Shown piece after piece: positions 1 to 64,000 of a stretch of DNA of 64,000 nt. The number at the start of each line of letters is the position of its first letter. The first letter of the stretch is position 1. Position numbers and translations under genes: made by a program. The notes under the pieces were generated by a model. It did not search any database and was not told the DNA's origin. It was given only the letters and a program-made list of their open reading frames with translations. Origin of the DNA: Clostridia bacterium (GTDB lineage: Bacteria; Bacillota; Clostridia; TANB77; CAG-508). The stretch lies in NCBI GenBank assembly GCA_045593405.1, contig JAZNWN010000023.1, positions 38,662 to 102,661 on the forward strand, read 5' to 3'.

Positions 1-35
1 TGACTTGAAAAGTTGAGTTGATGGGAGGTTTTTTT

Positions 36-497
36 GTGAAAAAAATAATTATAGATGGTTATGAAATTATTGTTGAGAATGGAGTTTTTACAAGAGCTAT
101 TTTTAAAGATTTTGATGGAAATGAAATCAATATTGAATTAGGCGAAAAAATGCAAATGGAATTTCTTGAAAGAAGAAGAGAAGAGTTTAAGGAAGAAAAT
201 GAAAGAAGAAGACATATTGATAACTTTTTAAGAGATGATTTTTTATTTGAAGTTAAAACAGCAGAAAAATCATATTCAATAGAAGATTTAGTTATTAATG
301 AAAATCAAAGAGATTATATAATTCAAGAAATTTGGGAATTGCCACCAATACAAGCAAGAAGAACATTTATGCACTTAATAAATGAATATTCCCTAACTAA
401 AATTTCAAGAATTGAGAGAGTTTCAGTAACAGCCATAGATAAGAGTGTTTCTAAAGGAATTAAATACCTTAAAAAGAAATTAAAAAATTTTAATTAA
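36..497 (+). CDS. Sigma-70 region 4 (ECF-like) HTH protein of a mobile element
   Basis: C-terminal ELPPIQARRTFMHLINEYSLTKISRIERVSVTAIDKSVSKGIKYLKK fits a region-4 HTH; GGGAGG RBS before GTG 36. Confidence 0.75.
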   Translation: MKKIIIDGYEIIVENGVFTRAIFKDFDGNEINIELGEKMQMEFLERRREEFKEENERRRHIDNFLRDDFLFEVKTAEKSYSIEDLVINENQRDYIIQEIWELPPIQARRTFMHLINEYSLTKISRIERVSVTAIDKSVSKGIKYLKKKLKNFN

Positions 498-527
498 AGG
501 GGTTTAAATTTTTGTTTTTAGTGACTG

Positions 528-566
528 TACAAGTGAGAAATACATTTTTCTCACTTGTATTTTTTT
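528..566 (+). terminator. Intrinsic terminator
   Basis: Perfect 13-bp inverted repeat tacaagtgagaaa/tttctcacttgta followed by a T-tract. Confidence 0.7.
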
Positions 567-755
567 CGTACATTGACAAACACACTATAAAAAGTGTCAT
601 AGTCGGTTATAGGACAAAATAATGATACTTCTGTCTGGCTAACGTGATGTAAAGGGACAGCCTCTTGAGATAAAGGGGAGAGGAGCAAAAATCTCTATGT
701 GAATTGAGAAATATTCACTTATAACTGGCATCTTAAATATTAAAAATGAAAGGAT

Positions 756-971
756 TTGATAAATATGAATATTTTAATTGGAATTATATTTTTTGTAATA
801 GGTTTTATATTAGGAGTATTTACTAGAAATATTTTAATCAAGTTTATAAAAATAAATAACAAAATCAAAGAGGCAGAGAGAATTATTGCAGAGGAAAAGA
901 GAAGAAGAGATTTCAGAGAAAAGTATGATTTTTTCGGGGAGGATAAAACTAATGGACAAGATAATAAATAA
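756..971 (+). CDS. Small hypothetical membrane protein
   Basis: One hydrophobic N-terminal helix, charged tail, AAGGA RBS. Confidence 0.5.
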   Translation: MINMNILIGIIFFVIGFILGVFTRNILIKFIKINNKIKEAERIIAEEKRRRDFREKYDFFGEDKTNGQDNK

Positions 972-1119
972 GATTAATGGAAAACTATTTGAAATAGGAG
1001 CTCTGGTTATTTTAAAAAATAAAGGAATAGTAAATGAAGAAGAATTTTTGAAAATAAAACAGGATATCGAAACAGAATATTATATTAATGCTCGGTTAGA
1101 CTTTAATAATTATGGTTGA
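952..1119 (+). CDS. SHOCT-like small protein
   Basis: LKNKGIVNEEEFLKIK resembles the SHOCT motif; GGGAGG RBS before ATG 952; directly upstream of the recombinase. Confidence 0.55.
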   Translation: MDKIINKINGKLFEIGALVILKNKGIVNEEEFLKIKQDIETEYYINARLDFNNYG

Positions 1120-1156
1120 TATAATTTATATTGTAAAGATATGAAAGGAGGTAATT

Positions 1157-2923
1157 TTGCAAGTAAATGTAATTAAGAAAATTAATGGAAGAGTTAATAG
1201 AGATACAGGAACTGTATTACTAGAAAACCTAAAAGTCGCTGCTTATTGTAGAGTAAGTACAGATTCCGAAGATCAATTAAATAGTTATCAAGCTCAAAAA
1301 TCATATTATAGTGAGAAGATAAGGGAAAATTCAAAATGGAGTTTTGTAGGAATATATGCTGATGAAGCAATTTCAGGAACACAAGACCATAAAAGAACAG
1401 ATTTTTTAAGAATGATAAGTGATGCTACTGATAAAAAGATTGACTTAATATTAACAAAATCTATTTCAAGATTTGCAAGAAATACATTAGATACTTTAAA
1501 ATATGTTAGATTATTAAAGGAAAAGAATGTAGGAATACTATTTGAAGAAGAAAACATAAATACATTAGAAATGACAGGAGAACTACTTCTAACTATTTTA
1601 AGTTCTGTGGCACAACAAGAAAGCGAAAATATTTCCGAACACGTCAAACTAGGTCTTAAAATGAGAAGAGAAAAAGGCGAACTAGTTGGTTTTAATAATT
1701 GCCTGGGGTACGAATATGATAGAGAAACAAAGAAAATGATTATAAAAGAAGATGAGGCACAAATTGTTAGATATATCTTCGAAAGATATTGTAAAGGAAT
1801 AGGATGTAAAACTATTGCTAGAGAATTAACTGCACAGAAACATAAGACACCAAAGGGCTTAGATGTTTGGGCTGAGAGTACAGTTATGGGAATAATTAAA
1901 AATGAAAAGTACAAAGGTGATGTATTAATGGGAAAAACTTTTACTACTGATCCTATTAGTAAAAAGAGAATTACAAACAGAGGGGAAGAAGATAGATATT
2001 ATATTTCTGAACATCACAAAGGAATAATAAGTGCAGAAGTTTATGAAAAAGCTCATCAGATATTAAAAAAGAGGAGTGATGTAAGGGAAACAGGAAGAAG
2101 AAAAGGTAATTATAGTAAGAAGTTTCCTTTAAGTAGTAAATTGTATTGTGGCTTTTGTGGGACAGTGCTTACAAGGAGAAATATGAATTCTGGTAGTAAA
2201 ACTTCAAAACGTATATGGCAATGTATGACAGCTGTTAAGGTAGGTAAAGAATATTGTGAAGAAAGTAGACTAATCAGAGAAGATGTTGTAGAAAAAGCAT
2301 TTGTTGATGCATACAGGATTTTATCTAATAATAACAAAAGTATTATAAATAAATTTTTAAATAGAGTAGAGGGAGTAATATCACAATCAACATCTCAAAA
2401 TGAGAAAAATAAAATAGAAAAACAAATTGAACTACAAAGGTCTAAAATAGATAAGTTATTAGAATTATTAACAGAAGATTTGATTGATAAAGTTACTTTT
2501 ACTGAAAGAAAAATATCAATAGATAAAAAAATTGAAAAATTAGAAAATGATTTGTTACATATTAAGTTAGAAGAAGAAGATAAAGAAAATATAAATAATG
2601 GTATAGATAAGTTAAAGAAGATTTTTGAGAGCGATATAGTTTTTGATACATTTGATAAGGATATATTTGAGGCAACTGTGAAATATGCAATAATAGGTGG
2701 ATTAGATGAGAATAATAATGAAGATCCATATATAATTAGATTTATTTTAAGAAATGGAAGTAATTATAACAGGAATTCAGATAATGTATTAGATTTAGAT
2801 ACAGTAACTGTTTTAGAGTTTAAAAGTAAGCAGAACTTCTTTATTTTTGAAAAAAATGAAAGGAATTTTAATACAAAAAAACTTATAGAAAATATTAAGG
2901 TAAGAGTTGAGCTAGAAAGCTAG
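1157..2923 (+). CDS. Large serine recombinase (resolvase + recombinase + Zn-ribbon)
   Basis: VAAYCRVSTDSEDQ catalytic motif, KSISRFARN, YCGFCG Zn ribbon, coiled coil; AAAGGAGG RBS. Confidence 0.95.
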   Translation: MQVNVIKKINGRVNRDTGTVLLENLKVAAYCRVSTDSEDQLNSYQAQKSYYSEKIRENSKWSFVGIYADEAISGTQDHKRTDFLRMISDATDKKIDLILTKSISRFARNTLDTLKYVRLLKEKNVGILFEEENINTLEMTGELLLTILSSVAQQESENISEHVKLGLKMRREKGELVGFNNCLGYEYDRETKKMIIKEDEAQIVRYIFERYCKGIGCKTIARELTAQKHKTPKGLDVWAESTVMGIIKNEKYKGDVLMGKTFTTDPISKKRITNRGEEDRYYISEHHKGIISAEVYEKAHQILKKRSDVRETGRRKGNYSKKFPLSSKLYCGFCGTVLTRRNMNSGSKTSKRIWQCMTAVKVGKEYCEESRLIREDVVEKAFVDAYRILSNNNKSIINKFLNRVEGVISQSTSQNEKNKIEKQIELQRSKIDKLLELLTEDLIDKVTFTERKISIDKKIEKLENDLLHIKLEEEDKENINNGIDKLKKIFESDIVFDTFDKDIFEATVKYAIIGGLDENNNEDPYIIRFILRNGSNYNRNSDNVLDLDTVTVLEFKSKQNFFIFEKNERNFNTKKLIENIKVRVELES

Positions 2924-3010
2924 CAAAAAATTCAATGTTGTGTTATACTACTGTTGTCGGTAGAGGTATCACTTTAACAACAGACAACATATTTTATATA
3001 CTGCAACCGA

Positions 3011-3070
3011 CCACATACATCACATGTTGAATGTGTTTCCGTGCTATACCTAAAAGATTCGATACAATAG
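3011..3070 (+). pseudogene. rlmD: Displaced 3' end of 23S rRNA m5U methyltransferase gene; attachment-site junction
   Basis: Translates PHTSHVECVSVLYLKDSIQ*, matching the RlmD/RumA terminal motif (D-M-F-P-x-T-x-H-V-E-x-V), with no upstream gene body. Confidence 0.8.
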
Positions 3071-3251
3071 TTGAATTTATAATATTTAGAGATTATGATA
3101 TTTTTAATAAGAAAAACAATATTAAAGCAAAAAAAAGAAAAAATAATGAAATTATACTTAAAGTAGAGTTCAACCTAGAATTTGGAAACATAAGAAAATA
3201 TGATTATTGATTTAAACAATAAAAAGAGTAAAAAACAATGGAAAGAATAAA

Positions 3252-3869
3252 ATGAGGAAAAAATATATGGAGAAAGAATTTATTGATAAAGTCTTAAAAG
3301 TAATGGGATTTGATATAGATGATAAAGAAAAATCGCTAATTCAATTTGTTAATATGCGTGAATATGGAGTGGCAAGTGAAGAAAAACCATTATTATTAAC
3401 CCTGAACTTACAATCATGTATAGCTTTAATAGCACACACAGAGAACTTTTCATTTTTAGCACATATGAATGTTATTAGAGGTAATTGGGGTCAAGACTTT
3501 GATATTGATGAAGCAAATGGAAGTTCAAAGTGCAAAAAAGTGGAAGATTTATATAATGAAATATTAAAGCATAAAGATAAAATTAGTCAACCAATTAATA
3601 TTGGATTAGTATTAGGAATATCGCCGGTTGAAAAAGATTATATAAGCAGGAGGATATTAGAAAATGATTTATTGAATATGTTTGAGAAATTAAGAGTAAA
3701 TAATATTCGTGCAAATAGACTGCCAGACATAAACAGCTGGAGTTTTATATTGGATTCCAGAATAGGAAAAATTATACATGATGGAGTTGAATGTAAAAAT
3801 AAAATTACAAGGATTTTTCATGAGGAAAAGCAAGATAAAGATGAATCAAATTGGGAATTTGAAATTTAA
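3252..3869 (+). CDS. Hypothetical protein with CheD-like deamidase motif
   Basis: EYGV..LLTLNLQSCIALIAH..FSFLAH resembles the CheD TxGLGSCV...AH Cys/His motif. Confidence 0.5.
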   Translation: MRKKYMEKEFIDKVLKVMGFDIDDKEKSLIQFVNMREYGVASEEKPLLLTLNLQSCIALIAHTENFSFLAHMNVIRGNWGQDFDIDEANGSSKCKKVEDLYNEILKHKDKISQPINIGLVLGISPVEKDYISRRILENDLLNMFEKLRVNNIRANRLPDINSWSFILDSRIGKIIHDGVECKNKITRIFHEEKQDKDESNWEFEI

Positions 3870-3991
3870 TATTATATGTTTCTAATCGACAGATAAGCCC
3901 GCTAATATATGTTCTTATTTATGTTTAAGTCGTTAGTATTTTAGAATTAAAAAATAAATTATATTTTTGTTGTTTATTAAAGGAGGATTTT

Positions 3992-4243
3992 ATGATAGAA
4001 ATAAAATTTGATAAAAACAATAATAAATCTATAGCATATGATAATGATATCAAAATTGGAGAATGTGAGTTTATAGAACTAGAAGAATGCTGGAATATAA
4101 CACACACAGAAGTTAATAATTTGTATCAAGGACAAGGTGTTGCAAGAAGATTAGTAGAAAGTATTGTTGAAAATGCAAAAAAATTTAATAAGAATATTAT
4201 TGCAGAATGTTCTTATGCAAAAAAAGTAATTGAAAACATGTAA
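3992..4243 (+). CDS. Small GNAT acetyltransferase (YjdJ-like)
   Basis: ITHTEV..YQGQGVARRLV..IIAECSYA motif. Confidence 0.85.
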   Translation: MIEIKFDKNNNKSIAYDNDIKIGECEFIELEECWNITHTEVNNLYQGQGVARRLVESIVENAKKFNKNIIAECSYAKKVIENM

Positions 4244-4273
4244 AAAATATTATTTTAGAAAGAGGAGAAATTT

Positions 4274-4897
4274 ATGCCAGCAAAAAGAAAAGGTAAAAGA
4301 AAAAATAGAAGAATAAAATTTAGTGAACTAAATTATGTTGAAAAAAATTATATGCAAAGGGGAAAAGCAATAATTCCAATAAAACTTGAAAAAATATCAG
4401 ATTTATATATGAAGCATGACTATAAGCAAATGGAACTATCGGATAGTATATGTGATTATATTGAAGAAATTGCATATATGATTCCAATAAATACAGATAT
4501 AGTTCTAGAAATTCATTGCCCAGAGATAGATGAAGAAATGCAAAATAAAATCAAGAAAAATATTAAAAATAATTATGGTATGGAAATTGATGACAATGAG
4601 TATGACTTATCAATTAATAATAGAAGAGCCTTGATATTTGCAGTTGTTGGAATTTTATTACTTATAGTACATATATTAATTGAAAGTTATGGAAGATTAT
4701 TTGCTGACTTCTTAAGTGTAGTTTGGTGGGTAGCAATTTGGGATATGGTTGAAATTTTGTTTTTAGGAAACCAGGATATAAAATGGAAAAGATTAAATAA
4801 TCAGCAATTATATGATAGCACAGTAAGATTTGTTTTTGATGATAAAGTTGATGATGAAAATACAGAAGAAAATTCTAAAAGTGAAATTGGGGTCTAA
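4274..4897 (+). CDS. Hypothetical membrane protein
   Basis: 207-aa ORF with RBS and two C-terminal hydrophobic helices. Confidence 0.7.
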   Translation: MPAKRKGKRKNRRIKFSELNYVEKNYMQRGKAIIPIKLEKISDLYMKHDYKQMELSDSICDYIEEIAYMIPINTDIVLEIHCPEIDEEMQNKIKKNIKNNYGMEIDDNEYDLSINNRRALIFAVVGILLLIVHILIESYGRLFADFLSVVWWVAIWDMVEILFLGNQDIKWKRLNNQQLYDSTVRFVFDDKVDDENTEENSKSEIGV

Positions 4898-4899
4898 TA

Positions 4900-5751
4900 A
4901 TGTTTAAAAAAATATATATAGAAATAACCAACATCTGTAATCTGAATTGTAAATTTTGTCCAGAGACAAATAGAGAAAAAGAAAGTATGAGTATAGAAGA
5001 CTTTGAAGAGGTAATTAAAAAAATACATAACCACACAAATTTAATAACTTTACATGTAAAGGGAGAGCCATTATTACATAAAAATTTAGAAGATATACTT
5101 CAAATATTAGAGAAATACGATTTAAAAGCAAATATAACAACAAATGGAACATTAATAAAAGAAAAACTTGAGATAATTAAAAAATCTAAAGCAGTAAGAC
5201 AAATTAATTTTTCAATTCATAGTATTACTCAAAATGAACAGTTAAATAATCAATATTTAATAGATATTCTTGAAAGTGCAGAAGAATTAAAAAATATAAT
5301 AATTTCATATAGATTATGGAATATGCAAAGCTTTCAGGAAAATGATATTAATACTAGCATAATAGAAACAATAGAAGGTTACTATAATATAAAGAATTTA
5401 AAAGAGCAATTACTAAAAAATAATTCTGTAAAATTAAGAGAAAATCTATTTATTAATCAAGATATTGAATTTACTTGGCCAGACATAAATAAAAATAAAA
5501 TAATAGAAAAAGGAAGATGTTTGGCATTAAAAGACCAAGTTGCAATACTTGTAGATGGAACTGTTGTACCTTGCTGTTTAGATAATAATGGAGATATACC
5601 ACTTGGAAATATATTTGAAGAAACAATGGAAGAAATATTAGAAAAGCCTAAAAGTGTAACTATAAAAAAGAATTTTGAAAATAGTATTATAACTTGCAAA
5701 CTTTGTAAAACTTGTGGTTTTTTAAAAAGGTTAGAGAATAAAAGAAAATAA
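4900..5751 (+). CDS. Radical SAM/SPASM domain protein
   Basis: CNLNCKFC (CxxxCxxC), GEPLLH, TTNG, C-terminal DGTVVPCC..CKTC. Confidence 0.9.
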   Translation: MFKKIYIEITNICNLNCKFCPETNREKESMSIEDFEEVIKKIHNHTNLITLHVKGEPLLHKNLEDILQILEKYDLKANITTNGTLIKEKLEIIKKSKAVRQINFSIHSITQNEQLNNQYLIDILESAEELKNIIISYRLWNMQSFQENDINTSIIETIEGYYNIKNLKEQLLKNNSVKLRENLFINQDIEFTWPDINKNKIIEKGRCLALKDQVAILVDGTVVPCCLDNNGDIPLGNIFEETMEEILEKPKSVTIKKNFENSIITCKLCKTCGFLKRLENKRK

Positions 5752-5780
5752 GGTCATTTTGCTATTTAGGGGGGATCGAG

Positions 5781-6716
5781 ATAAAAATTTTAATATTTAT
5801 ACCACTTGGACTATTAATATTAATAGCAATATATTTTCTTATAGGAATTTACTTTTATAACATAGCATTAAATCCTAAGAAAACAAAACCCAAAGGATTA
5901 GAAGATAATATAGAGGAAACATTGGGAGAAAAAGAAGCAAGAATAGAATATACAAATTGGCTTAAAAACCATTCAAAGGATGTATATATAACTACAACTA
6001 ATAATGGAACTCTAAAATTACATGCATATGAAATGGAAAATTCACAAAAGTCAGATGTATGGGCAATTGTAATTCATGGTTATTTAATACAAGGAAAAGA
6101 TATGGCATACTATGCAAGAGAATTCTATAATAGAGGATATAATGTTTTGTTAGTAGACTTAAGAGGACATGGACAAAGTGAGGGGGATTATGTTGGAATG
6201 GGATGGCATGATAGATTAGATATTATAGATTGGATTAATTATCTTATAGAAAAGAATAATAATTGTAAAATAATATTGCATGGAGTATCTATGGGAGGCG
6301 CAACTGTAATGATGGTAACAGGAGAAATTTTGCCAGGTAATGTAAAAGTTGCAATTGAAGACTGTGGATATAGTTCAATATGGGATGAGTTTAAAATGCA
6401 ATTAAAATTATTATATAATTTGCCAACATTTCCAGTATTAAATGCAGCAAGTTTAGTTTGCAATATCAAGTCAGGATATAAAATAGAAGATGGCTCTAGT
6501 GTGGAACAAGTAAAAAAATCAAAAATACCAACACTATTTATTCATGGAGATCAAGATAAATTTGTACCATTTGAAATGCTAGATAAAGTATATGAATCAG
6601 CAAATTGTAAAAAAGAGAAATTAGCAATAAAGGGAGCTGCACATGCTGAAGCAGTTAGTATAAATCCAGATTTATATTGGGATACAATTGATACATTTGT
6701 TGAAAAAAACATATAA
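5781..6716 (+). CDS. Membrane-anchored alpha/beta hydrolase (probable ATA start)
   Basis: HGY, GHGQSEG, GVSMG nucleophile elbow, HGDQD, GAAHA; frame open upstream of 5922 to ATA 5781, adding a TM helix after an AGGGGG RBS. Confidence 0.85.
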   Translation: MKILIFIPLGLLILIAIYFLIGIYFYNIALNPKKTKPKGLEDNIEETLGEKEARIEYTNWLKNHSKDVYITTTNNGTLKLHAYEMENSQKSDVWAIVIHGYLIQGKDMAYYAREFYNRGYNVLLVDLRGHGQSEGDYVGMGWHDRLDIIDWINYLIEKNNNCKIILHGVSMGGATVMMVTGEILPGNVKVAIEDCGYSSIWDEFKMQLKLLYNLPTFPVLNAASLVCNIKSGYKIEDGSSVEQVKKSKIPTLFIHGDQDKFVPFEMLDKVYESANCKKEKLAIKGAAHAEAVSINPDLYWDTIDTFVEKNI

Positions 6717-6882
6717 TAAAATAAAATTGAGTTATTGAAGAAGAGATAAAATGATAATAACATGAATATATTTAAATAATTAGGGGATATTTGCATTGCA
6801 AATATCCCTTTTTGTATTTGTTTAAAAAATTATGCACACATTATTTTACAATGCATATATTAAAATAATGGGAGTGATAAAA

Positions 6883-7330
6883 ATGGCATATTCAGACAGA
6901 GAACTCATAGCTAGAATTGTCCAATGTGAAGCGGGAGGGGAAGGGGACAACCGGGATGAAGGCAGTTGCTAGTGTTGTTATGAATAGAGTAAATGTTTCA
7001 GAAGGAGAATATGCTAGAATTTCACAAGGAGGGAATATAAGAAACATTATTTTTCAACCAGGACAATTTGATTGTGTGGCAGAAACAGTTTTAAATAAAT
7101 ATAATCCGCAAAATATTTATAATATGACTCCAACGGATATTCATTATTATATAGCTGACTGGGCTTTGGCAGGAAATAGGCTAAATGAAATAGGAGAATG
7201 TCTGTGGTACTTAAATCCATTTAGACCAACTTGTGGTAGTACATTTCCAAGCAATGGCTCTGGAACCTTGCATACAAGACTAGGAGAACATTGTTTTTAC
7301 AGACCTACTAGCGTGTATAGAGAAACTTAA
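6883..7330 (+). CDS. Spore cortex cell-wall hydrolase (Hydrolase_2, CwlJ/SleB-like), +1 shift at CGG 6952
   Basis: ATG 6883 gives MAYSDRELIARIVQCEAGGEGDN; after skipping C6952 it continues GMKAVASVVMNRV...QFDC...HCFY. Confidence 0.85.
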
Positions 7331-7352
7331 ATAGTTAAAAAGGAGGAGTTTT

Positions 7353-7682
7353 ATGGATGAGAACAAAGCAGAATTAAACCAAAGAGAAACAAGGCAAAAT
7401 GAAATAAATGAAAATTCACCGGAGGTTTTAACAAATTCAATATATACACCAGGTTTTTTAAGACAACAAATAGGAAAACTAATGAGAGTAGAGTTTTTAA
7501 TTGGAACAAATAATATGACAGATAGAATAGGTATTCTGCAAGATGTTGGAGCAAGCTACATATTACTTCGTTCTCTTGAAAATGATAGTTTAGTATATTG
7601 TGATATTTATGCAATAAAATTTATAACAATATCTACATCGGGAATATATGGTGCAGGAGTTAATAATAGATTTTATTATTAA
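7353..7682 (+). CDS. Conserved hypothetical, probably spore-associated protein
   Basis: QIGKLMRVEFLIGT...VGASYILL; AGGAGG RBS; co-transcribed with the hydrolase. Confidence 0.65.
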   Translation: MDENKAELNQRETRQNEINENSPEVLTNSIYTPGFLRQQIGKLMRVEFLIGTNNMTDRIGILQDVGASYILLRSLENDSLVYCDIYAIKFITISTSGIYGAGVNNRFYY

Positions 7683-7793
7683 TGTAAAAATACTCATAAA
7701 AAATGTAGAAAAACAGCTAAAAAAGTTTTGACAAAATACTAATTATATGATACAAATAGTCTAATAATATAATAAAAAAATGGGGATGTAAAA

Positions 7794-8336
7794 ATGGGAG
7801 ATATAAATGTATTTACAGGGCCAATGAAATGCGGAAAAACACAAAAAATATTAGACGAAGCACAAAGACAACAAATAGCAGGAAAAAATATAAAAGTATT
7901 TAAACCAAAAATAGATGATAGATTTTCAGATGTAGAAGTAGTTAGTAGAAAAGGTTATAAAACAGATGCAATAGCGATTGATGATATAAATGAGATAAAA
8001 GACTATGATGCAGATGTATATGTAATAGATGAATTTCAATTCTTAAAAGGAGATTTAAAGGAATTATATAGATTAGCAAATACAGGTAAAAAATTCTATA
8101 TTGCAGGATTAAATTTAACAGCAGAAAGAAAACCATTTGGAAGCATGGGAGATTTATTATGTATGTCTGACAATGTTCAAATACTTACATCTGTATGTGA
8201 AGAATGTAGAAACGATAATGCAATATATACATATTATAAAGGGGATAATAAAACAGGTGATATATTAGTTGGAGAAGACTGCTATATACCAGTTTGTAGA
8301 AAATGTTATGAAAGATTAATGAGAGAAAAAAATTAA
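7794..8336 (+). CDS. tdk: Thymidine kinase
   Basis: GPMKCGKT P-loop, IDEFQF, C-terminal Zn cysteines, YIPVCRKCY. Confidence 0.95.
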   Translation: MGDINVFTGPMKCGKTQKILDEAQRQQIAGKNIKVFKPKIDDRFSDVEVVSRKGYKTDAIAIDDINEIKDYDADVYVIDEFQFLKGDLKELYRLANTGKKFYIAGLNLTAERKPFGSMGDLLCMSDNVQILTSVCEECRNDNAIYTYYKGDNKTGDILVGEDCYIPVCRKCYERLMREKN

Positions 8337-8353
8337 TATCAAAGGAGAAATTA

Positions 8354-8566
8354 ATGAAACAAACAAAAGATAATGCAGGAATGACATTGTTTGCACTAGT
8401 AATGACTATAATAGTTTTATTAATATTGATAATAGTAATAATTATTGAAATAGATAGAGGTATATTTGAGCATGCAAATAAGTATGTAACAGAGATAGAA
8501 GAATCAGCTTTTGAAGGAGAAGAATTAGAAAATCAATTTGTTGAAGAATATAAAGAGTACTTGTAA
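8354..8566 (+). CDS. Small pilin-like protein (class III signal peptide)
   Basis: NAG-MTLFALVMTIIVLLIL prepilin-like N-terminus. Confidence 0.55.
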   Translation: MKQTKDNAGMTLFALVMTIIVLLILIIVIIIEIDRGIFEHANKYVTEIEESAFEGEELENQFVEEYKEYL

Positions 8567-8907
8567 GTGCTCTTTTTTATTTGAGACAATAATTTATCGA
8601 AGTGGGATGTAGGAAGTGTGTTTTTTAGGGTTAATTCTTCGAAGGATAACCTTAAAAAATAGCACCTCACACTTCATACCTCTCACATCTAAATTGTTAT
8701 TTACTGATGCTCCATAATTGTATCAAATTCATAAAAATTATTATCTGATTAAATTTTTTCATATTATTATTTTTTAATGTTTTTAAAAATCCTTGACAAC
8801 TTACAATATAAAATGTAAAATATAATAGTACAGAAATTATAAATATTTAAATGTATAATATATATAATCTGAACATTGAAAAATTAATAGAAAGAGGTGT
8901 ATTATTT

Positions 8908-10446
8908 ATGATAATAGCAATAGTAGTCACCTTTCTTATCTCAGCAGCTGTATGTATTCCAGCAGGAGTAACAATTAGAAAAAGAACAGCTGAATCTAAA
9001 ATAAAAGGAGCAGAAAGCGAAGCGTCTAGAATTTTAGAAAACGCAAAAAAAGAAGCTGAAAATGCAAAAAAAGAAGAACTTTTAAAAGCAAAGGAAGAAA
9101 TATTACAAATAAGAAATGATTTAGATGAAGAGATAAAAGAAAGAAGAGGCGAAATACAATTACAAGAAAAAAGAAATTTCCAGAAAGAAGAGAACTTAGA
9201 AAGAAGAGCAGAAAGTTTTGAACGTAGAGAGAAAGATTTAGAAAGAACAATGCAAGAGGTAGAAAAAAAGAGAAAGAATTTAGATGAATTATATAATAAC
9301 CAAATGCAAGAATTACAAAGAATTTCTGGTTTGTCAACAGATGAGGCAAAAAGAGTTTTATTAGAAAAATTAGACTCTAGATTGACAGATGAAAAAGCAG
9401 TATTAATTAAAGAAGCAGAAAAACAAGTAAAAGAAACTGCAAACAAAAAAGCTAAAGAAATTTTAGGTTATACTATTCAAAAATGTGCAGCGGACCACAC
9501 TTCTGAAACAACAGTATCAGTAGTGTCACTTCCAAATGACGATATGAAGGGTAGAATAATAGGAAGAGAAGGAAGAAATATCAAAACATTAGAAACATTA
9601 ACAGGGATAGACTTAATAATTGATGATACTCCAGAAGCAGTTATTTTATCAGGGTTTGACCCATTAAGAAGAGAAGTTGCAAGAATAGCACTTGAAAAAC
9701 TTATTGAAGATGGAAGAATTCATCCAGCCAAAATAGAAGAAATGGTTGAAAAGGCTAAGGAAGAAGTAGAAGAAATCATCAAAGAAGAAGGAGAGAGAGC
9801 AGTTCTTGAAACAGGAGTTCATGGATTACATTCAGATTTAGTTAGATTAATAGGAAAACTAAAATATAGAACAAGTTATGGACAAAATGTTTTAAACCAT
9901 TCTATAGAAGTATCAAACTTAGCAAGAATAATGGCTGAAGAATTAGGATTAGATCCTAAAATTGCTCGTAGAGCTGGATTATTACACGATATTGGAAAAG
10001 CACTAGACCATGATATGGAAGGAACACACGTAGAAATAGGAGTTGACGTTCTTAAAAAATATAAAGAGAACGAATTAGTTATAAATGCAGTAAATGCACA
10101 TCATGGTGATGTAGAACCAAAAACAATAGAAGCTGTGTTAATACAAGCAGCAGATGCAATATCAGCATCAAGACCTGGTGCAAGAAGAGAAACATTAGAA
10201 GCTTATATTAAGAGATTAGAAAAACTAGAAGAAATTGCAGACTCATTTGAAGGTGTTGATAAATCTTATGCAGTACAAGCTGGTCGTGAAATAAGACTAG
10301 TAGTAAAACCTGAAAAGATTTCTGATAGCGAAATGATAGTGCTAGCAAGAGATGTAGCACAAAGAGTAGAAACTGAAATGGAATATCCAGGACAAATAAA
10401 AGTAAATGTAATAAGAGAAACAAGAGCAATAGACTATGCAAAATAA
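8908..10446 (+). CDS. rny: Ribonuclease Y
   Basis: TM anchor, coiled coil, KH ([11 protein letters not shown]), HD (LLHDIGK), C-terminal ASRPGARRE. Confidence 0.97.
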
Positions 10447-10450
10447 AAAC

Positions 10451-10483
10451 AAAACTCCCAAGTAATAAAACTTGGGAGTTTTT
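10451..10483 (+). terminator. rny terminator
   Basis: aaaactcccaag/cttgggagtttt hairpin plus T-tract. Confidence 0.85.
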
Positions 10484-10517
10484 GCTGTATGTAGAAAATT
10501 GAAACTATAGAGAAAAT

Positions 10518-10541
10518 GTAGGGGCGACCATTGGTCGTCCG
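10518..10541 (+). repeat. GTAG-type REP hairpin
   Basis: gtaggggcgaccattggtcgtccg. Confidence 0.7.
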
Positions 10542-10618
10542 TGCTTACATAGACTTGCTAAATAATAAAAAACATGATAAAATAAACAAGTATTATAAAT
10601 TTATTGGAGGGAAATGAA

Positions 10619-10870
10619 ATGCAAAAAGTATTTCAAAAAATTAGACGGTATTTGCTGGGGTTAATAAATTTCTTTATAATTACAGAAGTTGCCGCAGTAC
10701 TTGTCTATTTTGTTTTAAAAGCAATTGGTAATGTAGTAAGTTTGTCTGATTTGCTTTTGGAGGCTGCAATTTATTATTGTATAGTTGTGGTTGGTACATC
10801 TCTTATCATGATTTTGGTTAAGGTTGGTATGATTATTTATATCAAGCTTAAACAGTTGATAAGAAAATAA
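10619..10870 (+). CDS. Orphan small membrane protein
   Basis: Two hydrophobic helices, GGAGG RBS, own promoter, flanked by REPs. Confidence 0.6.
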   Translation: MQKVFQKIRRYLLGLINFFIITEVAAVLVYFVLKAIGNVVSLSDLLLEAAIYYCIVVVGTSLIMILVKVGMIIYIKLKQLIRK

Positions 10871-10945
10871 CCCTCAAAAAAGAGAATAGTTCTATTATAG
10901 GATTTATTCTCTTTTTTATATTTGGATTTATTATAATAAATTATT

Positions 10946-10972
10946 GTCGAGGTCGCACTCCTGGGCGACCCG
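10946..10972 (+). repeat. REP-like hairpin
   Basis: gtcgaggtcgcactcctgggcgacccg, similar to the copies at 15638 and 15691. Confidence 0.6.
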
Positions 10973-11173
10973 AAATAATCGAATAATGTCGATGAAAAGA
11001 AGTGGACAATATTAGCAAAATATGGTATAACAAAATTGGTAAGAAAATCTTTGCTTACCAGTTCTAAAATTAAAATTTTTATCAAAAAATTCAAATGCTT
11101 AAAATCTTAAGCAAAAAATCCAAAATAAAATAAGAATAATATCACATAATTTTGAAAAAATAGTATAATAATA

Positions 11174-11202
11174 TTGACAGGTGTAATACAATGTAGTACA
11201 AT
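11174..11202 (+). promoter_or_regulatory. TA operon sigmaA promoter with tandem palindromic operators
   Basis: TTGACA-17-TACAAT; tgtaataca (11182) and tgtagtaca (11192) lie in the spacer and -10. Confidence 0.7.
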
Positions 11203-11226
11203 GATTATTGTGAGGAGTTGATATAT

Positions 11227-11445
11227 ATGACTATTTCAGTAAGATTAAGTGACAGAGATACTGAACTAATAAAAGCATATGCAGATATAAATAATATCTC
11301 TTTATCTGATTTAATAAGGAGTGCAGTATTGGAAAAAATAGAAAATGAATATGACTTAGAAAGCTATAATAAAGCAATTGAAGAATATAAGAATAATCCT
11401 AAAACATATACTTTAAAAGAAGTAAAAGAGGAGTTGGGACTATAG
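11227..11445 (+). CDS. RelB/DUF6290-like RHH antitoxin
   Basis: TISVRLS..ELIKAYA..SLSDLIRSAVLEKIENEYDL; overlaps the toxin start. Confidence 0.85.
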   Translation: MTISVRLSDRDTELIKAYADINNISLSDLIRSAVLEKIENEYDLESYNKAIEEYKNNPKTYTLKEVKEELGL

Positions 11446-11715
11446 TGCAATATAGAATTGTATTTACAGAAAGAGCAAAAAAACAAATAAAGAAATTAGA
11501 TAAACATATATCATCTTTAATAATAGGATGGCTAGAAAAAAATATTGAAGGATGTGAAAACCCAAGACAACACCGGAAAAGGTTTGATAGAAAATAAATC
11601 AGGAGAATGGAGATATAGAATTGGAGATTATAGAGTGATATGTGAAATACAAGATGAAAAAATTATAGTGCTAGTTCTAGAAATTGGCCACAGAAGAAAT
11701 ATATATGATAAATAG
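11445..11715 (+). CDS. RelE/ParE family toxin, +1 shift at CGG 11574
   Basis: GTG 11445 ...NPRQH, then (skipping C11574) GKGLIENKSGEWRYRIGDYRVI...IGHRRNIY; absent from the ORF track because it is split. Confidence 0.85.
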
Positions 11716-11900
11716 AACAAAAAAGAGGAAGATATATTAATAAGTATCTACCTTTTTTTTATATTAAAATCTATCATAATAAATTATTTTAGAGGTCGGT
11801 CTTGACCGACCTCTAAAAATGAAAAAATAAAAATATTTTCGAAAAACACCAAAAACGAAAAAACTATTTTTAAAAAAATGCAATTTTTTATAAAAAAGTA

Positions 11901-11932
11901 TTGACTAAAAAAATGATTATATATATAATCAT
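11901..11932 (+). promoter_or_regulatory. nrdD promoter with a 20-bp palindrome over the -10
   Basis: TTGACT-17-TATAAT; atgattatatatataatcat (11913-11932) is a perfect palindrome. Confidence 0.6.
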
Positions 11933-11969
11933 CCTACAAAAGAAAAAGTAAAAAATGGAGGTAAAAAAT

Positions 11970-14327
11970 ATGCAAGATAATTTGGATAAAAATATTAATA
12001 TATCAGTTGTAAAAAGAGACGGGAAGAAGGTTTCGTTCGATGGAAGTAAGATTGCACTTGCAATAAAAAAAGGATTTGATAGTGTTTATACTGAGGACGA
12101 AGAAACACATAAATATATTGAAAAAGATATTTATAAAATTTATAACAAAGTTATCGAAAAAATCGAAAAATCAGAAAAAGAAAAAATCAAAATTGAAGAA
12201 ATTCAGGACTTAATTGAAGAACAATTAAAAGCTAATGGTTATGATGATGTATATGAATCATTCAAAGCATATAGAGAAAGAAGAAATCAATCAAGACAAT
12301 TATTTTTTGATGAGAAGAAACAACATAAATTCTTAAAAGCACTAGAAAATTTAGGATTAAAATCTGCACATGAAGAAGATGCAAAAAGAGAAAATGCAAA
12401 TATTGATGGGGATACTGCAATGGGAACAATGCTTCAATATGGTAGCACAGTTTCAAAAGAATTCTCAAAATCTTATTTAATGAAAAGAAAATTTGCGGAC
12501 GCACATGATAGTGGAGATATTCATATTCACGACATGGACTTCATGCCAATGGGAACAACAACATGTTGCCAAATAGATTTAAATAAATTATATACAGATG
12601 GATTTTCAACTGGACATGGCTTTTTAAGAGAACCAAACGATATAATGTCATATTCAGCACTTGCAGCAATTGCAATTCAATCTAACCAAAATGACCAACA
12701 CGGTGGACAAAGTATTCCTGCATTTGACTATTATATGGCACCTGGGGTTTTAAAAACATTTAAAAAACAATTTAAACAAACTGTATATGACTTTTTAGAA
12801 TTAACAGATTATATAAAATTTATTGCAATTAATGGTATAACAAGAGAAATAGATAAATTAACAAGTATAGAATTTGATATATCTATTTTTGATGCATACT
12901 GTAGAGATGCTGAAGGTTTAAAAAGAATGTTTAGATTATCTTATGAGAAAGCATTGGAAAAAACAAACAGAATTACATACCAAGCAATGGAAGCATTTAT
13001 TCATAACCTAAATACAATGCATTCAAGAGCAGGAGCTCAAGTTCCATTTTCATCTGTAAACTTTGGAACAGATACAAGCCCTGAAGGAAGAATGGTTATT
13101 AAAAACTTTTTACTTGCAACTGAAGAAGGTTTAGGAAAAGGGGAAACACCAATATTCCCAATTTCAATCTTCAAAATAAAAGAAGGAATAAACTATAATC
13201 CAGAAGATAAAAACTATGACTTATTTAAACTTGCTTGTAAAGTTTCTGCTAAAAGATTATTCCCTAACTTCTCATTTATAGATGCACCGTTTAATATAGA
13301 ACTTTATAATCCAGAAGATTATAACACGGAAGTTGCATATATGGGATGTAGAACAAGAGTACTTGGAAATCATGTAGACCCAAATAAAGCAGTAACAGCA
13401 GGAAGAGGAAATTTATCTTTTACATCAGTTAACTTACCTAGACTTGGAATTAAACACGGTCTTGTGAATGGTGAAAAAGCTGATATGGAAGGTTTCTATA
13501 AAGAATTAGAGGAAAAACTAGAATTAGTAAGAGATCAATTATTAGAAAGATTTGAAATACAATGTAATAAAAGAATCTATAACTTCCCATTCTTATTAGG
13601 ACAAGGGGTTTGGTTAGATAGTGAAAAACTAAAACCAGGAGACAAGCTTCGTAAAGTTTATAAACATGGAACACTATCTATAGGATTTATTGGTTTAGCA
13701 GAATGTTTAAAAGCACTAACAGGTAAACACCATGGAGAAAGCGAAGACTCACAAAAATTAGGACTTGAAATAATAGGATTTATGAGAAAGAAAATGGATG
13801 AATTTTCTGAAAAATATAATCTAAACTTCACACTTCTTGCAACACCAGCAGAAGGCTTATCTGGAAGATTTACAGCAATGGATAAAGCAATATATGGAAA
13901 ATTAAAAGGAATTACAGATAAAGAATACTATACAAATTCTTTCCATGTACCAGTATATTACAAAACAACAGTAGAACATAAAGTAAAAACAGAAGCACCA
14001 TACCATGCATTTACAAATGCAGGACATATCTCATACATTGAATTAGATGGAGATACAACGGAAAATGTTGAAGCATTTGAAAAAGTAATTAGAATAATGA
14101 AAGAAGCTGGTATTGGTTATGGAGCAGTAAATCACCCAGTTGATAGAGATCCTGTATGTGGATTTACAGGAGTAATTGGAGATACATGTCCAGGATGCGG
14201 AAGACATGAAGATGATGTTAAATTTGAAAGAATAAGAAGAATAACAGGATATTTAGTAGGAACATTAGATAGATTTAACAATGGTAAAAAATGTGAAGAA
14301 AGGGATAGGGTTAAACACAAAATATAA
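11970..14327 (+). CDS. nrdD: Anaerobic ribonucleoside-triphosphate reductase
   Basis: ATP cone (VVKRDG), HIHD, MGCRT, TPAEGL, YTNSFH, RITGYL glycyl-radical motif. Confidence 0.97.
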   Translation: MQDNLDKNINISVVKRDGKKVSFDGSKIALAIKKGFDSVYTEDEETHKYIEKDIYKIYNKVIEKIEKSEKEKIKIEEIQDLIEEQLKANGYDDVYESFKAYRERRNQSRQLFFDEKKQHKFLKALENLGLKSAHEEDAKRENANIDGDTAMGTMLQYGSTVSKEFSKSYLMKRKFADAHDSGDIHIHDMDFMPMGTTTCCQIDLNKLYTDGFSTGHGFLREPNDIMSYSALAAIAIQSNQNDQHGGQSIPAFDYYMAPGVLKTFKKQFKQTVYDFLELTDYIKFIAINGITREIDKLTSIEFDISIFDAYCRDAEGLKRMFRLSYEKALEKTNRITYQAMEAFIHNLNTMHSRAGAQVPFSSVNFGTDTSPEGRMVIKNFLLATEEGLGKGETPIFPISIFKIKEGINYNPEDKNYDLFKLACKVSAKRLFPNFSFIDAPFNIELYNPEDYNTEVAYMGCRTRVLGNHVDPNKAVTAGRGNLSFTSVNLPRLGIKHGLVNGEKADMEGFYKELEEKLELVRDQLLERFEIQCNKRIYNFPFLLGQGVWLDSEKLKPGDKLRKVYKHGTLSIGFIGLAECLKALTGKHHGESEDSQKLGLEIIGFMRKKMDEFSEKYNLNFTLLATPAEGLSGRFTAMDKAIYGKLKGITDKEYYTNSFHVPVYYKTTVEHKVKTEAPYHAFTNAGHISYIELDGDTTENVEAFEKVIRIMKEAGIGYGAVNHPVDRDPVCGFTGVIGDTCPGCGRHEDDVKFERIRRITGYLVGTLDRFNNGKKCEERDRVKHKI

Positions 14328-14899
14328 TGAAAATAAGATTAGCAGCAGATATTCAAACAGATAGCATAGTAGATGGAGAAGGAATAAGAACTGTAATATG
14401 GACACAAGGATGTAAACATAATTGCAAGGGGTGCCACAATCCAGAAACACATAGTTTTGAAAAAGGATTTTTAGTAGATACTGAGGATTTGAAAAAACAA
14501 ATCCTCTCTGTAAAAAATCAAGATGGTGTGACTTTATCTGGAGGAGATCCAATGTTCCAGCCAGAAGCATCTGCTGAAATAGCAAAATTCTGCCAAGAAA
14601 ATGGTTTAAATGTATGGTGTTATACAGGATTTACTTTTGAAAATCTACTAAAAACATCTGAAACAAATTCTAATATAAAAATGTTATTAGAAAATATAGA
14701 TGTATTAGTAGATGGTAAATTTGTACTAGAAGAAAGAAGTTTAAACTTATATTTTAAAGGTTCAAAAAATCAAAGAATATTAGATATGAAAGAATCTTTA
14801 AAACAGCAAAAAGCAGTAGAAATAGAAAAGTATAAAGGTGAACGTACATTTGAACCATATAATAATACAAAAAATGAAATTAAAGGAATATTTATTTGA
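14327..14899 (+). CDS. nrdG: Anaerobic RNR activating enzyme
   Basis: DSIVDGEGIR, GCKHNCKGCHN, SGGDP; follows nrdD. Confidence 0.95.
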   Translation: MKIRLAADIQTDSIVDGEGIRTVIWTQGCKHNCKGCHNPETHSFEKGFLVDTEDLKKQILSVKNQDGVTLSGGDPMFQPEASAEIAKFCQENGLNVWCYTGFTFENLLKTSETNSNIKMLLENIDVLVDGKFVLEERSLNLYFKGSKNQRILDMKESLKQQKAVEIEKYKGERTFEPYNNTKNEIKGIFI

Positions 14900-14902
14900 T
14901 TT

Positions 14903-14960
14903 GTAGGGGCGCATGATTGCGCCCTTAAAAAATGTAGGGCAGGGTTCCACCTCTGCCCGC
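14903..14960 (+). repeat. Two tandem GTAG REP hairpins
   Basis: gtaggggcgcatgattgcgccc and gtagggcagggttccacctctgcccgc. Confidence 0.7.
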
Positions 14961-15008
14961 AAAAAGTTTAAGAGGCTTGAACAATTAAGTTCAAGCCTCT
15001 GTTTAGAG

Positions 15009-15530
15009 TTAGCTTTCTTCTTCATAAATTCGACAAACATAATCATTTGCATGGATTTCATATGCGTTGGCATCAATATCGTTGCAGTCCAAAATTCCAT
15101 CTACATCAATAGCATAACTGTCAATACTCCAGACAATAAAATCACCGAGAACGTTAACATCACAAACATTAACATTACTACCTATAGCAATAAAATTTCC
15201 TTGGATATTTGCGTCACAAATAGAATCTACATTACCCTCAACGATGAAATCTCCAGCAACGGTTACATTACCAGCGTCAATATCGCCACCCACATAGAAG
15301 TGACCAGCAACACATATATCAACAGAAAGATATTTTTCAGATATATTTCCACTGACATAAAGATTTCCAGGAACATTCAAATCTTCCTTGAGAACTAGGT
15401 CTCCAATGTAAAATACATCGAATTCTTCAGGAAGCGTATGTTTCCAACTTTCGCTGATTACTTGCCGTTCTTCCTCGGTCATTTCTTCCCAAGGCTTTTT
15501 CCGAGCTAATGGTTCATTTTGCCGTTCCAT
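15009..15530 (-). CDS. Orphan beta-helix (bactofilin-like) repeat protein
   Basis: Repeated GNLYVSGNI / GHFYVGGDI / GDFIVEGNV / GNFIAIGS units; GGAGG RBS. Confidence 0.6.
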   Translation of the reverse strand: MERQNEPLARKKPWEEMTEEERQVISESWKHTLPEEFDVFYIGDLVLKEDLNVPGNLYVSGNISEKYLSVDICVAGHFYVGGDIDAGNVTVAGDFIVEGNVDSICDANIQGNFIAIGSNVNVCDVNVLGDFIVWSIDSYAIDVDGILDCNDIDANAYEIHANDYVCRIYEEES

Positions 15531-15637
15531 TAAGAAATACCTCCAAAATATAAGATTTTTCTCTTTCGAGAAATCTAAAATATTATATCACAAGTCTACA
15601 TAATTTGCAAGAAAAGATATAATTTGATGTAAACATT

Positions 15638-15717
15638 ACAGGGGTCGCACCCTTCGGCGCCCCGAAATATTTAAATATATAATCTATTTGCGGGTCGCCC
15701 TGGGGTGCGACCCCTAC
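15638..15717. repeat. Inverted REP doublet (REPIN-like)
   Basis: caggggtcgcacccttcggcgccccg and, on the minus strand, gtaggggtcgcaccccagggcgacccg. Confidence 0.7.
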
Positions 15718-15831
15718 GGTATAACAATAAAATAAAAAATCGTTTTTCAAAATCCTTGCATATATATAAAAATTGTTATAAAATACACTAATGGCTAACA
15801 ACTGTAATATGATAATTCGAAGGGAGAAAAT

Positions 15832-17562
15832 ATGATAAAAACACTTGCAAAATCAATTAGAGAATATAAAAAGCAAACAATTCTTACACCAATTTTTGTT
15901 GCACTAGAGGTAGTTATGGAGATTCTGATTCCATTTGTAATGGCAAAATTGGTTGACTATGGAATATATGGAAATAATATGCCAATGATATACAAATTAG
16001 GCCTATTATTAATTTTATTAGTTATAGGCTCATTAACATTTGGTGTACTTGCAGGAAAGTTTGCAGCAAAAGCTTCAACAGGGTTTGCTAAAAACTTAAG
16101 ACAAGATATGTACTATAAAGTACAAGACTATTCATTTGAAAATATTGATAAATTTTCAACATCAAGTATAATAACAAGAATGACAACAGATGTAACCAAT
16201 GTTCAACAAGCATTTCAAATGCTTACAAGAATTACATTTAGAGCACCATTAACATTAATATTTTCAATAATAATGTCAGTTGCAATAAATGCTAAATTAT
16301 CTTTAGTATTTTTAGCATTAGTACCTTTTCTTGCAGTAGGATTATATTTTATAGCAACACATGCACATCCAATATTTGAAAAAGTATTTAAAACATACGA
16401 TAAATTAAATAATGTAGTACAAGAAAATGTAAGAGGAATTAGAGTTGTAAAATCTTATGTTTTAGAAGAAGAAGAGAAAGAAAAGTTTGGTAATGTTTCT
16501 AAAAGAATATATGAACTTTTTACTAAAGCAGAAAAATTAATTGCATATAATTCACCATTAATGCAAATTGTAACATATACAGGGATGCTATTAATTTCAT
16601 GGTTTGGAGCAAAATTAATTGTAGGAATAGGAGAACTAACTACAGGTCAATTAATGAGTTTAATTACATATTCAATGCAAATTCTTACAAGTCTAATGAT
16701 GATTTCGGTTGTACTTGTAATGCTTACAATATCTGCATCATCAGCTGAAAGAATAGTAGAAATATTAAAAGAAGAACCAGCACTTAAAAATAGAGAAAAT
16801 CCAATAATGAAAGTTAAAGATGGTTCAATTGAATTTGAAGATGTAAACTTTAGTTATGTTGGAGATAAAGATAAAACATGTTTAAAAGATATAAATATTA
16901 AAATTGAATCTGGTGAAACAGTAGGAATTATAGGTGGGACGGGAAGTTCTAAAACTACACTTATTCAACTTATACCAAGGCTGTATGATACAACAGTAGG
17001 GAAAGTTTTAGTTGGTGGAGTTGATGTAAGAGATTATGATATAGAAACTTTAAGAAATGAAGTTGCAATAGTTCTTCAAAAAAATGTCCTATTTTCGGGA
17101 ACTATAAAAGAAAACCTATGTTGGGGAAATAAAGAAGCAACAGACGAAGAAATGATAAGAGTTTGTAAGCTAGCCCAAGCAGATGGATTTATAAATGAAT
17201 TTCCTAAGAAATATGATACTTATATAGAGCAAGGTGGAACTAATGTATCTGGAGGGCAAAAACAACGTTTGTGTATTGCGAGAGCACTACTTAAAAAACC
17301 TAAAATATTAATTTTAGATGATTCAACAAGTGCAGTAGATACAAAAACAGATAAGTTAATTAGAAAAGCTCTTAAAGAAGAAATTCCAAACACAACTAAA
17401 ATAATTATTGCACAAAGAATAGATTCTGTAAAAGATGCAGATAAAATAATTGTTTTAGACAATGGTAAAATAAACGGAATAGGAACACATAATGAATTAA
17501 TGAAAACAAACGAAATATACAAAGAAGTATACACATCTCAAAGAAAAGGAGATGATGAATAA
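15832..17562 (+). CDS. Heterodimeric ABC exporter subunit (TMD+NBD)
   Basis: Six TM helices, degenerate Walker A GGTGSSKT, VSGGQKQR, LDDSTSAVD. Confidence 0.93.
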   Translation: MIKTLAKSIREYKKQTILTPIFVALEVVMEILIPFVMAKLVDYGIYGNNMPMIYKLGLLLILLVIGSLTFGVLAGKFAAKASTGFAKNLRQDMYYKVQDYSFENIDKFSTSSIITRMTTDVTNVQQAFQMLTRITFRAPLTLIFSIIMSVAINAKLSLVFLALVPFLAVGLYFIATHAHPIFEKVFKTYDKLNNVVQENVRGIRVVKSYVLEEEEKEKFGNVSKRIYELFTKAEKLIAYNSPLMQIVTYTGMLLISWFGAKLIVGIGELTTGQLMSLITYSMQILTSLMMISVVLVMLTISASSAERIVEILKEEPALKNRENPIMKVKDGSIEFEDVNFSYVGDKDKTCLKDINIKIESGETVGIIGGTGSSKTTLIQLIPRLYDTTVGKVLVGGVDVRDYDIETLRNEVAIVLQKNVLFSGTIKENLCWGNKEATDEEMIRVCKLAQADGFINEFPKKYDTYIEQGGTNVSGGQKQRLCIARALLKKPKILILDDSTSAVDTKTDKLIRKALKEEIPNTTKIIIAQRIDSVKDADKIIVLDNGKINGIGTHNELMKTNEIYKEVYTSQRKGDDE

Positions 17563-19463
17563 TGGCTATGCCACCGAGAGGACCAAGAAATGTTGGTTAT
17601 ACTAAACAAAAAATAAATAAAGACACCTTAAAAAGATTATTAAAATATATTACAGTAGACTATAAAAAAACACTAATATTTGTAATTATATGTATTGTAT
17701 TAAGTTCAATTGCAAGTGTTGCAGGTTCGCTTTTTATAGAAATTTTAATAGATGATTATATTACACCTTTACTTGGTGTTGAAAATCCAGAATTTACAGG
17801 ACTTTTAAAAGTAATATTTATAATGGCAATAATATATTTGATAGGAATACTTGCGAACTTTTCATATAATAGAAAAATGATAAAAATATCACAAGGTGTA
17901 TTAAAAAAAATTAGGGATGAAATGTTTTCTAAAATGCAACATTTACCAATAAAATATTTCGATACACATACACATGGAGATATAATGAGCCATTACACAA
18001 ACGATACAGATACTCTAAGACAGATGATAGCTCAAAGTGTGCCCAATATAATATCTTCAGTAATTACAATAGTTGCAGTATTTTGTGCAATGGTATATTT
18101 AAATATTTATATGACTATTTTAGTAATAGCGGTTGTAATACTTATGCTATTTATAGTAGCTAAAATAGGAGGAAATGCATCAGAGTATTTTATAAAGCAA
18201 CAACAGTCTATTGCTAAAGAAAATGGTTATATAGAAGAAATGATAAATGGACAAAAGGTAGTAAAAGTATTTTGTCATGAAGAAGAGGCAAAAACAGAAT
18301 TTGATAAAATAAATGATGAGTTATGTGAGGCATCAACAAAAGCAAATACATTTGCAAATATTTTAATGCCAATAATGGGAAATTTAGGACATTTGCAATA
18401 TGTTTTAGTCGCCATGATAGGAGGAACTTTAGCAATAAAAGGAATTGGAGGAGTAACAGTTGGAATAATTGCTTCATTCTTACAATTAAGTAAGAGTTTT
18501 ACAATGCCAATATCACAGGTGTCTCAACAATTAAATTCAATTATAATGGCATTGGCTGGTGCAGAAAGAATATTTAAGCTAATAGATGAAAATCCAGAAC
18601 AAGATGAAGGATATGTAACATTAGTTAATGCAAAATATATTGATGGAGTATTAACAGAAGTTCCGCAAAGAACAGGAACTTGGGCATGGAAACATCCTCA
18701 TAAAGATGGAACATTAACATATGAAGAATTAAAAGGACATGTAGAATTCTTTGATGTAGATTTTGGATATGAACCTGAAAAAATAGTTTTACATGATATT
18801 TCTTTATATGCGAAACCAGGGCAAAAGATAGCATTTGTAGGTGCAACTGGAGCTGGAAAAACAACAATTACAAACTTAATTAATAGATTTTATGATATTG
18901 AAGATGGAAAAATAAGATATGACGGAATAAATATTAATAAAATAAAAAAGGATGATTTAAGACGTTCACTTGGAATAGTTCTTCAAGATACAAACCTTTT
19001 TACAGGAACAATAAAGGATAATATAAAATATGGAAAATTAAATGCAACAGATGAAGAGGTTATAAATGCAGCAAAACTTGCAAATGCACATGACTTTATA
19101 ATGAGACTTCCAAATGGATATGACACAGAGCTTGTATCAAATGGAACAAATCTATCTCAAGGGCAAAGACAATTACTTGCAATTGCAAGAGCAGCAATAT
19201 CAGACCCACCAGTAATGATACTAGACGAAGCAACTTCTAGCATAGATACTCGTACAGAAAAATTAGTTTCAAGTGGAATGGATAAACTAATGGAAGGAAG
19301 AACAGTATTTGTAATAGCACATAGACTATCAACAATACAAAATGCAAAAGCAATAATGGTGTTAGAAGATGGTAGAATAATAGAAAGAGGAGAACACGAT
19401 GAATTAATAAAACAAAAGGGAAGATATTATGAGTTGTACACAGGAGCATTTGAATTAGAATAA
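17562..19463 (+). CDS. Heterodimeric ABC exporter subunit (TMD+NBD)
   Basis: GATGAGKT, LSQGQRQ, LDEATS, IAHRLST. Confidence 0.93.
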   Translation: MAMPPRGPRNVGYTKQKINKDTLKRLLKYITVDYKKTLIFVIICIVLSSIASVAGSLFIEILIDDYITPLLGVENPEFTGLLKVIFIMAIIYLIGILANFSYNRKMIKISQGVLKKIRDEMFSKMQHLPIKYFDTHTHGDIMSHYTNDTDTLRQMIAQSVPNIISSVITIVAVFCAMVYLNIYMTILVIAVVILMLFIVAKIGGNASEYFIKQQQSIAKENGYIEEMINGQKVVKVFCHEEEAKTEFDKINDELCEASTKANTFANILMPIMGNLGHLQYVLVAMIGGTLAIKGIGGVTVGIIASFLQLSKSFTMPISQVSQQLNSIIMALAGAERIFKLIDENPEQDEGYVTLVNAKYIDGVLTEVPQRTGTWAWKHPHKDGTLTYEELKGHVEFFDVDFGYEPEKIVLHDISLYAKPGQKIAFVGATGAGKTTITNLINRFYDIEDGKIRYDGININKIKKDDLRRSLGIVLQDTNLFTGTIKDNIKYGKLNATDEEVINAAKLANAHDFIMRLPNGYDTELVSNGTNLSQGQRQLLAIARAAISDPPVMILDEATSSIDTRTEKLVSSGMDKLMEGRTVFVIAHRLSTIQNAKAIMVLEDGRIIERGEHDELIKQKGRYYELYTGAFELE

Positions 19464-19497
19464 AAACTTTGAAAATGATGTTTGATTGATAAATAAA

Positions 19498-19529
19498 AAT
19501 GTAGGGACGTATGATTATGTCCCTACATT
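19498..19529. repeat. REP hairpin / bidirectional terminator between convergent genes
   Basis: aatgtagggac-gtatgattat-gtccctacatt. Confidence 0.7.
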
Positions 19530-19530
19530 T

Positions 19531-29760: not shown

Positions 29761-30468
29761 ATGTTAAGTCAATTTTCAAGAACGGAAATGTTAATAGGAA
29801 AAGAAAATCTAGAAAAATTAAAAAATGCAAAAGTTGCAATATTTGGAATTGGTGGAGTTGGTTCTTTTGTTGTAGAGGGCTTAGCAAGAGCAGGAGTAGG
29901 GAATTTTATACTAGTAGATAATGATAAAGTTGAAGAAAGTAATTTAAATAGACAAATAATAGCAACAACTAAAACAATTGGAAAACTAAAAGTAGAAGTT
30001 TGCAAGGAAAGAATTTTAGAAATAAATCCAGATGCAAATATAGAAATATACCCAGAATTTTTTATGCCAGAAACTCCAGACATTTTTAATAATACAGTTG
30101 ATTATATAATAGATGCTATAGACACAGTTACTGCTAAAATAGAATTAGTCTTAAGAGCAAATAAATTAAATATTCCAATAATATCTAGTATGGGGACAGG
30201 AAATAAAATTGATCCAACAAAGTTTGAAATATCAGATATCTATAAAACAAGTGTGTGTCCACTTGCAAAGGTAATGAGAAAAGAGCTAAAAACAAGAGGA
30301 ATAAAAAAACTTAAAGTAGTATATTCGAAAGAAGAACCAGTAAAAATAAGTAATGCTGAAGGGACAAAAAAACAAAAACCAGGAAGTATTTCGTTTGTAC
30401 CATCTGTTGCGGGTCTAATGATTGCAGGAGAAGTGGTAAAAGACCTTGCTATTTTTAAATCTTTGTGA
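29761..30468 (+). CDS. tcdA: tRNA threonylcarbamoyladenosine dehydratase (ThiF family)
   Basis: FGIGGVGS, SNLNRQ, SSMGTGNK, CPLAKVMRK, GSISFVP. Confidence 0.9.
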   Translation: MLSQFSRTEMLIGKENLEKLKNAKVAIFGIGGVGSFVVEGLARAGVGNFILVDNDKVEESNLNRQIIATTKTIGKLKVEVCKERILEINPDANIEIYPEFFMPETPDIFNNTVDYIIDAIDTVTAKIELVLRANKLNIPIISSMGTGNKIDPTKFEISDIYKTSVCPLAKVMRKELKTRGIKKLKVVYSKEEPVKISNAEGTKKQKPGSISFVPSVAGLMIAGEVVKDLAIFKSL

Positions 30469-30515
30469 TAAAATTTTATACATTGTTAGAAAATAAAAGG
30501 AGTGAAATTAAGTTT

Positions 30516-32096
30516 ATGAGTGAAAACAAAAAATTTTATATAACAACACCAATTTATTATCCAAGTGGAAGATTTCACATAGGAACATCATACACAACAA
30601 CACTTGCGTATACAATAAAAAAATATAGACAACTAAGAGGGTATGATGCATATATGCTAACAGGTTTAGATGAGCATGGTCAAAAAATTCAAGAGGTTGC
30701 TATATCTAGAGGAAAAACGCCTCAAGAACATGTTGATGAAATGGCTAAGGCTGCAAAAGAATTATGGGCAAAAATGAAACTTGAATATGACGATTTTATT
30801 AGAACTACAGATCCTAGACATGAAAAAGTTGTAGAACAAATATTTACAAAATTCATGGAAAATGGTGATATATATAAAGGAGAATATGAAGGCTGGTATT
30901 GCACTCCTTGCGAAACATTTTTTACACCAACACAATTAGTAGATGGGAAATGTCCTGATTGTGGTAGGGAAGTAAAAATGATGAAGGAAGAAGCATACTT
31001 TTTCAACATGAAAAAGTACCAAGATAGATTAGTAAAATTCTATGAAGAAAATCCGCATTTTATAGATCCAGAATTTAGAAAAAATGAGATATTTAATAAC
31101 TTTATAAAACCTGGATTAGAAGACTTATGCGTTACTCGTACAAGTTTTGATTGGGGAATTAAAGTAAAAGGTGACGAGAAACACGTTGTATATGTTTGGC
31201 TAGATGCACTTACAAACTATATTACAGCATTAGGATATATGTCAGATGATGAAACAAAATTTAATAAATATTGGCCTGCTGACTTACAAATAGTTGGAAA
31301 AGATATAATTAGATTCCATGGTATATATTGGCCAATATTCTTAATGGCATTAGATTTACCAATACCTAAAAAATTACTAGTACATGGATGGATAATGATG
31401 AAAGATGGTAAAATGTCTAAGTCTAAAGGAAATGTTATATATCCAGAAACATTAATAGATAGATATGGTTTAGATGCTACCAAATATTTCTTACTTAAAG
31501 AATTAAATGGAGGACAAGATGGCGTATTTACTCCAGAAGGTTTTGTAGAAAGATATAATTCAGAATTATGTAATGACCTAGGAAATCTATTAAATAGAAC
31601 AATAGGAATGCTTAACAAATATTTTGGAGGAGTAATTCCAGAGAGGCCTAACAAGATAACAGATTTAGATAAAGAATTAGAAAACTTTATAGAAAACCAA
31701 ATAAAGCTTGTTGAGTCAGAAATGGATGAATCACATGTTACAAGTGGCCTAGATGAAATATGGAAAATAATTTCAAGAGCTAATAAATATATAGACGAAA
31801 CAATGCCTTGGACATTATTTAAAGAAGAAAAAACAGAAGAATTATCAGATGTAATGTACCACTTAGTTGAAACATTAAGAAAGGTTGCAATATTAATTAT
31901 GCCATGCATGGAAGAAACTTCTGTAAGTATGTTTAAGCAATTAGGAATAAAAAATGAAACTTTTAAAACTTGGGAAAGTGTTAAAGAAAACGCAGAAATG
32001 AAAGACTTAAAAGTAGTAGAAAAAGGTGAACCGATATTTGTAAGGCTAGACCTAGAACAAGAAACAGAATTCCTAAAGAATGAAATGAGTAAATAA
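30516..32096 (+). CDS. metG: Methionine-tRNA ligase (short form)
   Basis: YITTPIYY, HIG, GLDEHG, KMSKS; lacks the C-terminal tRNA-binding extension. Confidence 0.97.
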   Translation: MSENKKFYITTPIYYPSGRFHIGTSYTTTLAYTIKKYRQLRGYDAYMLTGLDEHGQKIQEVAISRGKTPQEHVDEMAKAAKELWAKMKLEYDDFIRTTDPRHEKVVEQIFTKFMENGDIYKGEYEGWYCTPCETFFTPTQLVDGKCPDCGREVKMMKEEAYFFNMKKYQDRLVKFYEENPHFIDPEFRKNEIFNNFIKPGLEDLCVTRTSFDWGIKVKGDEKHVVYVWLDALTNYITALGYMSDDETKFNKYWPADLQIVGKDIIRFHGIYWPIFLMALDLPIPKKLLVHGWIMMKDGKMSKSKGNVIYPETLIDRYGLDATKYFLLKELNGGQDGVFTPEGFVERYNSELCNDLGNLLNRTIGMLNKYFGGVIPERPNKITDLDKELENFIENQIKLVESEMDESHVTSGLDEIWKIISRANKYIDETMPWTLFKEEKTEELSDVMYHLVETLRKVAILIMPCMEETSVSMFKQLGIKNETFKTWESVKENAEMKDLKVVEKGEPIFVRLDLEQETEFLKNEMSK

Positions 32097-32212
32097 CATA
32101 AAAATAAATCCTATGAGAATGGGATTTATTTTTTTAAAATAGTGTAAATTATAACATAATATGATATAATTCTACTAGATTTTACAAAAGACAGAAAATA
32201 AAAACAGGTGAA

Positions 32213-32467
32213 ATGATGAGTAAAATATATAAAGAGTTAAATAAATCAGAAACAGAAACTACGATAAATGTATTATATGGAGAAAATAAGTTATCAATTT
32301 ATACAAACAAGGTTCCTTTACAAAAAGAATTGAACAAAATATTAGGAGAGCCTACAAAAGAATACAAAATAAAAAGGTCTATTGTAGGAAGCTATTGGGA
32401 TATAAATTTAAATGAAAAACAAAAAATATCAAAAATGGTGCTAAAAGCAAATATTTTTGAACTATAA
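32213..32467 (+). CDS. Hypothetical protein
   Basis: 84-aa ORF with RBS-like AGGTG and an upstream TATAAT. Confidence 0.6.
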   Translation: MMSKIYKELNKSETETTINVLYGENKLSIYTNKVPLQKELNKILGEPTKEYKIKRSIVGSYWDINLNEKQKISKMVLKANIFEL

Positions 32468-32535
32468 AAATTAAAAAGATATCTAAAATGAATTGACAAT
32501 ACCTAATTTAATATGTTAAACTATTTACATATTTT

Positions 32536-32656
32536 AGGAGTGTACCTAGCAAATTAAATGCAAGCGGTACAGAGCAACAAACAGTTGCTTACACAGAAGT
32601 AAGATAAAGGTCTTATGGAGGAGTCTTAATAAAGATTTTTCCATGAGCCTTTTTTA
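32536..32656 (+). ncRNA. ykkC-like riboswitch variant with overlapping terminator
   Basis: GTGTACC..AGCGGTACA P1, gcaac/gttgc stem, ACAC..TAAGATAAAGGTCTTA..GGAG P3; terminator ending ccatgagcctttttt; promoter TTGACA at 32493. Confidence 0.6.
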
Positions 32657-32675
32657 GTTATAAGGGGGAATTGAA

Positions 32676-33218
32676 ATGAACAATAAAGGTACAGTGGTTT
32701 TAGAAACAGAAAGATTAATTTTAAGAAAATTTAAATTAGAGGATGTAGAAGAAATTTTTAAAAATTGGGGTAGTGATGATGAAGTTACTAAATATGTAAG
32801 ATGGTCTACTCATAAAACAATTGAAGATACAAAAGAGTACCTAGAAAATGTTATGCAAAAATATGAGAATGACGAATTTGAATGGGCATTAACTTTGAAA
32901 GATACAGGAGAACTCATTGGAGCAATGGGTACATTTGTTAGTGAAGATGATAGAATTGAAATAGGATATAATACTGCAAGAAAACATTGGAGAAATGGAT
33001 ATACAACAGAAGCATTAAGAGCAGTAATGAATTATTTAATTAACGAAGTGGGAATTAGAAGATTTAGGTGTTCACATGCAAAGTTAAATCCCGCTTCTGG
33101 AGCAGTTATGCAAAAAGTTGGCTTTAAATATGTTAAAGATGAATATGTTGAAAAATTTGATAAAAGTGCAATATTTGACACAAAAGTTTATTATTTAGAT
33201 ATAGAGGATAATGTTTGA
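32676..33218 (+). CDS. RimJ/RimL-type GNAT acetyltransferase
   Basis: LETERLILRKF, EIGY..WRNGYTTEA, NPASGAVMQKVGF. Confidence 0.9.
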   Translation: MNNKGTVVLETERLILRKFKLEDVEEIFKNWGSDDEVTKYVRWSTHKTIEDTKEYLENVMQKYENDEFEWALTLKDTGELIGAMGTFVSEDDRIEIGYNTARKHWRNGYTTEALRAVMNYLINEVGIRRFRCSHAKLNPASGAVMQKVGFKYVKDEYVEKFDKSAIFDTKVYYLDIEDNV

Positions 33219-33400
33219 TGGAACAGTATAAAATATTAAAAGATTTAATAAGTTTTAACACAATAAAAGATAAAGAAAATAAAGAAATAATTAATTATAT
33301 AGAAGAATACTTAATAAATTTAGGCTTTATAACTGAATATGAAAGTTACAATAAATTAATAGAACAATACAAACAATTAATAATTGAATTTTGCAAGTAA
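33215..33400 (+). pseudogene. Internally deleted M20/ArgE-like peptidase remnant
   Basis: N-terminal ILKDLISFNT..IINYIEEYL..LGF appears fused to a terminal-type helix; no catalytic motifs. Confidence 0.45.
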
Positions 33401-33505
33401 AGCAATTTATTTTTAAATACAGTATGACATAATGAAAAATATTATTTTAACAAAACAAGCACTCCTTTCATATTATATACAAAAAAATGAAGGGAGTTTT
33501 TAATT

Positions 33506-34208
33506 ATGAATTATGAAATAATGATGAATGGTAATGTTAAAATAGGAGAGATGGCTCCGGATTTTGAAGCACTAACAACTTGTGGAAATATAAAACTAAG
33601 TGATTTTAGAGGGAAATGGGTTGTTTTATTTTCACATCCGCGGAGATTTTACCCCCGTATGTACCACAGAGTTTATTGCTTTTGCAAAATCTAATACATA
33701 TTTTAATAAATTAAATGCACATTTAATTGGTTTAAGTATAGATAGTAATCCATCACATTTAGCATGGATATATGATATTTACCAAAAAACAGGAATAGAA
33801 ATTCCTTTTCCAGTAATTGCAGATAGAAGTGGAGAAATTGCAAGAAAATATGGAATGTTATCTACAGTTCCTAGTAAAACAGAAACTGTTAGGAATGTTT
33901 TTATTATTGATGATAAAGGAGTTATTAGAGTGATTCTTACATATCCTTTAAATGTAGGTAGATGTATTCCAGAAATATTAAGAATAATAGAGGCATTGCA
34001 AACTGCAGATTGCAATGATGCAGCAATTCCAGCAAACTGGGTTCCAGGAGAACCAATTATAGTTCCTAAACCTAATACTTTTTATGAATTACAACAAAGA
34101 GCAGAAGAAATTCAAAAAAATAAAAATGGAATGAGCTGGTATTTAAGTTTTAAAAAACCATCTGAAAAATGTGAAAATATACCAGAAGAGCGTAAATGTC
34201 ATGATTAA
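33506..34208 (+). CDS. 1-Cys-type peroxiredoxin, +1 shift at CGG 33641
   Basis: GKWVVLFSHP|GDFTPVCTTEF...YPLNVGR...PANW. Confidence 0.9.
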
Positions 34209-34285
34209 AAATAAACATTATTCATAAGTTTATTATTGACCAAATTTGCACATACTATTTATATAAATTTAAGGAGGTTTTTAAT

Positions 34286-34453
34286 ATGAATAAGAATCAA
34301 AGAATAAAATGTAATGTTGCAAGTTGTAAATTCAATAATGAAACAGCAAAAATGTGTGAATTAGAAGAAATATTAGTAAGCTATTGTAAAGGATGTGGGA
34401 ACGGTAAAGCTGAAGATGAGTCTATGTGTGACAGTTATGAATGTAAACATTAA
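34286..34453 (+). CDS. DUF1540-like Cys-rich small protein
   Basis: MNKNQRIKCNVASCKFN..CELEEI...MCDSYE; AAGGAGG RBS; too short for the ORF track. Confidence 0.75.
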   Translation: MNKNQRIKCNVASCKFNNETAKMCELEEILVSYCKGCGNGKAEDESMCDSYECKH

Positions 34454-34462
34454 AGGGGCTTT

Positions 34463-34487
34463 TAGGGGGCGCAGCCTTCGGCGCCCC
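34463..34487 (+). repeat. REP hairpin
   Basis: tagggggcgcagccttcggcgcccc. Confidence 0.55.
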
Positions 34488-34566
34488 ATTATTAATTTAT
34501 ATACATATTTAAATTTTTCTTGACAATATATAAATTTAGAAATAAAATACCCATATAAAAATGTAG

Positions 34567-35508
<942 letters not shown>

Positions 35509-35510
35509 TA

Positions 35511-35530
35511 AAAGACCCTTAAGGGTCTTT
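35511..35530. terminator. Bidirectional terminator fba/smpB
   Basis: aaagacccttaagggtcttt palindrome. Confidence 0.75.
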
Positions 35531-35538
35531 TATTATAT

Positions 35539-35982
35539 TTATTTATCTACACTTTGAAGCATCCTTATTTGTGCGTCTTTTTTTGCAATATCTTGTCGTT
35601 TATCATATAGTTTTTTACCTTTACCAATTCCAAGTTCAACTTTTACGTAATTTCTTTTAAAATACAATGAAATAGGAACTAAAGAATAACCTTTTTGCTT
35701 GATTAGCCCAAAAAGTCTATTAATTTCTTTGCGAGTTACTAATAATTTTCTGTCTCTTAATGGGTCTTTATTATAGATATTTCCAAATTCATAAGGACTA
35801 ATATGTAAATTATAAATATAAAGTTCACCATTTTTTATACCGGCATAACAATCCTTTAAATTAACTTTTCCATTTCGTATTGATTTTATTTCAGTGCCAG
35901 ATAAAACAATGCCAGTTTCTATAGTATCCTCAATTGTATAGTTATGTCTTGCTGTGGGATTTTTAGCTATTAATTTATTCAT
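35539..35982 (-). CDS. smpB: SsrA-binding protein
   Basis: [30 protein letters not shown]. Confidence 0.97.
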
Positions 35983-36081
35983 AAAATATTCCTTTCTTAG
36001 TATAATGGTTTTACATTCAAAAAATAAATATGATATATTAGTATATCATATTTATTTTAAAAAGTATAGAATTAATATGAA

Positions 36082-36504
36082 TTAATCAACTCTATTTTGA
36101 GAACCGTAATACCAAACTAGACCAACTATAACAATTGCAGCAATTGCTAATATAACCCATACCCACATAGTTGTAGTATCTGTACCAATTGCTCCAGCAG
36201 TATCACGAGTAGTAGCAGTTCTAGCAGCTGTATAATCATCAGTAACAGTACCAGCATTAGCAAAGTCATCAGTTCCAGTGTTTATATCATCATCCATATT
36301 TAGGGCACCTTCAATGCCATTTTCAAGATTTCCAACTCCATTTCTAACATCACTTGCTAAATTACTTACTCCATCAACTACAGTATTAGTACCCGAGCTA
36401 ATTGCATCTTTTACATTGTTTGCAGTATTAGTTGCAAAACATATGTTAGAAATGCATATAATACAAAATACTATAAATAATATAATTAAATTTCTTTTTA
36501 GCAT
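36082..36504 (-). CDS. Hypothetical secreted/membrane protein
   Basis: Signal-like N-terminus, low-complexity T/D/N middle, C-terminal TM helix. Confidence 0.65.
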   Translation of the reverse strand: MLKRNLIILFIVFCIICISNICFATNTANNVKDAISSGTNTVVDGVSNLASDVRNGVGNLENGIEGALNMDDDINTGTDDFANAGTVTDDYTAARTATTRDTAGAIGTDTTTMWVWVILAIAAIVIVGLVWYYGSQNRVD

Positions 36505-36569
36505 AACTAAAAACCTCCTAAAATAAAATTCAATAATATTATTTATAAAAATATTAAAAATTATACATA

Positions 36570-36899
36570 TTATTTACATCTAATTAAGATTGCAATTGCT
36601 AAAAATATTAAAACAATACAAATAGCAATTAGAATAATATCAATAATATCAGACACACTCAAAGTACTATTAGAAACAGAAGATGAATGAGTTACTGTTG
36701 GTGCAGGATTTGTAACAATATTGGCATCTACATCTTCATTGTTTTGAGTAGCATTTCTGGTGGTATTTTCCGTTACTAAAATTTCATTATTATCAAGCGT
36801 ATGATTAGTTAAAAACATATCAATTGCGTGAACATATGAAAAAGAAAATATAAATAATGTGATTGCTATAATTATAAAAAATTTAAAACAAGTTTTCAT
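36570..36899 (-). CDS. Hypothetical secreted/membrane protein
   Basis: Same architecture as its neighbour; GGAGG RBS. Confidence 0.65.
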   Translation of the reverse strand: MKTCFKFFIIIAITLFIFSFSYVHAIDMFLTNHTLDNNEILVTENTTRNATQNNEDVDANIVTNPAPTVTHSSSVSNSTLSVSDIIDIILIAICIVLIFLAIAILIRCK

Positions 36900-37052
36900 T
36901 TGTAGCCTCCTCTAAAAAAATATATAATAATAATACACAATAATAATAAAAATGTCTATATTTTTTATGTTAGAATTATTATTTGTTTACTCTTTATTTT
37001 TACACTATTAAATGATATAATTTAGTTATATGGGAGTAACGAGGAAATAAAA

Positions 37053-37700
37053 ATTAAAAAAATATATATTGTATTAACATATACTGGAACAATATTATCA
37101 AAAATAATAAAAACATATACTGGAGATGAATTTGCTCATGTCTCATTATCCTTAGATGATGAATTAAAGCATATGTATAGTTTTGGTAGAGTAAATCCAT
37201 ATAATCCATTTATTGGTGGATTTATACATGAAGGTGTTGATAAAGGAACTTTTAAAAGATTTCAAAAAACAACAGCATCAATATATTCATTAGAAGTTAA
37301 TGACGAAGAATACGAGAAAATACAAACAACAATAAGGAAATTTCAGGAAGATGAAAAAACATATAAATTTAATGTTATTGGGCTTTTTGCAGTAGCATTA
37401 AACTTAAAAATACAAAAAAAGGATTCTTTTTATTGTGCGGAATTTGTAAAATATGTATTAGAAAATGCAGGGATAGAAACAAATTTACCAACAATTGTAA
37501 GACCGGATGATTTTAAAAATTTAGAAAATTTAAAATCAGAATATAAAGGAGTATTTAGAGAATATAAATCTAATAAAATAGAAAACAAAAAAAATGATTT
37601 CAAAAAAAATTTAGTTAATCAAGGTAAAAATTTAAATATAACAAATGAAATTCAGATAAATGGAATAAAAGAAAAAGAAGAAAGTGATGAAAGAGAATAA
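37053..37700 (+). CDS. Permuted papain-like amidase family protein (probable ATT start)
   Basis: Frame open upstream of 37173: IKKIYIVLTYTGTILS..FAHVSLSLD..MYSFGR, later FYCAEFV. Confidence 0.6.
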   Translation: MKKIYIVLTYTGTILSKIIKTYTGDEFAHVSLSLDDELKHMYSFGRVNPYNPFIGGFIHEGVDKGTFKRFQKTTASIYSLEVNDEEYEKIQTTIRKFQEDEKTYKFNVIGLFAVALNLKIQKKDSFYCAEFVKYVLENAGIETNLPTIVRPDDFKNLENLKSEYKGVFREYKSNKIENKKNDFKKNLVNQGKNLNITNEIQINGIKEKEESDERE

Positions 37701-37732
37701 CTAGTAACATTAATAATAAGCCAATAAAATTA

Positions 37733-38608
37733 TTATTGGCTTATTATTTTATTTATATCTTTAGGAAGAGAGGCTTCTAGAGATATTTTTTTATTAAAAA
37801 TAGGATGAATAAAACTCATTTTATAACTATGTAATGCCTGTCTATTGATTAGGTTTGATATGGTATTGCTATATAATGAATCTCCAAGTAAAGGGTTTCC
37901 AATGTGAGCCATATGGACTCTAATTTGGTGAGTTCTACCTGTTTCAAGAATACATTCAATTAATGAGTATGAATCAAATTCTTTAATAATTTTATAACGA
38001 GTTATAGCAGATTGACCATTATTTGAAACATACCTTTCTATAATAGAATTTTCCTTCCTACTAATTGGTGCATTAATAATACCCTTCTTTTCTTTTAAAT
38101 GACCTGATACAACAGCTAAATAAGTTTTTTCAAAAGAGGAAGAAGCCATTTGCCTAATTAAACATTCTTGAATATATTCATTTTTAGCAAATAAAACCAA
38201 TCCAGAGGTATTTAAATCTATTCTATTTATAGCACGTATTTTCTTTTTCAAACCAATAGTATCAAAATAATATTTTACACCATTTGCTAATGAATCATTA
38301 TAATGTAAAATAGATGGATGAACTGGTATACCTGCTGGCTTGTTTATAGCGAGAATATACTCATCTTCATATACAATTTGTAAATCCATTTGCATTGGAA
38401 TAATATTTGAGTTATCTTCTGAATAATTTAAATTAATTGTAAGAATATCTCCTATATGTGCAAGGCTTCTTGTATCAACAAAAATACCGTTTAGTAAAAT
38501 ATTTTTATTTTTGATTAATTTGTTTTTTAATCTAGCAGAAAGCTTTAGATGTTTAGTTAAAAAATCATTTATAATTATATTTTGTTCAACTTTAAATACT
38601 AAATCCAT
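37733..38608 (-). CDS. RluA/RluD family pseudouridine synthase
   Basis: S4-like N-terminus, NKPAG, NRIDLNTSG, ETGRTHQIRVH, GDSLY, LHS. Confidence 0.93.
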   Translation of the reverse strand: MDLVFKVEQNIIINDFLTKHLKLSARLKNKLIKNKNILLNGIFVDTRSLAHIGDILTINLNYSEDNSNIIPMQMDLQIVYEDEYILAINKPAGIPVHPSILHYNDSLANGVKYYFDTIGLKKKIRAINRIDLNTSGLVLFAKNEYIQECLIRQMASSSFEKTYLAVVSGHLKEKKGIINAPISRKENSIIERYVSNNGQSAITRYKIIKEFDSYSLIECILETGRTHQIRVHMAHIGNPLLGDSLYSNTISNLINRQALHSYKMSFIHPIFNKKISLEASLPKDINKIISQ

Positions 38609-38803
38609 TTTAATTCCTTTATATGTTTTTATGCTATTATACTATATTAAATTAGAAATTAGCAAATAATATTATTTAATGTACACACATATTACAATTT
38701 ATTAAAACAATAATTAATTGACATAATCTTGATATTGAGATATAATATTTAATGCTTCGCTAGTAGTATCTAGCAGAACTATTACTTAAAAAGGAGAATT
38801 GCT

Positions 38804-39118
38804 ATGGCAGTTAGAAACAATGTTACTTTGGAGGATGCAATTAAGATAAGAAAGAAAAGTGGTGTAAAATATCAACTTTGGAGTACACATGGAAATGTAA
38901 TTAACCATGTGGTTCCTACTGAAATTTTAGAAGGAAAAACAATTTCTGAAACTGTTGTAGTTTCTGAAATTGACAGACCGTTTTTATTGCTCTTAACCCT
39001 CGAAAGTGAAATGGGCACAACTCTGTGTAGAGCAGATGAAGTTACAGATTTTAAACAGTTGAAGGTAAAATATCCGCAACTGTTTGAAACTACAGGAGAT
39101 ATACTGGTAATAGTTTAG
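38804..39118 (+). CDS. Orphan hypothetical protein
   Basis: Own TTGACA/TATAAT promoter, AAGGAG RBS, terminator at 39122-39153. Confidence 0.65.
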   Translation: MAVRNNVTLEDAIKIRKKSGVKYQLWSTHGNVINHVVPTEILEGKTISETVVVSEIDRPFLLLLTLESEMGTTLCRADEVTDFKQLKVKYPQLFETTGDILVIV

Positions 39119-39241
39119 AAAAAAGCTCGAGGGCAATTGCCCACGAGCTTTTTATATATAAAAATATTGTTAAAAAATAATTGATATGATAAAATTAATC
39201 TAATTATTATAAATAAAAACAATAATAAAGGATAAATAGTT

Positions 39242-39751
39242 ATGCTAAGATTAGTAAAATTAGAAGAAAAATATAAAAAACAATTAGAAGAAATGATGGA
39301 AGAATGGTATAACAGTGAAGAAAAAATTGTTCCGTACGCTATTAGAAGAGTACACTATAAAAATTTTGAAGATTATTTAAAAAGTTTAGAAATAAAAGAT
39401 ATAACAGAAGATTGGGTTCCAGATTCTACATATTTTTGTATAGATACAGATAGAGATAGATTTGTTGGAGCTGTAAATATTAGACATTATCTTAATGAAA
39501 AACTATTGTTAGATATCGGACATATCGGTGATGGAGTAAGACCATCAGAAAGAAGAAAGGGAATGGCAACAAAAATGATTGGTTTGGCATTAATAGAATG
39601 CAAAAAGTTAGGAATAGATAAAGTTTTAATGGTATGCGACAAAGAAAATATAGGCTCTGCAAAGAGCATTCTAAATAATGGTGGAATACTAGAAAATGAA
39701 CTTTTAGTAAATGGTAAGTTGATTCAGAGATATTGGATTAATAATGATTAG
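39242..39751 (+). CDS. GNAT acetyltransferase
   Basis: VNIRHYLN, GHIGDGVRPSERRKG, NIGSAKSI..NGG. Confidence 0.88.
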   Translation: MLRLVKLEEKYKKQLEEMMEEWYNSEEKIVPYAIRRVHYKNFEDYLKSLEIKDITEDWVPDSTYFCIDTDRDRFVGAVNIRHYLNEKLLLDIGHIGDGVRPSERRKGMATKMIGLALIECKKLGIDKVLMVCDKENIGSAKSILNNGGILENELLVNGKLIQRYWINND

Positions 39752-39781
39752 AAATAAAATAATAAAAGGAGTAGATATATA

Positions 39782-40447
39782 ATGTCAAAAGCATGGGATT
39801 GGAAAAAAGAAAAAAATAAACAATACTGGGCAGATTGTCCTGCAGAAGAAAGCTATTATATGGCAAATAAATGGAAAGAAGAGGGAAAAATTAAGCTACT
39901 AGATTTGGGATGTGGTTTAGGAAGACATAGCATTTTATTTAGTAAATTAGGATTTGATGTAACTGCTATAGACTTATCAGAAACAGCAGTTGAATTTACA
40001 AAAAGAAGAATGATTGAAGAGAATTTAAATTTTAATATTCAAAAAGCTGATATGCAGGAGTTGCCGTTTAATGACAATACGTTTGACGCTATTTGGTCGT
40101 ATATGGTAATTTCACATACTGATAGTAAAGGTTTTAAAAAGATAATAGACGAAATAAAAAGAGTATCAAAGAAAGATGCAGGGATTTTTATTACTTTATG
40201 TTCAAAAGAAACTTGGTCCTATAAAGATGCAGGTTATCCAAAAATAGATGAAAATTCAATAATTAAAACAGGGGAAGGACCTGAAAAGGGAGTCATTCAT
40301 TACTATGTAGATTTAGATGATATATTAGAATTTATGAAAAATGACTTCGAAATTACAAGAATTAGACATATAGATAGTTGCTATTTTGATGGTAAAAAGC
40401 AAAATAGTAAACATTATTATATTGAAGCAATAATAAAGAAAAAATAA
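39782..40447 (+). CDS. Class I SAM-dependent methyltransferase
   Basis: [27 protein letters not shown]. Confidence 0.9.
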
Positions 40448-40458
40448 AGGGGAAAAAT

Positions 40459-52009: not shown

Positions 52010-52310
52010 GCAAGATAGAGCAAAACAATTTATGGCATTTGATGCACTAAAAGGTTTGCAAGAAGAATTAAGAAAAAAAGAAGTAGAGTATGAAGAAAAA
52101 AAAGAAGTATCAGAATGGATATTTGAAGAGTTAGAGAAGGAATTTAGAAAAATAAAAATAGGTTCTAAAGCACAAGTTAAATATTATAAAGAAGGAAAAT
52201 ATATAACTGTTTTAGGAATAATTAATTATATTAGTTATGAAAAAAAAGAAATTCAAGTTAATGAAGAGATTATAAGTTTAAATAGTATTATAAAGATTAT
52301 AGAAGAATAA
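52002..52310 (+). CDS. YolD-like protein
   Basis: MNRQDRAKQFMAFDALKG; overlaps the polymerase stop. Confidence 0.85.
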   Translation: MNRQDRAKQFMAFDALKGLQEELRKKEVEYEEKKEVSEWIFEELEKEFRKIKIGSKAQVKYYKEGKYITVLGIINYISYEKKEIQVNEEIISLNSIIKIIEE

Positions 52311-52366
52311 GTATTATAAGAAGAACTCCCTTGTATTCTAAAATTTTAGAATGCAAGGGAGTTTCA

Positions 52367-52558
52367 TTAAACCTCTTTTGCTTTTTTCTTTTTGTTATTT
52401 AAGATAAGTGTTGTTTCTATTGTCTTTTCAGAAATAGGAGATGACTCAATTTTCTCAAGTTCATATCCTAAGGGTCTGAGCTGATTTACGAATTGCTGTT
52501 GCATTTTTGCAACTTGTACAAAAGTCCTGGCTTGAAAAACGATTTTTATAGATGCCAT
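52367..52558 (-). CDS. Orphan small protein
   Basis: AAGGAGG RBS; long hairpin terminator at 52324-52363. Confidence 0.55.
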   Translation of the reverse strand: MASIKIVFQARTFVQVAKMQQQFVNQLRPLGYELEKIESSPISEKTIETTLILNNKKKKAKEV

Positions 52559-52762
52559 ACAAGGTCATCCTCCTTATTTTTATGAAATACTAAAAGCGAG
52601 AAAGAGGTTAAAAAATGATTAACATAATAATTATAGCATAAAAAATGATTTTTTTCAAATAAATTATGGACATGAGAGATATTTATAATCAGACTTGCAA
52701 ATTTTTTCATTTTACGGTAAAATATTTACTGTAAAATTTTGTAGAATTATAGGAAGTAAATT

Positions 52763-53602
52763 ATGATAAATTTATTATTATGTGGAAATGAGAAGGTTTT
52801 TGATGGGGCACTTACACAGCTTATATCTATAACAAACAGAACAAAAGAGCCAATTAATTGTTACATTTTCACCATGGATTTAACTAGATTAAAACCAGAA
52901 TATACAGCAATCAGTGACAAACAAATTGAGTTTTTAAATAAAGTTATTAAGTTAAAAAATTCTAAAAACCATGTAACAAAAGTTGATGTAACAGATTTAT
53001 ATGAACAAGAATTTGTGAAATGTGCTAATGAAAGCGCATACTGCACACCATACACATTACTTAGACTACTTGCAGATTTAGTGCCTGAAATTCCAGATAA
53101 ACTATTATATTTAGACATAGATATAATGGTAGGAGGAGACCTTTCTAAGCTATATAATATAGATGTTACAGATTACGAATATGCAGCAGTAAAAGAAAAA
53201 TATGGATGCTGGCTTATAAGACCAGATTATATAAATGCAGGCATGCTTTTACTTAACATGAAAAAAATAAAAGAAACAAAATTATTAGAAAAAGCAAGAC
53301 ATTTAATAAAAACAAAGAAAATGTTATTTGCAGATCAAGATGCAATTTTTTGGTCAACAACAAAGAAAAAAATACTTCCTAGAATTTATAATGAACAATC
53401 AAAATTTAATAAAAAAGGTACAATTATTTGTCATTTTTGTAAAAGACTTATGTTTTTACCATACCCACACACAGAAAATTACAAACAATGGCACATAGAA
53501 GAAGTACATAAAGTTTTAAAATGCCACTATTTTAACGAGGACCTAAAAGAATATGTAAAATTAAAAGAAGAGTTTAATAAAAAAACGAAAGTAGGAGTTT
53601 AA
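52763..53602 (+). CDS. Glycosyltransferase family 8
   Basis: LLRL, LYLDIDI (DxD), INAGMLL, DQDAI. Confidence 0.88.
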   Translation: MINLLLCGNEKVFDGALTQLISITNRTKEPINCYIFTMDLTRLKPEYTAISDKQIEFLNKVIKLKNSKNHVTKVDVTDLYEQEFVKCANESAYCTPYTLLRLLADLVPEIPDKLLYLDIDIMVGGDLSKLYNIDVTDYEYAAVKEKYGCWLIRPDYINAGMLLLNMKKIKETKLLEKARHLIKTKKMLFADQDAIFWSTTKKKILPRIYNEQSKFNKKGTIICHFCKRLMFLPYPHTENYKQWHIEEVHKVLKCHYFNEDLKEYVKLKEEFNKKTKVGV

Positions 53603-54532
53603 ATGGAACAAAACAAACAAGTTTTACCAATATTTTTTGCGGTAGATGATGGTTATATGCCTTTTTTAGCAGTAACATTGCAGTCGTTAGTAGATAATGC
53701 ATCTACAGAGTACTATTACTTAATAAAAATACTATATACGAATATAAGTGAAGAGAACAAAGATAAAATAAAAAAATATGAAAAAGAAAATGTAAATATA
53801 GAATTTGTTGACTTAAATTATTATATTGGAAAAGTAAAAGATAAGCTATATACACGTGATTACTACTCAAAAACAACATATTTTAGACTATTTATACCAA
53901 ACCTATATCCTCAATATGATAAAGCACTTTATTTGGATTGTGATATTGTTCTTTTACGAGACGTTGCAGAATTATTTAATATAGATATGGGAAATAATTT
54001 AGTTGGAGGAGCACCAGATGACGTTATACAAGCATATGAAGTTTTTCAAGAATATGTAGAAAAAGTTGTTGGCGTAGCTGATTACAGAAATTACTTTAAT
54101 GCAGGAGTTCTTCTAATGAATTTAGATGAACTTAGAAAATATAATTTTCAAGAAAAATTTTTGTATTCACTTGATAAAATTAAATTTTCTGTAGCTCAAG
54201 ACCAAGATTACTTAAACAGACTTTGTAAAGGTAGAGTAAAAATAATTGATAAAACATGGAATAGAATGCCAATTTCTAACATAGAAGTAGATGAAAAAGA
54301 CTTAAAATTAATACATTACAATTTAGCATTTAAACCATGGCATTTTGAAGATATTTTATACAAAGAATATTTCTGGGAGTATGCTCAAAAAACTGAGTAT
54401 TTTGATGAGATATTAAGAATAAAAGAAAATTATAGTGATGAAGAAAAATTTAATGATAGAGAAAAAGATAGACAGCTTCGTGAGCTTGCGCAAAAAGAAT
54501 CTGACTGTGTTGGAGACGATAGAAAGAAATAA
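53603..54532 (+). CDS. Glycosyltransferase family 8
   Basis: TYFRLFIP, LYLDCDI, YFNAGVLL, QDQDYLN, IHY..KPW. Confidence 0.92.
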   Translation: MEQNKQVLPIFFAVDDGYMPFLAVTLQSLVDNASTEYYYLIKILYTNISEENKDKIKKYEKENVNIEFVDLNYYIGKVKDKLYTRDYYSKTTYFRLFIPNLYPQYDKALYLDCDIVLLRDVAELFNIDMGNNLVGGAPDDVIQAYEVFQEYVEKVVGVADYRNYFNAGVLLMNLDELRKYNFQEKFLYSLDKIKFSVAQDQDYLNRLCKGRVKIIDKTWNRMPISNIEVDEKDLKLIHYNLAFKPWHFEDILYKEYFWEYAQKTEYFDEILRIKENYSDEEKFNDREKDRQLRELAQKESDCVGDDRKK

Positions 54533-54540
54533 AATATAGG

Positions 54541-55422
54541 GTGATTTTAATAATGGAAGAAGAGAAACAAGAAAAATCCAAGGAAAGACTAGAAATACTA
54601 GAAAAAATTGCAAGATTAGAAAGAGAAGGTCATTTCGATGTAGATGCTGAAGATGACCCGCCTACAATTATTTTAACTCCAGAGAATGTTGATTATCTAA
54701 GAACAAAGTGGAGAAGTAAATTAAAATCTAAATTTGCAAATAAACTTGGTGAAAAGTTTTTAGATAGTTTATTAGAAAACAATAAATTAATAATAAAAGA
54801 AATAAATGGAATTGAAAATCTACAAAAGGTACAATCAGGAGCAATGATTACTTGTAATCATTTCAATCCATTTGATTCCTTTTCAATTGAAGAAGTTTTT
54901 AGGACATCTGGACAATCTAAAAACAAGAAATTATATAAAGTAATAAGAGAAGGAAATTATACGAATTTTCCTGGGTTATATGGCTTCTTTTTTAGGAATT
55001 GTGATACTTTACCACTTAGCTCAAATACACAAACAATGATAGAGTTTATGAGAGCAGTTGACACAATTCTTCAAAGGGGAGATTTTATATTAATCTATCC
55101 AGAGCAAAGCTTGTGGTGGAATTATAAAAAACCAAAGCCTCTAAAAAGTGGAGCATTTAGAATGGCTGTTAGAAATAATGTACCAGTTATTCCAATATTT
55201 ATAACAATGGAAGATACAGATATAACAGGTGAAGATGGTTTCCTTATGCAACAATATATTATAAATATTGAAGAACCAATATATCCAGATGATAAATTAA
55301 CTCATAAAGAAAATACTGAAATAATGAAAGAAAAAAATTTTGAAGTTTGGAAAAAAGTATATGAAAATTTTTATAAAATACCATTAGAATATACTACAAT
55401 AAAACAAGAGGAAAATGTATGA
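54541..55422 (+). CDS. PlsC-family acyltransferase
   Basis: NHFNPFD (HX4D), IYPEQ, VPVIP. Confidence 0.85.
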   Translation: MILIMEEEKQEKSKERLEILEKIARLEREGHFDVDAEDDPPTIILTPENVDYLRTKWRSKLKSKFANKLGEKFLDSLLENNKLIIKEINGIENLQKVQSGAMITCNHFNPFDSFSIEEVFRTSGQSKNKKLYKVIREGNYTNFPGLYGFFFRNCDTLPLSSNTQTMIEFMRAVDTILQRGDFILIYPEQSLWWNYKKPKPLKSGAFRMAVRNNVPVIPIFITMEDTDITGEDGFLMQQYIINIEEPIYPDDKLTHKENTEIMKEKNFEVWKKVYENFYKIPLEYTTIKQEENV

Positions 55423-56192
55423 AAACTAAGAAAATAATCTACTATAAAGATGAATTGAATGATGAATTTTCCAGAGCAAAAATAGTCCCAAGAGTAATAG
55501 ATGAAAAATACAAATATATTCATCATAAGCTATGGGACTTTGCTTCACTTTGCGTACAAAACATATTGAGTATGCCAATAAAAATATTATATTCTAAAGT
55601 AAAATTTAGGATTAAATATGTAGGAAAAGAAAATTTAAAACCATATAAAAAACAAGGTTATTTTATATATGTAAATCACACTCAAGCTTTTGCAGATACA
55701 TTTATACCAAGTGTGCCTTTATATCCTAAAAGAAACTTTTTTATAGTAAACCCTGAAAACGTATCTATTAAATTTATGGGAACAATTGTACAATTATTAG
55801 GAGCTTTACCAATACCTAGCAACAAACAAGGAATGAAAAACTTTTTAGATGCAATTAAAAAACATATAGAAAAGAAACACTCAATTACAATATATCCAGA
55901 AGCTCATATTTGGCCATATTATACAAAAATAAGACCGTTCAAGGCAGTATCATTTAAATACCCAATAGAATTAGATACACCAACATTTTGTATGACAAAT
56001 ACGTATCAAAACTATGGTAAAAATAACGATAAAATGAAAATTGTAACATATATAGATGGCCCATTTTTTCCAAATAAGACCTTACAAAAAAACGAACAAA
56101 AACAAGATTTAAGAGACCAAGTATACAACCAAATGATAGAAAGAAGTAAAAATAGTAATATAGAACATATAAAATATGAGAAAATTATGTAG
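55419..56192 (+). CDS. PlsC-family acyltransferase
   Basis: NHTQAFAD, IYPEAH. Confidence 0.8.
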   Translation: MKTKKIIYYKDELNDEFSRAKIVPRVIDEKYKYIHHKLWDFASLCVQNILSMPIKILYSKVKFRIKYVGKENLKPYKKQGYFIYVNHTQAFADTFIPSVPLYPKRNFFIVNPENVSIKFMGTIVQLLGALPIPSNKQGMKNFLDAIKKHIEKKHSITIYPEAHIWPYYTKIRPFKAVSFKYPIELDTPTFCMTNTYQNYGKNNDKMKIVTYIDGPFFPNKTLQKNEQKQDLRDQVYNQMIERSKNSNIEHIKYEKIM

Positions 56193-56215
56193 GGGGCGCA
56201 ATCATGCGCCCCTAC
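56189..56215. repeat. GTAG REP hairpin
   Basis: Minus strand reads gtaggggcgcatgattgcgccc, identical to the 14903 copy. Confidence 0.7.
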
Positions 56216-56219
56216 ACAA

Positions 56220-56336
56220 CTATCTACAATTATTGTTGTCATTTCTTTGGTTGTTATTGTTGTTTTGATTATTTCTGTTGTTTTTGTTTTCGTTGTTATT
56301 GTTTTGGTTATTTTTTTTATTTTCTCTTTGACTCAT
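56220..56336 (-). CDS. 38-aa Asn-rich small protein
   Basis: MSQRENKKNNQNNNNENKNNRNNQNNNNNQRNDNNNCR*; GGAGGTG RBS. Confidence 0.55.
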   Translation of the reverse strand: MSQRENKKNNQNNNNENKNNRNNQNNNNNQRNDNNNCR

Positions 56337-56547
56337 AAATAAAAACACCTCCAAAAATATTTATCACAATAAATATTATCTTCAATTTTACATATATTAT
56401 TCTTGAAAATGTTTTTGTAAAAAAATTTTTAATTTTTAAATTTTAAAATCAAAAGAGAAATTTACATAATTTACAAATTGTTTTAAATGTGTTATAATAT
56501 AATAGTTGGTTGATTTAGAACATAAAATTATTAAGGAGTGGAAAATT

Positions 56548-56982
56548 GTGTTATTAAAGAATTATTTAGACAAGAGAGTACGGAAACATCGTTTACTAAC
56601 CAATTCTCGGCAAATTAGGAGTGAGCAAGTTGAATTTGATGATATGGCAATGAAAGATGCTAAGCAAGTATGGGCTGTTATAAGAAACAGCTTTATTACG
56701 AGACAGGATAGCAATATGGAGGAAGCCATTACTATTAAATTAACGGATTTTCCGGATGGATATTTTTATTATTCAGATAAGAAATATTATAAAAAACCAG
56801 AAGATAAAGACATTGTTTTTAGCGAGCAAGCTCTAAAGCTTATTTTAATACTTGCCACTGCAGAAGGGATTACTATAAGCCGTAAAGAAAAGCAAGAGGT
56901 TTTCACTATGTATGGGCATCATTTACACAGCTATGGAGATAAACTCGTATATGAATTTACTTATACTCCGCCTATTGACTAA
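56548..56982 (+). CDS. Orphan hypothetical protein
   Basis: AAGGAG RBS before GTG 56548; terminator at ~57027-57060. Confidence 0.6.
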   Translation: MLLKNYLDKRVRKHRLLTNSRQIRSEQVEFDDMAMKDAKQVWAVIRNSFITRQDSNMEEAITIKLTDFPDGYFYYSDKKYYKKPEDKDIVFSEQALKLILILATAEGITISRKEKQEVFTMYGHHLHSYGDKLVYEFTYTPPID

Positions 56983-57111
56983 AAAGAATAATTCTATAAA
57001 TACTAATGATTTCATAACACTCAATAAAGTCTCTCTTGATAATTCGAGAGGGACTTTGCTTTATAAAAAAACTAGTTGTTAATTTTTATTTTTTGCGATA
57101 TAATACTTATT

Positions 57112-57583
57112 ATGGAAAATTTAAATGAAAAAATTGTAGAATTTTTAAAAGAACAAAATAAAACTATAAGCTTCATGGAATCGTGTACAGGAGGTTTTCT
57201 TGCAAATGAAATTACAAATGTTAGTGGTGCATCAAATGTTTTGAAGGTGAGCCTTGTTACATATTCTAACGAGTACAAAATAAAGTTTGGAGTAACTAAA
57301 AATACATTAGAAAAATATACTGTATATAGTTGCGAGACTGCAAAAGAAATGGCGAAAATGGTATCTAATTTTGCCGCTTCTGATTTTGGTATTGGTGTTA
57401 CTGGAGAACTTCGGTAATAGTTTAAAACAAAATAATAAAGTTTATTATTGTATTTATGAAAGAGAAATAAACAAGTATATATGTAGTGAAATTTGCATTG
57501 AACCAAATAATAGAAAACAAATGAAACAAGAAGTATCACAAATAATAATGGAGGAATTATGGAATATATTAATAAAAAATTAA
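57112..57583 (+). CDS. CinA C-terminal/PncC family amidohydrolase, +1 shift at CGG 57412
   Basis: ESCTGG, VTYSNEYK..GV, TAKEMA, GVTGEL|GNSL continuing into ORF 57371-57583. Confidence 0.85.
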
Positions 57584-58956
57584 ATGAGTTTAATAATAAT
57601 ATAAATGGAAAAAATGTTGCAATTATTGGACTTGGTGTAAGCCATAGACCATTAATAGAGCATTTACATAATTTAGGTGCAAAAATTACTGTTTTTGATA
57701 ATAGAGATCAAGAAAAAATAGATAAAGACATTTGGGATAAAGTACAAGAGTTAGATATAAAATCATATCTTGGAGAAAATTATTTAACTAATTTAAAAGG
57801 ATTTGATTTTATATTTAGATCTCCATCTTGTAGACCAGATATAGCAGAGATTGAAGAAGAAATAAATAAAGGAGCAATTCTTACTTCTGAAATTGAAATG
57901 GTTTTAAAATTAGCACCATGTAAAATTGTAGGTGTTACTGGAAGTGATGGAAAAACCACAACTACATCTTTAATATATAAAATTCTAAAAACCAAATATA
58001 AATGTTTTTTAGGTGGAAATATTGGAACTCCTTTATTTACAAAAATTTCTGAAATGAGACCAGAAGACATTGTTGTATTAGAACTTAGTAGTTTCCAGTT
58101 AATGAATATGGAATTAAGCACAGATATTGCAGTTGTAACAAACATATCTCCAAACCATTTAAATGTACATAAAGATTATCAAGAATACATAGACTCAAAA
58201 GCTAATATTTTTAAACATCAAAAAGAAAATGGTGTTTTAGTTATAAATTATGATAATGATATAACTATAGATTTTTCGAAACAAGCAAATGGAAATATAG
58301 TATATTTTACAAGAAAAGAAAAACTTCCAAATGGAGTTATATACGACGAGGATACAGTTAAAATATGTGACAATGATTTAAGAAGACATGTACTAAATAA
58401 AAAAGATGTAAAAATACGTGGAATTCATAATATAGAAAACATATGTGCAGCAATCGCAGCAACAAAAGACCTAGTCAGTCCAGAAGAGCAAAAACAAGCT
58501 ATAATGGAATTTACTGGAGTAGAGCATAGGCTAGAATTTGTAAGAGAAATAGACGGAGTTAAATGGTATAATGATTCTATTGCATCAAGCCCAAATAGAA
58601 CTATTGCAGGCTTAAATTCATATAATGAAAGGATAGTTCTAATTGCAGGTGGTAGAGATAAACACTTAAATTATGAACCAATTGCAAAACCGATAATAGA
58701 TAATGTAGATACTTTAATTGTAATGGGTGAAACTGCAGAAAAAATAAAAAATGCAGTAACAAGAGAACTAGAAAAACAAAATAAAACTTTAAATATTATA
58801 AGAGTAGAAAATGTAGAAGAAGCAGTAAAAACAGCAAGAGAAATTGCAAAACCTAACCAAGTAGTACTATTTTCTCCAGCAAGTACAAGTTTTGATATGT
58901 TTAAAAATTTCGAAGAAAGAGGAAAGAAATTTAAAGAAGAAGTAAATAAATTGTAA
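57559..58956 (+). CDS. murD: UDP-MurNAc-L-Ala:D-Glu ligase
   Basis: GLGVS, SP, GVTGSDGKTTT, ELSSFQL, HRLE, YNDS, SPASTSFDMF. Confidence 0.96.
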   Translation: MEYINKKLNEFNNNINGKNVAIIGLGVSHRPLIEHLHNLGAKITVFDNRDQEKIDKDIWDKVQELDIKSYLGENYLTNLKGFDFIFRSPSCRPDIAEIEEEINKGAILTSEIEMVLKLAPCKIVGVTGSDGKTTTTSLIYKILKTKYKCFLGGNIGTPLFTKISEMRPEDIVVLELSSFQLMNMELSTDIAVVTNISPNHLNVHKDYQEYIDSKANIFKHQKENGVLVINYDNDITIDFSKQANGNIVYFTRKEKLPNGVIYDEDTVKICDNDLRRHVLNKKDVKIRGIHNIENICAAIAATKDLVSPEEQKQAIMEFTGVEHRLEFVREIDGVKWYNDSIASSPNRTIAGLNSYNERIVLIAGGRDKHLNYEPIAKPIIDNVDTLIVMGETAEKIKNAVTRELEKQNKTLNIIRVENVEEAVKTAREIAKPNQVVLFSPASTSFDMFKNFEERGKKFKEEVNKL

Positions 58957-59004
58957 AAAAGAAACCTCTCTTTGCATATATTAATGTAAAGGGAGGTTTT
59001 ATAC

Positions 59005-59544
59005 ATGGATTATCAAAGTTATGAAGATTATATGAGAAGTGTACTAGGATATAATACTGGAAATATATATGCAAATACATATAACCCTATGAGTGATTAT
59101 TACTATGATATGACAACAGTTTATACAAATACTAATACAGATGCTTTAAATGATTTTTATCCAGAAATTTACAAGCTATTATATCCAATGGTATGTAAAG
59201 TATGTAATCAAAACTTTAATCGAGAAATTACAAAAGATTTAATAGATAGAATGACAGATGAAATATATATGAATTTTGAGGCAGAGGAGAGACCTACTCA
59301 AAATAATATGAGGACATCTCTTAAAAATGGAGATGTCCGTAATCCAAATGCAAAAGAACCAGAAGTAAGACAAAACTCAAGTGGACGTAATTTCCTACTT
59401 AGAGATTTAATTAGAATATTAATTTTGAGAGAATTAGGAAGACCAAACAGACCTCAATTCCCACCTCCAGGAAGACCACCTATGCCACCTCCAAGACCTC
59501 CAATGGGACCAGGAGGAAATCAACCACCATGGAGAATGTATTAA
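59005..59544 (+). CDS. Probable spore-associated protein with Pro-rich tail
   Basis: YPEIYKLLYPMV, LRDLIRILILREL, PPPGRPP; CATATATT (sigE/K-like -10) upstream. Confidence 0.6.
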   Translation: MDYQSYEDYMRSVLGYNTGNIYANTYNPMSDYYYDMTTVYTNTNTDALNDFYPEIYKLLYPMVCKVCNQNFNREITKDLIDRMTDEIYMNFEAEERPTQNNMRTSLKNGDVRNPNAKEPEVRQNSSGRNFLLRDLIRILILRELGRPNRPQFPPPGRPPMPPPRPPMGPGGNQPPWRMY

Positions 59545-59642
59545 TATTTTTTATTTTCAAAAATATATAAAAGAAAAAATGTATATTTTGCCTTAAATAT
59601 AGTAAAACTAAATATAGTTTAAATTTGAAAGGTGGAAAATAT

Positions 59643-60086
59643 ATGAAAGTAAAAGATTGTATGTGTCATAATGTTGAATGTGTAGGACCAGATGCTACTG
59701 TTTGTGATGTTGCAAAATTAATGCAAAACAAACATGTTGGTTGTGTTCCTGTTTGTGATGCAAGTAAAAATATAGTTGGGCTTGTAACAGACAGAGATTT
59801 AATTTTAAGAACTTTAGCTTGTGATAAAGATATAAAACAAACTAAAGTAAGTGAAGTCATGACTACAAAGGTTTATAATACAACGCCAGAAGCGGATATA
59901 GAGGAAGTAAGTAAAATAATGTGCGAATGTCAAGTAAGGAGAGTACCTGTTGTAGAAAATGAACAATTAATTGGAATTATTACTCTTGGTGATTTAGCAA
60001 ACAACCAAAATATAGGTCAAGAAGAAGTATCTAATACTGTTGAAGGTATATGTAAATGTGGAGAAAATGCAAAAAATGCAGAATAA
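59643..60086 (+). CDS. CBS domain protein
   Basis: Tandem CBS motifs VGLVTDRD, VRRVPVV, GIITLGD. Confidence 0.9.
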   Translation: MKVKDCMCHNVECVGPDATVCDVAKLMQNKHVGCVPVCDASKNIVGLVTDRDLILRTLACDKDIKQTKVSEVMTTKVYNTTPEADIEEVSKIMCECQVRRVPVVENEQLIGIITLGDLANNQNIGQEEVSNTVEGICKCGENAKNAE

Positions 60087-60120
60087 CCTTTCAGTTATAA
60101 CTCATATCAATTTTCAAATT

Positions 60121-60274
60121 TAGCCGCACGCTGGGGATTATATATTTTATTTTTAGAGCGCCTCCGGGTTAACCGCCTTAGAAAATGTTTGACGAAGTGA
60201 ATTACATTTTCTAGGATTGGGCAGAGATAAAAATATAAATATAAATATAAATATATAACCCAACTAGATGCGGC
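60121..60274 (-). repeat. ~145-nt palindromic dispersed element, copy B (inverted)
   Basis: Reverse complement aligns along 22627-22770; carries extra ataaat units. Confidence 0.85.
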
Positions 60275-60335
60275 GTTTTATAATAAAAAAGAAAAACATA
60301 TTTTAATATTTTTTACATATAATTGAGTTAAAGAG

Positions 60336-61430
60336 GTGTTATGTTTGAATGCTAAGATGAAATATTGGACAACTGTTTTAAAGAATATAGCCATTTTTCT
60401 ATTATCACTTGTATTAATATTTATACTTTTAAAACTAGCTGTATTTTATATGCCCTTCTTAATTGGATTTATAATATCACTTCTTATTGAACCCTTAATA
60501 AAAAAGCTTGCAAATAAAACTGGAATTGCAAGGAAAACAAGTGCAATTATTGTTTTAATAGTAATTTTTACAATACTAATTGGTCTAATAGTATGGGGAG
60601 TAATAACCTTAATTACAGAAAGCTCAAACTTATTAGAGAGTATAAATCTTTATATAGAAAAAATTTATGATTTTATTCAAAATTTAAAAATAAGAGAATT
60701 AAATTTACCTGAAAAAGTTATTGAAATTATTGAAAATTGCACATCAAAACTTTTAAATTGGGTTACAACATTTACGACTAATTTTTTAACTACTACATTA
60801 CAAAAAGTTACTTTGATACCAATAGCTTTTATCTATATTACAATCACCATACTTTCAACATATTTTATATGTGCTGATAAGTTTTATATATTGGACCAAG
60901 TAGAGCATCATGTGCCAAGACTTTGGGTAAAAAGATTTGGGAAACATTTAAGAGAAATAACAACAGTTTTAGGAAATTATTTGAAGGCAGAAGTTACATT
61001 AGTACTAATTTCGTTCTTTATAGTACTAATAGGTTTAACTATAGGAAAATTTACTGGATTAAAAATAGAGTATCCTTTACTGTGTGCTTTAGGAATTGCA
61101 TTTATTGATGCACTTCCAATAGTTGGCTCTGGAACAGTAATAATCCCTTGGGCAATACTTGCTAGTTTAGAGGGAAATATTTCACTAGCAATACTTTTAA
61201 TTGGATTATATATATTTACCATAATTGTAAGACAAGTAATAGAACCCAAATTAATAAGTAACAAGATTGGAATTCACCCTATTTTTACACTTATAGCAAT
61301 GTATACAGGATTTAAACTTATTGGAATTATTGGACTGTTTTTAGGACCAATAATTTTGATAATTTTAAAAAATATTTTTGCAACTATGATTGATGATGGA
61401 ATTGTAAAAACTATTTTTAATAGAGGTTAA
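60336..61430 (+). CDS. ytvI: Sporulation integral membrane protein YtvI (AI-2E family)
   Basis: PFLIG..IEP, DALPIVGSG..IPW, RQVIEPK..IGIHP..GLFLGP. Confidence 0.9.
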   Translation: MLCLNAKMKYWTTVLKNIAIFLLSLVLIFILLKLAVFYMPFLIGFIISLLIEPLIKKLANKTGIARKTSAIIVLIVIFTILIGLIVWGVITLITESSNLLESINLYIEKIYDFIQNLKIRELNLPEKVIEIIENCTSKLLNWVTTFTTNFLTTTLQKVTLIPIAFIYITITILSTYFICADKFYILDQVEHHVPRLWVKRFGKHLREITTVLGNYLKAEVTLVLISFFIVLIGLTIGKFTGLKIEYPLLCALGIAFIDALPIVGSGTVIIPWAILASLEGNISLAILLIGLYIFTIIVRQVIEPKLISNKIGIHPIFTLIAMYTGFKLIGIIGLFLGPIILIILKNIFATMIDDGIVKTIFNRG

Positions 61431-61564
61431 AAAAATTCGACAAAATTAAACAAAATATTGCAAAATGTAAACAATTTATGGTAAACTATATACACTGACT
61501 TTTTATCATGTATTGACTCTTGTCGATACGAGGTAATGTCAAATAAATTAAAGGAGGCGTTTTT

Positions 61565-64000: not shown

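Follow-up and report, generated by a model that had tools for sequence, protein, structure and literature searches.

A conserved leader RNA upstream of a clostridial GNAT acetyltransferase gene, probably an unrecorded member of the ykkC riboswitch family with a shortened binding arm

A 64,000-nucleotide stretch of DNA from a Clostridia bacterium (the window, whose numbering is used throughout) contains a promoter-proximal leader RNA at 32533-32655 on the + strand, 5' of a RimJ/RimL-like GNAT gene. This leader is very likely a conserved structured RNA related to the ykkC subtype-2 scaffold, and there is good reason to regard it as a transcriptional, ligand-responsive ON switch; with a shortened binding arm and an altered pocket, it is probably an unrecorded member of the ykkC family. 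The ykkC scaffold is a leading example of one RNA fold with several ligands, which include guanidine, ppGpp, PRPP and ADP/CDP, with one orphan. In the leader described here, five helices (P0, P1, P1a, P2 and P3) are arranged around a four-way junction, and the 3' half alternatively forms an 18-bp intrinsic terminator. The elements of the region are as follows.

32493-32522, + strand: sigma-70-type promoter, with TTGACA at 32493, an 18-nt spacer and TG-n-TAAACT ending at 32522
32533-32539, + strand: 5' strand of P0, UUUAGGA, with its partner at 32624-32630
32541-32571, + strand: P1 arm, 31 nt, comprising P1, a UA junction, P1a and an AAGC junction, with no P1b
32541-32546 with 32566-32571, + strand: P1, UGUACC/GGUACA, with compensatory changes in five of six pairs
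32549-32561, + strand: P1a hairpin, GCA-AAUUAAA-UGC, with compensatory changes in four of four pairs
32572-32590, + strand: P2 hairpin, GAGCAAC-AAACA-GUUGCUU, directly abutting P1
32591-32598, + strand: ACAC (32591-32594, invariant in 12 of 12 leaders) and the purine linker AGAA
32599-32616, + strand: P3 hairpin, GUAAGA-UAAAGG-UCUUAU, with the loop consensus AUAAAAG, as in ykkC RNAs
32617-32623, + strand: GGAGGAG between P3 and P0, of which AGGAG is invariant
32624-32630, + strand: 3' strand of P0, UCUUAAU, whose bases also form the upper end and loop of the terminator hairpin
32610-32655, + strand: intrinsic terminator of 18 pairs (32610-32627 with 32632-32649), with loop AAUA and a U run at 32650-32655
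32663-33218, + strand: ribosome-binding site (AAGGGGGA) and the presumed regulated GNAT gene, 180 aa, Acetyltransf_3 (RimJ/RimL-like) family
33215-33400, + strand: remnant of an ArgE/DapE-like M20 deacylase gene, first 43-61 codons

The promoter matches the consensus at 10 of 12 positions, with the TG present, and 10 of the 12 homologous leaders are likewise preceded by a comparable TTGACA/-10 pair; the probable transcription start lies a few bases 5' of position 32533. An earlier, sequence-only reading of this DNA had named the promoter (TTGACA / TG-TAAACT), and this and every other element that it listed are found in place. The P0 helix, in which 32533-32539 pair with 32624-32630 and so close the four-way junction, had been overlooked.

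The GNAT protein belongs to Pfam family PF13302 (E 3.6e-35), gives only weak matches to NCBIfam models (RimL, RimJ and AAC(6')), and has a sole relative in the PDB, 3FBU, of unknown function. The M20 remnant that follows is identified by a tblastn match to residues 1-43 at 74% identity. Relatives carry a full-length M20 deacylase gene (343 aa) 3' of the GNAT gene, and an ArgE/DapE-like M20 deacylase follows GNAT in at least five of the 12 loci. The pair, a RimL/MccE-like N-acetyltransferase and an M20 enzyme, often lies beside metG. The downstream gene had been called atypical, and indeed the GNAT/M20 association fits no described ykkC subtype.

Homologues and their gene associations were gathered, as the sequence-only reading had proposed, by way of GNAT relatives and one pattern scan. 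The resulting 12 distinct leaders all come from uncultured Clostridia, and each is located in cis, immediately upstream of the same GNAT family. Across them, 97.2% of the 356 pair cells of the aptamer structure are paired, compared with 33-40% when the partners are slid; compensatory change is seen in 13 aptamer pairs, and none of 500 shuffles matches the observed covariation score. P0, P1, P1a and P3 are recovered by RNAalifold on an independent MAFFT alignment, and the window aptamer folded by itself gives the entire four-way junction. Because P0 and P3 are almost invariant across the 12 leaders they give little compensatory evidence, and conservation could derive in part from shared ancestry, all examples belonging to one GNAT clade from related uncultured Clostridia.

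No second copy of the leader is found in the window or the loci by the family model R1, and neither a blastn search of the leader against plasmids and phages nor a search of viral contigs with the GNAT alignment returned anything. The pattern GGAGTCTTAATAAAGA gave 21 matches in viral contigs, all by chance and with the motif absent; the pattern CTTNNGNAGGAGTCTTAATAANGA gave two in JGI metagenomes, of which one is genuine (leader L042). Further variants of the leader are present in gut metagenome runs.

The individual elements differ in how they vary. P0, which both RNAalifold and the folding of a single sequence predict independently, is 97.6% paired over the 12 sequences, and shows one G.U to A-U change and one A-U to U-A swap (in leader L050), the latter at the terminal pair, where two U.U mismatches are also found. 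The last A of its 5' strand and the unpaired G32540 are invariant in all 12 (a GA-G-[P1] arrangement); a conserved A-G at this position contacts the 5' phosphates in ppGpp aptamers (PMC9881157). The junction that follows P1a reads AAGC in the window and GAGC in the other 11 leaders, the A, G and C being invariant throughout. A reading of the P1 internal loop as a K-turn was rejected, the defining sequences being missing. P2 is paired in 100% of its cells, with compensatory change in four of its seven pairs. Beyond it UACAC is invariant, the next base being A in 11 leaders and U in one, L013, which also carries UUUUU where the others have the purine linker AGAA. P3 is 95.8% paired and shows one-sided changes only (G.U/G-C/A-U). 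The segment between P3 and P0 begins with GG in nine leaders, GA in two and UG in one; in PRPP and ppGpp aptamers its place is taken by the S-turn, the lower stem of P3 and the P3-P0 linker, which together are 3-4 nt longer.

The 3' strand of P3 doubles as the base of the terminator, which is mutually exclusive with both P3 and P0. The terminator is 99.5% paired over the 12 sequences, with compensatory change in three pairs, and the full leader has it as its minimum-free-energy fold, at -43.7 kcal/mol compared with -26.5 +/- 3.5 kcal/mol in shuffled sequences (z = -5.0; none of 200 shuffles as good). Three terminator-like sites, one of them the leader terminator, occur in the 1.6 kb scanned, against 0.2 expected. 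A base shared by the two structures, at alignment column 92, covaries with both its partners. We conclude that P3, by its sharing of a strand with the terminator, is an antiterminator. The leaders have two mutually exclusive structures, both conserved and covarying, and are related to the PRPP-type ykkC RNAs.

The sharing of the 3' strands of both P3 and P0 with the terminator, as in subtype 2, supports the earlier proposal of an ON switch; the same arrangement is seen in the published H. modesticaldum purB construct (PMC5912903). We infer ligand binding itself, and the ON direction is suggested by the geometry of the overlap and by analogy with subtypes 2a-2c. On such a scheme, P1/P1a and P2 would fold in the nascent leader whether or not ligand is present. 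In the ligand-free state the downstream AAGAUUUUUCCAUGAGCC would pair with the P3 3' strand, GGAGGAG and UCUU to form the 18-bp terminator, and transcription would stop at 32650-32655. A ligand bound at the junction, whose lining would consist of the invariant A-G next to P0, the G-C within GAGC, ACAC and AGGAG, would stabilise P3 and the 7-bp P0; formation of these helices would sequester the 5' half of the terminator and allow polymerase to read into the GNAT gene and, in relatives, the M20 gene.

Comparison with known RNA families gives results that depend on the model used. At gathering threshold, Rfam 15 finds only pemK, at 619-700, in the whole window. At E <= 10, searches of 32400-32760 and of positions 1045-1190 in L013 return chance matches only (miRNA, snoRNA and sRNA models). 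The check proposed in the sequence-only reading, cmsearch with the Rfam ykkC models, therefore gave no match even at this threshold, and by Rfam's own models the leader is not formally a member of ykkC. A covariance model was built from 15 published PRPP riboswitch (ykkC subtype 2b) aptamers, with sequences from the supplement of PMC5912903. It scores the leaders at 9-25 bits, with E-values that are rough. With default filters it gives just two matches in 114.5 kb, both of them leaders (L013 with 25.2 bits, E 8e-6, and L012 with 19.1 bits, E 7.5e-4); when the filters are switched off, every other match ranks below 10 of the 11 locus leaders. In a search of 40 kb the window leader comes out as the best match (18.9 bits, E 3e-4).

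The alignments of the leaders to this model are all full length and in the same register. The blocks collinear with the PRPP aptamers are the A-G after P0, GUGUACC-UA, GAGC-GGUACA, P2, UACAC, the AUAAAAG loop and GGAGGA. An HMM of 16 PRPP aptamers, run with nhmmer on sequence alone over all the loci and the window, found no leader, and the likeness therefore lies in structure and short blocks. The leader is absent from 384 published aptamers, in which UACACA does not occur once.

The proposal that this is a ykkC subtype-2-like aptamer thus gains support from a model made of PRPP sequences alone, which ranks the leaders at the top, from the common architecture and from the retention of ligand-contacting nucleotides. 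A P0/P1/P2/P3 four-way junction in which P0 takes part in the expression platform is a property of PRPP aptamers (PMC6031431), and P0 is likewise conserved in ppGpp aptamers (PMC9881157). None of the 12 leaders departs from the ligand-contact positions listed in the latter study, namely the final A of P0, the unpaired G, the P1-bulge G-C and ACAC; the P1-bulge dinucleotide is G43-C44, which was mutated in the M2 constructs (PMC5912903, PMC9881157). The accompanying proposal, that the GGGUUCCG..GAC segment is replaced by a short hairpin, agrees with the alignment, from which the conserved P1a/P1b sequence has indeed gone.

These same contacts could be read in another way, with the leader as a divergent (p)ppGpp (2a) or PRPP (2b) riboswitch that has a short P1 arm and a known ligand, and with the GNAT/M20 pair under stringent-response or PRPP control. 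We consider this unlikely, if still a serious candidate. The phosphate and base contacts seen in the ppGpp and PRPP crystal structures are retained (the A-G after P0, the G-C of GAGC, and ACAC), the leaders are recognised by a PRPP-derived model, and short P1 arms also occur in genuine PRPP aptamers such as that of NZ_LDZY, with 33 nt. In the PRPP aptamer, G96 forms a pair with the first C of ACAC, and replacing it by A converts the aptamer to ppGpp specificity (PMC6031431); the base aligned with G96 is G in 10 leaders and A in two, and is thus not strictly conserved, as in subtype 2a. Several features argue against this reading. PRPP aptamers have ACACC, in which the final C (C78) contacts the 5-phosphate of PRPP (PMC6031431) and is invariant in our 15-sequence alignment, whereas the leaders have ACACA or ACACU, and UACACA, as noted, is absent from the published set. 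The lower P3 stem (CCG/CGG) and the P1a GGG/UCC of PRPP aptamers are gone; C123-C124 are invariant in the PRPP aptamer alignment. The P3-P0 linker of ppGpp aptamers is (A)NARG or NAGG, of 4-5 nt (PMC9881157), and aptamers with a 3-nt linker bound ppGpp very poorly (PMC9881157), whereas the segment here is [G/U][G/A]AGGAG and, when aligned to the PRPP aptamers, leaves only 2-3 nt before P0, with the register made uncertain by the loss of the lower P3 stem. The GNAT/M20 association resembles neither 2a nor 2b, and the Rfam models give no match.

A second alternative keeps the conserved leader and dispenses with a small molecule. Its effector would be a protein (the GNAT itself or a ribosomal protein that it modifies) or an uncharged tRNA, with the ykkC-derived scaffold now serving as its binding platform, or else the 120-nt product of termination would act as an sRNA. 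Two invariant AGGAG boxes resembling Shine-Dalgarno sequences, at the 5' end and before the 3' strand of P0, might make contacts with protein or 16S rRNA, and the strong remodelling of the pocket is compatible with such an effector. Even so, the invariant nucleotides of the leader coincide exactly with those lining the ligand pocket in ykkC subtype 2, the leader always lies in cis immediately 5' of GNAT, and no T-box sequence, specifier-loop feature or Rfam T-box match is found; we regard this reading as improbable. A T-box leader as such was rejected, with no match to RF00230 and a P3 antiterminator that has neither the bulge nor the T-box sequence.

The last alternative, a leader-peptide attenuator in which a ribosome translating a short leader ORF (such as MQAVQSNKQLLTQK, 32558-32602) chooses between the P3 antiterminator and the terminator, can be given hardly any credence: although most leaders hold short ORFs, the GUG within GUGAGC opens a frame of 13-15 codons ending AYTE(V/I)R or TYTE(V/I)(R/S) in six of 12 leaders, frames in the window and L002 end with LLTQK just 5' of P3, and AGGAG is present at the 5' end, there is no ORF, start codon or Shine-Dalgarno sequence common to the 12 leaders (in place of the GUG the window has GCA, L035 has GCG and L013 has ACG), a suitably spaced Shine-Dalgarno sequence is lacking for every candidate start (in L002 and the window only 0-1 nt separates the 5' AGGAG from the closest start, and in the other leaders no start follows it), the apparent conservation of the peptide follows from the conserved junction nucleotides of the RNA, and compensatory changes in the helices alter the supposed codons.

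For the ligand-responsive ON switch that we prefer, the retention of the phosphate- and base-contacting nucleotides leads us to expect a phosphorylated ribose or nucleotide ligand, and the ligand is probably an anionic compound of this kind. The new ligand that the sequence-only reading thought possible is suggested by the changes in the pocket and by the gene association. A compound sensed by no known subtype has close to an even chance; (p)ppGpp or a related alarmone is a distinctly weaker candidate, PRPP is a poor one, and what is left of these rough odds falls to there being no small-molecule ligand. Candidates could include an amino-acid compound linked to a nucleotide (a toxin or metabolite resembling an aminoacyl-adenylate, for example), a CoA-type 3',5'-bisphosphorylated nucleotide, or an uncommon alarmone such as pGpp or ppApp. 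Counting against the ykkC-related explanation are the alteration or absence of features reported to be necessary for ppGpp binding (a P3-P0 linker of 4-5 nt, a lower P3 stem and a P1 arm that reaches 41 nt or more) and the replacement in L013 of the AGAA part of the presumed pocket.

It is a tentative but substantial possibility that the leaders form a new riboswitch class or a further ykkC subtype, in which the P1a/P1b docking element has been lost and the floor of the pocket rebuilt for an unprecedented ligand; if so, the identity of that ligand would reveal the role of a widespread orphan GNAT/M20 pair. The variant keeps the core that contacts phosphate and base and drops the P1a/P1b element once thought constant, and so shows how far the scaffold can shrink. 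It also offers a new ligand to find and a functional handle on an uncharacterised enzyme pair that is common in gut and rumen Clostridia. More generally, annotation based on Rfam misses real relatives of known riboswitches.

Among known riboswitches, GNAT genes are also associated with Gd4v, the guanidine-IV variant (PMC9788692), an orphan with antitermination control of GNAT acetyltransferases. Its fold, a kissing-loop scaffold of the mepA type, is unrelated, and no similarity to the leader in sequence or structure is seen. Guanidine-I (subtype 1, RF00442) is a distant relative in scaffold, sharing the P1 arm, ACAC and an A-rich P3 loop. It has no conserved P0 and carries A in place of the C that ends GAGC in subtype 2 (PMC6031431), and its usual genes, for guanidine carboxylases and exporters, are unlike the GNAT here. 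With no match to RF00442, the C of GAGC in all 12 leaders and P0 present, membership of guanidine-I was rejected. Subtypes 2c (ADP/CDP), linked to NUDIX/HAD hydrolases, and 2d (orphan), linked to EamA/TauE transporters (PMC7266159), are variants of the same scaffold that are told apart by pocket changes and gene association; the leader is set apart from them by their described gene associations.

The (p)ppGpp riboswitch (2a; PMC6003355, PMC9881157) shares with the leader its scaffold and ON logic, the A and G at the P0/P1 border, the P1-bulge G-C, ACAC and the purines before the 3' strand of P0. The P1 arm is 30-37 nt here compared with 41-119 nt in published ppGpp aptamers, and the P1-ACA motif of the ppGpp riboswitch is seen in only two of the 12 leaders, those of the window and L013. 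Known 2a genes are those for branched-chain amino acids, glutamate synthase, natA, selB and rex, in contrast to GNAT; a starvation-type regulon, as for 2a, is plausible.

The closest correspondence is with the PRPP riboswitch (2b; PMC5912903, structure PMC6031431), which has the same four-way junction, a terminator on the 3' strands of P3 and P0, and elements in the same succession: a P0 5' strand with A as its last base, one unpaired G, P1 (GUGUAYC ... GGUACA), UA, GAGC, an abutting P2, UACAC, P3 with an A(U/G)AAAAG loop, GGAGGA and the 3' strand of P0. In place of the AGGGUUCC ... GGNCC of its P1a/P1b, the leaders have a covarying hairpin of 3-5 bp with no conserved sequence; the GGGUUCC/GGNCC segment of subtype 2 is missing, and of the internal loop CUAGGGUUCC ... 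GGNCC-GAGC only UA(A) and GAGC are left, P1b being absent. The 7-nt A-rich P3 loop of subtype 2 (AUAAAAG/AGAAAAG) is kept as AUAAAAG, but on an upper stem of six A-U-rich pairs (GUAAGA/UCUUAU) rather than GGG/CCC, and P0 has 7 bp compared with about 4 in PRPP aptamers, whose P3-P0 linker is longer by about 3 nt. The genes are those for GNAT and an M20 deacylase here, and for purine biosynthesis with the PRPP riboswitch. We conclude that the leader is very probably a trimmed and remodelled form of the scaffold used by the ppGpp, PRPP and ADP/CDP riboswitches, and that it fits none of the subtypes 2a-2d, for 2c and 2d as judged by their description.

The leader lies between a promoter and a GNAT acetyltransferase gene, and the sequence from 32200 to 33500 contains every pairing named in the sequence-only reading, at the positions assigned there. 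The elements are arranged as follows:

32493-32522, + strand: promoter, TTGACA / TG-n-TAAACT, agreeing with the consensus at 10 of 12 positions
32533-32655, + strand: leader of ~125 nt, 3' of the promoter and 5' of the ribosome-binding site
32676-33218, + strand: GNAT open reading frame of 180 codons, after the ribosome-binding site

The full leader folds at -43.7 kcal/mol, compared with -26.5 +/- 3.5 for shuffled sequences (z = -5.0), and ends 3' in a terminator hairpin and U run. No second copy is found in the window by R1, a covariance model built from 12 leaders. The GNAT product belongs to the Acetyltransf_3 (RimJ/RimL-like) family (Pfam, E 3.6e-35), with weak NCBIfam matches to RimL, RimJ and AAC(6'); its sole PDB relative is 3FBU, for which no function is assigned there. 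An 84-codon ORF without a family match (32213-32467) separates metG from the leader and is an insertion in the window, since in L006, L008, L012 and L035, where metG also stands before the leader, the equivalent spacer is too short to hold it. Across the whole window, Rfam at its gathering threshold yields a single match, a pemK RNA motif at 619-700 (35.0 bits, threshold 34.8), and a downstream peroxiredoxin gene (33506-34208) is split into overlapping frames, 33506-33694 and 33600-34208.

Relatives were gathered through the GNAT protein by a genome scan, a protein search (393 relatives), twelve neighbourhood look-ups and a metagenome pattern scan. Homologues and their gene associations, which the sequence-only reading had proposed collecting, amount to 12 distinct leaders (the window, L002, L006, L008, L012, L013, L035, L036, L042, L045, L047 and L050), each found in uncultured Clostridia or in a gut-type metagenome, directly 5' of a GNAT gene from one clade. 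The gene upstream varies (metG, rotamase, thioredoxin, methyltransferase); the leader travels with GNAT, not with metG. No leader accompanies the GNAT relatives in L001, L003, L039, L044 and L051, and it is thus facultative within the protein family. In five loci (L006, L008, L012, L035 and L047) an ArgE/DapE-like M20 deacylase gene then follows in the same direction; it is full length (343 aa) in relatives. At 33215-33400 in the window only its first 43-61 codons are left (74% identity over residues 1-43), which indicates that the operon's second gene has been lost from this genome. In L047 (201-2531) one leader is followed by a tandem pair of GNAT genes, a 37-codon ORF and the gene for the M20 deacylase, so that the regulated unit can be a four-gene operon. 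Further variants over the segment equivalent to 32583-32655, such as ...CACCUACACAGAAGUGAGCUUGUAGCCC..., occur on gut and bovine-gut metagenome contigs, and the family therefore exceeds the sequences analysed here; its distribution appears narrow, in gut and rumen Clostridia.

Several relatives carry a GC-rich palindromic element, ATGTAGGGGTCGC...GCGACCC, between the terminator and the GNAT start. It looks like a repeat of the REP/MITE type belonging to these AT-rich genomes, the window having four matches where none is expected by chance:

Relatives: L008, 1129-1157; L012, 1129-1157; variants in L035 and L047
Window, related copies: 15707-15718 (- strand), 34461-34472, 42436-42447 and 56188-56199

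The 12 leaders, re-aligned to R1 (alignment A4), share a five-helix structure: pairing holds in 97.2% of its 356 pair cells, and sliding the partners lowers this to 33-40%. The helices behave as follows in A4:

P1: compensatory change in 5 of 6 pairs; 100% paired
P1a: compensatory change in 4 of 4 pairs
P2: compensatory change in 4 of 7 pairs; 100% paired
P3: no compensatory pairs; changes are G.U/G-C/A-U steps only
P0: no compensatory pairs; nearly invariant

Covariation in homologues, whose absence was part of what the sequence-only reading named as refuting it, is present in 13 compensatory pairs, with a score reached by none of 500 shuffles. In P0 the 5'-terminal AUUAGGA is paired with UCUUAAU; there is one G.U to A-U change, and in L050 the end pair is reversed from A-U to U-A. 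Because A4 is fitted to its model, the aptamer part was checked independently with RNAalifold on a plain MAFFT alignment, which recovered P0, P1, P1a and P3; the aptamer segment of the window, folded alone, gives the complete four-way junction. The unpaired junction nucleotides (A-G after P0, UA, the A/G/C of GAGC, UACAC and AGGAG) are invariant. In the alternative terminator structure pairing reaches 99.5%, and three pairs show compensatory change. One base, at alignment column 92 (U or C), is common to P3 and the terminator and covaries with both of its partners, the signature of a switch in which two mutually exclusive structures are maintained. We conclude that the feature is real.

The subtype-2 ykkC aptamers for ppGpp and PRPP have four helices, P0, P1 (with P1a and P1b), P2 and P3, meeting at a four-way junction, with P0 formed from the two tails and belonging to the expression platform (PMC6031431; PMC9881157). 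A search against Rfam 15, the kind of check that the sequence-only reading had proposed, returned no match for the leader, even at E <= 10 on short stretches. Reference PRPP sequences were taken from the supplement of PMC5912903, and the correspondence can be read directly:

F. ignava purC: GGAAA G UGUAUC UAGGGAUCC...GGACC GAGC GGUACA [P2] UACAC CAGA GGG AGAAAAG CCC AGGAGGAUAGG UUUC
L013: UUUAAGA G UGUAUC UAA GUGUUAUAUAAUAUAC GAGC GGUACA [P2] UACAC UUUUU AUAGGA AAUAGAAG UCUUAU GAAGGAG UCUUAAU
Window: UUUAGGA G UGUACC UA GCAAAUUAAAUGC AAGC GGUACA [P2] UACAC AGAA GUAAGA UAAAGG UCUUAU GGAGGAG UCUUAAU

A second covariance model, R2, was built from 15 published PRPP aptamers (alignment A5) with the published structure and P0 written on. 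With default filters, its only two matches in 114.5 kb (window plus 18 loci) are leaders, L013 at 25.2 bits (E 8e-6) and L012 at 19.1 bits (E 7.5e-4), these E-values being rough owing to a shortened calibration. When the filters are switched off, everything else (best 8.5 bits) falls below 10 of the 11 locus leaders (9.2-25.2 bits), L042 being absent from the list; the window leader is the top match in 40 kb (18.9 bits, rough E 3e-4; next 12.6 bits). All the alignments cover the whole model and bring P0, P1, GAGC, P2, ACAC, the loop of P3 and the 3' strand of P0 into register. An HMM of PRPP aptamers, which uses sequence alone, found no leader, so the R2 signal comes from structure and short blocks. 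The leader is too diverged for curated models, and we regard it as very probably a conserved structured RNA related to the ykkC subtype-2 scaffold; the R2 matches and invariant pocket positions bear out the earlier ykkC-variant interpretation.

The two AGGAG boxes might instead be protein- or ribosome-binding sites, but the correspondence of the invariant bases to the ykkC pocket makes this the less economical explanation. A leader-peptide attenuator is rejected, since the 12 leaders have no ORF, start codon or Shine-Dalgarno sequence in common; so is a T-box, whose features and Rfam match are absent.

For a ykkC-related leader, the two alternative structures, both conserved, suggest how it may act. 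Thermodynamically, the whole leader favours the terminator fold. P3 and P0 are weak, A-U-rich helices, and between them they take up all of the terminator's 5' half. A ligand stabilising the junction would thus block termination and turn on the GNAT (and M20) genes. We infer both ligand binding and this ON direction, which is that of subtypes 2a-2c.

All 12 leaders keep the positions that contact the ligand in ppGpp and PRPP structures: the A that ends the 5' strand of P0, the unpaired G that follows, the G-C in the P1 bulge, which the published M2 mutations alter (PMC5912903), ACAC and the purines preceding the 3' strand of P0. The leaders also share with subtype 2 an abutting P2, a P3 loop of the AUAAAAG type and an overlap with the terminator. 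Retention of the nucleotides that contact phosphate and base suggests that the putative ligand is an anion of the phosphorylated-ribose or nucleotide type.

Other parts are remodelled. In place of the subtype-2 AGGGUUCC...GGNCC and P1b there is a short hairpin without conserved sequence, and the P1 arm spans 30-37 nt, compared with 41-119 nt in tested ppGpp aptamers. The base after ACAC is A (U in L013), whereas PRPP aptamers have a C that contacts the PRPP 5-phosphate (PMC6031431) and is invariant in A5; UACACA occurs in none of 384 published aptamers. The lower P3 stem of PRPP aptamers, CCG/CGG, gives way to AGAA opposite GGAG, a purine-purine stretch, or in L013 to UUUU opposite GAAG, and the upper stem has six pairs rather than three. 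P0 has seven pairs, and the linker before it is ~3 nt shorter; ppGpp is bound poorly by aptamers with a 3-nt linker (PMC9881157). The base aligned with G96, which tells PRPP from ppGpp aptamers (PMC6031431), is G in 10 leaders and A in 2. Among the papers searchable in full text, no ykkC variant is linked to GNAT genes, and the sole GNAT-linked orphan found, Gd4v, has a different fold (PMC9788692). Known ykkC genes are BCAA/glutamate/natA, purine synthesis, NUDIX/HAD and EamA/TauE, and the GNAT association appears new; together with the remodelled pocket floor, it speaks against PRPP and, more weakly, against ppGpp.
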